Shown in pieces: positions 1 through 64,000 of a stretch of 64,000 bases of DNA. The position numbers were made by a program, and so were the translations under genes. Each line of letters begins with the position of its first letter. Within the stretch, counting starts at the first letter, position 1. This DNA comes from Spirochaetota bacterium (lineage in GTDB: Bacteria > Spirochaetota > UBA4802 > UBA5550): contig CAXXHB010000003.1 in the NCBI GenBank assembly GCA_963664815.2, positions 3,552,001-3,616,000 on the forward strand. Direction: 5' to 3'. Under the pieces are notes generated by a model. That model was given only the letters and a program-made list of their open reading frames with translations. It had not been told where the DNA came from and did no database searches.

Positions 1-1120
1 TAATATCATCTCTTGAAGTCACCTCCGGGAAAAATGTTCCCAGTTCCTCTCCGGATTTGCCAACGGTAGCAGTGCATGAATATATCTTCCCTGTATAATC
101 GAAAGCCCATTCGCTTTTACAGGCGGGGCATGAATCAAATAACGGATGTGGAAGCTCACCGTTGTCAAAAAGAAACTTTGAAACTGAAAACAGAGGCCTG
201 TGAAACTCAAGTATATGAGGATGCTCATTTATAAGTTTATACAGCTTTTCATACAACTCCACCCGTTCAAAAAGTTTTTTATTACCTGCCATACAGTGAT
301 GCAGTTCATAATTTCTCCCTATCTGTGTTTTAAACAGCGGATTTTGTGTCCATCCCTTTGATATTGCAAAAGATGCAAAATCCGGGAGGTTATCAATATT
401 CTCCCTGTCTATAACCATTCTGAGATTTATCGGAAACCCGTTTCTCAGAGATTCATCTATACCTGCAACTATACGGTCAAATGTCTCACCCCTGTTTTTC
501 ATATAGCGCCGTCCGTCATGGACTTCACGCGTACCATCAAGTGTAACCTGTATTTCTCTAATATTCCCCTCAGACAGAATATTCATGTAATCAACCAGGT
601 TGTAACCGTTTGTAACAACAGCAAGATCCGTTTTTTTCATCGACGCTTTTTCTATAATCATCCGGAGATCATTACGGTTTTTATCGCCCGGAAGAAGCGG
701 TTCGCCGCCGAATATTGTTATATACTTTTTCCTGCCGATGAATTCCCTTTCTATATAGGCAAAGAAAGCATCCACAGCATGTTCAGTCAATGGCGCCTTC
801 TCAGGAGCATACCCATCCTGATAGCAGTATGAACAGGCGAAATTGCATTCATAACCAGGCACAAAAAATATCTGTATTTCTGAATTTTCTCTCTCCTCGA
901 TAAAATCAAGATATGCCAGTTTGTATCTCCGGTTCTCATCAGATTCATCTGAGAGATATCCCTTTGCAGCATACTCTTCCATGTCTGAATATTCACCCTT
1001 AATTACTTCGGCGGCTTTATCGGGAGTAAGAATATCAGCATTCCGGGACAGGGAATTAAGAATAAAATAATTCTCCGAATCTGCCAGTTTTCCAAATATA
1101 TTATGTTTTGAAAATTTCAT
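1..1120 (-). CDS. Radical SAM/SPASM-domain protein, putative peptide maturase (3' end runs off the window)
   Basis: Hand translation from ATG at 1120: MKFSKHNIFGKLADSENYFILNSLS...CNFACSYC (CxxxCxxC)...FGGEPLL...VTNG...QVTLDG..VHD.RR...CPACKSEWAFDYTGKIYSC (SPASM Cx12Gx4C). Open to base 2, so absent from the ORF track. Confidence 0.93.
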   Translation of the reverse strand, partial: MKFSKHNIFGKLADSENYFILNSLSRNADILTPDKAAEVIKGEYSDMEEYAAKGYLSDESDENRRYKLAYLDFIEERENSEIQIFFVPGYECNFACSYCYQDGYAPEKAPLTEHAVDAFFAYIEREFIGRKKYITIFGGEPLLPGDKNRNDLRMIIEKASMKKTDLAVVTNGYNLVDYMNILSEGNIREIQVTLDGTREVHDGRRYMKNRGETFDRIVAGIDESLRNGFPINLRMVIDRENIDNLPDFASFAISKGWTQNPLFKTQIGRNYELHHCMAGNKKLFERVELYEKLYKLINEHPHILEFHRPLFSVSKFLFDNGELPHPLFDSCPACKSEWAFDYTGKIYSCTATVGKSGEELGTFFPEVTSRDDI

Positions 1121-1153
1121 ATTATTATCACCTATCCGTGTTCAGCTAAGATT

Positions 1154-1188
1154 CACGGGGTGCCGGGTTTTTAACCCGGTCCCCCGTG
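1154..1188. other. GC-rich stem-loop between the peptide and rSAM genes
   Basis: cacgggg-tg-ccgggtt-ttt-aacccgg-tc-ccccgtg inverted repeat with no U-tract on the minus strand. Confidence 0.7.
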
Positions 1189-1192
1189 CCTG

Positions 1193-1288
1193 TCAATCGT
1201 GACATCCCGCCACTATTGTAGAAATCTTTGCACAACATTGTGCAACCCTGGAATCCGCCGATTCCTTTTTCCTTATCAGACTGTTCAT
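1193..1288 (-). CDS. 31-aa putative RiPP precursor peptide MNSLIRKKESADSRVAQCCAKISTIVAGCHD
   Basis: AAGGAG RBS upstream of ATG 1288; TGA at 1193-1195; directly upstream of the rSAM/SPASM gene; CC...GCHD C-terminus. Confidence 0.85.
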   Translation of the reverse strand: MNSLIRKKESADSRVAQCCAKISTIVAGCHD

Positions 1289-1339
1289 AATTTGAACTCC
1301 TTATATATTCACCGGCCTTATTGCCGGGTGTATACCATT

Positions 1340-1987
1340 TTAAATATTTTTAAAACCTGTTATCGTCCAGCTTGCCACATCGATCATCCCCTTGGAGTAT
1401 GGTACCGATTCTTCAATAATTCTGATATCGGCAAAACCCGCTTTTTCAAGTGATTCAAGATATTCACCGCGTGTAACCGATCCGGCCCAGCACTCCGCTA
1501 CAGCCTGCGGATCATTCCTGTATTCATCCGGCACTGGCAGGATTGAATATATATCACTTACAATAAATCTTCCCCCGTTTTTAAGAATCCTGTATATACT
1601 GCTCCAGACTCTGTCCTTATCCTCCGCATGGTTTATTGTGCAGTTTGAAATAACAACATCTGCAATTGAATCACCAAGCTTTATATCTTCCAGTTCCGAT
1701 CTTATAATAGCGGCATTCTTTATATCAAATTTTTTGATGAGCTCCTCAGCTTTTTCAATCATCCCATCGGATATATCCACCCCATAGGCGAAGCCGCTTT
1801 CCCCGGCCATATCCGCCAGTCTTACAACATCGTTTCCTCTGCCGCTGCCAAGATCAACACATACCTCGCCTGCTTTTACACCTGCATGATTTATTGCCCC
1901 GCCGCATGAAAGACAACATGAACTCTGTGACAGTGATGAATAACGCTGATTTATAGTTTTCAGCTGTATTTTCTTATATTCACTCAT
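1340..1987 (-). CDS. SAM-dependent methyltransferase, arsenite methyltransferase (ArsM)-like
   Basis: DLGSGRG motif I; Cys motifs LSCGG, ISNCTIN and AECWAGS match the positions of the ArsM catalytic cysteines. Confidence 0.8.
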   Translation of the reverse strand: MSEYKKIQLKTINQRYSSLSQSSCCLSCGGAINHAGVKAGEVCVDLGSGRGNDVVRLADMAGESGFAYGVDISDGMIEKAEELIKKFDIKNAAIIRSELEDIKLGDSIADVVISNCTINHAEDKDRVWSSIYRILKNGGRFIVSDIYSILPVPDEYRNDPQAVAECWAGSVTRGEYLESLEKAGFADIRIIEESVPYSKGMIDVASWTITGFKNI

Positions 1988-1988
1988 T

Positions 1989-2423
1989 TCATTTCTCCAT
2001 TGCCTGTGTTAAATAGATCAGCCCGTTTTCTACAGTATTCAATTCATCATCACGCAGCTGCATTTTGATCTTTTTTTCGCATTCATTTTTAAGTTTTATA
2101 AACGCTTTATGTTTTTTTATTCCCTCTTCGCTGAGCGACAGGTGAACAAACCTTCTGTCATCACTGGTTTCTGAGCGTTCCAGCAGATTTTTTTCAATCA
2201 TCTGATCTACTATCCTGCTCACCCTTGACGGAGAAAGCTTATTCCGTTCAGCCAGCTCATTGCCGTTTATCATCTCGCCGGGTTTTATAGAGAGAAGTAT
2301 AAAGGATTCCGGCCTGGTTAAGTTTTCATTTTTAAGCGTATCCTCGTTGAGGCTGTAGCATATATCACTAAGGTGTAGAATCGTTTCAATTATGTTAATC
2401 TCCATAATATTTTCCTCTGTCAA
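1989..2423 (-). CDS. MarR-family transcriptional regulator
   Basis: ELAE..LS.S.VSRIVD.M..K.L..R....DRR...L.LS..G winged-helix pattern. Confidence 0.9.
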   Translation of the reverse strand: MTEENIMEINIIETILHLSDICYSLNEDTLKNENLTRPESFILLSIKPGEMINGNELAERNKLSPSRVSRIVDQMIEKNLLERSETSDDRRFVHLSLSEEGIKKHKAFIKLKNECEKKIKMQLRDDELNTVENGLIYLTQAMEK

Positions 2424-2644
2424 TAATTGTTATTAACAAATATAATCAGTGAGTACAAAAAGTCAAGCAATATGTTAAGTATTTTATAATTTTATTAAAT
2501 AATCAATATTTCGCAACTTCCCCCCATAAATAATACAAATATTTCAATATAATCTTAATTTCTAATAAATCAGAATTTGGCATAGCTGTAATTTAAAGGG
2601 AAAGTAATAATGAGGCCATACAGATTCATTATAAATATTATTGC

Positions 2645-2873
2645 AGGGGCGGCACCTGGATTTGTTTATTACAAATTTACTTTCAGCTTTTCAATTTAAC
2701 TCTCGAGTTTTTCTATCCTATTAACTAACTGTAGAATTAACTCAACAACCGCATCTTTACCGAGATCATAAATTATTTCAGCATCTTCTCGTTTCATGAA
2801 ATATACTATATAATATGATTTTTAAATTAATAGAAAAAATATTTCCCCGGTTTTTTATAGCTGAGTAGTTAAC
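2645..2873 (-). pseudogene. IS66-family (ISBst12-like) left end and transposase N-terminal remnant
   Basis: Minus strand GTTAACTACTCAGC at 2860-2873 resembles IS66 terminal repeats; ATG 2797 gives MKREDAEIIYDLGKDAVVELILQLVNRIEKLES*IEKLK with internal stops. Confidence 0.6.
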
Positions 2874-2980
2874 ATTTTTTTTCAAAAACCCTACGCCGAA
2901 AACGTATCAGTTACTAAAACCGGCAAGGAGGTTATTTAATAAAAACTTAAAAAGCCGGAACAGCTTATATTGAATTGATG

Positions 2981-3331
2981 CTATTTTTTACTCTTCCGGT
3001 TTTTTTTATCCTTATAATTCAGGTCTGTAAAAAGTATTTCTGCCTGCTCCATGGCTATCCGAAGAGCATCACACCCTTTATCAGTAATATTATAATATTT
3101 TCTGATTTTACCCCCGACATTACAATCTTCATGAAGGAGGTAACCCTTGTTTTCAAGGCCATGAAAAGTATTGTAAAGAGTGCCGTATGATAAATGATAC
3201 CCTGCCTCTGTAAGGTGTTCATGAATTTCCTTTCCGTATACAGGTTCTTTTTTTGCGTATTGGAGAATATATATTTTAATAAATCCGAGAAGAAATTCAT
3301 GTTTCATTACATCAGCCATAGGTGTCTCCAT
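2981..3331 (-). CDS. PadR-family transcriptional regulator
   Basis: FLLGFIKIYIL...YG.EI...L...GY.LS.GTLY...LE.KG.L...GKIRKYY.IT.KG. Confidence 0.9.
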   Translation of the reverse strand: METPMADVMKHEFLLGFIKIYILQYAKKEPVYGKEIHEHLTEAGYHLSYGTLYNTFHGLENKGYLLHEDCNVGGKIRKYYNITDKGCDALRIAMEQAEILFTDLNYKDKKNRKSKK

Positions 3332-3526
3332 AAACTAACATTTTCAGTAACTGTTTAAAAAACATGAGTAATTAAGGTTTTCCCGCGCTTATGACGCGGA
3401 GATATATTCCACCACCGGTTTTTGAGTGAACACTTTTTTAAGATAAAAAAGCCAGCTCCCCTGCATCTGAAATGGCGGGGATAAGGCAAATGTGCCATAA
3501 TTATTCAACAAAATCAAGTTCTTTCT

Positions 3527-4525
3527 TTATTTCACTACTGAGTCTGGTTTTTCCGCTGACGCAATTTTTTCAGGTCTGCTGTCAAATTTTCCGGATACGG
3601 CAAATGGAATATTATACTCCTGCGAAGCGTTCCATAAAATAAAACCGTTCACCCCTGCGTCATTAACAGCTTCAATCTGTTTTTCAATATATTTCTCATA
3701 ACTGAGCCCCGATCTTTTTACCTTCATACGGAATGCCTGTATCCATGGGACGATGATACTGTTTTTTACGCGTTTTTTTGCATCAACTGAAGTCAGATGA
3801 ACGGTATAATAAGGATCAGCCATCATTTTTCTGCTCCATGTATAATGTGAAGGATAAGCCATGGGGCATATTACGTTGACCACTTCATCGAGAACCTCCA
3901 TCTTCTGCCCTATGGGATCATCAATATTAAGCGGGATTCGGCCGAAAACATCAACAGCTATCCGCACATTATATTTTTTAAGGCGGTCGCTGAATTTCGC
4001 TACAACTGATTTTATTATCTGGTATTTTTCTTTTATTGTGATATTCTTTAAGATTCCATGATCATTGAACCTTATATAATCGAGCTGGATCTCTTCGAAA
4101 CCGGCCTGACACGCCTCCTCGGCAATAGACAGTCGTTCTTCAAGAAACTCAGCTGATACAGGATACTTTTTAAGACCATCCGGAAACATTACAACCCTTG
4201 CTATTGTGTGAAATCCGTTCTGGGTGCAATATTCCACATTTTTTTTCGGAGTAACAGCCCTGTTCATGGCAGAAGTCTGTACATCTATAACCACTGTATT
4301 AAGTCCCGAAGATTTAGCCCTGTTTATAAAACCGGACAGCTTTTCAAAGTTTCTCCCCGATTCACTGTTAAGATAAAATCCCTTATAAAACTCCGGATAT
4401 TTAAACTCTTTTTTATCACTCTTTGCCTCAGTGAGTTCAACAGCATTTGTTGAACTCCTTATAAAAAACATTGCACCGGCAACAGCAAGAATTAAAACTG
4501 AACCTATTATGATTTTTTTATTCAT
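3527..4525 (-). CDS. Exported putative glycoside hydrolase (DUF4015-like)
   Basis: N-terminal hydrophobic segment; NTVVIDV, GFEEIQLDYIRF, CPMAYPSHY, PWIQAF, WNA motifs. Confidence 0.8.
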   Translation of the reverse strand: MNKKIIIGSVLILAVAGAMFFIRSSTNAVELTEAKSDKKEFKYPEFYKGFYLNSESGRNFEKLSGFINRAKSSGLNTVVIDVQTSAMNRAVTPKKNVEYCTQNGFHTIARVVMFPDGLKKYPVSAEFLEERLSIAEEACQAGFEEIQLDYIRFNDHGILKNITIKEKYQIIKSVVAKFSDRLKKYNVRIAVDVFGRIPLNIDDPIGQKMEVLDEVVNVICPMAYPSHYTWSRKMMADPYYTVHLTSVDAKKRVKNSIIVPWIQAFRMKVKRSGLSYEKYIEKQIEAVNDAGVNGFILWNASQEYNIPFAVSGKFDSRPEKIASAEKPDSVVK

Positions 4526-4573
4526 TTGAATTTCCCTTATCTTCCCGGCCCGTTATTGACACGCCGTCAAATC

Positions 4574-4614
4574 CTTCATATACTGATATCAAAATTTGAT
4601 ATCAGTATATGAAG
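4574..4614. promoter_or_regulatory. Perfect 20-bp inverted repeat with 1-nt spacer, probable operator
   Basis: cttcatatactgatatcaaa-a-tttgatatcagtatatgaag, adjoining a minus-strand TTGACT about 90 nt upstream of the 4525 start. Confidence 0.6.
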
Positions 4615-5158
4615 TCAAGAATTAATTGCTTTAAGTACCGATAAAAAACAGAATTCATCAGAACAGCGGGAGTAAAAAATATGATTCTTAAGATAAGAGG
4701 CTGGCATTATATAATTGAAACCGGAGATATTATTTAGAAAAGTGATGAATAACACATGGATAGAATAATTAAATATCAAACGGCAAAGATAAAACAGTTT
4801 ATGTTATTAATTGAATTCAAGAACACTATTATAACATAAATATATAATGAATACAAACTCCTGGATATATCACACCTTTTTAAATAATAAACATGGGCAC
4901 AAAAATTGTGTTATAATTCATGCACATCGAAATACTTCAAAATTTTTTATTTATAAAACTGTATTATATTTACGGTTTGAATTTTTTAATCAAATGAGTT
5001 TCAGCAGCGCCGGTACTTAATGTTTCTTGTTTATATAAAATATATGACTATAAATCATTACCGGTATTTATTTATAAATCTATTTGATCTGCTATTCAGC
5101 ACAAACCAGCCTCTGTTGGTATGTGCTGAATCTTTTATACCTGCGGACAGTCTGATCA

Positions 5159-5755
5159 TCAGATTGATATCTCCCTGCTGCACAACCTGTTCAGCAGATA
5201 GCTGTCGTGACTGATCACGATCAGACCGACATCATGCCTTTTACTAAAATCAATGACAATATCCCATATCTGTGCCTGTGTTACAGCATCAAGCATCCCT
5301 GATATTTCATCACAGATAAGATACCTTACCTGTGTATTTAAAATTCGCGCTACACAGATTCTCTGAAGTTCACCACCTGATAATTCATGCGGGTAACGTT
5401 CAAGCCATGATTCATTTATTGCGAGTTTATCAATAAACTCTTTATCCGGTCGCTGACCTTCAACCTCACAGATGGTTTTTTTAATCTTCCACCGGGGATT
5501 TACTGATAACTCAGGATGCTGATGTATAAGCTGAACAGGCAGGAAGCCTTTATCTGGCAGTTTTTTACCCTCACATAAAACCTCACCCTTTGCAGGTTTA
5601 ATATAGCCCGAAAGTATTCTCGCAAGGGTAGTCTTGCCAAGACCGCTCTTACCTTGAAGGCCGACTGACTCGCCAGGGTTCAATGAAAAATTAACATTAT
5701 CAAGAAGCCACTCTGAACCATGATATTTAAAACAAATATCATTACACTCCAACAT
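5159..5755 (-). CDS. ABC transporter ATP-binding protein (NikE/DppF-like)
   Basis: GKSGLGKTT Walker A, LSGGELQR signature, ICDE, SHD. Confidence 0.92.
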   Translation of the reverse strand: MLECNDICFKYHGSEWLLDNVNFSLNPGESVGLQGKSGLGKTTLARILSGYIKPAKGEVLCEGKKLPDKGFLPVQLIHQHPELSVNPRWKIKKTICEVEGQRPDKEFIDKLAINESWLERYPHELSGGELQRICVARILNTQVRYLICDEISGMLDAVTQAQIWDIVIDFSKRHDVGLIVISHDSYLLNRLCSREISI

Positions 5756-6677
5756 TATGGCACCTTACAAATCCGTTGTCATATTCTGTTCTTCCTGGAT
5801 GTTTTATCCTGCAAATATCGCTTTTCTGTGTACATCGCGGCTCAAATCTGCATCCGGTTATTTTACTGTTTCCATCAGGCTGTGAACCGGTTATACAAGT
5901 AAAGCTGTTCTGAGGAAGTGCTTCAACAAGGACTCTTGAATAGGGATGATTAAGCTTTACCGGTTTTTTAAAATTTGATGCCGGAGCAGACTCAATAGTG
6001 GTACCGGCATAAAATACTGAAATTTTATCCGCAAACTTAAGTGCCGCGTTAATGTCATGTGTAATAAGAATAACACCCTTCCCCGATTCGGCAAAATTCC
6101 GCAGAATTGACATCGAATCATCGATTGCGGAAGCATCAAGCCCTGTTGTAGGTTCATCGGCTATTATAAGACTTGCATCGGAGACCGTAGCAGTTGCAGT
6201 AAGAATACGCCTTGCCATACCCCCGGATACTTCGTGGGGATAAAGCTTCTGAACATCTTCTGAAAGTTTATAGTTCCTGAATGCTGAATCCCTGATTTCA
6301 AGTGATTTACCTTTATCCCCGGTACATAAATATGCAGAGCGAAAAACCTGTTTTCCTGTAGTGTTAAGTGGATTTAAAAAGCTTACAGATTGCGGAATAA
6401 GGACAATATCTTTACCCCTGAGTTTCTTTTTTCTCTCGTCGGTTAACGGCTGATTCTTGTATATTATGCTCCCCGAAGAGACAGCGTTGTTCGGAAGAAT
6501 TCCCAGTATAGCATGCGCAAGAAGGCTTTTACCGGCACCGCTTGAGCCTATCACAGCAACGACCTCACCGCTTTTTACCGTCAGGTCAAGACGAGAAATT
6601 ACATCAAGATGGGTTCTTCTGAATGACGATTTATTATACCTGTTGAATCCAAGCGAAAAATCTCTGATTTCAAGCAT
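5742..6677 (-). CDS. ABC transporter ATP-binding protein (NikD/DppD-like)
   Basis: GSSGAGKS, YPHEVSGGM, ADEPTTGLD, C-terminal HPY and GCRFEPRC oligopeptide domain. Confidence 0.93.
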   Translation of the reverse strand: MLEIRDFSLGFNRYNKSSFRRTHLDVISRLDLTVKSGEVVAVIGSSGAGKSLLAHAILGILPNNAVSSGSIIYKNQPLTDERKKKLRGKDIVLIPQSVSFLNPLNTTGKQVFRSAYLCTGDKGKSLEIRDSAFRNYKLSEDVQKLYPHEVSGGMARRILTATATVSDASLIIADEPTTGLDASAIDDSMSILRNFAESGKGVILITHDINAALKFADKISVFYAGTTIESAPASNFKKPVKLNHPYSRVLVEALPQNSFTCITGSQPDGNSKITGCRFEPRCTQKSDICRIKHPGRTEYDNGFVRCHNVGV

Positions 6678-6680
6678 ATT

Positions 6681-7547
6681 CTACTCCTGTGCTGTACGAG
6701 GATCAAGTATCCTGCGGAGGTTTGATCCGAAAAGATCAAAGAGAATTACAATAAAAACAAGGGCTACCCCAGGAAAGACCGCAAGCCACCAGCAACCGGT
6801 TGAGATGTTTCTCATAGATTCGGACAGGAGAATTCCGATAGAGGGATAATGCGGATCAAGGCCGAAACCCAAAAACGTAAGCCCGGCGGAATGTAGTATG
6901 GCATGGGGGAAAAGAAGTATTAATCCCACAATAAACTGATTTACCACATAACCTGCCATATGATTTTGTGCCACCCAGAACCTTGATCTTCCGAGTTTAT
7001 AAGATATCTGAACATAATCTGAATTTTTAACCTGTATAATCTCCGCCCTTATAACCCTTGTCATCCTCGGCCAGTGAGAAAGTGCAACTGCAATTATAAC
7101 ACCCCTTACGCCGCCGCCCGCTGCAAAAGCAATGAGTATAAGGAGAACTACATGAGGCAGGGAGATGAACATATCAACCAGCGCCGTTACTGCGCCATCA
7201 GCGGCTTTTCCTGCCGTCGCGGACATAATGCCGAGAAAAAGCGCTATAAACGAACTTAAAACCGACGCAAAAACACCAATCTTAAGACTCACATAGAGAC
7301 CAATAACAATCCGTGTCAGCATATCCCTTCCAATAATATCTGTTCCAAGCAAGTGTTCAGAAGAGGGAGGGAGGTTCCGGTTTAAAATATCAGTATTTAA
7401 CCCGGATCTATCCATGGACAGACTGAGAGTGACAAGTATTAAAATAATCATGGCTGATGATGCCGCAACAATAATTCCGGACAATCTGACGCTTAGGGAA
7501 AAGCCCTGTTTATCTTTAGTCTCCATAAAGCATATTCCCTGTTCCAA
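6681..7547 (-). CDS. ABC transporter permease (NikC/DppC-like); start may be 7526
   Basis: HLLGTDIIGRD, TM helices, LTFLGFG..P..PSIG. Confidence 0.92.
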   Translation of the reverse strand: MEQGICFMETKDKQGFSLSVRLSGIIVAASSAMIILILVTLSLSMDRSGLNTDILNRNLPPSSEHLLGTDIIGRDMLTRIVIGLYVSLKIGVFASVLSSFIALFLGIMSATAGKAADGAVTALVDMFISLPHVVLLILIAFAAGGGVRGVIIAVALSHWPRMTRVIRAEIIQVKNSDYVQISYKLGRSRFWVAQNHMAGYVVNQFIVGLILLFPHAILHSAGLTFLGFGLDPHYPSIGILLSESMRNISTGCWWLAVFPGVALVFIVILFDLFGSNLRRILDPRTAQE

Positions 7548-8568
7548 TCCTGGGGTCTATCTTTTCATAGATAAGATCAGCAATGGCATTACCGGTAAAA
7601 ATAAAAATTGTGCTGAATATAACAATTCCAAGAAGAAGCGGAACATCACCCCGTATTCCCGCTTCAATGGATGCCCTGCCCAGTCCCGGATATGAAAATA
7701 CCTGCTCGGCAAATACCGCACCGCCGAATATTTCACCGATTGAAGCAAACTGCAGGGTAATAGCCGGGATAAGGGCGTTTCTGAAGATATGGTGCCTTGC
7801 AATACCGTAATCTGTCTCCCCCTGTGCCCTCGCGAAAAGTACATAGTCTGTTTTCAGAATTTCCTTTACCTTATCCCTGGTATGCAGAGTAACGTTAGCC
7901 GTACTTATGACTGACAGTGACAATGCCGGAAGAATGATGTGATGCACCCTTTGCAAAAATGTGGCCTGATCTGGCATTACACCTGCCGGTATTGCCCCGG
8001 AGATCGGGGTAACGCCTAAATATACTGAAAAAACCATCAGGAGAATTATTCCAAGCCAGAATGTCGGAGTTGAAGCGATTGTGTATGAATATAGGACTAT
8101 TATTCTGTCCGTGACAGAGCCGTTATACATCCCGGAAAGTATACCGAGAAAAAAACCTATTACCCCGGAGAGTACCCAGGCTATAAGCATAAGCCATATG
8201 GAAACCATAAACCGTCTACCTATGACATTTATAACCGGTTCATTGTAAACCATCGATACACCAAAGTCACCTTTTGCGAGCTGCGAAATCCAGTGAAAGA
8301 AACGGGTAAGCGGGGGCTGATCAAGCCCCCACTTTTTTGCTATAAGTTCTTTCTGTGCGGTACTTATTAAAAGCATATCAGCGCCGACGTAAGCATTCAC
8401 CGGATTAATTGGTGAATGCTGAACAATTACAAAAGAGAAAACCGATACAAGGGAAAGCACTATAAAAAGTTTAACAATTTTTTTCCATATTTTTTCAGCC
8501 AATAGAAACTTTCCAGACTTCATCTGTTGATCCATTTCCACTCGTTGATGTTTGAAGTTAATGGCCAT
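7516..8568 (-). CDS. ABC transporter permease (NikB/DppB-like); start may be 8523
   Basis: GLDQP, GDFGVS, PTFWLG, ARAQG, EQVFSYPGLG. Confidence 0.92.
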   Translation of the reverse strand: MAINFKHQRVEMDQQMKSGKFLLAEKIWKKIVKLFIVLSLVSVFSFVIVQHSPINPVNAYVGADMLLISTAQKELIAKKWGLDQPPLTRFFHWISQLAKGDFGVSMVYNEPVINVIGRRFMVSIWLMLIAWVLSGVIGFFLGILSGMYNGSVTDRIIVLYSYTIASTPTFWLGIILLMVFSVYLGVTPISGAIPAGVMPDQATFLQRVHHIILPALSLSVISTANVTLHTRDKVKEILKTDYVLFARAQGETDYGIARHHIFRNALIPAITLQFASIGEIFGGAVFAEQVFSYPGLGRASIEAGIRGDVPLLLGIVIFSTIFIFTGNAIADLIYEKIDPRIGTGNMLYGD

Positions 8569-10094
8569 CCATGTCCATGCGGTTCCATGCGGGATTTGCC
8601 TATATCAAGCCTATCACTTACAAAATATGTATGAGTGAGATTAACAAGCCATACCCACGGCGCATCTCCCTTCATTGCAAAACCGGTTTTACCGTCCCAC
8701 TGAGCAAGCTTCCAGTATTTAATTGAATCTTCAAATGAAGAGGCGTTCATTGCCATGTCAAAATACTTATCAACTTTTTCATTACTGTAATAACCGCAGT
8801 TATTATATTCAATGCCGGCCTGGCTGCTGTGAAAGAGGCCATACATCTCAAGAGGGTTATGGCTTCCCCAGCCGAAGAGTACAGCCACAGCGTGGTCCAT
8901 TGTGTCTATCTCATCCCAGGTTTTGCCCTCAATGTTTATTTTAATGCCGATCTTTTTAGCCTGATCAGCCACCGCAACGGCAAGATTCTGCCTGATGCTG
9001 TCTGACGATTCGTAGACAAGCTTAAATTCAGCTTTCAGCCCTTTTCTTTCAAGAATGCCATCCTTGTCGCTGTCTCCCCATCCGTCGCTTCTGAGTACCT
9101 TTTTTGCCTCTTCAATTTTGCCCGATTCAATCCTCCCTGAAACTTCATCCCAGGGAAGTCCGTCGACTACCCCGTAAGCTGGTGTCCCGTAGCCTTCAAG
9201 GATACCTTTTACAAGAATATTCCGGTCTATACCTAAATTAAGGGCTTTTCTTATTGAAAGGACTGATGTTACATTGTTGCCGATTGGGTACCCCTTATCG
9301 GTTTTCTTTCCTGTATCAGGGACGCATGGGAGCATAATCCCCCTGTTGTCAACGCTCTTAACGGGATGAAGTGTCATACCGTTTACTTTCTGAATCGCAA
9401 GCGACTGTGGTACCGCGACTATGTCAGCCTTCCCGGACTTCGCGGCTGCAAACGCGGCGTCTTCGCTTAAAAATAAAAATACTACGCTTTTTATTGCAGG
9501 TTTCTTTCCATAATAATAAGGATTCTCCTCTATTATCATCTGCTCCCCCTCCTGCAGGCTTACCATTTTGTAAAGACCTGAACCTATGGGGTTTCTGCTG
9601 TACTTATCATTATAGAGATGTTCGGGGACAATACCAAGCGTTATGAGATGGTCAATGAACGTGATATCAGGTTTTTTCAGTCGTAATTCAAGATCGTAGT
9701 CGCCAATCTTTACAGCCTTCTCCATTGAAGTCATATCAACCCTGGCCCCGGATGACGCAGCTTTATTAAATGTAAAAACAACATCATTTGCTGTCAGAGG
9801 TTTTCCATCGGAAAACTTTGCGTCGCGTCTGATGCTTATTTTCCATACACGTTTATTATCCGAAAGAGAATAAACAGTGGCCAGATCCTTTACTATTTTC
9901 AGGTCGTTATCCCTTTTAAGTATCGTGCTGTGAAACAGTGAATTACCGTACCTTCCCCAGCCTGTAACAGGATCATATCCCTCCCTGTTATCTTCAGCGA
10001 TAGCAATCACAAGCTGATCCTTTGATCTTTGCGAACAGCCTACTGCACATAAAAACATTAAAATACAGAGTAAACATACCTTTGCCTTAGACAT
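8520..10094 (-). CDS. ABC transporter substrate-binding lipoprotein, family 5 (NikA/DppA/OppA-like, probably Ni/Co)
   Basis: Lipobox AVGC; KFSDGKPLTANDVVFT; PIGSG.YK; C-terminal EPHGHGWP. Confidence 0.9.
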   Translation of the reverse strand: MSKAKVCLLCILMFLCAVGCSQRSKDQLVIAIAEDNREGYDPVTGWGRYGNSLFHSTILKRDNDLKIVKDLATVYSLSDNKRVWKISIRRDAKFSDGKPLTANDVVFTFNKAASSGARVDMTSMEKAVKIGDYDLELRLKKPDITFIDHLITLGIVPEHLYNDKYSRNPIGSGLYKMVSLQEGEQMIIEENPYYYGKKPAIKSVVFLFLSEDAAFAAAKSGKADIVAVPQSLAIQKVNGMTLHPVKSVDNRGIMLPCVPDTGKKTDKGYPIGNNVTSVLSIRKALNLGIDRNILVKGILEGYGTPAYGVVDGLPWDEVSGRIESGKIEEAKKVLRSDGWGDSDKDGILERKGLKAEFKLVYESSDSIRQNLAVAVADQAKKIGIKINIEGKTWDEIDTMDHAVAVLFGWGSHNPLEMYGLFHSSQAGIEYNNCGYYSNEKVDKYFDMAMNASSFEDSIKYWKLAQWDGKTGFAMKGDAPWVWLVNLTHTYFVSDRLDIGKSRMEPHGHGWPLTSNINEWKWINR

Positions 10095-10650
10095 TGAACT
10101 CCCCCCGTGTTATTATTGTGATACAAAAATCAGTGTGTTATTTTTTATTTTATAATATTATCATGTCAATATAAATATCATTATTGTATACATCATATGC
10201 GATTATAAAACATAATGGATATGACATGATACCCCGTTTAAATTTTTCGATTTATCCCCGGAAATGATAAAAGAACGCCGCTTTTAACTTACAATATTGA
10301 ATTCATTTTTATGCATATTGATGGATTATACTTTGAGATTATGGCTTGATTACTCTCGGAGAGATTTTTAAAACAATATTTTCTGTCTATTTATGTTGTA
10401 CCTCTCTTCATATCTATGAACAGGATAATTACGGTATAAGTAAAAACGGCTGAATCCGAAACAGTACCCGCATCCATATTCCTGTCAGCCCGAAAAATTC
10501 TGAAAATATAACAATCTGTCTGGTTAAAGTAAGAATTATTGATCTCCTCGGTTTACTGAAGACCTGAAAATATCCATAAGCGCAAATATATAAACTCGCG
10601 TAAGACACTATTAATAGAAAAATACGCATTTTTCGAAATGTTCAATACAT

Positions 10651-10745
10651 TGCCATTTCAAACGACGTTGCTCAGTAGAAGTGTGAGAAATCTAAAATTT
10701 AATGTAAAAAACCGATTTCTCAGTCGCTATCGCTTCTTCGAAATG
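10651..10745. repeat. REP/REPIN-like inverted-repeat element, interrupted at its right end by IS110
   Basis: tgccatttcaaa...gagaaatc / gatttctc...ttcgaaatg; the missing terminal aca lies at 11600-11602, beyond the IS. Confidence 0.65.
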
Positions 10746-10767
10746 TACTGTGTTTCAGTACAAGCTT

Positions 10768-11367
10768 TTAGTTTATACTGAAACAATTTGGATCATAACC
10801 TCTATTATATTTAACGATAGCAAAAACCTGACGGATCAGTTTGTTTGCCACTGCAATAAGCGCGACTTTTTATCCTTACCTTTCTCCAGCATCCGTCTAT
10901 ATAATCTAATACAATCCGAATTATACTTGGATGCTGATAATGCTGCCAGACGATTCTTGTTTTGAATTTTTTGTTTGCTGTAAATCATCAATCGTATTCA
11001 AAAAAGCCTTTTTTTCTGCCGATTTTCTGAAATTTCTTTATACGGAAACGGTTTCTCTTAGAATCCACTTTATCGGTTTTAGCACGCATCATTTTCATAT
11101 CGGCATAACGCTTCACAATCAATGGATTTACAATAGACACGATATATCCCTTCTTGTTTTAAAAAACTCAGCGAGTCGCTGGTGATACACTCCTGCTGCT
11201 TCCATCGTTAAAATATACTCCTCGATATTACCTTTCCGGCTTTTTCTGTATACCTGTTCAAAGCCCATCTTCGAATTTTCAACCTGGAAATGTTCAATCT
11301 TATTTCCATCAAAAAAAGTCACATCAACTGTTTTCTTCGATACATCAAATCCGATTGACATTTTCAT
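10768..11367 (-). pseudogene. IS110 recombinase/transposase pseudogene
   Basis: MKMSIGFDVSK...MEAAGVYH (RuvC-like DEDD domain), then frameshifted NPLIVKRYA...KTDKVDS, joined to C-terminal ALSASKYN..C..LY.R...KGK/KVALIAVANKLIRQVFAIVK; central part absent. Confidence 0.9.
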
Positions 11368-11400
11368 AGAACCCCCCATATAGTGTTGTTACGCATGATT

Positions 11401-11587
11401 GAGGGTATGATCTCTTCTCTTGCATCGCATGATACAGGCTTTATGCCTAATGTACTGCTCAGAGTAGAGATGGAAGACGGTGGGATTAACATTTCGAACG
11501 GTCTTTTGACCTATAACAAAAATAATCTTTTCCCCAGTCTTTATACCCCTCTTTGCATTTCGGTTTTGAGGGACTTCTCCTGAAACC
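11401..11587 (-). ncRNA. IS110 bridge RNA (target- and donor-binding loops)
   Basis: Two stem-closed internal loops with inner hairpins, whose guide segments match this element's own target (TGTCAT|TTCGAA) and donor junction (CAGTACAT|CGTAT). Confidence 0.8.
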
Positions 11588-11926
11588 CAACATACGATGA
11601 CATATTAATGCACTAAATCAATCATAAAGAGCTATCGTTTAAAAAACAAATCACAGTAAATTAAATACAGGAGTGTGGGGGGGGGATACTGCTGCATAAT
11701 ATTTTAATGCTGTTAATATACGGGAGAACATCCTGCATGCAGAGGATCCTCCTGTATATAACAAACATGGAACATAATAAATCAGGCTTTCTGTTCCTCT
11801 TTCACCTCGAAACCGGGAACTGTACCCCATATTGCCGGTTTTAACAGTAAGAATTAAAAAAGATCATTAACCATAACATTTTAACAATCCCTTCTTTCCA
11901 GAAAATTGTTAAAATGTTGATTCCTG

Positions 11927-12187
11927 TCAATGTTTATGGTCATGTTTCTCATTTTCATGAGCCGGATGAACATGTTCATGCTGTCCATGCTCTCCATCAT
12001 GAGTATGACTATGCATATTTTCACTCACATCATGTGAATGAGGATGTTTGTGTTCATGTTCATGTTCATGTTCATGTTCATGTTCATGACCGTGTGCATG
12101 TTTTTCCCCGTTATGCTCGTGTTCATGTTCATGTTCGTGTTTATGCTTGTGATCATGAAGATGTTTATGTTCGTGGTCGCCCTTCAT
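11927..12187 (-). CDS. His-rich 86-aa protein, putative Ni/Co/Zn storage protein or chaperone
   Basis: AGGAGG RBS before ATG 12187; (HE/HK)n runs, about 34 His in 86 aa. Confidence 0.75.
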   Translation of the reverse strand: MKGDHEHKHLHDHKHKHEHEHEHEHNGEKHAHGHEHEHEHEHEHEHKHPHSHDVSENMHSHTHDGEHGQHEHVHPAHENEKHDHKH

Positions 12188-12336
12188 AACATTCCTCCTG
12201 CTTTTTTTTAAATTTATTACTGATATAATTACCGGCATCCGTATTAATCCGTATACTGCTTTAAATAAAGATACTTCTCAATTATAAAAAGTCAATATAT
12301 AATACTGATATATTTTTAAAACATGTCAATACCAGA

Positions 12337-14343
12337 CTAAAACTTTATCCTTCCATCAATGGGAAGAACAATTGTAAAAACCGCACCGCATCCGGGGGAG
12401 CTTGATACTTCAATTGTTCCATGATGCTGTTCAATAATACCATATATTACCGCCAGGCCAAGCCCGGTACCCTTGCCGGCCTCTTTTGTTGTGAAGAATG
12501 GATCAAATATTTTATTTATAATATCCTCATTTATTCCCATACCGGTATCTTCCACGGTAACTATGATATTACGTTCTTCATCATCAAGTTTTGTAGTTAT
12601 GTTAAGATTACCCCCCGACGGCATTGCATGTGCGGCATTCTCTGCAAGATTATTGAAAACAGACCTCATCTGGCTTACATCAATCTCTGTCATCGGTACC
12701 CGGTCGGAAAGGTTTATGTTCATATGAATATTCTGAAATGTCATATGCTTTTCCAGAATAGAAACAGTCTCTCTTATCACATCGTTAATATTGGCAGCTA
12801 TTTTTTCAACGGATGTATTTCTTGCAAAATCGAGGAGTCCCTTGACAATCTTCCGGCATCTCATCGCCTCATTAATTATGACATCAAGATCTTCTTCAAA
12901 ATTACTCCCCTTCATATCCTCTTTCATGATACTTGAATAAGTGAGAACCCCGGTAAGCGGGTTATTGATTTCATGCGCTATCCCTGACGCCATTCGTCCC
13001 AGGGATGCAAGTTTCTCGGACTGAATCATAGCCCTTTTTGCTTTAAGAATCTCCTCATATGATACCGCAAGCTCCGATGCTGTTTTTTTCAGTTTCTCAA
13101 TTGTAAAGGGGAGACACATCTCGTTTTCTGCAAGTCCCTTATGTATTGCAGTAGCATGCTCGATGCAGGTGTCATACCCGCAGGCGCCGCAGTTTAATTC
13201 ATCCTTGAGAGAGTATTTCCCCATACGCATGAGTATTTCCCTGAGCTCCATACTGTTAGGGGATGGGACCCTGTGATCATCTTCACTGAATTTTGCGGAA
13301 AGATCGAGACCCGATAACTCATCAAACACCTGTTTGTATTTATCCTTATCAATCTCCCTGTGCCTTTTCTGTGCAAATGCGCTTACATAGCCCCGCTTTG
13401 TGTAAAGAGGCATATCATGCGACATCCCTGAACCGGAAATACATCCTTCACAGCAGTTGAGTTCAAGTAAAACAGTATTGTGCTTAACTGTTTCATATTC
13501 CTTTATTGCATGAATAAACTGTTTATGCCCGGCCGAAGTAACAATATCCATTGAAAGAAAGTTCTCATGAAGACCCGACGCCTGCAGCAGCCCGCCGCCT
13601 ATCGGATAAAGTGTTCCCCGTCCTCCATGCGGCGGATCAAACTCGGAGCGTTCAACGCTGCCGTGCTCTATCCCCTTCAGATCAAACAGCTCCCTGAGTT
13701 CCCGAAACGTAAGAACCTCATCAATATCACGTTCTATATCCGGTCTTACAGCTTCATCTTTCTTTGCAATACAGGGTCCTATAAATACTGTTTTAAGATT
13801 ATCACCGTAAATTTTATGGACAGCTCTTGCTGCGGCGACCATCGGTGAAACAATAGGCGCAAGATTCTTTACAAGGGACGGATGGTACTTTTCAATATAA
13901 AAAACAATGGCAGGGCATGTGGTGCCGATAAAACTTTTATCCCTGTTGTTTCTGTAAAGCTCCCTGTATTTTTCGGAAACAAGGTCTGCACCGAAAGCCA
14001 CCTCAATTACATAATCAAACCCGAGCTTGCGGAGCATTCCTACAAAGATTTTATAACTGATATTAAAGAACTCGGCGGGAAAACTTGGTGCAACAAGTGC
14101 GACAGTCTTTTCCTTTCCCTCAAGAAAGGTCAAAACGTCATTTTTTGAATTCCGGACGATCTTTGCATTCTGAGAACAGACTTTTACACAGTTCCCGCAG
14201 CCTATGCATCTGTCCGCAATAACCTCAGCCTGCCCTCCCGATATACGTATAGCCTTTGCCGGGCATTCACGTACGCATGAGTAGCACATTTTGCACTGCT
14301 CTTTCAATGTTTTTACAAGGGGTATATCAGTTCTTCCGGTCAT
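12337..14343 (-). CDS. Sensory [FeFe]-hydrogenase (group C)-histidine kinase fusion
   Basis: Two N-terminal CxxCxxCxxxC ferredoxin motifs; H-cluster motifs [24 protein letters not shown]; FeS motif NCGACGY.TC; HisKA HEINNPL; HATPase DTG.G / GTGLGL. Confidence 0.9.
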
Positions 14344-14619
14344 ATAATTATTTGTCTTTTATCCTGTCTGTCCTGTGTTTTCCGCATTTTCTGTTTTATA
14401 AAAACATACTCTAATTATTCAGCCAATTTATTGTCAAACAAAAACACTGAAGTGTATGGGTCTTTATTGTATTGATTGTTACCGATTAAATCTCACCCGG
14501 TTAAAATTCAGCTCTATTATCATCACTTCAGATATGCCGAATCTGAATATTAAAAAAAAATTGACTCAATCATATTTAATCATATACTCGTAGAATAAAC
14601 ATATTACAGGATAACATTA

Positions 14620-16218
14620 ATGAAAAATGAACTTCTCAACGATATAGTAAACAATTTCTTTACATGCAACAGGGATGAGATAGTACAGATAATAACCGAA
14701 TTAATCAACACCCTTGCTGCGGAGGAAACAATATCCGCATCAGATCTCATGTCGAGAAATTATGATACGGCTCAGTCAAATCCTGAAATTCATTATATCC
14801 CGGGAAATCTTAAAGACGCGCGCGATGCGATATTCCCCTATTTCTGGGGTACTGACGGATGGTCTTCAAATCTTCACTTGGAAAATGTCAAAGGTCCGGC
14901 CAACTATGCGTCGCTGATAGGGTCAATAGCATGTCTCCTTAAAAATCCGAACCTCTGCGTTGATACATACAGCCAGCGTTCAAACGAGCTTGAACTGAAG
15001 GCGATAACAGCCCTTGCAAACCTTGTATTTTACCACACCGCCAACCCCTGGGGAATATTCACGATGGGGGGAACAATTTCCAATCTGTACGGAGGTAAAA
15101 TAGGTATAGAAAAAATTCATCCCGGCGCCATGAAGCATGGTCTTAACGGGATTAAGATGGCCGGAATAGTATCTGAAGCGGCCCATTATTCAAACATGAC
15201 TCTGGCCGGCTGGCTCGGACTCGGAACAGAAAATCTCCACTCTATCCCTACAGACAGCTCCTGCTCTATGGATCTTGATCTCCTCGGGGAAAAGATTGAG
15301 AACCTGTACAGTTCGAATATATCTATCCCTTTTGTGATAGCAACATTCGGAAGTACTGATGCATTCGGTATTGACGATATATCGGGAATAAGAAAAATCA
15401 TAGATGAAAAGAGCGCCAGATACAATATGCCGGTACCGCAGCTGCATGTTGATGCGGCGGCCGGATGGTCGCTCTGCCTGCTTAATGAATATAACATTGA
15501 ATCAAATGAATTCTGTCTAAGCCCCGAGGTTATCTCTGTCATTGAACGTTTAAGAAAATTATCCATGGGAATTCAGCATGCAGATTCAGTGACGCTGGAT
15601 TTCCATAAAATGGGATGGGGGCACTACCCCTCAAGCGCTTTTATAGTAAATAACAGGGATGACCTGAAATATCTCTTCAGGACAATGGACCAGATCCCGT
15701 ATTTTTCCGAGGCCGACTACAGGCATGACCCGGCACTATTCACTCTTGAAACGTCCCGGCCAGGAATAGGGCCATACTCTGTCATGGCCAGCCTTAACGG
15801 CATAGGACTGCAGGGATTTCAGACACTGGTCGCCCATTCCCTGGAGATGACATCTCTTCTCAGGGCAAGGCTTGCAGAGCTTGATTACTGTCGCGTACTG
15901 AATGACAGATGCCTTGGACCAAGCGTTGTATTCTGGGTACTGCCGAAAGGTAGAAATGCAGAGGAGATATATAACAGGCTTATTAATAATGAACTTACCG
16001 AAAAGGAATACTCCAGGTATTTTGCCGAGATTCACAGGTTGTTTGAAAAAAGAAAGAACTCTGCCAATCCGTCAATTGATGCAAACTTAAGCTTTACCAC
16101 ATCAATGGGATACAACCCGAAGGGGATTTCAATACCTGCATGGAAGGGTGTTTTCTTTAATCCGAAAACCGATGAAAATGTAGTAAGGCAGATTATCAGG
16201 AGCATCGAGGAACTGTAA
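14620..16218 (+). CDS. PLP-dependent decarboxylase (group II)
   Basis: GIFTMGGTISN, AHYS, HVDAAAG, DSVTLDFHK (PLP-binding Lys). Confidence 0.88.
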   Translation: MKNELLNDIVNNFFTCNRDEIVQIITELINTLAAEETISASDLMSRNYDTAQSNPEIHYIPGNLKDARDAIFPYFWGTDGWSSNLHLENVKGPANYASLIGSIACLLKNPNLCVDTYSQRSNELELKAITALANLVFYHTANPWGIFTMGGTISNLYGGKIGIEKIHPGAMKHGLNGIKMAGIVSEAAHYSNMTLAGWLGLGTENLHSIPTDSSCSMDLDLLGEKIENLYSSNISIPFVIATFGSTDAFGIDDISGIRKIIDEKSARYNMPVPQLHVDAAAGWSLCLLNEYNIESNEFCLSPEVISVIERLRKLSMGIQHADSVTLDFHKMGWGHYPSSAFIVNNRDDLKYLFRTMDQIPYFSEADYRHDPALFTLETSRPGIGPYSVMASLNGIGLQGFQTLVAHSLEMTSLLRARLAELDYCRVLNDRCLGPSVVFWVLPKGRNAEEIYNRLINNELTEKEYSRYFAEIHRLFEKRKNSANPSIDANLSFTTSMGYNPKGISIPAWKGVFFNPKTDENVVRQIIRSIEEL

Positions 16219-17155
16219 CAGTTTTATCCCTGAACATCTTTATCTTTGCAATATCTGACGGCCCCGTTCTGCAGCACCCCCCTATCAATCTGGCGCCTTT
16301 GCCATACCACTCCCCGGCAAGTCTGTAGAAATCATTTGCATCATGGTCATCCTCCCAGCATGAACAGCCGGTGTGAAAATGTTCTCCCGAGTTCGGATAT
16401 ACGATAAAATTTTTTTTAAACTCAGGTTCAAGAGAATCAAGTATTGGTGTAATAAACTCCGGCGATGAACAATTAATTCCTGCAGCTGCAAGATTTTTTC
16501 TCCCCCGGAGCAGCCTCATACACTCCCTGAAATCATCCCCCTGGCTTGTGCTTACAGAATCCCTGACAGTAAATGCTATCCAGTACTGAATGCCGTTATA
16601 ATCATCCATAAGTTCAGCAACGGCAGCAGCCTCCTCCATCGAAGGGAATGTTTCGAAAGCTATAATCCCGGCCCCAGCCTCTGCAAGTATATCAACTCTT
16701 TCCCTGTGAAAATTTTTATAACCCTCAATATCAAGATGGTAATCCCCTCTGTACTCGGATCCGTCAGCAAGGTATGCACCGTAACATCCGGCAGATGCAG
16801 CCATGAAGGGATCAGGTCTGTTATTCATATCCGGGGACAATTCATGAAAAAGCTTTATTGTTTCATCGGCGATCTTTACCGACATGGCAATCAGTTCAAC
16901 GGCCTCTTTTCCGGAGTATCCGGCCGAGATAAAACCGGGAACTGTAGCCTGGTATGATGAAGAGATAATACAGTCAGCACCGGCAATCAGATACGACATA
17001 TGAACATCCCTGATTGCACCGGGAGCCTGTGCAATAATCTTTGCTGACCATAACCGGTCATTGAGGTTAAATCCTTTTTTTTCAAGCTCGGTAGCGAACC
17101 CACCGTCAATAATTATAAAAGGATAATCCTTTAATATTTTTTCAATTCTATTCAT
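16196..17155 (-). CDS. mmuM: Homocysteine S-methyltransferase
   Basis: IIDGGFATELE, LWSA, SSYQA, YGAYLADGSEYRG, GINC, YPNSGE, IGGCCRTGP. Confidence 0.92.
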   Translation of the reverse strand: MNRIEKILKDYPFIIIDGGFATELEKKGFNLNDRLWSAKIIAQAPGAIRDVHMSYLIAGADCIISSSYQATVPGFISAGYSGKEAVELIAMSVKIADETIKLFHELSPDMNNRPDPFMAASAGCYGAYLADGSEYRGDYHLDIEGYKNFHRERVDILAEAGAGIIAFETFPSMEEAAAVAELMDDYNGIQYWIAFTVRDSVSTSQGDDFRECMRLLRGRKNLAAAGINCSSPEFITPILDSLEPEFKKNFIVYPNSGEHFHTGCSCWEDDHDANDFYRLAGEWYGKGARLIGGCCRTGPSDIAKIKMFRDKTVTVPRCS

Positions 17156-17675
17156 ATATCCTTTTCCCGTTTCCAGTCTGTAATTTCTAATCCGAAGCTA
17201 TACACCCCTCGGGACGAATTTAGGAAGATTTTAAACAACTCTTTTCCCGTATTTATTCTTCTGTAATCAATATATTATGACTAATCATATTATCAGATTT
17301 ATTTAATAAAAAAATATCTTAATTGAATAATTAATCACTGCTATGAAAAGAAAATTGCCCTGAAGTAAATTAATACTTCAGGACAGAGGAGAGTACAATG
17401 AAAAAGTTTAATACGTATTATGTACATGATAATGACTTTTGTTACAAACATTTTCAAATGCTTGAATATTTTTCAGTAATAAGATCTCTCCGCCTCATTC
17501 AGCTTCTATGAAAATAGAACATTTTCTATGAAAAAAAATTCAGGAATTACTATTGAATTAAATTTATGAATTGCATTACCGGAAGAAATGTATTAATATC
17601 TATATTCAGGTATCTGAACAGCTTGTTATATAAAAGACTGTGGGAAAAACTTATAAACATTATGAGGAAACAGAA

Positions 17676-17981
17676 ATGGAAGATATAATTTTTATAAAAG
17701 AAGAAGGAACAAAGAACATGGGTGACATAAAAGTTTATGCCCTGTCAACATGTGCATTCTGTAAAAAAGCCCTGAAATTTCTGAGAGAAAATTCAATCTC
17801 TTTCAGTTATGTGTATATTGATGAATTCGATTTTGATAAAAAAAGCAGAATCAAGAATGGACTCAGAGAAAAATATAAAAAAGATATAGGCTTCCCGTTT
17901 CTTGTACTTGACGGTGAAAAAATAATTATAGGGTTTACTGAGGCTGATTATATTAAAACCTTTATCGAGGGTCAGCAGTAA
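17676..17981 (+). CDS. Glutaredoxin/NrdH-like redoxin
   Basis: YALSTCAFCKK (CxxC) and GFPFL (cis-Pro); start at 17676 or 17718. Confidence 0.85.
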   Translation: MEDIIFIKEEGTKNMGDIKVYALSTCAFCKKALKFLRENSISFSYVYIDEFDFDKKSRIKNGLREKYKKDIGFPFLVLDGEKIIIGFTEADYIKTFIEGQQ

Positions 17982-18313
17982 TGAAAACAAAATCATATGA
18001 CGATGTGTCTCTTTTTATCTCAATGGTAGCAGGCAGGAATAACTGGAGGCAGAACAGGGATAAGGAACATATAGAAATCATCACCGAAGGACTGATGAAA
18101 AACTACAACAGGTACGGTTACTTTTCATGCCCGTGCCGTGATGCAGACGGAGTGCGCGATAAAGACAAAGACATTATCTGTCCATGCAGTTACTGCATTC
18201 CGGACCAGGAGGAATACGGCCATTGCTACTGCGGGCTCTATCTTACAGAAGAATTTTTTAATACTGGCAGTGACCCGAAATCAATTCCGGAGAGAAGGAG
18301 AGAACTGCCATAG
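17981..18313 (+). CDS. Ferredoxin-thioredoxin reductase catalytic-subunit-like protein
   Basis: CPCR, DIICPC, GHCYCGLY motifs. Confidence 0.92.
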   Translation: MKTKSYDDVSLFISMVAGRNNWRQNRDKEHIEIITEGLMKNYNRYGYFSCPCRDADGVRDKDKDIICPCSYCIPDQEEYGHCYCGLYLTEEFFNTGSDPKSIPERRRELP

Positions 18314-18375
18314 GACAATCCTTCCCCATCTCATCATGGGGAAGGCGGCACACCGGCGCCTGATGGTGAGAATCT

Positions 18376-19719
18376 TCAATCCTGTTTATTACTTCTTGTC
18401 CATATTTTCATCTTCACGGCTTCTTTAATAAGATTATCCCTGAAGTCGGGATGGGCAATACCGATCATAGCCTCTGCTCTCTGCCATGTTGATTTCCCTT
18501 TCATCATTGCAATACCATATTCCGTGACTATATAATGTGAAATTGACCGTGGAACGGTTACAATTGAACCGGGCTGAAGCGTCGGGACAATCCTTGATTT
18601 AACAGTACCATCCTTCTCTTTATATGTTGATGTTACGGCAATTATCCCCTTTCCGCCGGTAGAGTTAAATGCACCGAAAATGAAATCAAGCTGCCCCCCC
18701 GTACCTGAAATCTGCCTGTAGCCTGATGATTCCGAACATACCTGGCTGAAGAGATCTACCTCAACCGCATTGTTAATTGCAGTAACTTTCGGATTAAGTG
18801 CGATTATCCTCGGGTCATTTACATAATTTACAGGGAACGATGCACATGTCGGATTTCTGTGCATGAAATCATAGAGCTTCTTTGTACCCATGGCAAAAGT
18901 ATAAGTCATCTTGAAATGATCTATTTTTTTCTTTCTCCCGGTTACCCTCCCGGAATCGTAAAGATCAACGCATGAATCGACCAGCATCTCCGTATGCAGG
19001 CCAAGATCTTTCAGGTCGCTCCCTGAAATCAGCTGACCGATAAGGTTCGGCAATCCCCCGATGCCAAGCTGAAGCGTAGCTCCGTCTTCAATCTCTTTCA
19101 TTATTATATCCGCAATAACTCTCTCAATATCAGTCGAAGATGCCGGTTTAACCTGCGCAAGCGGCGGATTTGATGTTTCAACAATATGATGAACATTCGA
19201 GATATGTATAGATTCAAAATTTCCCCCGAGGCAGTAAGGAACGTTCTCATTTACTTCCACAACAATCCGTTTTGCCTTGCTTAAACATGCACCGGTAATA
19301 GAGTTGGACATCCCGAAATTAAAATACCCGTTATCATCCATTGGCGCGGTTGTTACAAACACGACATCAGGGTTAAGGTACTTTCTTACAATCCTCGGAA
19401 CCTGGTGATAAGTAATAGGAATGTAATTACACTGGTTATTATCATGAAGCTTTCTTGAAATACCTCCGAAGTGATAATCATTTACTATGGCATGCTTTCC
19501 TTCAGGATCTTTCACTATAACCTCAGGAGATTTTGTATAACATGTACTTCTTATTTCAACATTCTCAAGCTCATGAATCCTGTCAGCAAGAGCACTGTCA
19601 AGAAGCTGGGGAAAAAGAACAAATTCTCCATAAAAAACCTGATTTCCCGATCTGACCAGTTTTGCAGCATCCACGGCTGAAATAAGCCTGGATCTGTATT
19701 CATCAGTAAAACGACCCAT
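18376..19719 (-). CDS. Acetyl-CoA hydrolase/transferase family (4-hydroxybutyrate or butyryl-CoA:acetate CoA-transferase-like)
   Basis: DGATLQLGIGGLPN, DLGLHTEM, SGTGGQLDF, VTEYGIA, IAHPDFR. Confidence 0.92.
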   Translation of the reverse strand: MGRFTDEYRSRLISAVDAAKLVRSGNQVFYGEFVLFPQLLDSALADRIHELENVEIRSTCYTKSPEVIVKDPEGKHAIVNDYHFGGISRKLHDNNQCNYIPITYHQVPRIVRKYLNPDVVFVTTAPMDDNGYFNFGMSNSITGACLSKAKRIVVEVNENVPYCLGGNFESIHISNVHHIVETSNPPLAQVKPASSTDIERVIADIIMKEIEDGATLQLGIGGLPNLIGQLISGSDLKDLGLHTEMLVDSCVDLYDSGRVTGRKKKIDHFKMTYTFAMGTKKLYDFMHRNPTCASFPVNYVNDPRIIALNPKVTAINNAVEVDLFSQVCSESSGYRQISGTGGQLDFIFGAFNSTGGKGIIAVTSTYKEKDGTVKSRIVPTLQPGSIVTVPRSISHYIVTEYGIAMMKGKSTWQRAEAMIGIAHPDFRDNLIKEAVKMKIWTRSNKQD

Positions 19720-19912
19720 TTAAACCACCTCTTACTTTATTTTCTGTATTTTTCAATCAGACAGTAATAATAATTACTGATAATAATCCCACATATAAAA
19801 TTTGTCAGAAGTTTTATTAACATCAAATTGTAGTCAAGAATAATAACAAAATCTTTGATTTATATCCGATACTACCTGTAGAATTTGAATAAAACCTTGT
19901 AAAGAGGTGAGC

Positions 19913-21754
19913 TTAATTATCCTGGAATGAAATTTCGACAGAGACACCTTTATAACCGGAAAAAGCTATCTCCCCCCGCAGCTGTTTAACAAGCGCATCT
20001 ATTAACTGAAAACCAAGATTCCCCTCCGCGGGATAACCCACTCCGGGGGGTAAACCTGATCCATTATCAGAAATTTTCATGATAAATCTGTTTTCCACTG
20101 CACCATCCGGGGAAAGGGAAATATTCACAAGGCCGCTGTTCCCTGGAATAAAGGCATGTTTAAATATATTAGAGAGTATCTCATTTACAAGCTGAGCAAG
20201 AGGAATAGCAATATTCAGACCGAAATGCAGATCAAGCGCATCTATTGCCACTATGATTTTTGTTTTATCAACACGGTATGATGTCATAAGCATCGGAACA
20301 AGGCTTCTTATATATGCATTGATATTGATTGATGTAAAATTATCACTGCTGTATAATTTTTCATGAACCAGAGCCATAGTTCGGACCCTGTTCTGGCACT
20401 CGTTAAGAATATCCCTAAGTTTATCATCACTCTGGCGGGAAGCCTGCAGGCTTATCAGGCTGATTATAACCTGCATATTGTTTTTTACCCTGTGATGAAC
20501 TTCTTTCAGCAGGAGTTCCTTTTCATGAATAATATTCTTCAGATTGGACTCATAGGTAATCCTGTTCAGAGCTATCTCAATGCTCTCTACTATCCCCTGG
20601 CAGAATTCAATCAGTTCCTTATTAAAAAAATTTTCTCTTTTATCAAGAAGCATGCAATATCCTGCTACTTCATCCTCATTTTTAAGCGGGATTACGGCGC
20701 ATGAAAGAAAATTTTCAACAACGGGGGAATCCTCAAAATTTTCCACTGATACCCTGCAGTATTCTGCAAGATTGTTTGTCCAGAAAAGTGAATCTCCTGC
20801 AAGTTTCCGGCAGAATGGTTCATCAAAGCCCATGATAACAGCATTTTTCACTTCAGGTGAATATGTTTCCGGAAAATAATTGTTTTTACCGGTTAAACTA
20901 CTCAGAAGGCTCTTCGATCCGAACTTATAATACTGACCTCCGGTGTTAAGGTTTATAACAAGGGCATCCAGTCCGGTTTTACTTCTTATAAGTGTAAGAA
21001 TATCGTTTATCAGATCCGAATCTGTCTTTTTGCGATTTATCAATTCAAGCACTTCAATTGAAATTCTCTGACGTTCAGAGGCCTTTTTCTGCATGTTATC
21101 ATGTTTTTTCTGCTCACTTATGTCCCTGAAACTCAGAATCAGGTTATTTATTCCCGATTCAGTCTTCAGCGGGTAGAAGTTAATTAAATAATAGTTACCT
21201 TCACCTTTTTCACCCTGGAGATAAACTCCCATAAACACGCTCTCGCCGCAGAAGCTTCTCAGCGCATTTTCCTGAAACTCCTTCATTTTAATATCGTTAT
21301 TAAGAAGCAGGTGTATATTACCGACATCCCGCCTGAAAATTCTTTTAAAAGAATCATTAGTGAGAATTATATCAAATGACTTATCAATAATTACTACTGC
21401 TTCCTGTATTGAATAAAGTATATCTCTGTATATTTTCAGCTGAATATCGCCTGACTGCATCCTCCTGAGATACGATACGGTTAATCCAACAGTAAAAAAA
21501 AAGACAGAACGTATAATGTCATGAAATATAAGAAAAGATTTTCCGGAGAAATAATCTGCAGCCAGCAGCAAAACCACAAGGGACATGATAACCGGAATGA
21601 CACGATATTGCCACCAGAAGGCAACCAGTATTATGGGGATATAAAAGAAATGTGTAAAAAAATTATCATAACTGACTGTAAATCTGAAATAGTAAATCAG
21701 GAAACCTGAAAATAATAATATAACACATGTTATTAAATGTTTTAATTTAATCAT
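19913..21754 (-). CDS. Membrane sensor histidine kinase (TM-PAS-GAF-HisKA_2)
   Basis: N-terminal TM helices; EVHHRVKNNMQ; DNG.G; LGFQLI. Confidence 0.9.
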   Translation of the reverse strand: MIKLKHLITCVILLFSGFLIYYFRFTVSYDNFFTHFFYIPIILVAFWWQYRVIPVIMSLVVLLLAADYFSGKSFLIFHDIIRSVFFFTVGLTVSYLRRMQSGDIQLKIYRDILYSIQEAVVIIDKSFDIILTNDSFKRIFRRDVGNIHLLLNNDIKMKEFQENALRSFCGESVFMGVYLQGEKGEGNYYLINFYPLKTESGINNLILSFRDISEQKKHDNMQKKASERQRISIEVLELINRKKTDSDLINDILTLIRSKTGLDALVINLNTGGQYYKFGSKSLLSSLTGKNNYFPETYSPEVKNAVIMGFDEPFCRKLAGDSLFWTNNLAEYCRVSVENFEDSPVVENFLSCAVIPLKNEDEVAGYCMLLDKRENFFNKELIEFCQGIVESIEIALNRITYESNLKNIIHEKELLLKEVHHRVKNNMQVIISLISLQASRQSDDKLRDILNECQNRVRTMALVHEKLYSSDNFTSININAYIRSLVPMLMTSYRVDKTKIIVAIDALDLHFGLNIAIPLAQLVNEILSNIFKHAFIPGNSGLVNISLSPDGAVENRFIMKISDNGSGLPPGVGYPAEGNLGFQLIDALVKQLRGEIAFSGYKGVSVEISFQDN

Positions 21755-21850
21755 ATTACACGCCTATCAAGAAGCGTAACATGAAATAATCATAATGTCA
21801 ATATAATTCCTTTATAATTCCTTTATATTTACTCTATATTCTTAATAATA

Positions 21851-22111
21851 TTAAAACCAGACGGCAACATTTGTCTTACTTTCTATCAGTTCCATGGTTT
21901 CTTTGGGTATTCCCCTGAAAATAATTTTCTTGTTATCAAGCATTGCAAATCTCTGTGCAATGCAGATAGTTTTTATAAGACCGGGCTCAAATGTTTCAAG
22001 CCTTGTGAAATCAAAAACAAGCTGCCCGTCATTGCATCCGATACTCCTTACCCTTCTGAAAAATTCAAAACTGTTTTCAAATTCCACACTTTCAATAAAA
22101 TCACAACTCAT
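21851..22111 (-). CDS. Small STAS-like hypothetical protein
   Basis: LVFDFTRLETFE.GL...I.F.G pattern; GGGGGG RBS; located in a signalling cluster. Confidence 0.5.
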   Translation of the reverse strand: MSCDFIESVEFENSFEFFRRVRSIGCNDGQLVFDFTRLETFEPGLIKTICIAQRFAMLDNKKIIFRGIPKETMELIESKTNVAVWF

Positions 22112-22144
22112 AAAATCCCCCCCCTCTTTTTTATGGATTATGCG

Positions 22145-22504
22145 CTAATGAAACTTTTTATAGTCTATAATTGTATTTGCCAGTTCCTCAAAATCATTCG
22201 ATTTATCGAAAAAGTAATCAGCTCCATACTCTCTGCATTTATCTATATAGTAATTATCAAAATAATTACTCAGCATCGCAACAGGTATACACGGGCTGAG
22301 TTTCTTCATTTTTTTAAGAACATCAACTCCGCTTCTTTTATTCAGTTTAATATCAAGAATAACAAAATCGGGATTTAATCCGCCTATAAGACTCCAGTCT
22401 TCATCGCCTGTTATGCCGAGTACACTCACACCATCGTAAGATGAAAGCATCGAAAGAATCCGTCCGCGAATTAAAGAAGAATCATCAACAACAAGAACTC
22501 TCAT
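22145..22504 (-). CDS. Single-domain response regulator
   Basis: MRVLVVDD, ILDI, GADYFFDKS. Confidence 0.88.
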   Translation of the reverse strand: MRVLVVDDSSLIRGRILSMLSSYDGVSVLGITGDEDWSLIGGLNPDFVILDIKLNKRSGVDVLKKMKKLSPCIPVAMLSNYFDNYYIDKCREYGADYFFDKSNDFEELANTIIDYKKFH

Positions 22505-22631
22505 ATTTTTTCCTGTCAAAGCATGATGAATATTTAACACAGAAGGGAAAATAACACAATCAGACAAAAACTAATTATTACCGGGTTTTTTGCTATTTTA
22601 AAGGTAAGACAAACGCAGGGCTTAGATCTCT

Positions 22632-22658
22632 TTTTGTCCTACATTTTGTAGGACAAAA
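22632..22658. promoter_or_regulatory. 12-bp inverted repeat, possible regulator binding site
   Basis: ttttgtcctaca-ttt-tgtaggacaaaa between the two response regulator genes; no trailing U-tract. Confidence 0.4.
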
Positions 22659-22723
22659 TACTACAGGATAAAAAATGAGATATTGATATTTTTCAGTATT
22701 AAAATTACTCAGAATAAAAATTA

Positions 22724-23359
22724 TTACATTTCCAGAAGATTGTTTTTTATGACATAATGCGTGAGTTCGGAATTATTCTTCAGATTCATCTTTTCCAGAA
22801 TTCTCTGCCTGTATGTACTGATTGTTTTAACACTCAGGAAAAGTTCAGAACCTATTTCAGTCACTGTTTTACCGGATGCGATCATGCACATAACCTGAAA
22901 TTCGCGGTCTGTCAGCTTTTCATGCGGCAGTTCCAGTCCGCCTCCGGCTATGCTGTCGGCAAGGGTTTCAGCAAGAGTAGGGCTGATATACTTTCCGCCG
23001 GAAACCACTCTTCTTACTGCAGTGATAAGATTTTCACCTGCTGTCTCTTTAGTGATGTATCCCGATGCGCCGGCCTTTATTGTACGGACAGCGTACTGGT
23101 CTTCGGCATGCATACTGAGTACAATTATCGGAAGATCTGGTTTAATAATCTTTATATGCTTTATCGCGTCTATACCGCTTATACCTGACATTTTAAGATC
23201 AAGGAGTACAACATCATAATCATTTTTTTTAACAAGCTCTATAAGGTTTTCACCGTTATTCGATTCCCCGGTAACCTCCATGTCATCATCATCGGATATT
23301 ATCTGTTTTAAACCGGCCCTTACAATTTCATGATCATCTGCTATTACAATTCTTATCAT
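22724..23359 (-). CDS. NarL/LuxR-family response regulator
   Basis: IADDHEIVR receiver domain; LTDRE...LSVKTISTYR.RILEK HTH. Confidence 0.95.
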   Translation of the reverse strand: MIRIVIADDHEIVRAGLKQIISDDDDMEVTGESNNGENLIELVKKNDYDVVLLDLKMSGISGIDAIKHIKIIKPDLPIIVLSMHAEDQYAVRTIKAGASGYITKETAGENLITAVRRVVSGGKYISPTLAETLADSIAGGGLELPHEKLTDREFQVMCMIASGKTVTEIGSELFLSVKTISTYRQRILEKMNLKNNSELTHYVIKNNLLEM

Positions 23360-23377
23360 TAACTTATTCTCTCCAAT

Positions 23378-24799
23378 CTAAAGGGGAATCACCACATGCA
23401 CGGATACACCATTTTCAGCCCCGGAAATATTAAGTGAGCCGTTAAAAGATTTAACCCTCTCCTTCATCCCGATTATTCCATATGACCCCTTGTTCACCAG
23501 ATTTTCGCTGCTGAAACCGCGGCCATTATCCGTTATTACCATTTCAACATTGTCCGCACTTTTACCAAGAGAAATATCGACTTTCTCAGCATTTGAATGT
23601 TTGATAATATTTGTTAGAGACTCCTGGAAAATTCTGAAAAGGGCAACGGCTTTCTCTTCTGAAAGGCCGGGAATATCATCACAGTTTAAACTGCACATAA
23701 TCCCTGTCCTTTTTCTGAACTCCTCGCTTTGCCACTCAATAGCAGCAGCCAGTCCCAGATCGTCAAGAATTCCCGGGCGGAGACTTGCGGAAAGCCTCCT
23801 GACTGTTACGATAACATCATTTATAAGCCCGTCCATTACTGCCGCTTTATCAAGGAGTTCCCGGTCTTCAGGATTAATTTTTTTTCTCATCCAGGACAGA
23901 TCCAGTTTAAGCGCGGTAAGTGACTGACCGAGTACATCATGGATCTCTCTGGCAATATTGGTCCTTTCCTTTTCCCTCAGCGACTCGATGTGAGATGTAA
24001 GGTTACGCAGATCCTGCCTTGATTTTAAAATTTCTTCGAAATACAGTTTATACTGAGTGATGTCCCGTATAATACCCTGGAATCCACCCCCCTGTACGCC
24101 GCCGTATTCATATTTCTTCAGAGTGATCTGTACGTCCATTACTTTCCCCGACCTGGACTTCATCCTGCATTCAAAATCACTCACCGCTCCCTGCTCTGCC
24201 GCAAGATAGATAAATGCGTCGTACTCACTCTGGTCATAAAAAAATTCAGATGCACTATGCCCCAGAAGACAATCACTCTGGTATTCAAAAAGATCAATCA
24301 TAGCCTGGTTGACATCGATAATAACCTCAGCTTCATCGGCAATAAATATCGGATCAAGAGACTGTTCAAAAAGGGTTCTGTACTTAATTTCACTTTTTTT
24401 CAGTTCTTTATCAATGCTGAACCTGTGAAGGGCAATTTCAATTGAGGTGTAAAGATCTCTCTCCTCTATAGGCTTAACTATATAGCCATAAGGACCGGTA
24501 AGATTCGCTCTCAACAGTGATTTATCATCGGAATGCGCAGTAAGATAGATAATCGGAACATCAAAATCCTGATGAATCACCTCGGCGGCTGAAATACCGT
24601 CCACATTTCCCGAAAGCATTATATCCATCAGAACAAGATCCGGTTTCTCCTGTTCAAAATGTTTAAAGCATTCCTCAGCCGTACCGGCAATACCGGTTAC
24701 TCCATATCCAAGATTTTCCAGTGTCAGCTTGAGATCCATTGCTATAATCAGCTGATCTTCAACGATAAGAATCTTCTTTTTATCATTCTTAAATTTCAT
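23378..24799 (-). CDS. Hybrid sensor kinase (REC-PAS-HisKA_3)
   Basis: ILIVED receiver domain; PAS; IAREIHD.LGQ.L; QESLTNIIKHS; DNGRGF. Confidence 0.92.
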   Translation of the reverse strand: MKFKNDKKKILIVEDQLIIAMDLKLTLENLGYGVTGIAGTAEECFKHFEQEKPDLVLMDIMLSGNVDGISAAEVIHQDFDVPIIYLTAHSDDKSLLRANLTGPYGYIVKPIEERDLYTSIEIALHRFSIDKELKKSEIKYRTLFEQSLDPIFIADEAEVIIDVNQAMIDLFEYQSDCLLGHSASEFFYDQSEYDAFIYLAAEQGAVSDFECRMKSRSGKVMDVQITLKKYEYGGVQGGGFQGIIRDITQYKLYFEEILKSRQDLRNLTSHIESLREKERTNIAREIHDVLGQSLTALKLDLSWMRKKINPEDRELLDKAAVMDGLINDVIVTVRRLSASLRPGILDDLGLAAAIEWQSEEFRKRTGIMCSLNCDDIPGLSEEKAVALFRIFQESLTNIIKHSNAEKVDISLGKSADNVEMVITDNGRGFSSENLVNKGSYGIIGMKERVKSFNGSLNISGAENGVSVHVVIPL

Positions 24800-25058
24800 T
24801 AAAATCTTCCCGATCACTGATAAATATCTGCACAACAGCATCCCTTCAACTTAGGCAGAAACATGATATATTTCCACCCGGATGTCATCAGGTTTTTCAT
24901 TAAAAGAAATTAAAGGCGTTTTTCTTTTCTTATTCTTATAAGCCGGATAAGGCAGGCTTATACAGGGAAAACTAAATACTCATAGTGTTATGAGTATATG
25001 CTTTTTAAATGCCTATTTTATTTTGACATATTATTGCTGTATTGTCAAGGTATTATTT

Positions 25059-25631
25059 TCAGAATTTTTTATCTTCGCAGCGCATTTCCAGATAAAGTCT
25101 GCCTGACCCGCTTTTTGGCCTGGTTATCATTGAGATAAAAAGAACGAAATCCATATAAATTACAGCGATTATGGAAAGATATGATTCCAGCAGATAAATC
25201 CTGTAGAAAGTACTGATGAGTGTATCAGCAAGTTTTAAAACTATACTATCTATAAATCTGTAATTTTTCGCGCACTCATAGTAAACCGTACCACATGTAT
25301 TCAACGCTGTTTTATCTCCAAGGAAAGATCTCCAGAGGGCTCTTCCACCTTTACCGCTCTTAATATCCAGCTGAAGCTGCTTTGTTGCAGCCCACAGAAG
25401 GGCCTGCGACAGTTCCCTGTTCTTTTCATTCATGGAGGTATCTTTACAGATTGAGGAGAGATGATATTTATGGTAATCAATGGAACGCTGAAGTATCTTT
25501 CTCCATCGCCCAAGCCGCAGTTTTCGGTACGCCAGAAGCAGTATAATTAAAAGAGCATAAACTCCCCACTCCCTGATGTGAGGATTATTTACCAGATGAC
25601 AGAGCGCCTCTTTCAGAAAATCGATCTTCAC
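25059..25631 (-). CDS. Hypothetical membrane protein
   Basis: 190-aa ORF with two hydrophobic segments; start overlaps the upstream stop (ATGA). Confidence 0.6.
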   Translation of the reverse strand: MKIDFLKEALCHLVNNPHIREWGVYALLIILLLAYRKLRLGRWRKILQRSIDYHKYHLSSICKDTSMNEKNRELSQALLWAATKQLQLDIKSGKGGRALWRSFLGDKTALNTCGTVYYECAKNYRFIDSIVLKLADTLISTFYRIYLLESYLSIIAVIYMDFVLFISMITRPKSGSGRLYLEMRCEDKKF

Positions 25632-26332
25632 CTTTCTGCCTTCATTTTTAAAAGAACCTTCTGCAGCTCATCTATCGCTTTTCTTACATTTTCATCGGTA
25701 CCGAACATCTTTACCTTGATAAAAGCATCCCGAAGCCTTGATTCAAGAACATCCAGCTTTGCTGCCTCACTCTTCAGTTCTTCCGGCGGTGCAAGATTAA
25801 ATTTTTCCAGTTCAGGATACTTTCCGTTTATTCTTTTAATTTCAGGGATAAAGATATTCAGAGAAGAGGAGAATTTATTCACTGCTGCTGCAATAACAGG
25901 CGGATCCTCCGTTGATTCAATTTTAAGAATAAAGTCTTCGTAGAGTTTTATCAGTTCAGAGAGTATTTTCTTTGCATCACTGTATTTTATACCGCTGTTG
26001 AGAGTGTCAGAGTAGTAAACGTCCTCCCCATGTTTCAGTAAAATGGTTCCATTTTTACTGTTTACTGTACATCTGAGGAATTTCCCATCGGCATCATCAA
26101 TTTTCAGATTAATCTGTTCGTTTCCCCTTACAACAAAAAGAAGAGCCCCTTTAGTCAGCAGGTATTTTTTCTCAGGGGAGTTTATCACAACAATTCCGTC
26201 TCTACCCGTTTCCCCGGTAAACTCAAGCTTCCCTATGACATACCCGTCAGAAGCATGTTCCGCTCCATAGGCAATCAGGGAGATGAGAATTGCCGGAAAA
26301 AGCAACACCTTTATCAGATTATTTATCTTCAC
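25628..26332 (-). CDS. Hypothetical exported protein
   Basis: Signal-peptide-like N-terminus; GGAG RBS before GTG. Confidence 0.65.
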   Translation of the reverse strand: MKINNLIKVLLFPAILISLIAYGAEHASDGYVIGKLEFTGETGRDGIVVINSPEKKYLLTKGALLFVVRGNEQINLKIDDADGKFLRCTVNSKNGTILLKHGEDVYYSDTLNSGIKYSDAKKILSELIKLYEDFILKIESTEDPPVIAAAVNKFSSSLNIFIPEIKRINGKYPELEKFNLAPPEELKSEAAKLDVLESRLRDAFIKVKMFGTDENVRKAIDELQKVLLKMKAER

Positions 26333-26574
26333 GGGAACTCCATGTTAAATATCAGAGTATTTCCAGTCCGGCGTTTACCGCACTCAGGAGATCCTTATGG
26401 TATGGTTCCTAATCCCACCTTATCTCCCGAAAAAAATAAAGAAATAAAACAGATCTGTTAATTATAAACACTCCTTTCATCCGGTCAATTAAATATTTTC
26501 AGCAGCAGAAAGCTGAATAAATTATCAGTGTTCAACAGATGAAAGAAATCAGATATGATTAATCTCACTGAATA

Positions 26575-27915
26575 TTACCTGATTCTTCTACCCTGTGTGT
26601 AGGCTTTCTCATACCATCCGAAGTTGACTCCGAATCTTATATCTTTATCATCACGGTCGTAGCCGTTAAAACCCCACTCCAGCCTTATACGTTCAAGCAC
26701 CGGTACTATAAGGTGAATACCGAAAAAGACCGAACTGAGGCTTTTACCCTCCCTGAACCGGTCGCCGGGAAACCAGTAGAAAGCATAATCCGTTCCCGCA
26801 ACACCCTGCAGACCGTAATATGCATTCAACCCGAAAAGAGACAACTGCCTGTTGGCAAAGAACTCATACCGGTACTCGAGAGTACCGAGAATTTCATGCT
26901 GGTCACATATTGATGGATCGGGGGAAAATGACCTCAGGCTGTTTATTCCCCCTATATGATAGAGTTCATATCCGGTAATTGTTCCCGGTCTGTAACGGCC
27001 GAGAATATTGGCATGAAAGATGTTACTGTTTCCGGCCGGGATATATCCCCTGAAATCGTATTTATATTCCATGAAATCGGCATCTCCGCCCAGCATTCCG
27101 CCATGAACGGATATATCCACTTCGTTATAGAAACCTCTATGCGGATTCATCAGCCTCTCCCTTGTGTCTACAGCAATACCGGCGCCGAGAGAAGGGATAT
27201 AATCCCAGTTACCATCTCCGCGAAACATCAGTAATTCCCTGTCATTCCCGGCAAAATACGGAGAACTTTCATCATGCCTGACGAAAAGGAGCGATCCGTT
27301 TGTAAGAAGGCTCAGGTTATCGCTGCATCTCCATTTAAGGTTAAGGGTCGAGTAATAAGAATTCTCGTTAAAAAGTTTCAGTGCATTCCATGAATCCATG
27401 TATTCAATTTCAGACTCAACTGATACCGGTATTGAAAACACCTCGGGAATATAAAGATAATATAAAAACTCTTTCGCCCTTAACGGATCCGGCAATACGG
27501 TTTCTCTTGACAGGAATTCCTGATGGATGGCAAGGCCGAATGTATTTATTACTGTAAAGCCGGGCCCGATCATAAGCCCATCCTGGTCTGTCCGCTTCAT
27601 GGCAGGGAAAAACAGAAAATATGGGAGCTCTTTGAAATTGTATTGAAGTATCTCCCCATCGGATTCCGCAGTAATATTATAGTTTATATCTGCAAATATA
27701 TCGTAATTCATAAGAATTACTCTCTCTTCGTCCCATAACTGAAGACTGAAATCGCTCCCCTCCCTGTTCTTCAGTCTTGAACGGATAAAATCCTGGTCGG
27801 TATTGTTGAGGCCGGTGAATGTTATTTTTTTTATAAGCGGATATGACTCAATATACCCCGCGAAAAGAATGAGGAGCATAAAAACTATACATTTTTTTTT
27901 CTGAAAATTCATCAA
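26575..27915 (-). CDS. Omp85/BamA-TamA family outer-membrane protein with POTRA domain
   Basis: IKKITFTGLNNT POTRA; DTRE...P.RG; IGG.NSLRSF; EYRY. Confidence 0.82.
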   Translation of the reverse strand: MMNFQKKKCIVFMLLILFAGYIESYPLIKKITFTGLNNTDQDFIRSRLKNREGSDFSLQLWDEERVILMNYDIFADINYNITAESDGEILQYNFKELPYFLFFPAMKRTDQDGLMIGPGFTVINTFGLAIHQEFLSRETVLPDPLRAKEFLYYLYIPEVFSIPVSVESEIEYMDSWNALKLFNENSYYSTLNLKWRCSDNLSLLTNGSLLFVRHDESSPYFAGNDRELLMFRGDGNWDYIPSLGAGIAVDTRERLMNPHRGFYNEVDISVHGGMLGGDADFMEYKYDFRGYIPAGNSNIFHANILGRYRPGTITGYELYHIGGINSLRSFSPDPSICDQHEILGTLEYRYEFFANRQLSLFGLNAYYGLQGVAGTDYAFYWFPGDRFREGKSLSSVFFGIHLIVPVLERIRLEWGFNGYDRDDKDIRFGVNFGWYEKAYTQGRRIR

Positions 27916-28116
27916 ACGGTTTTCACACCTCAGGCATTCCGGATTGCGAAACCGTCATCACCGAAGTATAACATTCTCCTTTTTTTAAAATGCAGCCGGG
28001 AAGTACCGTTTATATTTTAATAAAAATTTACGCAAACATAAAAGACTTTACCAGCCGGTTTTTTACATTGAGAATGGCACAAAGCGGATAAAGGGATTAT
28101 TTCCGGTTTTTATTAC

Positions 28117-28146
28117 TATACCGCCGATAAAGACCGGCGGTTTTTT
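28117..28146. repeat. Dispersed hairpin repeat, copy 1 (terminator-like)
   Basis: tataccgccgataaagaccggcggtttttt; second copy at 37547-37578. Confidence 0.6.
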
Positions 28147-28159
28147 AAAGGCAGTTACA

Positions 28160-29911
28160 CTATTTCTGCGGGATTTCTAAAATATACCGTGTACCGTTGC
28201 TGCTTTCACATCTTATATTCCCCTCCAGTTGTTCAGTAAGCATGTTAACCAGCTGAATTCCGAATCCTTCAGATTTTTTTATATCAAAGTCTCCGGATAG
28301 TCCACATCCATCATCGCTGATTTCAGCAATTAGCCGTTTATCTTTAATATACGCTTTAAGCTCAATTACCCCTTTTTCCTTTTGTTGAAAAGCATATTTC
28401 ATTATATTTGTAAGAAGTTCATTTATAAGAATTCCAAGAGGAAACAGTTTATCCGGTCCGAATGTAACATCAGCAATATCTTTTCTCAAGGTAACCTGTT
28501 TATTATTCGGGAAGAGTGCTATTATATCATCCGCCAGAACCGACAGATATTCTTTTATAGATAATTCCTTTATATTGGTTTTAAGATATAGTTTATCATA
28601 CAAAACCATCATACTTTGCACCCGTGATTCGGCAACCTGCAATGCCATCACTGCAACAGGGTCCTGCACTGCGCTTTGCTGCAGCATTAAAAAATTCTGT
28701 ATTGTATACATGTTGTTTTTGATTCTGTGATGTACCTCTCTTAAAATCAGCTCATTCTCCTTGAGCAACAAATTAACCTTCTCTTCAGCCAGTTTTCGTT
28801 CTGTAACATCATGGATTATTGAAAAAAGAATGGATTTTCCTTTTAATATAACCGGCGATACATATACTTCAACTGTCCGGATTTCACCATTTAAAAGTTT
28901 GTGAGGGAAGGTATAATAATTACGCTCTTCAGTTTTAGCACGTTTCATTTCTGTTTTTATTTCATCCAGTGGAAGCATATTTATGTCAGCAATTGACATA
29001 TTACGCAGAACTTTTAAATCATATCCATAAAACTTTGAAGCCGCTTCGTTGGCATTTATTATTTTGCCTCTCTCCGGTTCTATCAGCATCATCACAGCCA
29101 TATGCTGTTTAAATATCTGCCTGAATATTTCTTTATTTTCGTTTATAGTATCCTGCATTTTTTTCCATTCAGTAATATCCTCAATTATAACAAGTACACC
29201 TGTTAAATCATTGCCTGAATTTTTAACAGGTGTAAAATGTATTCTGACTGGTCTAGTATTTTCAGCTGTAACCGAATGATATGTGTCTTCGTAAAAACTG
29301 ATTTCTCCTGCCAGCGCTTTTTTTATTGCCGTTACCAGTTTAACATCTGTCAATTCAAGTGTATTAAAACCTGTCATCATAGACTGTGAAGTCCCTAACA
29401 TTTTCAGAAACATATCATTATATTCACGAAGTATTCCGCCAGCATCCAGCTGTGCTATACCATAAGGCGACTGCGTTATCAATGCATTATATCTTTCTTC
29501 ATATTTATTAAGCAGGTTTCGCTGTGTATTAACTGTTTCATATGTTTTATAAAATCTGAAAGCTGTATCAACAGATAATTGAAGGAGATGAATTCCCGAG
29601 CTTTTTAGTACATACCCGTAGTGCGGAATATTCCGCACTTTATCAACATACTTCTTTTCATTATGTAATGTATAAAAAATGACAGGGATTTCGTAATCTT
29701 TCAATATATGGCGTGCAATATCAATTCCATTAAAGCCTTCACCAGATTCAATCTCCATAATAATAAGATCTATACTGTTATCAGAGATAATCTTAAGCGC
29801 TTCATCTCCGGATTGAACTGTTATAACTTCATAATCAATACTGCTGATTGCCTCAGCTGTATTCAACAGAGTCTCCGGGTCAGCATCTATTAAAAGAATT
29901 TTTTTATTCAA
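28160..29911 (-). CDS. Sensor kinase (REC-like-PAS-PAS-HisKA_2)
   Basis: Degenerate receiver domain (LIIMEI, Glu where Asp is expected); two PAS domains; EVHHRIKNN; DDG.G. Confidence 0.9.
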   Translation of the reverse strand: MNKKILLIDADPETLLNTAEAISSIDYEVITVQSGDEALKIISDNSIDLIIMEIESGEGFNGIDIARHILKDYEIPVIFYTLHNEKKYVDKVRNIPHYGYVLKSSGIHLLQLSVDTAFRFYKTYETVNTQRNLLNKYEERYNALITQSPYGIAQLDAGGILREYNDMFLKMLGTSQSMMTGFNTLELTDVKLVTAIKKALAGEISFYEDTYHSVTAENTRPVRIHFTPVKNSGNDLTGVLVIIEDITEWKKMQDTINENKEIFRQIFKQHMAVMMLIEPERGKIINANEAASKFYGYDLKVLRNMSIADINMLPLDEIKTEMKRAKTEERNYYTFPHKLLNGEIRTVEVYVSPVILKGKSILFSIIHDVTERKLAEEKVNLLLKENELILREVHHRIKNNMYTIQNFLMLQQSAVQDPVAVMALQVAESRVQSMMVLYDKLYLKTNIKELSIKEYLSVLADDIIALFPNNKQVTLRKDIADVTFGPDKLFPLGILINELLTNIMKYAFQQKEKGVIELKAYIKDKRLIAEISDDGCGLSGDFDIKKSEGFGIQLVNMLTEQLEGNIRCESSNGTRYILEIPQK

Positions 29912-30207
29912 ATTTAAATTATCCGGTTTTTCTTTTTAAATTTAAAATAATATATTAAGCTTTATTATTCGAATTTTTTTCTTTTCTCATTCGGCTATTC
30001 ATTTATACGTTTTAATTTTTTTTAGTGCATTTATTTAAATTTTTAGTTGCTTTTTTAGAGTATTATTACACATAATTTAATTATATAAACGCAATTGATT
30101 ATTTCAATGTGTCCAAAAAGCGGGTTTATTTTTGAAATTGTTAACATCAACCGGGAAAATTTAAGTACAAAGGTTAAGTGATCTGTTTATAATATTTTAT
30201 AATATTA

Positions 30208-30711
30208 TTGAGGGTAAATGTGATGGGATTTATTGACAGGATATCAAAAAATAACGCAAAAGAAAGAATGATTGGTGAAAAGTTAGAATCATATAATTTC
30301 TCTGATAAAGTAAAAGGTAAACCTCTTAATATTGTTTCAGCTAATTTCACAGTTTCACTTGAAAATAAGATTATGGCTTGTGCCGGTATACCTGAATATA
30401 TACAACGGGCTAAACTCGTTGAAGAAAAGATAACAAAGATTAAAGCAGATCTGAAAATAAGGTATGATAAACTGGAAAAGAAATTGGGAAATAATCATGC
30501 CAGGTTTAACAAATCCTGGGAAAGTATATTAAAATCATATAATTTTCAGGAGGTCAATGAATTGATAGAAAAACACAATATGTTTTATCCTCTGGAAGCT
30601 AACCTGAGAATGGATTTTGACAGTAGTGAGTATTTATTAGGTTCAAATATCTGGGAAAAAACTCCCTTATTAAGCGCATCATTAATCCTGGAAGAATTAC
30701 CTTTCTTATAG
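30208..30711 (+). CDS. Hypothetical protein
   Basis: 167-aa ORF; LIEKHN.FYPLEANL segment; no family recognised. Confidence 0.65.
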   Translation: MRVNVMGFIDRISKNNAKERMIGEKLESYNFSDKVKGKPLNIVSANFTVSLENKIMACAGIPEYIQRAKLVEEKITKIKADLKIRYDKLEKKLGNNHARFNKSWESILKSYNFQEVNELIEKHNMFYPLEANLRMDFDSSEYLLGSNIWEKTPLLSASLILEELPFL

Positions 30712-30935
30712 TTATATAAGAAATACGGATTTATACAACCAACCGCTGTCATCTGTTTTAATCCCTGTTTTTCTATACTATCTTTATCGATATTTAATGA
30801 TATTTGCGGCACAGGAAACCTCTTATATAAAAGATATAAAACAGAATACTGACAAAGAAGATGAAAGGTTACTAAGACCAGCGTTAATTTGATGATCTTA
30901 TCTTAAATCGTTTAATTTTGCGACCTACTCCTTTG

Positions 30936-31451
30936 TTATGCGATGTGTGTTTCTTCAATTTTTAACAACATTTTTTTATAAAAAAAATATAAGATTGGTA
31001 ATAAAGAAAATATTAGCCAATGACCTGAAAACATTCGTAATTCTATTAAACTTAATTTATTATATGTTAATTCTGTAATTACTTTAATCTTTCCATGGTT
31101 ATTTTGTATAAACGTTCCTTTTAAAATGCCAGGTGAACCATCTTGTAATAAACTAGAACATATCATAAAGTTTGAAGAAACATATATTATAAATATTAAA
31201 AAAATCATTAACATAATAAGACATTTATTAGGAAAGTATTTGAATAAATCAAATATTTCGACTTTATTTTCATTCTTGAGTTGGTGCTTATTAATATTAA
31301 CTATCATGGTGACAAAACTTAAAAGTATGAAGACGTTCAAAATATAGGAACAACTTAAAATTAGAGAGTACTTTGCAAGTATATATGTTGAAAAATGAAT
31401 TATCGAAGACAAAACAAAAATTATTATAGAATATAAGAAAAAAAATTTCAT
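30936..31451 (-). CDS. Hypothetical membrane protein (very low GC, cassette-like)
   Basis: Several TM segments; R.FSGHW motif. Confidence 0.7.
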   Translation of the reverse strand: MKFFFLYSIIIFVLSSIIHFSTYILAKYSLILSCSYILNVFILLSFVTMIVNINKHQLKNENKVEIFDLFKYFPNKCLIMLMIFLIFIIYVSSNFMICSSLLQDGSPGILKGTFIQNNHGKIKVITELTYNKLSLIELRMFSGHWLIFSLLPILYFFYKKMLLKIEETHIA

Positions 31452-31505
31452 AATTATTTCTTTGCTCTTTTACTTTCAATTTATGATTCTAGAATACTTA
31501 TAGCG

Positions 31506-31610
31506 ATCTGGCAGGTCAGGGAGTTTGCACCCCCTTTTCCCCCTCAGAACCGTACGTGAAAGTTTTACCACAGGCACTTCCTCCGTTCGCCCTTTACACG
31601 GCTCAAGCCG
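31506..31610 (-). ncRNA. Group II intron 3' remnant (domains V-VI)
   Basis: GAGCCGTGTAAAG...AAACTTTCACGTACGGTTCTGAGGGG, followed by the DVI hairpin GGGGGTGCAAACTCCCTGACCTGCCAGAT; no RT ORF. Confidence 0.8.
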
Positions 31611-32018
31611 TCTAAAGCTGATTATACAACCAGCCGCTGTTATATGTTTGTATTCCCGTTTTTCTATATCTGAAATAATCATAATCTTCTTTTAAAAATG
31701 GGCTCCTGTCAAGATATATCATCCTATGCCGTATAATTTTACTGTGACAGTGTCCCGCAGTAATAAGAATCTCCTCATCAGTACAGAAAGTTTAAGTACC
31801 TGTTACCTATGCGTTTTAAAAGTACCGGTTTTTATGCCATGAGGAATTTTTTTCATAGGGTGTCTGCTCCATAGTGCCCTAAAAAGAACAGTGCCGAGTT
31901 TTTAAAGGCTTCCGCTGAAACCATTCCCGGGTGTAAGAGACCGGCATTGAAAACTCTTCATTATCTGAATATCAGTAAATCAATTAAATATACCTGTATT
32001 CGGGAAATATGGTTTGAC

Positions 32019-32040
32019 AAATAAACCGTTTGGTTTATTT
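32019..32040. promoter_or_regulatory. TetR operator 1, overlapping a promoter
   Basis: aaataaacc-gttt-ggtttattt directly after TTGACA (32014-32019). Confidence 0.7.
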
Positions 32041-32047
32041 TGACAAT

Positions 32048-32638
32048 ATGGATAAAGCAGAACGTACAAGAAATTATATAATTGAAGCAGCCGCTCACGT
32101 ATTTAATAAAAAGGGATACAAGGGAACATCCTATTCGGATATAGTTGAAAGCAGCGGTATTTCCAAAGGCGCAATTTATGGGCACTTTGAGAACAAAGAT
32201 GAACTCGCCCTGGCTGCCCTTGATCACAATCTTAAACTGGCTTCAAAAATTATTTTTTCAAATGTAAAGAGCAGAAACAACTCCTATGAAAAACTTATTG
32301 GATTTGCTCAATCATACAGCTTGTTCTATGAAATAATAAGCAATGCCGGCGGCTGCCCGGTCATTAATGCTGCTGTTGACTCTGATGATGGCCACAATGA
32401 GGTCAGGAAAAGGGTTACTAAATTTATTATAATGTGGCAGAATTCTGTAAAAAAAATTGTAAATGAAGGGATTCAAAATGGAGAGCTTAAACAATCCCCT
32501 GAAGTCACAGTTTTTTGTGATATATTCATTTCCCTGGTCGAAGGGGGAATAATGCTTTCAAAAGTAATGAATGACAGGAAATATATTGATGATGCATCAA
32601 ATTTCCTGGTATCTCTGGTTGAAAAGTTTAAAGTATAA
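32048..32638 (+). CDS. TetR/AcrR-family regulator (LmrA/NemR-like)
   Basis: F.KKGY.GTS..DI....GISKGAIYGHF.NKDEL; GGCPV.N. Confidence 0.93.
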   Translation: MDKAERTRNYIIEAAAHVFNKKGYKGTSYSDIVESSGISKGAIYGHFENKDELALAALDHNLKLASKIIFSNVKSRNNSYEKLIGFAQSYSLFYEIISNAGGCPVINAAVDSDDGHNEVRKRVTKFIIMWQNSVKKIVNEGIQNGELKQSPEVTVFCDIFISLVEGGIMLSKVMNDRKYIDDASNFLVSLVEKFKV

Positions 32639-32645
32639 TTTTTAT

Positions 32646-32679
32646 GCGTATAAATAAACCGATCAGTTTATTTATACGC
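32646..32679. promoter_or_regulatory. TetR operator 2, upstream of the dehydrogenase
   Basis: gcgtataaataaac-cgatca-gtttatttatacgc; same TAAACC-N4-(G/A)GTTTA core as operator 1. Confidence 0.65.
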
Positions 32680-32710
32680 TATTTAATAAATATTAAAGAG
32701 GAGCAAAAGC

Positions 32711-33871
32711 ATGAAAAACTTTCAATTTGTGAATCCGACAAAAATTATTTTCGGCAAAGGCGAAATAAGAAGGCTTTCAAAAGAAATCCCGGCAGGAAGC
32801 AAGGTGCTGGTGATCTTTGGCGGTGGAAGTATAAAAAAAACCGGGCTTTTTAATTCAATAATGGAAGAACTGAAAGACTTTAAAACAGGTGAGTTCGGCG
32901 GGATTGAACCCAATCCGACATATGAAACATTGATGAAGGCCGTGGAGCTGATTAAAAGCGAGGGATATAATTACCTCCTTGCAGCAGGAGGGGGCTCGGT
33001 AATTGACGGTACTAAATTTATCGCAGCAGCAGTAACATCAACACATGATGATCCATGGAAACTTGTTACTGATAACCGCGCGGTAAGTAAAGCTTTGCCT
33101 TTTGGCGTTGTGTTAACTCTCCCGGCAAGCGGTTCTGAAATGAACAGCGGCGCTGTTATAACAAGAAAATCAATCCAGACTAAACTTCCATTTTTCGGTC
33201 CTGCGGTCTTACCAAGGTTTTCAATACTCGATCCGGTTTACACCTACACTCTGCCTGAAAAACAGATTGCTAACGGAGTGGTTGATTCATTTATCCATAT
33301 TATGGAGCAGTATCTGACATTTCCGTCTGAAGCAAAAGTTCAGGACCGTTTTTCCGAAGGACTGCTGCACACATTGATAGAAGAGGGGCCAAAGGCTTTG
33401 AAGGATAAAGAAAACTATGATATACGGGCAAATATTATGTGGTGTGCAACTATGGCATATAACGGCCTTATCGGATGTGGTGTTCCGCAGGACTGGTCAA
33501 CGCATATGATAGGCCATGAAATTACAGTTCTATACGGTTTAGATCATGCAGAAACACTGGCGATTGTATTCCCGTCAATGCTTGAAGTTATGAAAGGAGA
33601 AAAGAAAGAAAAACTTTTACAGTATGGCGGGAGAATATGGAATTTGGATATCTCCCTGCCTGAAGAAGACAGAATAGCTCTTGCTATCAGTAAAACCAGG
33701 GATTTCTTCGAGAAGATGGGACTTAAGACACATTTCTCCGGCCATAAACTTGGGAATGAAGCGGTTGATATGATAATAGCAAACCTGAAATCTCACGGTA
33801 TGGTTAAACTCGGTGAGAATGGAACCGTGATACCTGATGTGGCACGTAAAGTTTTAGAGTTGAGTTTATAA
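32711..33871 (+). CDS. Iron-containing NAD(P)H-dependent alcohol/aldehyde dehydrogenase (YqhD/Bdh-like)
   Basis: NPTKIIFGKG, GIEPNP, GGGSVIDGTK, GSEMN, QDWSTHMIGHE, LDHA. Confidence 0.93.
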   Translation: MKNFQFVNPTKIIFGKGEIRRLSKEIPAGSKVLVIFGGGSIKKTGLFNSIMEELKDFKTGEFGGIEPNPTYETLMKAVELIKSEGYNYLLAAGGGSVIDGTKFIAAAVTSTHDDPWKLVTDNRAVSKALPFGVVLTLPASGSEMNSGAVITRKSIQTKLPFFGPAVLPRFSILDPVYTYTLPEKQIANGVVDSFIHIMEQYLTFPSEAKVQDRFSEGLLHTLIEEGPKALKDKENYDIRANIMWCATMAYNGLIGCGVPQDWSTHMIGHEITVLYGLDHAETLAIVFPSMLEVMKGEKKEKLLQYGGRIWNLDISLPEEDRIALAISKTRDFFEKMGLKTHFSGHKLGNEAVDMIIANLKSHGMVKLGENGTVIPDVARKVLELSL

Positions 33872-34183
33872 AAGTGATTACAGATTCAGGCTGATAAAAT
33901 TACAGCTTAAGGAATTTATATCAATTTAAAATTTTTGCAGATTGGCGACGATGCAAAAGCAGCAACTATAACAATCAACAGGCCCGGTGGGGATACAGAT
34001 TATAATTAAATAAAGTAAAATATTCCCGAAGACACACGATCTTCGGGATACATACAGGATTGTAAAAATAAAATCAGAGGATATTCAGCTGATATTATTT
34101 TAGACTACTCAAATTTTTTAATATGTTACTTTTTCAACAGACTCCTTTGTTATATGAAGAACACGTGCTTATACATATAAGTA

Positions 34184-35155
34184 TTAGACTAACTTACCTT
34201 TTGAAAAATTTACTACACCAAAAGATGTTAAACATTTATACATCAAAAAATTGATAGATTGTTTTAAGCTGTAATTTCCATGATTTCTTGGGCCAATCAT
34301 AATACTTTCAAAAATATCTGATAGCTCTCTTTGTTTTGGTAGATTATATGGAGAATCAGTTTCAAATATTATTTTATAAACTGTTTTGATTATATTCCCT
34401 TTCATAACCGGATGAATATTTTTGTTACCTGGACCTTCTGCAATTATTAAAATTCTCCATTCGGCTTCTTCTTGATGAAAATCGGCTTTAATCATTGAAG
34501 CGAAAATATATATCATTGAAATAAAATAATTTTTAAAGAAAACCTCATCATAGTCATTTGTTGTTTCAATAAATTTGTGGTATGCTTCTTCAAGAAAATT
34601 ACTTACTAGCGATTTAAAATTCTTAATTTGAATTGAAGATTCTACATATTCGCCGTTAAAATAATTAATAGGAAATAAATAACAAAAATAAGTGGAATTA
34701 CTTCTGGTTTTGATATTTTCAATTAATTTTTTTGTAATCATTTTAAATGATAAACCTCCTCCATTATCCCCATAGTTTATCCATTGTGAAAGGGAGTCTT
34801 CTTTTTGTGATAATGAAAAGATAAAAGTAGGTTTATCATAAAAAAAATATTCTTGAAATAACGGAGCTTCTTCATGAAGCTCTAGGACTTTAATAATTTC
34901 ATCACAGTATTTGTTTTTTTCGTTAATCAATATATTTTTAATAACTTTAACACCAAAACTTACTTCTGTGGGATCATTCATATCCTTAATATTCGATAAC
35001 CATAGCTCTCCATTATTGATAATATTAAAAACACTATTTTGAGACGAGTAATGATATAAGTAATCTGGAATTTTATCTATAAATTCAAAAGCTGTAAATA
35101 GTTCATTTGCTTTATTGATAAATTCCCCAATCATTTTGATTACTTTAAGTTCCAT
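34184..35155 (-). CDS. DUF2971-like protein (low GC, cassette-like)
   Basis: LYHYSS, LWLS....MNDP.E, FSLS...DSLSQW..YG..G.G, K......E.EWR, IMIGP. Confidence 0.75.
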   Translation of the reverse strand: MELKVIKMIGEFINKANELFTAFEFIDKIPDYLYHYSSQNSVFNIINNGELWLSNIKDMNDPTEVSFGVKVIKNILINEKNKYCDEIIKVLELHEEAPLFQEYFFYDKPTFIFSLSQKEDSLSQWINYGDNGGGLSFKMITKKLIENIKTRSNSTYFCYLFPINYFNGEYVESSIQIKNFKSLVSNFLEEAYHKFIETTNDYDEVFFKNYFISMIYIFASMIKADFHQEEAEWRILIIAEGPGNKNIHPVMKGNIIKTVYKIIFETDSPYNLPKQRELSDIFESIMIGPRNHGNYSLKQSINFLMYKCLTSFGVVNFSKGKLV

Positions 35156-35644
35156 GTTTTTCTTCTTTTGATTTAAGTTTATATTACAAAAAGTCACACG
35201 CGTTTTTCATACAACGTTAAGAATAGTACCTTAATCCATCTTCTCCGATTGAGATACTCTTCAAGTTGGCCGGCTTTTTTACAACATCACTTCGACGCCG
35301 CTAATGTCGATGCAGCTCAATACAGGCAGTGCATCGCCTGTTATATGCCGACAGGGGGTCACTGAGCCAGCCGAAGTGCAAACGTCATGTTTGCTCGACA
35401 GAACCGCCTGAACAACAGCCCGACACAATATTAATGGATTTTAAATTACCGGATTTATAATTGCAAGAATAATTCGTATGTTGAAATTTGAATAAATAAA
35501 CAATTGCATCTTTATAACAACCAATATATCTGCTTTTAAATTACTGTTAAACGATACTTTCCGGAATAAATTATCATTATTTCTCAGTTATCAGAATAAA
35601 AGTATCCCTTCATGGTCTTTTTATAGTTCCATAATCATAGTATT

Positions 35645-35908
35645 AATCTGCAGATAATAATCTACAACCGCCCTGGTTTGCCGGAGGTGAACGATACTTC
35701 ACCGGTTCAGGAATCTCTTCCACTACAAGCCTTCCTGTTTTGCATGCAGGGCAGCATGAAAGATCTTTACCTGTGACGCGCAGATAGATTTCACTCCATG
35801 TCTGCGGTATACATTCATTCTTCTTTTGAATTTCTTAAAACTCACACATGCCTCAACAGCCTTCTTTTTGTTTCTGTGTGATTGAATTCCGAAGTACCAA
35901 CAGGGCAA
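35645..35908 (-). pseudogene. IS91-family (Y2) transposase C-terminal remnant
   Basis: YFGIQSHRNKKKAVEAC, then in another frame TWSEIYLRVTGKDLSCCPACKTGRLVVEEIPEPVKYRSPP, typical of IS91-like C-termini. Confidence 0.7.
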
Positions 35909-36114
35909 ACAATCCTGCCCTTTGCCGGATGTTTCTTGGTCAGCCTCTGGCGGAGCAGAATGAGTTATTCAAAGAGCTTCCTGAGGATACAACATTTCTG
36001 TTGTGGAAATATTTCAGGAACTGTTTTGATACTTTAGAAAAGTACTTGCATTTTAAAATATTCCTGTTGTATTGTAATACATGCTATGAATTGAATATAA
36101 ATAAGGTGATTATT

Positions 36115-36552
36115 ATGAGGAATGTTTTATTCTCTATATTGTTCTTTTCATTTTTAATTATATTGCCAGGGTGTGGCAATTCTCCGGTAGAAGATGGTTA
36201 CTGCAGAATTTTGTCAAATATGTCAGATACTGCCGATAAATTACTCATCAAAGCAAAAAATGAAACTAATCCATATATGATTGAACAGATAGGATTTGAA
36301 TATGACAGATGGGCCGGCGTTTACGCTGGAAGTTTAAAAAGTGATTATGGCGAATCAGTAAAAATGAGGGAACTTGCCAAAAGTCAAAAGAAGGCTTTAG
36401 AGGCATATATAGTAAAGGAAGATGCTTTATCAAATTATCTTACTGAACGCTGGGCGAAACTTGCGAAAGAACATTCCGACAAAGCATGGGCGTACGATAA
36501 GGCAGCAAGATTAGTCAGGCAAAGTCGAACCAAGTTTACATTTTCATTGTAG
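36115..36552 (+). CDS. Hypothetical lipoprotein
   Basis: AAGGTG RBS; MRNVLFSILFFSFLIILPGC lipobox. Confidence 0.75.
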   Translation: MRNVLFSILFFSFLIILPGCGNSPVEDGYCRILSNMSDTADKLLIKAKNETNPYMIEQIGFEYDRWAGVYAGSLKSDYGESVKMRELAKSQKKALEAYIVKEDALSNYLTERWAKLAKEHSDKAWAYDKAARLVRQSRTKFTFSL

Positions 36553-36557
36553 CTGTT

Positions 36558-37082
36558 TTTACATCATCCGGGAATATCCATTCCCGGAATACAAATCCAT
36601 TTCATAATACACCTTTTTATGCAACACAGGTTTATTAACCGTTTCATCCATTTTTACTTCAACAGATCCCGCCCCTTTATACATCCTCTGTGCAGGAATA
36701 AAAAATCCATTATCCCTATTGAAACCAGCGCACTCTTAAAACCTTTATCTTTCTGTATATTTACTGCAATCCTCATCTGATCAATCCCCAGACCAATCCC
36801 TTTATAAACAGCTATAATGCAATTATGCCCTATTTCAGCAACCGGATATTTCACGGGATTCCAGCTGCACATCCCAGCAATGTTTTCATTATACCCGGAT
36901 AAGAATGAACAGTTATCCTCTGCTTCAGGATTGTCATAAAAAAAGGCATCACACTCTCTGAAATAACGATAATTATCATCACGGTATTGAAGATACTCTT
37001 TATGCAATGGCTCATATGCTTCAACAAGCAGCATTTCAATTGTCCCCTTCGGATATTCCAGTATGGATTTTACTATGAGCAT
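36558..37082 (-). pseudogene. GNAT acetyltransferase, frameshifted in a poly-T run
   Basis: IGHNCI...YKG.GLG motif A; motif B (IPAQRMYKGAG) continues in a different frame after ~36705. Confidence 0.65.
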
Positions 37083-37223
37083 AAATTCTTCTTTTATATA
37101 TAAGTTTCATGTGGCAAGCTGCTGCGGATCGGGTGAACAGCCAGGTCGCTGTTAAGTTACAGCCCGTTTAATAAAACAACCCGTCATATTTTTTCAAAAA
37201 GAGAATATAACCGTTTTGCATAT

Positions 37224-37526
37224 CTATATCAGGTAATGCCCGGCAACAGATATTAATGTTCCAAGTATAACTGACATTGCAGCCATTATCAGCGGTGCTT
37301 TTCTGTCACTCTCATCTCCTGATACAATTAATATAACCGGAAGCGCCAGGCAGAGTGAAATGAAACCACCCTTTAACCACCATGAAAGGAATGGCAGGTT
37401 TATATTCAGAATAACAATTGATACGAAAAAATAATGTATATATGCTGAAACTGTTGATCTTTTATCAAGCTCCTGAATGATCATCGGTAAAATATCAATT
37501 ACACCGGCTATCAAACCAACACCCAT
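37224..37526 (-). CDS. Small hypothetical membrane protein, possibly 5'-truncated
   Basis: G.IAG.IDI.PM, WWLKG; four hydrophobic segments. Confidence 0.65.
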   Translation of the reverse strand: MGVGLIAGVIDILPMIIQELDKRSTVSAYIHYFFVSIVILNINLPFLSWWLKGGFISLCLALPVILIVSGDESDRKAPLIMAAMSVILGTLISVAGHYLI

Positions 37527-37546
37527 TGTTATCTGCTTAATATCTT

Positions 37547-37578
37547 TATACCGCTGATAAAGACCAGCGGTCTTTTTT
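37547..37578. repeat. Dispersed hairpin repeat, copy 2
   Basis: tataccgctgataaagaccagcggtctttttt; compensatory C-G to T-A change relative to copy 1. Confidence 0.6.
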
Positions 37579-37669
37579 GGAAGCTACGTTAAGACTTCTA
37601 TAAGTTATGTAATGTTGGACGGCTTAAAATTCAGAGCCGGCCACGGATGTGAGGCCCTTGAACATTTCA

Positions 37670-38140
37670 CTATTTCTTCAAATCTATTGCTTTCCGAACA
37701 AACTCACCAGGCAATGATGTTCTCCTACAAATATCCTCAACCGTCATTCCTGATTGGAAGTATCGAATTGCTACAGATTCCATTGATTCCCCCACTTCGA
37801 TAATGTGATAATCCAGGTCATAAAATCGCATTACCCTTTGTCCCCATGGCTGCTCTCTTACCTCATGAATAAATTCTACTCCTATTTCTTTCATTTCATC
37901 ACATACCCTGCCGATTTCGTCTGTTTCAAAATATAATTCAAAGTTATTAGATCTCTTCAGGATATTGTTCGGCCCTATCCCTAGCAACTTTTCATAATGT
38001 TCTTCTAGATGAATAGAAAAACCTCCATCAAATTCTATGTTTTCGCCAAAATCGTATTTTACTTTTTGTCCCAACCTCTCATAAAAATCCCTTGATCTTT
38101 GTATATCTTTCACCACTATTAGAGGACAAACGTATTTCAT
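37670..38140 (-). CDS. VOC/glyoxalase-family protein
   Basis: LIVVKDI..SR.FY; ELYFE; EQPWGQRV.RFYD.D.HIIEVGE. Confidence 0.88.
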   Translation of the reverse strand: MKYVCPLIVVKDIQRSRDFYERLGQKVKYDFGENIEFDGGFSIHLEEHYEKLLGIGPNNILKRSNNFELYFETDEIGRVCDEMKEIGVEFIHEVREQPWGQRVMRFYDLDYHIIEVGESMESVAIRYFQSGMTVEDICRRTSLPGEFVRKAIDLKK

Positions 38141-38283
38141 TTTCTTACCCCACATTCTTTCTTTTAAAAGACCGGCGCCTATGGATGGGCGCACCACTCG
38201 TCCAATTTTATATAACTTTTTCTTATCCGCATTGTGCATAAGAAGCTATAAAACCATGAAAAGCGCTGTATTTCACGTAAGAA

Positions 38284-38512
38284 TCATATGTCAAGAGGAC
38301 TCTTAATGTTTTTCAATTTTCCCGCGCTTACATGTGTATAAATCATCATACATCCGGGACTTTGGTGTCCAGGTAGTTCCTGTATATATCGTATATCTAT
38401 ACCCTGTTCAGGCAGATGTGCAGCAAAGCTATGCCTTAAAGAATAAACTGTAACTGCTTTTTTATACCAGCTTTTATAACAGCCCGCTTAAAAAATATTC
38501 TGTACAGATCTC
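38284..38512 (-). pseudogene. Tyrosine recombinase/integrase C-terminal remnant
   Basis: RSVQNIF...AGIK/VTVYSLRHSFAAHLPEQGIDIRYIQELPGHQS...IYTHVS...IKSPLDI* (degenerate HxLRH...LGH...Y). Confidence 0.85.
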
Positions 38513-39010
38513 CCTTAGATGGGGCTATATGAATTTCATTTTTATTCATCACTGCAGCCGGCTATTAATACATATCAGAATTGTTTATATTTCAATGCTT
38601 TTTTTAGTATTCAAATAAATATCAGAGTTATTTCCAGATTGATATCTCCAGCACTCAGGAAACCTTGAGTGGGTTTTTTTAAGGGGCTTCGCCCCTTATG
38701 CCCTGTAAAAAAAAAGTTGCCCCTGCTTACAAAACCGGTAATCACGTTGTTGAGTTGGGGTTTCCGCGTAATGGAGGAATATGAAAAAATGTTACAAACA
38801 CAAATCATGCCGAAAACTGCTGTACACTGCAGCGATTATATCCCATCTGTCGCCATGTATATGCCTTTTATCCGCCACGAATCCGCCATGTATCCGGCGA
38901 AGTAACATCAGAATTTTTTTTCTTTTCCCGGAAAATTTTTAAATTTTCCGGCATCTTAAACCACACCGCTCCCCGGGTTTTTTTAAGTAAAACCGGAAAT
39001 GCTATAGTTA

Positions 39011-39044
39011 CCCCTCGCCATTTGGAGAGGGGCCGGGGGTGAGG
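39011..39044. repeat. REP-like palindromic element
   Basis: cccctcgccatttggagaggggccgggggtgagg, a common CCCCTCTCC..GGAGAGGGG..GGGGTGAGG type. Confidence 0.6.
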
Positions 39045-39189
39045 TCTGCATCGTGCATCAGCTTGTTCTGATTCAAATTCACTTCAGATTTATGACAAAA
39101 TCCAAACTCTGTTTACAGAGTATTCAGTATCGCTTCAATTTCGCCTCAAACACGCTACTGACAGCTATAAACGCGCTTTTTTCTCTGTT

Positions 39190-39693
39190 TTAAACGGTAT
39201 TGAAACGGTTTTTAACAGGGTCTACATACTGCCTGAGTCCTGTTTTAACAGTTTCACCTCTGTCTTTTACTGCATTAATATTACTCTGTCCATCTGCTGA
39301 TCTGCTGTTTTCTGAATAATAACCGGCATATTCTGAAATTTCACCGGAGGCGGATACAACCACTGCATCCCCTGTACCGCCGCTTCCCGATGGGGTAACA
39401 GGTGAACCTGGTGCAATGCCGCGAAGGTATTCCGACATAAAAAGATTGTACCCTGACTTTCTCTTCCTCTTTGCCCTGTTTCTGTAAAGGGCTTTCTCCT
39501 CTTCCGGAAGAACCTGCCAGGCCTTTACGCCGCCGCCGAAATTACCCCGGCACTTCACCTGCGGTTCAGTTCGCGGATTGGAGGGTATTGTACGTGCCTT
39601 AATGTAGATTTTACCATAGCGCCTGTAAAGAACAAGACCATCCAGGCCACCATGCGCAGTTCTTAAATAGGGATGAAGCTTAACTTTTGCCAT
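39190..39693 (-). CDS. Basic hypothetical protein (DUF6266-like N-terminus)
   Basis: AAGGAG RBS; V.Y.R.GK.Y....P.NPRT..Q...R..F...W..L..EEK...A.....GYNLF. Confidence 0.7.
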   Translation of the reverse strand: MAKVKLHPYLRTAHGGLDGLVLYRRYGKIYIKARTIPSNPRTEPQVKCRGNFGGGVKAWQVLPEEEKALYRNRAKRKRKSGYNLFMSEYLRGIAPGSPVTPSGSGGTGDAVVVSASGEISEYAGYYSENSRSADGQSNINAVKDRGETVKTGLRQYVDPVKNRFNTV

Positions 39694-39828
39694 ACATTTA
39701 TCTCCTTTTTCATTATTACTTTTTTATTGTTATATTGAAACTTATGTCTCTTATAACCAGTGCGGAAAAACAAATGACATGGGGCAAGCAGATTTTTTAA
39801 AAATGTTACCAGATTGGATTACGGACAT

Positions 39829-40130
39829 GTTGCTTTGCCACCTCCGGTGGGCTGAGCGGTTACGGCTGCTTAAGGTATACTATACAGACAGTGTATACTA
39901 TACAGACAGTGTATACTCAAAGAGTAATGATTAAAACCAAATTTACAAAAGATGCTCTTCCTTGCCCCTTCCAGGGGTGCGGGGTCTTAGGAGTCCAGGT
40001 TGCTGAAGGTATACTATACAAACAGTTCTTCTTTGCCCCTTCTGGGCGCCCGAGCGTAGCGACAAAGTACCCCTGGGGTAGGTGCGGGGTCTTAGAAGTC
40101 CAGGTTGCTGAAGGTATACTATACAAACAG
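39829..40130. repeat. Cluster of direct repeats with REP-like hairpins
   Basis: 50-nt copies at 39976-40025 and 40081-40130 (1 mismatch); tandem 18-nt gtatactatacagacagt at 39875-39910. Confidence 0.85.
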
Positions 40131-40149
40131 ATGTATCAACAATTACCAT
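40120..40149 (-). pseudogene. vapC: Truncated vapC (PIN toxin) start
   Basis: MVIVDTSV overlaps the antitoxin stop, then runs into the repeat cluster. Confidence 0.6.
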
Positions 40150-40361
40150 CGTCTGCGATTCAATTCTCTATTTCCTGAGGCAGAAAAATCTTTAGAAAAC
40201 TCAAGAGGCTTTTTCATTATACCTTCATTCAGAAATTGAATTTTCTTCAGAGAAAGCCATTCTTCTAATGCAGTAATAAGACTTTTGGTAATGTTTTTAC
40301 CGCCTGCGTACTGTTTTACATCTTTAATTAAATCATCCGGAATAAGTGCTGTTACTTTCAT
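40143..40361 (-). CDS. VapB-type antitoxin (DUF2191-like)
   Basis: MKVTALIPDDLI.DV..Y.GGKNIT.SL..AL.EWL. Confidence 0.75.
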   Translation of the reverse strand: MKVTALIPDDLIKDVKQYAGGKNITKSLITALEEWLSLKKIQFLNEGIMKKPLEFSKDFSASGNRELNRRRW

Positions 40362-40674
40362 AAGTAAAAACATATCGTATTTGTCAATAGTGAAATGTTG
40401 AAAATTCAGGGGACTGGAAAAAATTTAACACAATTTGCGCCCTATGTACTCATAATTTCCGGAAATTATCCGCTGATTGGAGAGATAATTATTTACAGGA
40501 TTTTTTATTTTTACGGTAAAATCATCGGTTTATTTTTACATTACAAAGTCCGGGAGAAAACAGGATTCAAATTCTATGCCTGTGCCGGGTATTTTCAAAT
40601 CAAGTCTGATACATAAGCGATTGAGAAAGGATGCATGTTATCCGCCATCTGTATTACACAGCTCTACAGATGTT

Positions 40675-41751
40675 TTACAGCAGCAGCTTTTTATAAACCT
40701 CTCCGGCATCACCTTCGCTGCATAGACCCGGCCGGTACTCCCGGTCAATTGCAAGAGGGTATGCAACAATACTGTGAATCTTCTTATTTCTGACCGTAAC
40801 ACCAATCATCACTGCGCTTCGCGTTTCGCTCTTCGCTGTCTGGTCGAACACGAAGTTCCCCATGCTGAAAAAAACATGCCCGCCGTTTATTTTTCTGTAG
40901 GGCTGAATCACGTGAGGGTGATGTCCCGCGATAATATCAGCCCCCGCTGAGATTATTTTTTTTGCCAGTTCAATCTCCCTTTCCGATGGTTCAGAAGCCA
41001 TTTCCATCCCCCAGTGAACCGATACTATGACCACGTCACTCTTTCTCCGCAAATCTCTTACGGCATTTATAATCCCCTCGGTATTATTATAATTGATCAC
41101 TTTATCCCTGGCATAATCCGACCTCCTCAGGCTGTTCAGGGTGTCGGTTAAGGAAATGAATCCCACACGGCAGCTGCCGGCAGAGATAATTACGCCTTTT
41201 CCGGAAAGAGACTTTCTGTCCGCCCCGGAATATGCAACACCCGATTTTTCAAGATACAATAAGGTTTTTGCAAGCCCGGCCACCCCCCGGTCAAGTATAT
41301 GGTTATTGGCAACTGAAACAATATTGAGCCCTGCACGCCTGAGTGCTGCTGCAAACCGAGGGTCAGCCCTGAACGTAAGGCCGGTTTTAAGATTTTCCCC
41401 ATCAACAAGCGGTGTTTCAAGATTAGTAAATGCAATGTCAGTTTTTTTAATTAAATATGAGATTTGCGAGAAGGGGTAATCGTAATCACTTTTCTCCCGG
41501 CAGAGATGTTCAACATTGCGAGACAGCATTGTATCACCTGTGAGGATTATGTTTATGTCATCACTTCCATCTTCCAAAGTATCATCAGATACTTTCACAG
41601 GCTCAGAATCTGCTTTATAAAGCAGCAGCGGAATTTCAACCTGACTATTAAGCTTATTGCAGGCACAGAATGTATTTAAAACCAGCAGCAATAAAGTAAT
41701 TTCCAGCAACAAATAGTTTTTTAATCCCGGCATCATTTCAATCCTCAGCAA
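40675..41751 (-). CDS. CapA/PgsA-family metallophosphoesterase lipoprotein
   Basis: GDTM, NLETP, ANNHILD.G, VHWG.E, GHHPHV.Q, SMGNFVFDQ. Confidence 0.92.
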   Translation of the reverse strand: MLRIEMMPGLKNYLLLEITLLLLVLNTFCACNKLNSQVEIPLLLYKADSEPVKVSDDTLEDGSDDINIILTGDTMLSRNVEHLCREKSDYDYPFSQISYLIKKTDIAFTNLETPLVDGENLKTGLTFRADPRFAAALRRAGLNIVSVANNHILDRGVAGLAKTLLYLEKSGVAYSGADRKSLSGKGVIISAGSCRVGFISLTDTLNSLRRSDYARDKVINYNNTEGIINAVRDLRRKSDVVIVSVHWGMEMASEPSEREIELAKKIISAGADIIAGHHPHVIQPYRKINGGHVFFSMGNFVFDQTAKSETRSAVMIGVTVRNKKIHSIVAYPLAIDREYRPGLCSEGDAGEVYKKLLL

Positions 41752-41833
41752 TAATCTCTTACCATAAATTATATTTTAATATCCGGACAGCACTAAAGTC
41801 ATATCAGCCATGCAAAAAATAGTTTTCATCAAC

Positions 41834-41930
41834 CGTCATTCCTGTGAATACAGTAATCTGTTCACTATCAATAAACCTGTTCTGTACAAAACAGATTCCG
41901 GTTCTACGCTTTGCTTCGACCGGAATGACG
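41834..41930. repeat. GTCATTCC...GGAATGAC REP/REPIN-like element
   Basis: cgtcattcctg...aatctgtt / aacagattccgg...ccggaatgacg. Confidence 0.65.
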
Positions 41931-41970
41931 ATAATAAAACCTGAGTGCTATACATAACTATTATCAGTAT

Positions 41971-42885
41971 TCACAGTTTTCCCATATAGATAAAAAAATA
42001 ACTGGTTGCTTTTACATTCTTCTTTGAGACAACTGCCGAATTGGTGTTTAAAAGAATATCGGCTGTATAATTTTTTCCCCGGGAATAACTCATCAGCACT
42101 TCGAGCCCCCTGTTGCAGTCCATGTTGAGCAGAGGGAGAACCCCTTCATCCATATATGTTTTATATCTCTCTATTACATCAGCAGTATGCCTGTCAAAGG
42201 GTTCTATCTCCCTGCTGTACTTATTGTGAACAAAATCCGCGCTGAGCAATACAAACGTCGATTCATCAGAATTTTCGGAAAGGAACTCACCCAGCCTGTA
42301 TGCGTCATTTTCAGAAAACCCGTGTTTAATTATAACAGGTACCACCTTTGACTGCGGGAAATACTCTTTAATAAAAGGAATCAGAGCCCCCATGGAATGC
42401 TCAAAGGTGAAGGCATCCTGATCATACTCCGCGAAGCCGTTCTTTACAAGTTCTCCTGCAATCTTACAGTCCGGTTCGATAAATCCGAATGGAGTTTTCC
42501 ACCGCTGTGAGCTTGCTGCTACAACTGCTCTTCCGCGGGCATAATGATTAGGGCCTATAATAATAAAGGTTTTAATTCCATCATTTCCGCACACAATGGA
42601 GAGTTCTTTAAAAAAACCGGAGATATATTCGGCCATAAGCAGGTGATGGCTGCAGACTCCTGCTGCTATTTTATTTAAATGCGTTTTGAAAGGATATGAT
42701 TTCTTTTCGGCATTCAGAAAAAATTCAATGTCATCACTCTTCAGGGTATACTGAAAGTCCGGATTATTGTCACTTCTGTATGCTGTAATCAGCAATATAG
42801 ATACAACAATACCGGCCGCAAATAAAATACATCTGAGGCCGGTTTTCATAAACGCGGGAGATTTATTCACAGAAATAATCCTCAA
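41971..42885 (-). CDS. Memo/AmmeMemoRadiSam protein B family, with N-terminal membrane anchor
   Basis: SHH, IIGPNH, W.TPFG, EHS....IPFI, SADF.H. Confidence 0.85.
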   Translation of the reverse strand: MRIISVNKSPAFMKTGLRCILFAAGIVVSILLITAYRSDNNPDFQYTLKSDDIEFFLNAEKKSYPFKTHLNKIAAGVCSHHLLMAEYISGFFKELSIVCGNDGIKTFIIIGPNHYARGRAVVAASSQRWKTPFGFIEPDCKIAGELVKNGFAEYDQDAFTFEHSMGALIPFIKEYFPQSKVVPVIIKHGFSENDAYRLGEFLSENSDESTFVLLSADFVHNKYSREIEPFDRHTADVIERYKTYMDEGVLPLLNMDCNRGLEVLMSYSRGKNYTADILLNTNSAVVSKKNVKATSYFFIYMGKL

Positions 42886-42891
42886 TACTGA

Positions 42892-45186
42892 TTACTGTGA
42901 AAACGGTATCTTTTTTATCCAGTCGGGTTCAAGGTTTTTCAGCGATTTCCAGCCCCCTTCTTTGTATACCTTGTCTTTCCATTCATCATCTGTCATCCGT
43001 TTATCCTGCGGATTGCTGAATTCATAGTAGGAGTATATGTATCCCACGCAGACCCTTAGCCCATTGTTGTCGGAAACAACAACATATAACTGATGGGGAA
43101 TGCCTACTCCGGCCTCAAGAACAGTGTGAAAGAAGTTATCGGTATGAACATCCGAGATCAGAGCCATCTGTTTGTCCTTCTGTTTCATGGCGCTGTAATC
43201 AGTATCCTCCGGAAGGATTAGAGCCCCGATATTTGTGTTGAATTCAGCAATAAACATAAAATCATCGTCTGAAATCTTATCATTTGCAACCTGTTTTTTA
43301 GCGATACTCCTCATCCTGTCGACAATCTTTTCAAATTCGACAAAACGCTTTTCATACTGGTCTGTCATCATATTCATTGCGCCGAGTTTTTTTCTTATCT
43401 GTGCAGATAGGTCATATATCGCAGTGAAGAATTTCACGTTAGGTTCCACATACCCGTGAGGAATATACGGCTGCCCGGGAAAATATCTTGTCTCACCCTC
43501 GCCGCCAGCTTCACCGTAGCTCTGTTTTGTATATAGAAGAGTATCATGCTTCAGCTCAGCCCATGAACCGTGTGTTGTAAGAAGAAGCCTGTGACGCCAT
43601 TCGGGTGTTTTGAAAGCAAACGGCAATTTTTCATCCGCTTTGTCAAACAGTGTTATAAACGTATAAAGCCACCCGTAATAGGCATTCTGCTTCCATACAT
43701 TGTCGCCGTATTTGCTGAACTCGTTTTTCAGCGTCATGTATTCACTCTGGTACTTAGGGATATTTTTCATATCACCCTGCAGCAGATCCTCCGCCTCTTT
43801 TGAACCCAGGATTGCCATTACGTCAAGAGCCTTGGGTGTGTTCCTCGGAGCCTCGTTTGTACCGACATTCTTTGAAGTCAGACGTGAAAAGATATATGCA
43901 TCGGGCACAAATCTCTGTCCCATGAACCGGAAGCCGCGCTGCATTTCAAGGTTCTTACCGGAATCTTTGCTGCTTTTACTATCCAGCGGTACACTTGATA
44001 TCTTAGGCCCCGGCAGTTTCTTGGTAGCATTTATAAAATCGTTCAACTTAGCCTTATCCGGGTAAGATCCCGGCATATCCGTGCTTCCGAAGACCTTTCT
44101 CATAACTGCCTGATACTGATACAGGTTAAGATCCTCGCTTTTACCTATGAGATAACCTGTAGGCTTATAAATAAGCTCCCACTTTTTCAGGTTTTCCGGT
44201 TTGCTTAAAAGCGAAGTAAGTATAACAGGTATCACAGGCTTATCCTCCGGGAAATACAGCCTTCCGTACCAGATCATCGCCTTGAAGTATTTTGTAAGAT
44301 TTTCTGTAAGTGTATAATATCCGCGCGGCTTGTATTGCGTGAAGTCCTCCATCTCTCCGGTAATTGCAGACTTGCCGTTACCCTCCATTGCCTCTATCAT
44401 ATTAAGGTCATTTGCAACCAGGGAATTGATCTGGGCAACATCCCCTCTGGGAGTAACCCCCATAATCCTGGCAGGGACCAGGAGAAACGCGGCAGCCTTT
44501 TTAACCTCTTCCTTAAGCTGCGGATCGTAGGTATTATTATAAAGCTCAACAGCGTCATTAAGCATCGATTCCGTCATGGACCGCAGCGCCGGATAAAACT
44601 TCTTCTCCTCGACACTCTGCATCATCCTCATAAACATCAGATGGAATATATGAAGGGTATAATCGGCCGATATGAAGTACGGGGCTATGTTGTACACAGG
44701 ACTGTCTCCCTCCATCCCTTCGTAGTATTCAGAAGGTTTCTGCAGCCTCGAGTACCTGAGATAGAGGTCAACCATATCATCATACCTTAATTCCGTTGCT
44801 CCCCATTCATCCCTTTTCGGGTAATAGAGCTGACTGAGTTCCACCGGCTTGATAAAGAATCCGGTATTCTTAAGAAAATTAAACTCATTCATGTTGAAGA
44901 TATACTCTTCATAGGTATATCTCTCCTCTTTTTTTGTGTTCGTCAGATCGGCAACTGTTTTGTACTCCCTGCCTGTACATTCGAATTTAATCCTTGTAGG
45001 GATACCATCCTTAACTTCGACATCTGAGTAGCCGGCAGCAGCTTCATTTGATGCGTTTTTTTTGCAGCCGGAATTAATGACAAGAGATAAAGCAATAACA
45101 GATAAAATGCAGATAATTCCTGCGGGAATAAAGTATCTGTTTCTTCGGGACAATAAAGTTCCACGATACCAGATATGATCCTTCAT
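42892..45186 (-). CDS. DUF3160-domain exported protein or lipoprotein
   Basis: DFTQYKPRGYYT, YFKAMIWYGR, FRFMGQRFVPD, SWAELKHDT.LY.KQ, GYVEPN, SYYEF, RMTDDEW. Confidence 0.88.
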   Translation of the reverse strand: MKDHIWYRGTLLSRRNRYFIPAGIICILSVIALSLVINSGCKKNASNEAAAGYSDVEVKDGIPTRIKFECTGREYKTVADLTNTKKEERYTYEEYIFNMNEFNFLKNTGFFIKPVELSQLYYPKRDEWGATELRYDDMVDLYLRYSRLQKPSEYYEGMEGDSPVYNIAPYFISADYTLHIFHLMFMRMMQSVEEKKFYPALRSMTESMLNDAVELYNNTYDPQLKEEVKKAAAFLLVPARIMGVTPRGDVAQINSLVANDLNMIEAMEGNGKSAITGEMEDFTQYKPRGYYTLTENLTKYFKAMIWYGRLYFPEDKPVIPVILTSLLSKPENLKKWELIYKPTGYLIGKSEDLNLYQYQAVMRKVFGSTDMPGSYPDKAKLNDFINATKKLPGPKISSVPLDSKSSKDSGKNLEMQRGFRFMGQRFVPDAYIFSRLTSKNVGTNEAPRNTPKALDVMAILGSKEAEDLLQGDMKNIPKYQSEYMTLKNEFSKYGDNVWKQNAYYGWLYTFITLFDKADEKLPFAFKTPEWRHRLLLTTHGSWAELKHDTLLYTKQSYGEAGGEGETRYFPGQPYIPHGYVEPNVKFFTAIYDLSAQIRKKLGAMNMMTDQYEKRFVEFEKIVDRMRSIAKKQVANDKISDDDFMFIAEFNTNIGALILPEDTDYSAMKQKDKQMALISDVHTDNFFHTVLEAGVGIPHQLYVVVSDNNGLRVCVGYIYSYYEFSNPQDKRMTDDEWKDKVYKEGGWKSLKNLEPDWIKKIPFSQ

Positions 45187-45500
45187 ACTACCTCCGGGTA
45201 TGATAAATACTGAATTTATAGATTTGTATTTAATTTATATATTTCTGCGGAAGAATCAATGTTTTTTTCTGCAGAATTCAATGAATAAGATTCACGGTTT
45301 TAAAAATGAATTCGGGCATTTCATGTACCTGACAAAAGGGTATGCCATGCATGAAAACAAATCAGTCACATGATATATCGAAGTCTGTTAATGATCCATC
45401 TTAATTTATCAAAATCCTGCAGGAATATGAAAGGAGAATAGTGAAAAAAGTATTCATAAAGCGGTTCAGTCGAACAATAAATATGCAGAAGAAAATTATA

Positions 45501-46505
45501 TTAAGGTGTGAATTTCTGTATACGATTGTTTCCTCCGTCGGTAATATAAATACCGCCAAATGGATCAATTGTAATATCGTAAGGGGAGCTGAACTGCCCG
45601 TCACCGGTACCGCTGCTCCCCCACTGGCATGAATATCTGCCGTCAGGAAGGAATTTCTGAACCCTGTTTGATGATGCATCGGCAACAAAAATATTCCCGC
45701 AGGAGTCAACAGCTATACCGCCTGGCTGACTGAACTGGCCGTTCGCCGTACCGCTGCTCCCCCACTGTGTAATATATGTCCCTGTTGATGAAAATTTCTG
45801 TATCCTTACATTGTTTGTATCCGCAACATATACATTTCCGGAGCTGTCAACGGCAATCTCAGTCGGCTGACTGAACAGTCCGTTACCGGTACCGCTGCTC
45901 CCCCACTGTGTAATATATGTCCCTGTTGATGAAAATTTCTGTACTCTGGAATTGCCCGGATCAACGACATAAATGTTGTCTGAAGAATCAACTGCAATTC
46001 CCGCGAGAGTGCTGAACTGTCCGTCTCCGGTACCCAGGCTTCCCCACTTTGTGATAAATGTTCCTGATGCAGAAAATTTTTCCACCCTTGGAGTTGAAGC
46101 ATTTGAATCCGTTACATAAATATTTCCTGATGAGTCAATGCATATGCTTACCGGAATAGTAAAACTCCCGTCTGCAGTTCCGGAGCTTCCAAATGTTGAT
46201 AAATATGTCCCATTCGATGAGAACTTCTGTATCCGGCAATTCCCCTTATCAACAACATATATATTCCCTGAAGAATCAGCAGCAACACCGTATGGAGTAT
46301 AGAATTTACCGCTGGTATAACCGCTGCTCCCCCATTGAAGGTTATACCCGTAATAATCAGCAAAACAGTCACTCATCGCCATTGAATACATGTCATTTCT
46401 TTCGCAGGTTAGTGTCAGAAGTATCAGGAGCATAAATCCCCCGATAAATGGAATATGAAATAGAATGCGTCTCATCAGAACTCCCGGCCGGATATACATT
46501 ATCAT
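45501..46505 (-). CDS. NHL-repeat beta-propeller protein
   Basis: Six WGS.G.G.GQF..P.GIAVDS.GNIYV.D..N.RIQKF repeats. Confidence 0.93.
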   Translation of the reverse strand: MIMYIRPGVLMRRILFHIPFIGGFMLLILLTLTCERNDMYSMAMSDCFADYYGYNLQWGSSGYTSGKFYTPYGVAADSSGNIYVVDKGNCRIQKFSSNGTYLSTFGSSGTADGSFTIPVSICIDSSGNIYVTDSNASTPRVEKFSASGTFITKWGSLGTGDGQFSTLAGIAVDSSDNIYVVDPGNSRVQKFSSTGTYITQWGSSGTGNGLFSQPTEIAVDSSGNVYVADTNNVRIQKFSSTGTYITQWGSSGTANGQFSQPGGIAVDSCGNIFVADASSNRVQKFLPDGRYSCQWGSSGTGDGQFSSPYDITIDPFGGIYITDGGNNRIQKFTP

Positions 46506-46603
46506 TATGAACCAGGAAATAAAATTTGCACTATATTGTAAAGCGATTTATACGAATAGTCACGCCATGTTCAGCAGTTAAAATCAGATAAAAAACGAAG
46601 AAA

Positions 46604-46858
46604 CTACTTTTTTCTCAAAAAATGGATATTTCTGATATATATCAGAAACCCGGTACTCTGTCCAAGAATAAAGACAATATCTTTTTTCAAAATTGCATAG
46701 GTCAGGAGAAGAATACTCCCCGCCAGGCTTATATACCAGAAAACCTCCGGGATAACACTCTGCTTAGCACGCTCTGAATATATCCACTGAACAACAAATC
46801 TTAATCCGAAAATCAGCTGCCCCAGAAGTCCTATTGCAAGGATAACATTAGTGTTCAC
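46604..46858 (-). CDS. Lipid A biosynthesis N-terminal domain (LAB_N) membrane protein
   Basis: GQ.IF..RF.VQW..SE...SVIP..FW..SL.G...D.VFILGQ...IY.RN. Confidence 0.88.
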   Translation of the reverse strand: MNTNVILAIGLLGQLIFGLRFVVQWIYSERAKQSVIPEVFWYISLAGSILLLTYAILKKDIVFILGQSTGFLIYIRNIHFLRKK

Positions 46859-47576
46859 CCGAAGCCTCTTTTATTGAATACGGTATATTCCTTTTAATCA
46901 TCCAGAATACCGCAAAGAGATCGGCAAGTCCCTCCATCCCTCTTTTCAGATTTGTATATTTAGAGACACCAAATTTCCTGGCCCGATGGTTTACTCTGAC
47001 CTCCACGACAGTTGCCCCCTCAAGACGCATCAGTGTTGAAAGGAATCGGTGGGACCCACGGAAAAGCTTGACTTTTTTAAGGATTGAGGCTTTCATAACC
47101 TTCAATGAACATCCGGTGTCGTGAATACTGTCTCCTGTCACCAGAGAGCGGATTGAGTTCCCTATCAGGCTTGCAATGCGGCGTGAAGGACTGTCATTTC
47201 TCTTATACCGCCAGCCGACAACCATATCATATTGTTTATACAGCTCAAGCATGGATGGAATATCATGCGGATCATTCTGAAGATCTGCATCCATTGTAAT
47301 GACAACATCCCCGGATACCTCCTGGAAACCTGCCGCAAATGCGGCCGATTGTCCCATATTATAAGCAAAAGAGAGATACTTCGCAGACAGATTACCGGCC
47401 GACAGGGAACGTATTATATTCAGACTTTTATCTGTGCTCCCGTCATCAACCATTATTACTTCATAGGGAGTTTTTATTTTACTCATTACATCAACCAATT
47501 CAGAAAAAAGTATTTCCAGGTTTTCCTCTTCATTATAAACCGGAATTACAAATGAAATTTTATCGATTGTATTCAT
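46848..47576 (-). CDS. GT2 polyprenol-phosphate glycosyltransferase (ArnC/DPM1-like)
   Basis: VIPVYNEEEN, DDGSTD, DADLQNDP, DTGCSLK, HRF. Confidence 0.92.
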   Translation of the reverse strand: MNTIDKISFVIPVYNEEENLEILFSELVDVMSKIKTPYEVIMVDDGSTDKSLNIIRSLSAGNLSAKYLSFAYNMGQSAAFAAGFQEVSGDVVITMDADLQNDPHDIPSMLELYKQYDMVVGWRYKRNDSPSRRIASLIGNSIRSLVTGDSIHDTGCSLKVMKASILKKVKLFRGSHRFLSTLMRLEGATVVEVRVNHRARKFGVSKYTNLKRGMEGLADLFAVFWMIKRNIPYSIKEASGEH

Positions 47577-47592
47577 AAAGCATTCCCCCCTG

Positions 47593-49179
47593 TTATTTAT
47601 TATCTTTCTCCGCGGCAGGGAGTTTATAAACACGCAGAGCCTTGTCTATAACCCCGCCGTACTTTGACCTGCTTTCCCAGAGGAGTATACCCCTGGAAAA
47701 TAGTTCCTGATAAAACGCACGCCTTGCAAGAAAAGCATCTCCCGCAGCTCCGGCAGCCGGGCTGCTGCCAGGATCAAAAAAACGGCCGTAACTGCTCTCG
47801 GCTACAACAATATGTGTATAACCTTTACCTGCGGCATTATCAAGGCTCACCAGATCCCCGGTAAAATTCATCCGTTCAAATGTAACCCCCTTCATCCCTG
47901 ACAGGACGCTGCTTCTTTCTGCCAGTTCCTGTATATTGGTATAGCTGTCTCCCGCGACCTTGGCCGGCGGTTGTAATGTGGTTTCCATCCATCCGACAAG
48001 GGCTTTTCTTGAATCCACAGCCGGGCCAAACTGTGCCAATGAATTTTTCGCAAAGGGAAACAGGAACAGTGAGACAACCGCAATAAACAGAACATATAAT
48101 ACGGCATACAGTTTTTCTCCGGTTTTATCTTTTATCATTAAAAGAACCCGCGCAATTATAACTGCTGCAAACATATGACTCAGCATCTCCTGGGGAAGGA
48201 AATACTGTCCGCTTGCCACTTTTCCGCCCGAAATAAGAAACGTAAAAAGAAAAAAGAAAGCGACCATAAACTTTTCACCGCCACCCCTTACTCTGTATGT
48301 TATGACAAAGTGAATGAAGTAAGCAATTACAAGCAGCGGGATTATTAAACTGCTTTGCCCGAAAAATACTTTAACATATGTATAGAGTGGGAACGAGGTA
48401 CGTGCGCCTCCATGCCCCTGAAGAGCCACAATACCCTTATCTGTCCCCGCAATTGTGCCGGCAACCTTCGGGAAAAAACGGTCGATAATTGTCTGAAAAT
48501 ATATTATCATCTGGATGTTGGTAATGATGAATACCGCCAGAAAAATCATCATAAAATATCCGGCTCTTTTCCAGTTGCCGATACGTTCACCGGCATCATT
48601 GACAAGGTCAATCTTCATCACGGCGAATAACCCCATGGGGAGAAAAATGAGCCCCACATATTTACCGGACGAGGCCAAAGCAGCAGCAGCGGCGGTAAAA
48701 ACGAATGTTTTCATCCCCGGCTTCCGGAACATCAGTGCTGCGGCAAAAAGTGTTAAAGAGACACCAAACAGGAATGTCGGATCCTCCTTGAAGAAATGTG
48801 AGAGGTTAATCATCAACGGGCTGAATGACATTAAAACCCCTGATGCCACAGCCGCACACCATCCTGCAATAATCTGCGAACACCCCATCAGCAGGAGTAC
48901 AGTGAGTGATGAATATACCGCCGAGACAAAACGCCCCACCTCCGCCTTCTCCTGCGGCGTATCCGCGCCGGCAACAGCAACAGCTGCACTTACACTGTTA
49001 AGCATAAGCAGAGGATGATTAAAATTATAGTTGTGTATTGTAATCTGTTCAACCTTTGAAGGTTCGGTAGCATGATAAAAATATGGAAAATCATTATTAC
49101 AGGTATATAAAATCATTGTTAAAATAAATATCACAGCGTAAGAGGCTGCAACAATCGGTTTTTTTACATATATTTTCAT
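47593..49179 (-). CDS. GT-C (ArnT/PMT-like) membrane glycosyltransferase
   Basis: H.TE, HPLL, SHFFKED, SGKY.G; multiple TM helices. Confidence 0.75.
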   Translation of the reverse strand: MKIYVKKPIVAASYAVIFILTMILYTCNNDFPYFYHATEPSKVEQITIHNYNFNHPLLMLNSVSAAVAVAGADTPQEKAEVGRFVSAVYSSLTVLLLMGCSQIIAGWCAAVASGVLMSFSPLMINLSHFFKEDPTFLFGVSLTLFAAALMFRKPGMKTFVFTAAAAALASSGKYVGLIFLPMGLFAVMKIDLVNDAGERIGNWKRAGYFMMIFLAVFIITNIQMIIYFQTIIDRFFPKVAGTIAGTDKGIVALQGHGGARTSFPLYTYVKVFFGQSSLIIPLLVIAYFIHFVITYRVRGGGEKFMVAFFFLFTFLISGGKVASGQYFLPQEMLSHMFAAVIIARVLLMIKDKTGEKLYAVLYVLFIAVVSLFLFPFAKNSLAQFGPAVDSRKALVGWMETTLQPPAKVAGDSYTNIQELAERSSVLSGMKGVTFERMNFTGDLVSLDNAAGKGYTHIVVAESSYGRFFDPGSSPAAGAAGDAFLARRAFYQELFSRGILLWESRSKYGGVIDKALRVYKLPAAEKDNK

Positions 49180-49263
49180 GTTTAACTGACTCCCAGAATA
49201 TTATACTGTTATGCTGCCGGTTATAACAGATACAGACTGCTGCCCGGTTTTCCTGATAATTCT

Positions 49264-50289
49264 CTATAGTTTATAACTGTGTGAAACATCAAAAGGCACA
49301 TGATAGTATTCAAAAAATTTATGCGTCACATTGTAACCGGCGCTGTTTGACGGTTTTCCCCAGGTTTCAGCTATCAGCTGGGCGGAATTGATCGATATCC
49401 CTATACATATATCCCTTTCGTGGGGACTGGCATATTCATTTTTATCGTAATTTGAATAACCTCTGGTGTAATACCCGATATCAACCTGGAGAAGACGCAA
49501 CGCAAGGGGGACATCAAACCCTAAATTCTGAAAACCGGCCAGTTTAAAGTTCACGTAGAATGTCCATCCGCTGTAATCGTCAACAAACTCCAGTGAATCC
49601 GTAAACATGCTGTTTGAACTGAAACGGTCAAGATATGCATCCGTCGGACTCCAGTTTCCGCTTATCCCTATAAAACCGCCCAGTACCGGGAACCGGTCCA
49701 GCATAGCCCCGACAAGAATCCCGCTGTAATCCATAACAAGGTCTTCGTAGGAAAAACCGTACTTTGATGAAAACCCGTCGCCGATTTCAATCAGGAACCC
49801 GCAGGTCAGTGAAGAGCCCAGAGAATAGATCCACTTGGTTGAACTGCCATCCTCAGTCCAGTCAAAGACCGAATACATTGACCTCTGCAGCATATAATGC
49901 GCAAAAAAATGTCCGGCCTTGTCCTGCCCGCCGTAGTCAGTATCCTTACCGAACCACCCCTCCTTTTCGGAATAAAAGGAGTGGTCACCCTCCCAGTTCC
50001 AGGCCTTTGCACCGAAAAACAATATAACCGGAACCTCGCCTATGAGAAGTCCGTTTCTGATATAGCGTTTTGAATTATCTTCAGATTTACTGTCATCTGT
50101 TGTTTTACTGTCATCGAGTGCGATATTATTTTTTACAGCATCATTTGTCATTAAACCATTTTGTTCGATGTTTTCACCATAACCATATGTCAGAAATACA
50201 AACAGCAAAATGGCTGATAAAATTATTGATCCCTTTCTAAAATAACAATTTTTCATTAAAACTACCTCATAGCCCAGACCGGAAAACAC
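49264..50289 (-). CDS. DUF2279/YfiM-like exported protein
   Basis: GGQDKAGH, IEIGDGFS..YGFS.ED...D..G, DDYSG.T. Confidence 0.75.
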   Translation of the reverse strand: MFSGLGYEVVLMKNCYFRKGSIILSAILLFVFLTYGYGENIEQNGLMTNDAVKNNIALDDSKTTDDSKSEDNSKRYIRNGLLIGEVPVILFFGAKAWNWEGDHSFYSEKEGWFGKDTDYGGQDKAGHFFAHYMLQRSMYSVFDWTEDGSSTKWIYSLGSSLTCGFLIEIGDGFSSKYGFSYEDLVMDYSGILVGAMLDRFPVLGGFIGISGNWSPTDAYLDRFSSNSMFTDSLEFVDDYSGWTFYVNFKLAGFQNLGFDVPLALRLLQVDIGYYTRGYSNYDKNEYASPHERDICIGISINSAQLIAETWGKPSNSAGYNVTHKFFEYYHVPFDVSHSYKL

Positions 50290-50882
50290 TACAGAGACAG
50301 GTTATTCCGGATAAACCACACCGGCTGAAATTATAATTAATTCCCGACTTTATTATAGAGAATTCTTTGATGATTCATAGGGTATATACAGAGCATATGC
50401 ATCAATAGTTTTTCCTTAACTCTTAAGTTTTATTTCTTACAGGAAGGTCATGCTGTTAAAATCAGCAGATAAAAATCTACAGTCCGGGTTTTATACAAAA
50501 TACAGATAACACAATAACCTGGAAGATTGTAATCTAAATAAAGTCTCTTAAAGAAACCTTAAAAGTTGATAAAAAATTATTGTCCCCGGTCATATTATAA
50601 ATGATAAAAGAAATTAACTAAATGATGTAAGAGTCCGATTAATTAAGAATTTTAGTATTCAGCTTAAAACAGGTTTTAAAGTTATTCTACACAGGCAGAT
50701 TTACCAAATGTTTACCTGTATAGAAAGAGTATCTGTAGTAAATATTTTATTCATTGTGAACATATTATTCTCACAATATCTTCATCATTAATAATGTGGA
50801 TATTGTGAGAACCTTTTCCTGCGAATATTGTTGCTACAGATATTGGTATAATAAAAAAAACACAGCTTCAAATGGTGCCATC

Positions 50883-51593
50883 ATGAATATTTATATAAAC
50901 CAGACAATGAACACACGGGTAACAGATATCAGGCTTATACTTAAAGAGATAAAAGCCGGCCAGAAAAAGCCCGATGGTATTTTCGGATCATTTATGACAC
51001 GCCCGGTGAGCCATATCGCTGCCTACATCTCCATGATTATGCGGTTCTCCCCTAACGCTGTTACCGTCTTTTCATTCATTATGTGTGCTGCGGCATGTAT
51101 CATGCTTGTCTTTGACAGATCATACACATATGCATTAATAGCTGCAGCATTATGGTGGACAGGGGCAATTCTCGATGCCGCAGATGGAGATCTCGCGAGG
51201 TATCTCAATGCGGGAACCAAGTTCGGAGGGTGGCTTGACAGCTTACTCGACAGGTTCAAGGAATTTATCATCTTTTCGGTATTCGGTTATTTCGCATGGG
51301 TTGACTATTCAGATGTCAGTTACCTTTACCTTGGTGCACTCTCTGTTTTTTCCAATACTATGAGCGGGTATATTACAGATACAAAAAAACTTTTTATTGA
51401 CGGAAAGCGTGAACCGGCATTAAAGATAAACGGAAAGTATATGTTCAGCATGGTGGACACACGCGATTTCTTTGTTATACTTTCACTTGTCTTAGTGGAT
51501 ATGCGTATTGCATTATGGGCATATGGAACTTTCTTTATAGCCCTGCTTGGCGGGCAGATTATACTTTTTATTAAAAAATACTGGAAAAGCTGA
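50883..51593 (+). CDS. CDP-alcohol phosphatidyltransferase family protein
   Basis: SPNAVT; DAADGDLAR.....FG..LDS..DR signature. Confidence 0.92.
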   Translation: MNIYINQTMNTRVTDIRLILKEIKAGQKKPDGIFGSFMTRPVSHIAAYISMIMRFSPNAVTVFSFIMCAAACIMLVFDRSYTYALIAAALWWTGAILDAADGDLARYLNAGTKFGGWLDSLLDRFKEFIIFSVFGYFAWVDYSDVSYLYLGALSVFSNTMSGYITDTKKLFIDGKREPALKINGKYMFSMVDTRDFFVILSLVLVDMRIALWAYGTFFIALLGGQIILFIKKYWKS

Positions 51594-51656
51594 GAAAATT
51601 ATATACGTTATAAATATATTTCTCCAGATGTATCCCTCAGAGGGTAGATTACAGCT

Positions 51657-53129
51657 ATGCCGGTGATAAATGATAAATCAAGAGTCTTTCTTAATTCTGT
51701 TATAGTACTGGCAGCTGTTGTAATTGAGAACCTGATCTTCTTTATAATAAACATTATTATTGCCCGGTATCTTTCCATTGAACATTTCGGTGATTATTCC
51801 ACTGCTCTGGGTTACGCCACCTTCTTTTCAACAATAACAAATATTGGAATAAACCAGACCATCATCAGGGCAACCAACCTTCATCCCGAATCGGAGAGAG
51901 AAAACTTTTCATCGGCATTTTTTATTAAATGCATACTTGGATTTGCCGTCTATGCGGTAATGGCTGTAAGCCTCTGCTTCACAAATTACAGCTATGATCT
52001 TGTTGTACTGACCCTTATCATGGGACTCTTCAGAATAGGGAATGAATTCCTCTCATCCTTCTACAGCTTCTTTGACGCTAAGGAGACCTTTGTTGTTTCG
52101 TCAGTTTTCCGCATCGTATTTTCAGCCATGTTTCTGATTCTGACACTTGCAGTAGTTTACTTTCACGGCGGTTTGTTCGATTTCGCTTACCTGAGACTTT
52201 GGCTTGTAGCCGTATTTATTTTAGTGATGATAGTTTCATACCGGAAACTGATCTCTGCGGATATCTCCATTAAAACGATGATCTCGTTTTTTAAAGAATC
52301 GATCCCTTTCGGCATATTCAACATCCTCGGTAATATTTACCAGAGAATAAATATAATAATACTGTCCCTGCTGCACGGAAGCCAGTTTTCCGGTTTTTTC
52401 ACAAACGGCTTTATCTTTTTTACAACACTGTTTATTGTTCCGCAGAATATATCCAGAGTGCTGCTCCCCTACCTTTACAAAACGTCATTTGAAAACGATT
52501 CCCCGAAATTCAGATTTGCCTTTGATATATACAGCAAATACATGTCAATGGCGTCGTTTTACCTGACAACATGTGCGGTGTTATTCGCCGAACCGCTGAT
52601 ACATCTGATATTCGGGGGGAAATACCACAATTCCGTGATAGTCCTTCAGATAAGTGCGGCGGGGATACCCTTTATATTCACAATTGCCCCGACCCTTATT
52701 ACTGCACTGGACCGTCAGACAGCGCTTACAGGTATTTACATTTACGGATTTATCCTGAACATTGTTTCAAACTTTATACTGATATACTTTTTCCGCACGG
52801 AGGGTGCCGCAGCAGCATCAGTTGCCACATACGGTTATATCTTTGCCGCTTCAAACTATTACCTGATAAAAAAAAGGATTATCAGTTCTTCCGGAGTTGT
52901 GAAAGATTTTATGCGGCAGTTGTTTATTTCAGGTCTCTGTTATGTAATTTATTTATATACAATGACGGGCTTTAACTGGCTGGTTTCACTGGCACTGATA
53001 ACAGTTTTATATGGAGCTATAAACCTGTTCTTTGTTATTAATAAAAACGATATACGAATCATCAGAGAGATTCTGACATTTTCAAAAACATCATCCTCAC
53101 CACAACCGGATAAACATATTTCTCAGTAA
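51657..53129 (+). CDS. Oligosaccharide flippase (Wzx-like, MOP family)
   Basis: IARYL..E.FG.Y; about 12-14 TM helices; GAA.A. Confidence 0.88.
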   Translation: MPVINDKSRVFLNSVIVLAAVVIENLIFFIINIIIARYLSIEHFGDYSTALGYATFFSTITNIGINQTIIRATNLHPESERENFSSAFFIKCILGFAVYAVMAVSLCFTNYSYDLVVLTLIMGLFRIGNEFLSSFYSFFDAKETFVVSSVFRIVFSAMFLILTLAVVYFHGGLFDFAYLRLWLVAVFILVMIVSYRKLISADISIKTMISFFKESIPFGIFNILGNIYQRINIIILSLLHGSQFSGFFTNGFIFFTTLFIVPQNISRVLLPYLYKTSFENDSPKFRFAFDIYSKYMSMASFYLTTCAVLFAEPLIHLIFGGKYHNSVIVLQISAAGIPFIFTIAPTLITALDRQTALTGIYIYGFILNIVSNFILIYFFRTEGAAAASVATYGYIFAASNYYLIKKRIISSSGVVKDFMRQLFISGLCYVIYLYTMTGFNWLVSLALITVLYGAINLFFVINKNDIRIIREILTFSKTSSSPQPDKHISQ

Positions 53130-53236
53130 ATAAAACGCAACTGAAACGAGAACAGATAATTGCAGCAGGTAAATTTATACTTATAGAAACAAAGGTGTGG
53201 ACATTACTGTCCGCTCCTTTGTTCTTAATCAGATAA

Positions 53237-53968
53237 TTAAATGCTGAAAGAATATATTGCGGAGAATGTTGCACCCCAGAAATTGTGTTTAATCGAATCA
53301 TCTACTGCATAATCAGCTATCAGGTACTGGTATCTTCCGCCAAGACTCACAGTAACGGATGCAGCTTCAATATAATATGCCAGTTGAGCTGTTGTATTGA
53401 CACCATAATCTTTACAATCCTCTGAAGTAGTACCTGTAGATTCCTTGGTCTCTTCAGTCGTCCAGAGATAGACCCCTCCGACATTGGCGATAAAGTACAG
53501 GCTGTCAGCCACAGGCAGCGTAAAACTGACACCGGCTCCTGTACCGATGCCGCTATGATCAACGGAAGTAGCGTTGTTTTCAAAAGAGTAACTAGTGTAT
53601 TTTGCCCCCAAAAAAAGTTTCATGTAGCTCATAAGCCTGTAATTCAGGGCAAAGTCACCATCCATCCTTGTCATATCAAATTTAGTTATATCTTCATAAC
53701 CGGCATAATCATATATCTGTTTAAAATCGTATACTCCGTAAAGAAAGGCGCCTGTAATGTTGATCTCATCCGTACACTTCACAGAAAAAACCGGCCCATA
53801 GAGCAATGTTGGATCAGCCTCAAATTTGACATTCTCTACATTAGAGCTCATATCCCACCATGAATACCATGTTGCCGCTCCCACGGATATGTCCAGAGCG
53901 GATACCGCAGAAGGGATTATTATAATGAATGCAAAAACTGTTAATACTGATAATAAAATCTTTTTCAT
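53237..53968 (-). CDS. Outer-membrane beta-barrel protein
   Basis: Signal peptide; alternating aromatic strands; LGGRYQY; ends AIYSFSI. Confidence 0.7.
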   Translation of the reverse strand: MKKILLSVLTVFAFIIIIPSAVSALDISVGAATWYSWWDMSSNVENVKFEADPTLLYGPVFSVKCTDEINITGAFLYGVYDFKQIYDYAGYEDITKFDMTRMDGDFALNYRLMSYMKLFLGAKYTSYSFENNATSVDHSGIGTGAGVSFTLPVADSLYFIANVGGVYLWTTEETKESTGTTSEDCKDYGVNTTAQLAYYIEAASVTVSLGGRYQYLIADYAVDDSIKHNFWGATFSAIYSFSI

Positions 53969-54463
53969 AAATTCCGAACTTCCCCTTTTTTTAAAATTTT
54001 GACATATAAAGAGTTGATATAACTGCTTTATCGCTTATTTAATTACATTTTTCTGCTAATGCTTATTTCTATTGCATACCAAATCTGAACTAATAAAACA
54101 CCATCTTACCTTTACAAACCGGCTGCATGTAAGAATTTTAATTTACATGAACTTTTTTCATCAACAACTATTTTACCAAAATAATTGTTGTAATTAAGTG
54201 ACATGCAATAATTTATTCTATCAGTTAAATGATTTTTAAATTTCATTCATGATATATTAAAAATCAATCTATTTTGCATTTGAAGATATGAAATTTATAA
54301 ATTAATTACTGTAATTGTTTATTATGCAGCATTACACGAAATGGTTATCACTATGTCATTCCGGTTGTAGAAAGAAGAAACATATGGAATACAGGGCAGA
54401 TGTGCCATTGCTCAGTAGATATAACAGCCAGAGTATTAAAGTATTATCAATGATAATTATCCA

Positions 54464-54495
54464 TAAAAAAAGGGGATATTAAATATCCCCTTTTT
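54464..54495 (-). terminator. Intrinsic terminator after the Ala/Lys-rich lipoprotein
   Basis: aaaaaaaggggatatt-a-aatatccccttttt hairpin flanked by A and T runs. Confidence 0.75.
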
Positions 54496-54514
54496 AAAAA
54501 TAAACAAAAAATGA

Positions 54515-54820
54515 TTAAATACCAAGTTTGCCTTTAAGTTTATCGGCTTTCTTTGCTCCTGCATCTTTTGCTGCTTTTGTTGCCGCATCTTTAGCTGCAT
54601 CTTTTGCCGCATCTTTTGCTCCAGCTGCTGCTTTTGTTGCTGCATCTTTTGCTGCATCTTTTACATCTGCTGTTTTATCAGCAGCTGCTCCTGCAGTGTC
54701 AGCTTTTGGTTGTTCAATTACCGGGGCAGGTGCGTCCGCTTTTTTGCAGCCGGTAAATGTAAAACTGAATGCGCATGCCAATACCAGAGAAAACAATACG
54801 ATTAGAATATTGCTCTTCAT
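54515..54820 (-). CDS. Small Ala/Lys/Asp-rich lipoprotein
   Basis: AAGGAG RBS; FTGC lipobox; KDAA repeats. Confidence 0.8.
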   Translation of the reverse strand: MKSNILIVLFSLVLACAFSFTFTGCKKADAPAPVIEQPKADTAGAAADKTADVKDAAKDAATKAAAGAKDAAKDAAKDAATKAAKDAGAKKADKLKGKLGI

Positions 54821-55140
54821 ATTACTTGTAACTCCTTAAATAAATTTTTTTTTAAACTATTTTATTTATACATACTTTTTTAAATAAAATCAAAATATTA
54901 TTTAAAAAAAACTCTAATCAGTCAATTTTTTTTTTAGTTTTGCGATAAATTATATTGATATAACGCTCTGATTTTATCCAATATTACCATTTCCGCAGAG
55001 AGATAAACACTATTTTACAGATAAACAAAATAAATTTTTCATAATTCTCACAAAATAATACTCAGAAAATTTATCCCGCTCAGGCATAAATCGTGTTCAT
55101 TCTATGGAGAAGCTGCAGAAAGCAATATAAACAGTAAATC

Positions 55141-56361
55141 TTAAAACGCAGCAACGGCATAGAACATAAATTCATGATTACCTTTTTTTTCCGTTCCATC
55201 AGAGCTGTTTACTCTGCGTGCATCTATACCATAAGCATAATCAAAATATAGAGGAAGTACACCACCCGCTTTCAGACTCAGTTCAACTGAAACACTGCGG
55301 TAGATTGTGCGGGGATAATTATCCGCTCCCCTGACACCATTCTTCTCCGGCATATACAGAATGTTAAACCCGGGCTGGATTCGCGCTGCATAAAAAAACA
55401 GCGGTAATCCTGTCTGTATGCGTGTTATGATATATCTGTTGTGATAGAATTCTCCCCAGTAATAGCCCGGCATAACACCGTTATCGGAAATATAACTCCC
55501 GATCTGATCCGAATTGTTCCGGTCAGTGTTCCTGTGACAGGCTGCTGAAAGATCAAGCATCAGGTTTACATTATTTTCGAAGTTGTAATAACACCCGGCA
55601 TTAAAATAATTCTTCAGCGTTCTGCTTATTGAAGAATCCTCCGCTTCATTTGTGTCATAAAATGTTCCATATCCGTGACGATAACTGTATTTCGAGATCC
55701 CCTGGAGAATAAATCCATTTTTTATTCTGTCCATATCCTTTTTTTCAACATTGCTGATTGTTATATCAAAAACCCCTGTATGCTCCATATGGTTTCCTGG
55801 AAGAACAATCTCTGTATCATCCTGCCGTGTAAATAAAAAGTCGCTCCTCTTTTTCCTCCAGTACCAGTAGTACCCGGGATAATAGCTTACACCCGCCTTA
55901 AAATATTTAACAGGCATATATTCATAGAATATTTCAACCCCGGCATTACTGCTGTTTAAGCAACGTCTGTCATCATTAACTCCGTTTGTGTATGAGTGAT
56001 AGGCCCCATATACGAGGTAATTAAAAAACGGTTTTATACCGGTAAAATACTTTTCATTCTTCTCCCCGAAAATTAAATATGCACTTGTTGTCTTTACAGT
56101 GAAAAACAGGTAAAGATCGTTCTGCAGATCTTTATTTATGTAATAATAGGCAAAAACCGGTGACAGGGTATTTACATCAGCGTTACTCAAAGGTTTGTTT
56201 ATTCCGAGAACAAATATATTCCTGTAGTCACTTTTATCCTCAGCACTAACCGATACTTTGCATAAAATGATACACAGCAGAAATGTAATTAGACATAAAA
56301 ACCGTTTAATGAATAATACATAAAATCCGGGGTTTTCAGTTACAATCTTCATCTTCAGCAC
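55141..56361 (-). CDS. Hypothetical outer-membrane protein
   Basis: Signal-like N-terminus; Tyr-rich strands; PGYYWGEF; C-terminal Phe. Confidence 0.65.
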   Translation of the reverse strand: MLKMKIVTENPGFYVLFIKRFLCLITFLLCIILCKVSVSAEDKSDYRNIFVLGINKPLSNADVNTLSPVFAYYYINKDLQNDLYLFFTVKTTSAYLIFGEKNEKYFTGIKPFFNYLVYGAYHSYTNGVNDDRRCLNSSNAGVEIFYEYMPVKYFKAGVSYYPGYYWYWRKKRSDFLFTRQDDTEIVLPGNHMEHTGVFDITISNVEKKDMDRIKNGFILQGISKYSYRHGYGTFYDTNEAEDSSISRTLKNYFNAGCYYNFENNVNLMLDLSAACHRNTDRNNSDQIGSYISDNGVMPGYYWGEFYHNRYIITRIQTGLPLFFYAARIQPGFNILYMPEKNGVRGADNYPRTIYRSVSVELSLKAGGVLPLYFDYAYGIDARRVNSSDGTEKKGNHEFMFYAVAAF

Positions 56362-56523
56362 TCTCTAAACCATCACAGGTCAAGTATGCAATCTACCCTT
56401 TTAACTTATGGCAGATCAGAACGATATAGAATTTATGCAGGTACAAAAACTGATCGATATAAATGGTTGGCCCTCCCGTCAGGAAACAATATAATTACCT
56501 GATGAATGCGGAAACCGGCTGAT

Positions 56524-56850
56524 TCACTTTTTCAGCCTTGTATAAAAACCATACATGCCGGGCATTTCACACATGAGAGTATCAGAATCAATTATTTTAA
56601 AAATCAAAATTCCGGTAACAGGATGTTTTATACAGACCAGCCTGCCTTTAACACTAAACTCCATGCATCCCTGTTTTATCCCCAGGAATGAATCGGTAAA
56701 CCTTGCGTTACCATCTTTAAATTCAACTGATGCAACGCGGTTTTTTTCTTTCGGAATAAAAGTCCCCGACAGCTCGGCTTTTCCGCATGAAAAAAATATC
56801 ATTGTTAATGTAAAGGGTACAACAGTGATAATTTTTTTTAATAATCTCAT
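56524..56850 (-). CDS. Small hypothetical lipoprotein
   Basis: FFSC lipobox; AGGAG RBS. Confidence 0.7.
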   Translation of the reverse strand: MRLLKKIITVVPFTLTMIFFSCGKAELSGTFIPKEKNRVASVEFKDGNARFTDSFLGIKQGCMEFSVKGRLVCIKHPVTGILIFKIIDSDTLMCEMPGMYGFYTRLKK

Positions 56851-56933
56851 AAATAATTCTCCTGCATAAGGCTTTATTATTAATGAGAGGACTTTATGTC
56901 AAATATCTTTCTTCAGTAAAACTGCATGTCCCT

Positions 56934-57758
56934 TTATTTATTTTTAACCAGCCGTATACCGATAAATCCAAATTCAAAATGCGGGGGATAGGAATCGGAT
57001 TTATCAATTCTCATATCCTCCGGATCAAGGCTGTAATGGCCATCACGCACTACCCGGTTCAACCCTTTGAATGACGGGTGCCATTCAAAGCACCACTCCC
57101 GCACATTCCCTACCATATCAAAAAGGCCATAGGCATTCGGTTTTTTACTCCCTACCGGATGAGTCCTTTCACCCGAATTATCCTTGTACCAGCAATAATC
57201 GCCACTAATTTTATCTCCCCAGAAATATTTTCCGCTGCTGCCGGAACGCGCAGCATACTCCCACTCGGCAGATGTTGGAAGCCTGAAACCGTCAGCATTA
57301 TTATTTTCAGTAACTGTCCATCTTATTCCGTTATTTTTATTTTCAGGATCATTTTTCTTTTTATTTATATTGTAATAGGAATTAAAACCGCCTCTTGCGC
57401 TAAGTCTGTTGCAGAATTCAACGGCGTTAAACCAGCTCACCTGCTCAACCGGGAGCGACTCCCCTTTAAAGTAACTTGGATTATTCCCCATCACCGACTG
57501 ATAAATAAACTGTGTTACTTCACACCTGCTTATCCAGAATTTATAAAGATTACCGGCAGGAACCAGTACCATATCTATCCCGGTAAAATTTGCAGCAGTT
57601 GCCATCACATCTCCTTTCCCGGGTGGAATTTTTTCCGTTTCTGAATTTTCCGCATGAAGGGAACATGGCATTATGCATAATGCCAATAATACAGACATTA
57701 TTATGATACAGTTGAATGTTCTGTATTTATTAATTATTTTTCCATGTTGCATATTCAT
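56934..57758 (-). CDS. FGE-sulfatase (SUMF1/EgtB/PvdO) domain protein
   Basis: EVTQ, PVEQVSW..A..FC, RLPT.AEWEYAAR, N.YGL.DM.GNV.EW, GIRLV. Confidence 0.92.
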   Translation of the reverse strand: MNMQHGKIINKYRTFNCIIIMSVLLALCIMPCSLHAENSETEKIPPGKGDVMATAANFTGIDMVLVPAGNLYKFWISRCEVTQFIYQSVMGNNPSYFKGESLPVEQVSWFNAVEFCNRLSARGGFNSYYNINKKKNDPENKNNGIRWTVTENNNADGFRLPTSAEWEYAARSGSSGKYFWGDKISGDYCWYKDNSGERTHPVGSKKPNAYGLFDMVGNVREWCFEWHPSFKGLNRVVRDGHYSLDPEDMRIDKSDSYPPHFEFGFIGIRLVKNK

Positions 57759-57812
57759 AAAACTCCATATTTTGCCAGCTTAATAATTAAACAACTATCT
57801 GTACAGGAATTG

Positions 57813-59411
57813 TTACTCTTTTAAATTCTTATATTTCTGCTCCCCGGGAATATATTTGTTTATATCAATATTGTATTTTTCGAAAAGCTGATTTTTTGAA
57901 ACTTCAAATTCAATAAGCGATGCATTGTATGCAACAAGAAGCTGCAGTTCCATCTCCCTTGTTTTGACAACACCATCAAGAGCATCCCTGACTGACGAAG
58001 CGGCAAATCTTCCGCGTTTCATATTTGTAAGCATGCTTGTGTAATAAAGTTCCGCCTGTTTTCTTGCCTCTTTTGCCTCTCCATAAAGCTTGTAGCCTGC
58101 ATTTACGTTTTCTATTTTTGTAATTACGTCATCCTTCACATATCTGCGGGTCATTTCAAGTTTCTGCTTAGACTGCTCCACTATCCATGCAGAGTTCCTT
58201 TCATCTGCTTTCTGGTTTGTATCGTTAAGAGGATATGTCATGCTTATTTTTGCTTCGTATGAAGGGTATTTCATGGACGATACATTTGAATACGCATCAT
58301 TTTTTGAATCAATATTGTAATCCATAGAAGAAACTGAAACAGACCCCTTAAGCGAGGGTAGAGCGCTGTTCTCATTCATCTGGAGCGTTAGTCTGGCATT
58401 TTCAAGCGCTCTTACTGCATTGAGATAATCCACTCGCTTTTCAAACGCTGTTTTTATCGCGGCATCAGAGTTTATAACAGGAAGTTTGCCGGATAAAACG
58501 ACCTTCTCCTGGAGCGTAATTGTCTTATCTTCGTTTATATCCCTGTAGAATTTTCTGAGGGCTTTCCGGTAATTCTGTTCCGCCTGAGTCACAGATGCGT
58601 TGGCCGACGCCACAAGAGAATTCCAGTAGTTCATTTCAAACTTTTCGCTTAACCCGATATTAACCTTTTCTGCTACTATTCTTCTTACTTTTTTTGTTTC
58701 CGCCAGCATCATCCTTGAATTATCCAGGTGGTTCTGCTCCACAACAACAGTCCAGTAATCGATCATTACCATAAATGCAATCATTGACATGCTGTATACA
58801 TACGCGTCCTTTTTTGCCTCCGAAACATTTTTAAGCATTTTCTCCATTTTCCTGTCGTTGTAACCAAAGGCATTTTTAAGAAATTCCTGCTCAATTGAAG
58901 CAAAGACAACAGGATTTTCAGCATCAACCACGGAACCCTTTCCTGTATCAATTTTATAAGAGGTATGCCCCATACCGGCAGCAACAGTTGTTCCGCTTGA
59001 AAAAGCCTTGGCCAGAGATACCGATGCTTTGACAGAGTCAGATTTTTTAAAATAATTATCTGTATATAAATACAGGTTTTCAGGATATGATTCTGATGAT
59101 ACCCCCCCCTGAATATTAAAAATGGCGGAATACTTCGCATTGAACCTCATGCTGTCGGTATCAGCCATGGCCGCATCATATTTTGAGACATAGATATCGG
59201 GATTGATCTCTATGGCTCTTACAATAGCTTCCGATAATGTTATCTTTTTCCCGTCAAAAATCACAGCTGCTTCATCAGAGATTTCAACGCCTATGCGTTT
59301 CTCGGAGATTACTTCATCTCCCTTTTCAGCATTCTCCTGCGCGACAACCGAAGTTCCCGTTAATATAAGCATAAACGCCGCAAACAGCATAAAATTTTTC
59401 CGCATAATCAA
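57813..59411 (-). CDS. TolC-family outer-membrane efflux protein
   Basis: Signal peptide; LSEAI.RA...NPD; two OEP-like halves; R.DY; LPSL. Confidence 0.85.
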   Translation of the reverse strand: MIMRKNFMLFAAFMLILTGTSVVAQENAEKGDEVISEKRIGVEISDEAAVIFDGKKITLSEAIVRAIEINPDIYVSKYDAAMADTDSMRFNAKYSAIFNIQGGVSSESYPENLYLYTDNYFKKSDSVKASVSLAKAFSSGTTVAAGMGHTSYKIDTGKGSVVDAENPVVFASIEQEFLKNAFGYNDRKMEKMLKNVSEAKKDAYVYSMSMIAFMVMIDYWTVVVEQNHLDNSRMMLAETKKVRRIVAEKVNIGLSEKFEMNYWNSLVASANASVTQAEQNYRKALRKFYRDINEDKTITLQEKVVLSGKLPVINSDAAIKTAFEKRVDYLNAVRALENARLTLQMNENSALPSLKGSVSVSSMDYNIDSKNDAYSNVSSMKYPSYEAKISMTYPLNDTNQKADERNSAWIVEQSKQKLEMTRRYVKDDVITKIENVNAGYKLYGEAKEARKQAELYYTSMLTNMKRGRFAASSVRDALDGVVKTREMELQLLVAYNASLIEFEVSKNQLFEKYNIDINKYIPGEQKYKNLKE

Positions 59412-59415
59412 CTCC

Positions 59416-60156
59416 TTAAAAATTTTTGTTTATATTATTTCTTAAATCAATGAGTATTGAATCGAGTTCATTCTTTTTCTCCTGATCCAGAACCGGTATC
59501 TTTAATTTTTTTCCGGCCGGTCTCAGGGCCTTAAACACAAACTCAATCATAAAATTATAAAGTTTTTCATGTTTATCTTTATATATTGTTATATACAGTT
59601 CGGTATCCCTGAAGAACTCCTCACCCTGAGCGACATCTTTTATAAATGTTATAATATTCATTGTAAGCATGGCGGTGTTTGAAATTTCAAAAAGCCCATT
59701 CTCAACCCCATCCATGATTATATCATCAAATAAAAAGAGCTGCGGCGCCATGTATTCTCTCACCATCTCATATATAATTCCGTTCCCCTCTGCAAATCCA
59801 AACGCCACAATCCGCTGAAACTCATCATCCCGTATATAGATCTCCGAATTGACCATTACATAAATAACAGAGCAAAGTCTGATATCGGGCCCGGCATTCC
59901 ATGAATTTATCAGATCCAGAATTCTCTTCTCATATATTCCGAAAACCGCATCCAGAAGCCTGCGGAATATTGTAATATAAATTTTCTCTTTGCTGGTGAA
60001 GTGATAATGAAGCAGCGCCTGGTTGACACCCGCTATTGAGGCGATAGAACTCATGCGCGCACCGCTGAAGCCCTTCGCTGCAAATTCCTTTTTTGCAGCA
60101 TATAGAATCTTTCTTTTGGTATCTTCACTATCCAGTGAATGCTCTTTCATCCGCAA
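59416..60156 (-). CDS. TetR-family regulator
   Basis: EFA.KGFSGARM..IA..AGVNQALLHYHF.SKE. Confidence 0.92.
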   Translation of the reverse strand: MRMKEHSLDSEDTKRKILYAAKKEFAAKGFSGARMSSIASIAGVNQALLHYHFTSKEKIYITIFRRLLDAVFGIYEKRILDLINSWNAGPDIRLCSVIYVMVNSEIYIRDDEFQRIVAFGFAEGNGIIYEMVREYMAPQLFLFDDIIMDGVENGLFEISNTAMLTMNIITFIKDVAQGEEFFRDTELYITIYKDKHEKLYNFMIEFVFKALRPAGKKLKIPVLDQEKKNELDSILIDLRNNINKNF

Positions 60157-60282
60157 CCTTCATTCCAAAATCCATTTTCAGCAAAATCCAACACAATAGA
60201 CATCTTCATATCACCAGCTCCGTCCTGCTTAAGAATAAAAGCACAGATTGCAGGAACATCAGCCAGAAACTGCCCGAAAAAA

Positions 60283-63200
60283 CTACGATTTTCCGGTACG
60301 TTTCTTCTTTGTCTCCCTGGCATGCCCGGGCGCCGGCTCCGGTTCTTCACAAGTATCTTCTTTAACAGTATTTTTTACCTTTGCATGATAAATAGTACCG
60401 CTCATCTCAAAACCGAACCCGGAAAGGAATCCTGAGACATATCCTTTCATATCTTCGGCTATATAATAGAAGCAGGGGATAAGAACCAGCGTAATAAACG
60501 TCGCGAAGATGAGCCCGTATCCGAAAGCGAGGGCAAGTGGAGCGACAAGATAATCTTTTCCGCCGAACCCGTACATTACAGGAAGAAGTTCCAGCACCAT
60601 TGAACCGGCGGTGAGAATGATAGGCCTCAGCCTTACAACACCACCTTCTACAAGCGCATCTTTAAGACTCATACCTTCATCCCTGAAGTTATTTATAAAC
60701 TGAACAAGCACAAGCGTGTTGCTTACAATAATTCCCGCAAGGCTGAAAAGCCCGAGAGTACTCATGAAAGACAAAGGCTGCCCATGAGTAAATAATGCGA
60801 ATATAACGCCCACAAGAGCAAATGGTATCGCTATCATTATAACCAGCGGCATAACAAGCGACCTTGTGAATACAGTTAGAACAACAAAGATAAATATAAG
60901 CGCAGCCATGAACAGTGCGCCCAGTTCAGCCATAGATTTATTTGTATCCTCCTGCTCACCGCCATATTTTACAATATAACCGGGGTATCTTTTCCCTATA
61001 TCTGCAAATTTCTTCTCCAGAATTTTAGTCACGTCAACCGGAGTTATTATTTTTGTATCTACATCGGCCTGTACCTGTACCAGCCTCTTGAAATTCAGCC
61101 TGTTAATCTGGGAGTAACCCTTGTCAATTTTTACATTGCTTACCGAATCAAGAGGGATTAGCCCTCCAGTCATGCCGGCAATTTTAACATCATGCAGCCC
61201 GGACATCTTTTTACGTGCGATTTCCTCAAACCTTACACGTACTCCGACCTCCTCTTCATTCTGGTTGACTTTTGTTGCAACATCGCCGGCAAAAGAGGCA
61301 TTTATAGCCGAGGCAATATCATATGCAGATACTCCGGTTAGAGCGGCCATGCTTTCGTTAACAGTGTACTGGTATTCGGTTTTACCGCTTTCGAGGTCAA
61401 CTGTTATATCACGCACACCCTTAACTGCCGGGAGATATGATGTATATTCAGTCACTATCTGTTTTATAACCTCAAAATCCTCACCCTGGATCTCAACGTT
61501 GACAGGTTTACCAACCGGCGGGCCATCAAAAACCGAATCAACTTTTATATTGAGATCCTTCGAAATAATCCCGCTTTCCTGCGCCTGCGCGATTCTGCCG
61601 CGAAGGTCGAGATTAATCGCATCTGCCTTTCTCTTCCTCTCTTTTTCCGGAACCAGATATATCTCAAAAGTACTTTTATATGTAGCTTTCCCCGGTTTCG
61701 GATCAATGATTTCAGTATACTCCTCTCCGGCATATAAGTGAAGGGCTTTAAACTCATTTTTCGGTATTGAATCCAGAATCAGCTTTTCGATTTTTTTCAT
61801 CTCATCAAGGTTAGATTCAAGATTTGTTTCAAATGGAAGTTTGACACTTATCCGTATCTGCTCCTCCCCTCCGCCAGTTACAAATTTAAAACCAATCTTC
61901 GGTACCAGCAAAAGCGATATTATAAAAAGTACTATAAGTACCCCCACAGTGAGGTATCTGTGCTTAAGGGCAGCCGTTATAAATCCTTTGTACAGGTTCT
62001 GAATCTGACCGAACAGGCCTTCCTCAATATTATCATCTTCTTTCTGAACTTTTTTAAGGAAGCGGTCGATTTTATTTCCGAATATTCCCGAGAATATTTT
62101 CTGAGGCAGAGTCTCACCTCTTCTATCCCCGGTTTTTTTATGGGCTTCTCCGAGAAACATATTAAAATACATCGGGAGAACAAACATAGCTATAAACCAT
62201 GAAGCAATAAGCGTTATAATTATTACTGTTGGTATTGCCTTTACAAACTTCCCGATCATACCAGACACAAGCAGCAGGGGCATGAAAGCCGCAACTATAC
62301 ATATAAGTGTCACAGTAACAGACAGAAACACCTCGGATACACCCTTCTCGACAGCATCCCTCCTCTTCAGTCCATGCTCCATGTATCTGTGACTGTTTTC
62401 AGCAATAACAATGCTGAAATCAACCATCATGCCAAGAACCATAATCATTCCGAAAAGGCTTACAATATTAATGGTTATTCCCTGGTATCTAAGAGCAATG
62501 AAAGTCACCATGAAGGTTACAGGTATACCAGCGAGGACAAGTCCTGACATTCGCCGGCCGAGAAGCATAAACATAAAAATCCCGAGAATAATAAATCCGA
62601 GAACCGCCTCGTGGACAACAGAGGATATTCTTGAACTGGTCATTTCACTCTGATCATTGAACATTGAGATATTGACATCTTCATACCCCGGCAAGGAATA
62701 TGCCGCGACAGCTTTCTTAATACGTTCGGCAAGTTCAATTTCATCGGCGCTTCTCTTCTTCCATAGTTTGAATATTACAGCTTGCTTTCCGTTAAACCGA
62801 TGATGAACATCTGCCTCTTCATAGGTATCTGTAACTTTGGCGATATCGCCTATTCTTAAAGAATAGCCTGTATCGTTACCCCTTATTACAGTATTCCTGA
62901 CCTCATCAGTATTTTTGAACTGCCCTTTTGTACGCAGAACAAATTCCTTTTTACCGATCCTGAGAGCCCCCCCCGGGAAATCTATATTGCGCATTTTAAG
63001 CGCGTTAACAAGCGTATTCATCCCTATCCTGTACTTGTCAAGTGCATCGGGATCAACTTCAACGAGGTACTCCCTGTCGTAATAGCCGAGCTTCTCCACC
63101 TCGGCTATACCATCAATGTCATAGAAAAAATTCTCCGAGCTGTTTGCGAATTCACGGAGCCTTGAATACGGCACATTGCTGTCCTTACCGGTAAAAGCAA

Positions 63201-63624
63201 CACTTACAAGTTCTGTATTGTCAAATGTTACCTCAGCCACAAGAGGTTTTTGAGCGTTAGCAGGGAGCCCTCCGACCTGCTCCACAGCGTCCTTGATATC
63301 CTGTACAATCTTCTTTTTGTCACTTGCCTTATCCTCGATAAAGACAACTATTAACGAAACGTTTTCAACATTATAAGCCCTTACCTTGTCGAGATTGCTT
63401 ATACTGCGGAGCTTCTTTTCGATAGGTATGGATATAAGCTCCTCCGCATCGGATGGCGAGGCGCCCGGATATATGGTGGTTATAGTCACCATATCAAATT
63501 TAATATCCGGGATGGATTCCCTGTTTATTCCGGAAAATGAAAAAATTCCGGCCAGCACAATGATTACCACAACAAGATTGATCAGCAGCTTCTGATCAAG
63601 CAGATAACTAATTACCTTTTTCAT
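60283..63624 (-). CDS. RND efflux permease (AcrB/CzcA family)
   Basis: YPGASP, LGMMVD...V..EN, G.IGKF, IPFA.VG, RLRPIILT; 1113 aa. Confidence 0.95.
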   Translation of the reverse strand: MKKVISYLLDQKLLINLVVVIIVLAGIFSFSGINRESIPDIKFDMVTITTIYPGASPSDAEELISIPIEKKLRSISNLDKVRAYNVENVSLIVVFIEDKASDKKKIVQDIKDAVEQVGGLPANAQKPLVAEVTFDNTELVSVAFTGKDSNVPYSRLREFANSSENFFYDIDGIAEVEKLGYYDREYLVEVDPDALDKYRIGMNTLVNALKMRNIDFPGGALRIGKKEFVLRTKGQFKNTDEVRNTVIRGNDTGYSLRIGDIAKVTDTYEEADVHHRFNGKQAVIFKLWKKRSADEIELAERIKKAVAAYSLPGYEDVNISMFNDQSEMTSSRISSVVHEAVLGFIILGIFMFMLLGRRMSGLVLAGIPVTFMVTFIALRYQGITINIVSLFGMIMVLGMMVDFSIVIAENSHRYMEHGLKRRDAVEKGVSEVFLSVTVTLICIVAAFMPLLLVSGMIGKFVKAIPTVIIITLIASWFIAMFVLPMYFNMFLGEAHKKTGDRRGETLPQKIFSGIFGNKIDRFLKKVQKEDDNIEEGLFGQIQNLYKGFITAALKHRYLTVGVLIVLFIISLLLVPKIGFKFVTGGGEEQIRISVKLPFETNLESNLDEMKKIEKLILDSIPKNEFKALHLYAGEEYTEIIDPKPGKATYKSTFEIYLVPEKERKRKADAINLDLRGRIAQAQESGIISKDLNIKVDSVFDGPPVGKPVNVEIQGEDFEVIKQIVTEYTSYLPAVKGVRDITVDLESGKTEYQYTVNESMAALTGVSAYDIASAINASFAGDVATKVNQNEEEVGVRVRFEEIARKKMSGLHDVKIAGMTGGLIPLDSVSNVKIDKGYSQINRLNFKRLVQVQADVDTKIITPVDVTKILEKKFADIGKRYPGYIVKYGGEQEDTNKSMAELGALFMAALIFIFVVLTVFTRSLVMPLVIMIAIPFALVGVIFALFTHGQPLSFMSTLGLFSLAGIIVSNTLVLVQFINNFRDEGMSLKDALVEGGVVRLRPIILTAGSMVLELLPVMYGFGGKDYLVAPLALAFGYGLIFATFITLVLIPCFYYIAEDMKGYVSGFLSGFGFEMSGTIYHAKVKNTVKEDTCEEPEPAPGHARETKKKRTGKS

Positions 63625-63631
63625 AAATACC

Positions 63632-64000
63632 TCATGACGCCTTATTCTTTTTTATCTGTGTCTCTTCCTGAAAACTTACCATAATGCCATTCATAATCAG
63701 ATCTATGACACTCCTCTTTCTCTCTTCCATAAATTGTGCTTCATCAATAACCTCTATTTCAAAAACCTCGGTAATGGAATGTGAAAGAAAATATATAATA
63801 ACCATTCCCACCATGCTGATAACAAGTTGATCCGTATCTATATCACGAATGCGCTTTTCAGATTTCCCCTTTTCAATAAAACTCTTGAATATTATTGTTG
63901 TATTATTATCCCTCTCCAGTTCTTTTATATATTTCATAGTGACAGCAATCTCCTCAGCTCCGTTGCTCATGGCATCTATCATTATTTTTGTATAATTCAT
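63632..64000 (-). CDS. Probable TetR-family regulator, C-terminal part (5' end outside the window)
   Basis: IEKG....IRDID..QL.IS..GM...YF and DLI.NGI, typical of TetR C-terminal domains; frame is open to the window edge. Confidence 0.6.
   Translation of the reverse strand: MNYTKIMIDAMSNGAEEIAVTMKYIKELERDNNTTIIFKSFIEKGKSEKRIRDIDTDQLVISMVGMVIIYFLSHSITEVFEIEVIDEAQFMEERKRSVIDLIMNGIMVSFQEETQIKKNKAS

What the first reader, a model, noticed from the sequence alone, without database searches (positions are those of the whole stretch)
1..2423. ArsM-like methyltransferase and MarR co-transcribed with the peptide/rSAM pair: possible metalloid-linked RiPP system
Seen: order is MarR, methyltransferase (1-nt gap), peptide (51-nt gap), rSAM, all on the minus strand. 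The methyltransferase keeps Cys at the ArsM catalytic positions (SCGG, SNC, ECW) plus an N-terminal CC. The peptide has exactly three Cys. Established: ArsM binds As(III) through these thiols, trivalent arsenic is chelated by three Cys, and arsinothricin synthesis pairs an ArsM with a radical SAM enzyme (ArsL). Inference: the operon may make or handle an arsenic/metalloid-bearing peptide, or ArsM has been repurposed as a peptide tailoring methylase. I know of no characterised system with this layout.
Basis: partly seen in the sequence, partly recalled or inferred. Interest (0 to 1): 0.8.

Follow-up and report, generated by a model that had tools for sequence, protein, structure and literature searches.

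The report
Conserved cysteine-peptide, radical-SAM, ArsM-like methyltransferase cassette
A tiny, almost invariant three-cysteine peptide gene sits between an arsenic-type methyltransferase and a peptide-modifying radical SAM enzyme, followed by a fused thioredoxin/thioredoxin reductase, in anaerobic bacteria of at least six phyla; no paper or family library searched describes it, and the neighbouring genes do not support the proposed arsenic link.

Summary
On the minus strand lie MarR (1989-2423), a 215-aa ArsM-like methyltransferase (1340-1987, 1-nt gap), a 31-aa three-Cys peptide (1193-1288, 51-nt gap), a strong hairpin, and an rSAM/SPASM enzyme (2-1120, running off the window). Downstream of base 1 the rSAM gene overlaps by 4 nt a thioredoxin::thioredoxin-reductase fusion.

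Methyltransferase, peptide and rSAM are collinear in 138 of 150 related loci, and all four genes in 117 of 150, across Spirochaetota, Bacteroidota, Myxococcota, Ignavibacteriota, Fibrobacterota and Fidelibacterota. The 16-residue core A-Q-C-C-A-K-x-S-x4-G-C-H-D-stop is nearly invariant, with free synonymous codon use.

The methyltransferase has an ArsM fold and keeps the ArsM cysteines. It scores below NCBI's ArsM cut-off and forms its own clade. The rSAM is a CteB-like peptide maturase with a predicted leader-binding domain, not visibly ArsL-like.

The arsenic link is not supported by context. No Acr3 lies in any of 150 loci, the genome's own acr3 is 1.5 Mb away, and canonical ArsM co-occurs in 4 of 12 cassette genomes. 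Neighbours are thiol-redox genes.

Best reading: an undescribed intracellular modified-peptide system doing ArsM-type thiol and methyl chemistry. This scan has met the same cassette on other DNA at least 12 times.

The parts
2427..2466 (-). Promoter-like site (TTGACT-16-TATATT, 2466-2439) followed by a palindrome TTGTTA-A-TAACAA (2439-2427), a candidate MarR operator
   Evidence: One search gave the promoter match; 12 promoter-like sites were found in the region against 12.3 expected, so it is weak alone. One search shows related TTGC/T-N5-G/ACAA palindromes, often two in tandem, between the -10 box and the MarR start in most of the 25 MarR-bearing loci printed. One search places the exact 13-mer at window 2427-2439.
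1989..2423 (-). MarR-family regulator (144 aa from TTG 2423; likelier 138 aa from ATG 2405) with two conserved cysteines
   Evidence: Pfam MarR_2 42.5 bits and MarR 39 bits, both over cut-off. Orthologues occur in 25 of 150 loci by clustering, 18 of them within 400 nt upstream of the methyltransferase. Two Cys columns are conserved at 90% or more.
1340..1987 (-). ArsM-clade short methyltransferase (215 aa) with six conserved Cys (C24, C25, C28, C43, C116, C166)
   Evidence: Its best NCBIfam hit is NF008823 at 169.5 bits, below the 263 cut-off. C28, C116 and C166 align to the catalytic Cys of solved ArsM structures. The AF2 model has pLDDT 91 and its 12 best PDB matches are all ArsM/AS3MT, TMq 0.75-0.82. 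All six Cys are kept in 63-64 of the 64 cassette-type rows. It falls in a separate clade with SH-aLRT 99.
1193..1288 (-). 31-aa precursor-like peptide: basic N-terminus MNSLIRKK, variable linker, invariant 16-aa core AQCCAKISTIVAGCHD ending at the stop codon
   Evidence: No Pfam or NCBIfam hit at E <= 0.01. The core is present in 143 of 150 loci and is always 16 residues.
1154..1188 (-). Stem-loop directly after the peptide stop codon, without a U-tract; a candidate attenuator or RNA-stability element
   Evidence: The 80-nt stretch 1121-1200 holding it folds at -31.4 kcal/mol, z = -4.73, with 0 of 200 shuffles as stable. In the first locus set, 48 of 68 loci have a hairpin with z < -2 in the 65 nt after the stop, with differing sequences.
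2..1120 (-). Radical SAM/SPASM peptide maturase with a predicted N-terminal leader-binding (RRE-like) domain. 373 of 438 aa lie in the window; the rest runs off base 1. A Trx::TrxR fusion gene follows outside the window (L007:10515-11807, minus strand, 4-nt overlap).
   Evidence: Pfam Radical_SAM 72 bits. C92-x3-C96-x2-C99 and the SPASM cysteines are invariant. The AF2 model has pLDDT 85 and a three-strand, three-helix N-terminal domain. The best PDB fold is CteB 5why/5wgg, TMq 0.64-0.65, and CteB is also best by sequence at E 2.4e-12. The downstream fusion has Pfam Thioredoxin plus Pyr_redox_2 and TIGR01292 at 323 bits against a 343 cut-off.

Best explanation
This is one copy of a widespread, undescribed modified-peptide cassette: ArsM-clade methyltransferase, precursor peptide, rSAM/SPASM maturase and Trx::TrxR fusion, here under a two-Cys MarR.

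Proposed working, all steps inferred:
1. The peptide is made in excess over the enzymes, because a hairpin follows its stop codon.
2. The rSAM enzyme binds the basic N-terminal leader through its predicted leader-binding domain. Like its nearest relatives, it installs one or more intramolecular thioether links from core cysteines. A Cys14-to-Asp16 link in the invariant C-H-D end is one candidate.
3. The short ArsM-type enzyme keeps the whole ArsM cysteine set. It carries out SAM-dependent methyl transfer on a thiol-bound centre presented by or shared with the peptide. That centre could be a thiophilic metalloid or chalcogen (As, Sb, Se, Te), sulfane sulfur, or the peptide's own sulfur.
4. The fused thioredoxin/thioredoxin reductase re-reduces the disulfides that such chemistry leaves on enzyme and peptide.

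The product probably stays in the cell, since no exporter, protease or immunity gene is conserved. It would serve a dispensable stress or detoxification role, since the cassette's distribution is patchy.

Shown here: the genes, their synteny, the conservation and the fold classes.
For: - Synteny: all four genes are present in 119 of 150 loci, collinear on one strand in 117, and MT-peptide-rSAM collinear in 138. Many of the incomplete loci end at a contig edge.
- Spread: full collinear cassettes occur in Spirochaetota 33, Bacteroidota 60, Myxococcota 14, Ignavibacteriota 3, Fidelibacterota 1 and unnamed 6. Fibrobacterota loci carry MT-peptide-rSAM.
- Peptide: the core has a fixed 16-residue length. 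A1, A5, K6, H15 and D16 are invariant in 143 of 143, with 2-4 synonymous codons each.
- rSAM: the best families are all Cys-peptide maturases, namely CefB 110 bits, TIGR04463 101, Clo7bot 98 and PapB 80. CteB is the best structure by sequence and by fold. The leader-binding-type N-terminal domain is predicted at pLDDT above 90. The SPASM Cys motif is invariant.
- Methyltransferase: ArsM fold, catalytic Cys aligned, six Cys conserved.
- Linkage at genome level: 12 of 12 rSAM-positive relatives have the sub-cut-off ArsM-like gene next to the rSAM, and 0 of 29 rSAM-negative relatives have one.
- Hairpin after the peptide stop.
- Accessory genes are thiol or redox types: DUF302 in 27 loci, DUF1847 in 26, thioredoxin in 24, a two-helix Cys-pair membrane protein (DUF6132-like) in 22. 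Single cases of rhodanese, CcdA/DsbD-like and Rrf2-like genes lie directly upstream, judged by reading their sequences only.
- MarR has two Cys conserved in 90% or more of 25 orthologues.
- Patchy distribution: 12 of 41 related genomes, 5 of 29 genera.
Against: - No modification, methyl acceptor or reductant has been measured, so every chemical step is inference.
- The Trx::TrxR gene is missing within 2.5-6 kb downstream in a Bacteroidales subgroup and in several Fibrobacterota loci (20 loci have MT, peptide and rSAM without it, some cut by contig ends). It is therefore not obligatory in cis.
- Two loci (L046, L066) have the methyltransferase abutting the rSAM gene with no peptide gene found. 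One (L077) has the rSAM with a MarR but neither methyltransferase nor peptide.
- Thioether formation would consume cysteine thiols that the metalloid-binding idea needs.
- The rSAM scores far below every named family's cut-off, so its reaction type may differ from that of its relatives. anSME (Cys to formylglycine) is the second-best fold.
Confidence: 0.55

Rival explanations
1. Arsenic-specific reading. The three-Cys peptide chelates As(III), standing in for a glutathione conjugate in bacteria that may lack glutathione. The ArsM-like enzyme methylates the peptide-bound arsenic, and Trx::TrxR recycles the ArsM disulfide.
For: - All canonical ArsM Cys positions are kept and the fold is ArsM's.
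- ArsM is the best family hit.
- A CC-plus-C triad at fixed spacing is invariant.
- By recall, a thioredoxin system is the ArsM reductant in vitro, and ArsD binds As(III) through a vicinal Cys pair plus a third Cys.
- A small membrane protein with two Cys pairs sits directly upstream in 16 loci. By recall this resembles small mercury-uptake proteins.
Against: - Acr3 is found in 0 of 150 loci, and no ars gene cluster occurs in 4 or more loci.
- No ArsR-like gene was recognised immediately upstream.
- The genome's own acr3/permease/ArsE-like locus is 1.5 Mb away.
- A canonical ArsM over the cut-off co-exists with the cassette in 4 of 12 cassette genomes.
- The methyltransferase scores below the ArsM cut-off and falls in a separate clade that holds none of the 48 canonical ArsMs.
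- A peptide-maturing rSAM has no evident role in plain arsenic methylation.
Confidence: 0.15
2. Plain tailoring enzyme. The methyltransferase only methylates the peptide, on a Cys sulfur, the His ring or the C-terminal Asp carboxylate. The product is an ordinary bioactive modified peptide, and the thioredoxin system merely keeps the cysteines reduced for the rSAM enzyme.
For: - The methyltransferase gene is adjacent to the precursor gene in 138 of 150 loci.
- By recall, class I methyltransferases are common tailoring enzymes in such clusters, and thioredoxin-like genes occur in the sporulation-killing-factor cluster. SkfB is a weak PDB hit of the rSAM.
Against: - Six Cys, including the whole ArsM catalytic set, are conserved in the cassette-type methyltransferases. 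A simple methylase would not need them.
- No transporter, protease or immunity gene appears among gene clusters shared by 4 or more loci.
- An invariant core across six phyla is unlike antimicrobial peptides, which diversify (the comparison is from general knowledge).
Confidence: 0.15
3. Peptide-derived thiol cofactor or redox buffer. The rSAM forges a sulfur-carbon bond within the invariant Cys-His-Asp end, for instance a thiohistidine-type link. The methyltransferase methylates it, and Trx::TrxR cycles it between thiol and disulfide. This would be an oxygen-free counterpart of small thiol antioxidants.
For: - The C-terminal G-C-H-D is invariant.
- There is a dedicated reductase, and thiol-redox neighbours such as OsmC, thioredoxins and DUF302.
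- The hairpin favours high peptide output.
- By recall, mycofactocin and PQQ are precedents for rSAM/SPASM-made cofactors from peptide C-termini.
Against: - No peptidase or lyase to release a small molecule is conserved.
- The whole 16-residue core is constrained, not only its end.
- The ArsM-type Cys set is unexplained by this reading.
- No partner enzyme that would use such a cofactor was identified.
Confidence: 0.1
4. No functional link: the methyltransferase and MarR merely neighbour an unrelated peptide/rSAM pair.
For: None beyond the lack of experiments. Three of 150 loci break the pattern.
Against: Collinearity in 138 of 150 loci across six phyla, and 12 of 12 against 0 of 29 co-occurrence among relatives.
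Confidence: 0.03

Closest known systems
SCIFF peptide with CteB/ScfB, and PapB/freyrasin-type ranthipeptide systems (rSAM/SPASM thioether synthases with a leader-binding domain)
   Same: A short Cys-bearing precursor lies directly upstream of an rSAM/SPASM enzyme that has an N-terminal leader-binding-type domain. CteB is the best solved structure by sequence (E 2.4e-12) and by fold (TMq 0.64-0.65). CefB, TIGR04463, Clo7bot, PapB and the SCIFF maturase are among the best family hits. Like SCIFF, the peptide is unusually conserved for its class.
   Different: Every family cut-off is missed by a wide margin: CefB 110 against 600, PapB 80 against 340, SCIFF maturase 53 against 425. The core has three Cys in a different motif. 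The system is tied to an ArsM-clade methyltransferase and a Trx::TrxR fusion, which I recall in none of these systems; this was not checked here. The taxa are Spirochaetota, Bacteroidota, Myxococcota and others.
ArsM / AS3MT arsenite S-adenosylmethionine methyltransferase with the Trx/TrxR reductant system
   Same: The fold matches: the 12 best PDB matches are all ArsM or AS3MT. Three catalytic Cys align and an N-terminal Cys pair is present. A thioredoxin system is encoded alongside.
   Different: It is 215 aa, without the N-terminal ~40 residues, the loop between the Cys pair and the GCG-type Cys, or the C-terminal domain; it aligns to model positions 59-232 of 272. It scores below the curated cut-off. 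It forms a separate clade. It has two further conserved Cys, including C43 by the SAM motif. It has no ars neighbours.
Arsinothricin pathway (ArsL radical SAM plus ArsM) and arsenosugar pathway (ArsS plus ArsM)
   Same: A radical SAM gene sits beside an ArsM-like gene.
   Different: The methyltransferase scores 99 against 500 (NF040538), 90.5 against 240 (NF040539) and 66.7 against 400 (NF038099), all. The rSAM is a peptide maturase with a SPASM domain and an adjacent precursor peptide. By recall, ArsL and ArsS act on inorganic arsenic and need no peptide.
Mycofactocin and PQQ systems (rSAM/SPASM modification of an invariant peptide C-terminus to make a cofactor)
   Same: An invariant C-terminal motif, an rSAM/SPASM enzyme with a leader-binding domain, an intracellular product and patchy distribution. 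The mycofactocin maturase and PqqE are weak hits.
   Different: No peptidase or oxidase partners are present. The whole 16-residue core is conserved. The chemistry centres on Cys rather than on Tyr, Val or Glu.

Membership tests
ArsM (NCBIfam NF008823, arsenite methyltransferase) | Score at or above the curated cut-off of 263 bits | tested here: not met
   169.5 bits, aligned to model positions 59-232 of 272; 169.7 bits in the genome search. Of 100 representative relatives, 48 pass. Most of the ~205-226-aa short forms were not listed at E <= 1e-55, and most of those listed fall below the cut-off.
ArsM | Conserved catalytic cysteines (recalled CmArsM numbering C72, C174, C224) and an N-terminal Cys | tested here: met
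   C28, C116 and C166 align with the GCG, SNC and EC Cys of 5evj and 4kw7/4fr0. C24 and C25 lie 3-4 residues before C28 instead of ~28 before. All are kept in 63-64 of the 64 cassette-type rows.
ArsM | ArsM-type fold | tested here: met
   AF2 model pLDDT 91.1. PDB ranks 1-12 are all CrArsM, CmArsM or human AS3MT, TMq 0.75-0.82. The first other methyltransferase has TMq 0.69. The C-terminal domain of the solved ArsMs is absent: TMt is only 0.52-0.56.
ArsM | Falls inside the clade of canonical ArsMs | tested here: not met
   In a quick maximum-likelihood tree of 104 rows, all 12 cassette enzymes lie in a 23-row clade (SH-aLRT 99) that holds none of the 48 proteins passing the cut-off. Eight odd or partial rows were dropped beforehand. 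The root is at the midpoint only.
ArsM | Methylates As(III) | not testable with these tools
   Needs an enzyme assay.
ars operon member | Neighbourhood with arsR, acr3/arsB or arsC | tested here: not met
   tblastn with the genome's own Acr3 found it in 0 of 150 loci; the ArsE-like thioredoxin in 1 and the permease in 2. No ars-type cluster occurs among gene clusters shared by 4 or more loci. ArsC and ArsR were not searched with queries of their own.
Arsinothricin ArsM/ArsL pair | NF040538 or NF040539 cut-off for the methyltransferase; ArsL-type rSAM | tested here: not met
   99 against 500 and 90.5 against 240 bits. The 25 best of 70 rSAM family hits shown include no arsenic-pathway rSAM. An ArsL model was not searched by name, so the rSAM half rests on that list.
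rSAM/SPASM peptide maturase | CX3CX2C radical SAM motif, SPASM cysteine motif, leader-binding domain, adjacent precursor peptide | tested here: met
   C92, C96 and C99 are invariant. G344-x4-C349 and C388-x2-C391-x5-C397-x3-C401 plus C417 are invariant in 23 sequences (the motif definition is recalled). A three-strand, three-helix N-terminal domain is predicted at pLDDT above 90. The peptide gene lies 72 nt upstream.
SCIFF maturase (TIGR03974), PapB (NF047865), CefB (NF038107) | Curated cut-offs | tested here: not met
   53 against 425, 80.2 against 340 and 110.2 against 600 bits.
MarR family | Pfam MarR or MarR_2 over the gathering score | tested here: met
   42.5 against 27 and 39 against 24.6 bits. 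No NCBIfam equivalog cut-off is reached.
Thioredoxin-disulfide reductase (TIGR01292) | Curated cut-off and a redox-active CxxC | tested here: inconclusive
   323.3 bits against a 343.45 cut-off. CATC and an N-terminal thioredoxin CPPC are conserved in 107 sequences. Pfam Thioredoxin and Pyr_redox_2 are both over their cut-offs.

The most novel reading that the evidence does not exclude
A ribosomal peptide serves as the dedicated carrier or co-substrate for an ArsM-type enzyme. The rSAM-shaped peptide holds a thiophilic metalloid or chalcogen (As, Sb, Se, Te) or sulfane sulfur between its own cysteines and the enzyme's. The methyl group goes onto that atom, and the private Trx::TrxR resets both partners. 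This would be the first peptide-templated metalloid methylation system. It might also help explain earlier reports, which I recall rather than checked, that anaerobes carrying arsM-like genes often fail to methylate arsenic in pure culture.
Probability: 0.2. Interest if true: 0.9.

Novelty: new variant of a known kind. Interest (0 to 1): 0.68.

Why it matters
The cassette is frequent in sediment, groundwater and gut-type anaerobes of at least six phyla, yet gene callers appear to miss its central gene. In a cultured RefSeq genome the exact peptide sequence is in no protein collection searched, and the rSAM is named only 'radical SAM protein'.

The arsM-like gene could be counted as an arsenic-methylation marker in metagenomic surveys. 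If it works on or with a peptide instead, such counts would be inflated.

The pairing of an invariant Cys peptide, a peptide-maturing rSAM, an ArsM-clade enzyme and a private reductase points to chemistry that no paper or family library searched here describes. Cloning four small genes would make it directly testable.

Tried and rejected
- Predicted complex of methyltransferase, peptide and SAM: no verdict (score 0.02 against a mark of 0.32). It counts neither for nor against binding.
- MarR regulon hunt: the palindrome pattern TTGYYAATARCAA has 4 genome matches against 3 for the reversed control. The two other exact sites lie by unrelated genes, so no regulon was found.
- Rfam: no family in the 5 kb around the operon.
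- Terminator after the Trx::TrxR gene: none on the coding strand, so the operon's end is undefined.
- Plasmids: the best rSAM relatives are at or below 29% identity, in Bacillus and Muribaculaceae plasmids. No sign of plasmid carriage.
- Literature, 8 full-text searches: no paper on this gene set, and the peptide motifs AQCCAK and QCCAK occur in no paper. Subscription journals are largely outside that library. From PMC13188914 I read passages only. It lists ArsM-type selenoproteins but not this cassette.
- The repeat finder on the minus strand returned an error. I read the upstream regions in a script instead.
- One search used a wrong peptide pattern, with one residue too many, and so reported no peptides. 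One search repeats it correctly. Only the Acr3, permease, ArsE and phylum counts are used.
- The second methyltransferase copies in 7 loci are Cys-less and unrelated to the cassette. They were set aside.
- A Sec-for-Cys variant of the peptide or enzyme was considered, but none was seen. The peptides first missed in L060 and L075 simply start with GTG.


Full report
THE OBSERVATION

On the minus strand of window 1-2423, the ORF list and the sequence show five features in order:
- A MarR-family gene at 1989-2423. Its likelier start is the ATG at 2405.
- One base later, a 215-aa methyltransferase at 1340-1987.
- After 51 nt, behind an AGGAG site, a 31-codon ORF at 1193-1288 encoding MNSLIRKKESADSRVAQCCAKISTIVAGCHD, with three Cys.
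- After a further 72 nt, a radical SAM gene at 2-1120 that runs off the window.

The window is G000:C3:3552001-3616000, so I fetched the DNA beyond base 1. The rSAM protein is 438 aa. Its stop overlaps by 4 nt the start of a 430-aa fusion of a thioredoxin (CPPC) with a thioredoxin-reductase-type flavoprotein (CATC). The fusion hits Pfam Thioredoxin and Pyr_redox_2 and TIGR01292 at 323 bits against a cut-off of 343. A 390-nt gap and a sigma-54-type activator gene follow.

IS THE GROUPING REAL?

I collected 71 loci with the rSAM protein. A relative of the methyltransferase brought 80 more, one of them (L058) already held, giving 150 loci in all.
- All four genes are present in 119 of the 150 loci and collinear on one strand in 117.
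- Methyltransferase, peptide and rSAM are collinear in 138.
- Many incomplete loci end at a contig edge.
- A Bacteroidales subgroup and several Fibrobacterota loci truly lack the reductase within 2.5-6 kb.
- By their record titles the loci come from Bacteroidota (80), Spirochaetota (37), Myxococcota (15), Fibrobacterota (7), Ignavibacteriota (4), Fidelibacterota (1) and 6 unnamed.

Among 41 genomes related to the window's genome, the rSAM is found in 12, from 5 of 29 genera. The sub-cut-off ArsM-like gene lies beside it in all 12 and is found in none of the other 29.

THE PEPTIDE

The core is found in 143 of 150 loci and is always 16 residues ending at the stop codon: A-Q-C-C-A-K-x-S/T-x-x-x-x-G-C-H-D.
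- A1, A5, K6, H15 and D16 are invariant in 143 of 143 although the search pattern did not require them.
- Q2 is kept in 141 of 143 and S8 in 140 of 143.
- Each invariant position uses two to four synonymous codons, and all three stop codons occur.

This shows selection on the protein, not on the DNA. The N-terminus (MKSLIKK-type) is conserved, and the linker varies in length and sequence. Some Fibrobacterota and Paludibacter peptides carry an extra CC or CxC in the linker.

No Pfam or NCBIfam model hits the peptide. In the RefSeq genome of a cultured Pleomorphochaeta (L105) the exact peptide sequence is in no protein collection searched. There the rSAM is named only 'radical SAM protein' and the reductase 'FAD-dependent oxidoreductase'.

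A stable hairpin starts right after the peptide stop. The 80-nt stretch holding it folds at -31.4 kcal/mol, z = -4.7. A hairpin with z < -2 occupies the same place in 48 of the 68 peptide-bearing loci of the first set, with unrelated sequences. This fits a precursor made in excess of its enzymes.

THE rSAM ENZYME

Its best families are all Cys-peptide maturases: CefB, TIGR04463, Clo7bot, geopeptide and PapB. All score far below their cut-offs.
- CteB is the best solved relative by sequence and by fold. anSME, SuiB, ChlB and TigE follow.
- The radical SAM CX3CX2C motif and the SPASM cysteines are invariant in 23 orthologues.
- The model shows a confident three-strand, three-helix N-terminal domain of the leader-binding kind.

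It is thus a peptide maturase and does not resemble an arsenic-alkylating rSAM. By analogy its most likely product is one or more Cys-derived thioethers. This is inference.

THE METHYLTRANSFERASE

ArsM is its best family, but at 169.5 bits against a cut-off of 263, covering only model positions 59-232. The arsinothricin and arsenosugar ArsM models are missed by far more.
- C28, C116 and C166 align with the catalytic Cys of solved ArsMs.
- The motif INxRYSxLAxxxCCLSCGGA reads like the ArsM N-terminus with the loop between the Cys pair and the GCG cysteine deleted. The comparison with canonical ArsM N-termini is from recall.
- Six Cys are conserved in 63-64 of the 64 cassette-type enzymes. They include C43 beside the SAM-binding glycine motif, which canonical ArsMs lack in the alignments.
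- The AF2 model (pLDDT 91) matches ArsM and AS3MT structures at ranks 1-12.
- The Cys-bearing loop, residues 21-30, is the least confident stretch, with mean pLDDT 65.

In a tree of 104 relatives the cassette enzymes sit in a well-supported clade of short forms. That clade contains none of the 48 proteins that pass the ArsM cut-off. So it works like an ArsM as far as sequence and fold can tell, but it is not a member of ArsM as curated.

IS ARSENIC INVOLVED?

The context says no more than 'thiol chemistry'.
- The genome's own Acr3, used as query, is found in 0 of 150 loci. Its own acr3/permease/ArsE-like locus is 1.5 Mb away.
- The recurrent accessory genes are a divergent Zn-ribbon protein in 34 loci (33 of the 34 upstream on the opposite strand; function untested), DUF302 (27), DUF1847 (26), MarR (25), thioredoxins (24), a small two-helix membrane protein with two Cys pairs that is DUF6132-like just under the Pfam cut-off (22), NuoE-like (16), Crp/Fnr (11), and a 67-aa membrane protein and a pyridine-nucleotide-disulfide oxidoreductase (8 each).
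- Immediately upstream of the methyltransferase I also saw single cases of a rhodanese-like, a CcdA/DsbD-like and an Rrf2-like gene, judged by reading only, and nothing ArsR-like.
- A canonical ArsM over the cut-off co-exists with the cassette in 4 of 12 cassette genomes, and occurs in 4 of 29 without it. The cassette enzyme is therefore not simply these organisms' ArsM.

None of this excludes a metalloid substrate. It means that the arsenic reading rests on the enzyme's ancestry alone.

REGULATION

The MarR has two Cys conserved in at least 90% of 25 orthologues. By recall this arrangement resembles two-Cys OhrR-type sensors. A palindrome, TTGTTA-A-TAACAA at 2427-2439, lies between a promoter-like site and the start codon. 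Related palindromes, often in tandem, are seen in most MarR-bearing loci. A genome-wide search found no further credible sites.

WHAT IT MOST LIKELY IS

It is a dispensable, horizontally spread, intracellular modified-peptide system. The rSAM shapes an invariant Cys peptide. An ArsM-clade enzyme with a private thioredoxin system then performs thiol-dependent methyl transfer on or with that peptide.

I put about 0.55 on this composite. About 0.15-0.2 of the total goes to a true metalloid or chalcogen substrate held by the peptide, 0.15 to plain peptide methylation, and 0.1 to a peptide-derived thiol cofactor.

NOVELTY

Eight full-text searches found no description. No curated family covers the peptide, the rSAM or the methyltransferase.

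Earlier notes of this scan describe the same cassette on other genomes at least 12 times and reach the same 'undescribed' verdict. I formed my reading before seeing them, and my counts are my own.

The kind is known: an rSAM/SPASM enzyme with a leader peptide. The partnership with an ArsM-clade enzyme and a fused reductase, and the cross-phylum invariance of the core, are new.

Noticed in passing
L007:10515-11807 (minus strand; just outside the window, downstream of base 1): In the consensus of 107 Trx::TrxR fusions, the stretch after GGGNSA.EE reads T.vHQFd...AN. As I recall, NADPH-dependent thioredoxin reductases carry an HRR...R motif there. The fusion may therefore use NADH or ferredoxin. 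It scores just under the TIGR01292 cut-off (323 against 343).
   Followed up: partly
L046:5387-7314 and L066:897-2839: Two Bacteroidales loci have the ArsM-like gene directly abutting the rSAM gene. No peptide gene and no Trx::TrxR were found anywhere in the 9-13 kb held.
   Followed up: partly
L077:5505-7308: A Chitinispirillaceae locus has a 50%-identical rSAM preceded by a MarR, but no methyltransferase or peptide.
   Followed up: no
L019, L020, L060, L086, L091, L095, L100, L125 (peptide ORFs): Some peptides carry a second CC or CxC pair in the linker, for instance a near-duplicate of the QCCA motif just before the core.
   Followed up: no
G000:C3:2005495-2009484 (L079): The genome's own arsenic locus holds ACR3 (453 bits, over cut-off), a SaoE-like permease (143 bits, under cut-off) and an MTH895/ArsE-family thioredoxin-like protein. 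It lies 1.5 Mb from the cassette.
   Followed up: partly
L007:1193-8470 (beyond the window, further downstream): Within 12 kb downstream lie a PAS/sigma-54 activator, a Fur-like regulator, two Gly/Arg-rich small proteins, a ferredoxin-like protein, a second methyltransferase, a second radical SAM protein and a 566-aa protein that looks like a CoA-disulfide reductase with a rhodanese tail. These identities come from reading the translations only. Only the sigma-54 activator recurs, in 1 of 150 loci (L016).
   Followed up: no
window 2981-3331 and 3527-4525 (minus strand): A PadR-family regulator and a DUF4015 (putative glycosyl hydrolase) gene lie upstream of the operon across an AT-rich gap (GC 0.29-0.31 at 2250-3000). 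A PadR homologue is found in 0 of 150 related loci.
   Followed up: partly
proteins P0122, P0128, P0134, P0145: Several 470-640-aa relatives match the short methyltransferase in two stretches, so they may be tandem or fused forms of the ArsM-like domain.
   Followed up: no

Follow-up and report, generated by a model that had tools for sequence, protein, structure and literature searches.

The window, by which we mean the whole 64-kb stretch of DNA that was analysed, carries on its minus strand a decayed element of the IS110 group at 10746-11596, with the left end CGTATGTTGG... and the right end ...ACACAGTA. Read on that strand, the left junction is ..aatatgt-CAT-cgtatgttgg.. and the right junction is ..acacagta-CAT-ttcgaag... 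The left target flank TATGT (11600-11604) belongs to a palindromic host repeat and is followed by the left copy of a shared word, the core CAT (11597-11599). The right copy of CAT, located by direct reading of the minus strand (10743-10745), is followed by the right target TTCGAA (10737-10742), which was delimited by the same reading and by the comparison of guides with flanks. Counting one CAT, the element is 854 bp long, and its relatives measure about 1.24 kb. Its non-coding ends comprise 229 nt on the left versus 22 nt on the right; there are no terminal inverted repeats, and CAT is the only word repeated at the junctions, with no duplication past the core. A long left and a short right non-coding end is the arrangement described for the IS110 group (Durrant 2024, PMC11208160). 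The right end additionally contains a perfect 7-bp hairpin (TGTACTG..CAGTACA, 10744-10762) over the donor word, which is absent from the relatives inspected.

The surroundings of the element are as follows. On the same strand lies a His-rich ORF of 103 aa (11927-12238), composed mostly of His-Glu/His-Lys repeats, which is upstream of two genes, one for an ABC-type substrate-binding protein (10094-8520) and the other for a permease (8568-7516). These may form a metal-uptake cluster with the dead element in between. A 64-nt stretch at 11781-11844 is 100% identical to positions 1499-1562 of locus L104, which is on another contig of the same genome, a site that resembles the 3' end of a coding region, and contigs from public runs break at both borders. 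Scanning the element's left flank for tRNA genes gave none, and no inverted repeat was found in the degenerate flanks at the settings used.

What remains of the recombinase is a pseudogene at 10768-11367 on the minus strand, traced by tblastn with six full-length relatives. Residues 1-72, 68-104 and approximately 109-152 are spread over three different frames and are followed by residues 265-296 and 292-324; approximately residues 153-264 are missing, and with them the part that corresponds, in the alignment with IS621, to its catalytic serine region. An N-terminal ORF of 83 aa matches the PF01548 (DEDD_Tnp_IS110) domain with 1e-07 and 32.3 bits (cut-off 29), a second fragment attains 20.4 bits with the same profile, which is under the cut-off, and the motifs GFDVS, MEAAG and KTDKVD are visible in the fragments. 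The C-terminal Tnp domain with the catalytic serine (PF02371) is missing from the window copy and is found, by precomputed Pfam annotation, in the full-length relatives. Since the region of the serine domain is lost in the former and kept in the latter, the window copy is a remnant of an IS110-group member. One such relative, the 325-aa protein of a full-length element in a sister-genus genome (L006), can be aligned from residue 5 to residue 318 with the transposase of IS621 (8wt6; E 1.8e-40), such that the IGID, EATG, KTDxVD and SG motifs line up.

The original prediction had looked to the genome for a full-length copy of the recombinase and had implied a working system; neither idea survives. 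The assembled genome encodes no cognate recombinase, its only intact IS110 genes (361 aa) being 23% identical to the family recombinase, and a DNA search recovered no second copy of the element in it. With its recombinase destroyed and no cognate in the genome, the window copy cannot act on its own. The unrelated 361-aa recombinase is itself present in two intact copies (L002 1486-2571 and L003 883-1968). Relatives of the element are thinly spread in genomes: a DNA search of 100 relatives gave partial matches in only three other genomes, a protein search of 401 genomes of the phylum found relatives in four, and a scan of genome contigs gave only four loci. Accordingly, the family was gathered mainly from metagenome contigs. 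Of 8,000 candidates scored in the protein database, 849 were relatives at E <= 1e-40, and an alignment of 42 relatives led to 285 metagenome stretches encoding a relative, of which the best 80 were kept.

The candidate bridge RNA gene occupies the non-coding left end of the element. RNAfold of 11600-11385 places two stem-loops within a closing helix (MFE -58.8 kcal/mol, z = -3.34), and only one of 200 shuffles folds as well. The 5' stem-loop, predicted to bind the target, spans 11474-11541 and consists of outer stems (11541-11523 with 11488-11474), an internal loop and an inner hairpin at 11511-11500 (GGUC AAAA GACC). Similarly, the 3' stem-loop, predicted to bind the donor, spans 11411-11470 with an outer stem (11470-11461 with 11420-11411), an internal loop and an inner hairpin at 11448-11436 (AGGC AUAAA GCCU). 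Both inner hairpins and both outer stems, as well as the four guide words treated below, thus lie on the minus strand where the original prediction had drawn them, RNAfold returning the outer stems. Its rendering of the first hairpin loop as 'tttt' was a plus-strand reading: the hairpin itself stands, and the RNA has AAAA there. Two stem-loops with internal loops, the target loop 5' of the donor loop, on the strand of the recombinase and in its left end, is the layout of a bridge RNA.

We then drew by hand a structure of six helices over 26 aligned left ends, namely one closing helix, three in the target loop and two in the donor loop. It contains 37 pairs, and 88.8% of the cells are paired versus 37-49% when the partners are slid against each other; 25 of the 37 pairs display compensatory changes on both sides, and none of 500 shuffles matches the observed values. 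Helices 2-4 of the target loop are paired in 87-100% of the cells, again with compensatory changes. Left unaided, RNAalifold was hampered by gaps in the outer stems and recovered just three short helices, namely both hairpins and the inner closing stem of the target loop.

A covariance model from homologous left ends had been proposed as a check, and the one built from these 26 sequences bears the prediction out. In the window it matches 11395-11553 on the minus strand over model positions 1-166 (134.4 bits, E 2.2e-33), and in total it gives 51 matches in 49 of the 61 sources, at 48 loci besides the window, each 5' of a recombinase gene. The 12 sources without a match comprise the two unrelated IS110 loci of the same genome and ten that are mostly truncated upstream or far more distant. 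The window site is the sole match in the whole genome, and there is none beside the two 361-aa recombinase genes. Scanning 10500-11900 against Rfam returned eight weak matches (E 0.83-9.4), far under the gathering scores, and no bridge RNA family among them. One further locus (L092) has two bridge RNA genes of the family head to head, at 1-171 (minus) and 369-542 (plus), about 200 nt apart, as expected if two copies entered both ends of one palindromic repeat.

The internal loops hold four words that correspond to the junctions. In the target loop, the left target guide (LTG) UGUUAU (11513-11518) equals TGT plus CAT with one C-to-U wobble, and the U at 11520 additionally matches target position -5; the right target guide (RTG) UUCGAAAUG (11490-11498) is the exact reverse complement of CAT plus TTCGAA. 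In the donor loop, the left donor guide (LDG) CAGUACAU (11450-11457) equals the right end CAGTA plus CAT, and the right donor guide (RDG) AUGCGAUG (11423-11430) is the reverse complement of CAT plus CGTAT with one G:T. All four are on the minus strand. The 5' sides of the loops hence read as the top strand of left target plus core and left donor plus core, and the 3' sides are complementary to core plus right target and core plus right donor. This is the rule of IS621-type bridge RNAs, in which the top strand is matched by the 5' loop sides and complemented by the 3' sides (Durrant 2024, PMC11208160), and the two-loop LTG-RTG-LDG-RDG layout that had been proposed fits it. The 9-mer CATTTCGAA has three occurrences in the 64-kb window versus 1.18 expected, at the right junction, at the RTG site on the other strand and at the neighbouring degenerate repeat end; the 8-mer CAGTACAT occurs three times versus 1.22 expected, two of these being the right end and the LDG. 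Beyond such word counts, the decisive support for the predicted guides lies in their covariation across homologues.

A regular-expression parse returned the loops and flanks of 32 loci, 22 of them with a right flank, which reduce to 19 unique guide-flank events. In 18 of the 19, the RTG pairs perfectly with the right target at +1 to +5, amounting to 92 of 95 pairs versus a permuted mean of 56.8 (maximum 76); none of 20,000 permutations reaches 92, a figure that, like all permutation figures given here, overstates independence since the loci are related. The extended set added 36 model matches, leaving out the window row, four matches on the minus strand and ten without the AUG anchor (distant subfamilies). 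Here 31 of 34 unique events, with 15 guide words, are perfect in the five nucleotides after CAT (161 of 170 pairs versus 97.9 permuted; 0 of 10,000 permutations), and the three misfits are L036, L067 and L074. Position +6 pairs in the window copy; it matches in 8/19 events of the first set, no better than permuted, and in 10/34 of the extended set. The predicted programmable part of the RTG in this family is the five nucleotides beside the core only, the sixth being without covariation.

The left target guide behaves differently from position to position. Positions -1 and -2 are an invariant GT. Position -3 matches in 23 of 27 (permuted 16.1; 1 of 10,000 permutations) and in 34 of 46 in the extended set (permuted 18.8; 0 of 10,000); position -5 gives a weaker signal (16/27, attained by 11 of 5,000 permutations; 20/46, by 188 of 10,000); and position -4 is at chance level (5/27 and 15/46). 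Shifted registers, tried for a longer left guide, produced no consistent signal. The left guide has at most two programmable positions, so left recognition is mainly by invariant letters, which are incapable of showing covariation. On the donor side, the RDG agrees with the left end at +1 to +2 in 20 of 20 cases, 10 unique pairs of the classes CG, TG, CC and TA (permuted 10.4; 0 of 10,000), and at +3 in 9 of 10, the exception being the G:T of the window. Variants of the LDG agree with their own right ends, examples being UAGUACAU, CGGUACAU, CAGUUCAU, CAGAACAU and CAGCACAU, a comparison that is partly circular in the extended set, where right ends were found through the LDG word (at most one mismatch).

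Covariation of the guides with target and donor in homologues, which the original prediction had named as its touchstone, is thus observed for the RTG, for LTG position -3 and for the RDG. The same data bear on the thought that the transposase gene simply has a structured 5' leader of an ordinary kind and that its complementarity to the junctions arose by chance. The words are indeed short (6-9 nt) and the left guide leans on invariant letters; against this, the RTG, LTG -3, RDG and the helices covary over dozens of loci and the covariance model matches the window with 134 bits, and we consider a chance origin barely conceivable.

Concerning the core, the RDG of two subfamilies has a bulge, with AU and G separated by one additional base (UAGGAU(U/A)G versus CATCCTA), which is consistent with the core being AT. 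The simplest reading is that the shared CAT is an AT core together with a preceding C that is common to donor and target. The CT core dinucleotide, a feature of the IS621 type, is not found here; CAT stands at both junctions in the window and in the relatives. In IS621 an AT core is reported to support recombination, and the second core letter, T, is described as almost invariant (Hiraizumi 2024, PMC11208158). The CAT core is a variant compatible with membership among the IS621-type bridge RNAs, with the T kept. Hence, the description of a CAT/AT core unlike CT and of a longer right guide holds as such, with the covariation of the right guide limited to five nucleotides. The epithet of a new bridge RNA was overstated, since bridge RNAs have been predicted in 85.7% of IS110-group elements (Durrant 2024, PMC11208160) and an AT core is already reported to work in IS621; the family differs from IS621 in its shared CAT, its short left guide and its longer right guide. 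Among distant relatives (L048, L051 and L015), we observed four loop segments with other core words, apparently CGT or GT, and TAT, and in L048 a match of 9-10 nt between the left guide and the left flank. Within this branch, then, both the core and the geometry of the guides seem to vary.

The site of insertion is itself a repeat. The right flank at 10682-10745 has 38, 35, 23 and 10 matches in four sister genomes, and the repeat to which it belongs (loci L100-L106) is a palindrome of about 100 nt with a second inverted repeat inside, of which the window retains 10651-10745 and 11600-11641. The former segment, on the minus strand, is the rest of the host unit, in which the inverted repeat is nested and the second end, cgtttgaaatggca, is degenerate, and it has dozens of copies in the sister genomes. 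The two ends of intact copies are ..TGTCATTTCGAAG.. and ..TTCGAAATGACA.., or more fully ..(A/C)(A/T)GTCATTTCGAAGAAG.. and ..GTTCGAAATGACAAG... The ends can also be written as GTCATTTCGAA / TTCGAAATGAC and the inner inverted repeat as GAGAAATC / GATTTCTC. Contigs with other copies part from the window at 10745 and go on with ACAG (TTCGAAATG-ACAG), and what precedes the intact repeat copies is similar to the element's left flank. The uninterrupted copies L101 and L102 read ATATGTCATTTCGAAG, as does the reconstructed empty site, and the empty form of the locus would read ..TATGTCATTTCGAAG... The empty target that had been reconstructed, TGTCATTTCGAA, is thereby borne out by uninterrupted paralogous and sister-genome copies of the repeat and not by an orthologous empty locus, a search for which in the genus found repeat copies and one match to the His-rich gene only.

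In its own genome the target word GTCATTTCGA occurs 17 times versus 14 for the reversed control, which is no enrichment, and approximately three intact repeat units are present as convergent pairs about 95 nt apart. The relatives sit in analogous palindromes ending in GTCAT plus a variable word, and it is this word that the right guide tracks. Such GTCAT-ended palindromes flank relatives in metagenome contigs that are otherwise unrelated.

The RNA of the window copy departs from the family at several points. Compared with the closest relatives, it lacks six nucleotides (AUAGAG) just 3' of the RDG, so that the outer stem of the donor loop is in a shifted register; the deletion takes one strand of a helix and an AU that is kept in all 25 other aligned sequences. 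Its LTG reads GUUAU versus GUCAU in the family, a U-for-C wobble found at the same position in L048. A -10-like hexamer, TATGTT (11589-11594, minus; TATATT or TATGTT in relatives), and a -35-like hexamer, TTGTAC (10758-10763, minus; TTGAC(T/A/C) in the right ends of 12 of 22 relatives), both identified by eye, would be spaced by 17 nt across the circle junction. These two would make a promoter only in an excised circle, and in the window copy the pair TTGTAC / TATGTT is degenerate.

Public sequencing runs were consulted for this region, and none of those listed as containing it is an RNA run. No joint spanning the element occurs in the contigs of four runs, and a metagenomic run with an uncertain RNA-Seq label contains pieces of a relative with about 90% similarity; neither result bears on expression. 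A contig of one run (X3) covers 10834-11641 without a difference at a depth of 109 versus 28 for the flank, and turns into unrelated sequence at 10834, 88 nt inside the right end of the element; it may represent a second, rearranged copy in that sample.

These features invite the question of whether the 854-bp element might be a non-autonomous mini-IS110, mobilised in trans by a cognate recombinase from another strain, a plasmid or a phage. Both ends, the four guides and the fold are intact despite the wrecked coding part, the stem of the donor loop can re-pair in a new register after the 6-nt deletion, with a U-to-A change at alignment column 90 that fits, and the X3 contig has its raised depth. 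However, the assembled genome has one copy and no cognate recombinase, the X3 contig departs inside the element and so does not look like a clean transposition product, the RNA regions are the most conserved part across the whole family anyway, and the otherwise invariant AU after the RDG is lost. We therefore regard mobilisation in trans as quite unlikely. A broader version, in which a CAT-word lineage with a right-heavy guide co-diversifies with widespread GTCAT-ended repeats and the window copy is a selected, recombinase-less mini-element with a compensated stem, we likewise hold to be rather doubtful; if true, the 854-bp copy would be a trans-mobilisable unit of only an RNA and two ends.

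It is also possible to imagine an exaptation in which the RNA serves the host as a small RNA or leader, for instance of the genes for the His-rich protein or the ABC transporter, independent of recombination. Its preserved structure and its position between the His-rich ORF (12238-11927) and the substrate-binding protein gene on the same strand would suit such a role. Yet there is no hint in the sequence of a host target, a consensus scan for a sigma-70-like promoter 5' of the RNA on the same strand in the integrated state found none, no RNA run is listed for the stretch, and the guides still match their own ends and flanks, as a recent insertion followed by decay predicts. Exaptation is accordingly very improbable.

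Taken together, the anatomy of the element, the fold, the covariation within the family, the kind of target and the ruined recombinase gene lead us to a reading that we hold with high confidence: an IS110-group element has its bridge RNA gene here, at 11401-11587 (minus strand) within the long left end, and this copy is a relic with its ends and four guides but without the recombinase. Lacking the recombinase, it is most likely immobile. By homology to IS621, an intact relative would excise as a circle, whose joint of right end and left end would create a promoter. The RNA transcribed from it would fold into the target-binding and the donor-binding loop and would be bound by the recombinase, the 3' loop sides pairing with the top strand (core plus right target, core plus right donor), and the DEDD/serine recombinase would exchange strands at the shared CAT. 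Under this mechanism, the natural recognition of the family would be N-x-N-G-T | CAT | N5 at the end of a palindromic host repeat, and natural retargeting would sit mostly in the 5-nt right guide.

At the level of the genome, an odd intergenic region is thereby accounted for by a dead insertion sequence within a host repeat. The window copy is a well-preserved fossil of a known class and itself adds little because it is inactive. The family, which may already stand in the ortholog tables of Durrant 2024, offers a compact collection of bridge RNAs retargeted in nature. Its elements are 1.24 kb long and encode a recombinase of 325 aa, and the loci collected contain at least 15 words of the right guide.

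Among known systems, the parallels with ISPpu9 and ISPpu10 of Pseudomonas putida concern the target. These IS110-family elements insert into repetitive extragenic palindromes with convergent paired target sites, and orphan copies of the RNA gene are reported for ISPpu9 (PMC12288879, 10.64898/2026.03.19.712850). They differ in their CT cores, in the RNA of ISPpu9 being downstream of the transposase gene and in an unrelated host repeat. The seekRNA of ISEc21 (Siddiquee 2024, PMC11187229) resembles the present RNA in that the upstream non-coding region encodes an RNA needed in cis or trans and in that there is no target duplication, the seeming duplication being one copy of the core; it is a different element with a different target.

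The closest comparison is with IS621 of E. coli (PMC11208160, PMC11208158). In both, the RNA lies in a long left end with the target loop before the donor loop, the bottom strand is the partner of the 5' loop sides and the top strand that of the 3' sides, insertion is into a palindromic repeat, the core ends in T, and the recombinase is homologous end to end (L006 versus 8wt6). In IS621 a promoter is made at the joint of right and left end, and the hexamers identified by eye would make one in this family. The differences begin with the shared word, which is CAT here versus CT, and with position 7, where target and donor have a C in common. No more than two positions of the left guide vary (-3 and -5, -4 being unpaired), whereas in IS621 the nine non-core target positions were described as reprogrammable; the right guide has five covarying nucleotides, in contrast to the 4 bp of the IS621 RTG with the right target, extendable to 7. 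The asymmetry of the guides is thus reversed. Moreover, an extra closing helix (helix 1) surrounds both loops, and the elements are only about 1.24 kb long.

The same differences set the family apart from ISCro4/IS622 (Perry 2025, 10.1101/2025.05.14.653916; PDB 9t56), with which it shares a homologous recombinase (E 1.4e-39) and the logic of a bridge RNA with handshake guides. Unlike in that system, the G after the core complement can here pair with C7 of both partners, such that only the next letter discriminates: the U of the target loop versus donor A6, and the A of the donor loop versus target T6. These letters are invariant and, as far as the sequences indicate, would be consistent with a handshake in this family. 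Relative to IS621 and IS622, the family hence offers a distinct guide geometry, namely a short left guide, a right guide of 5-7 nt and the C held in common at position 7, which bears on the handshake rule used in the design of IS621 and IS622 guides.
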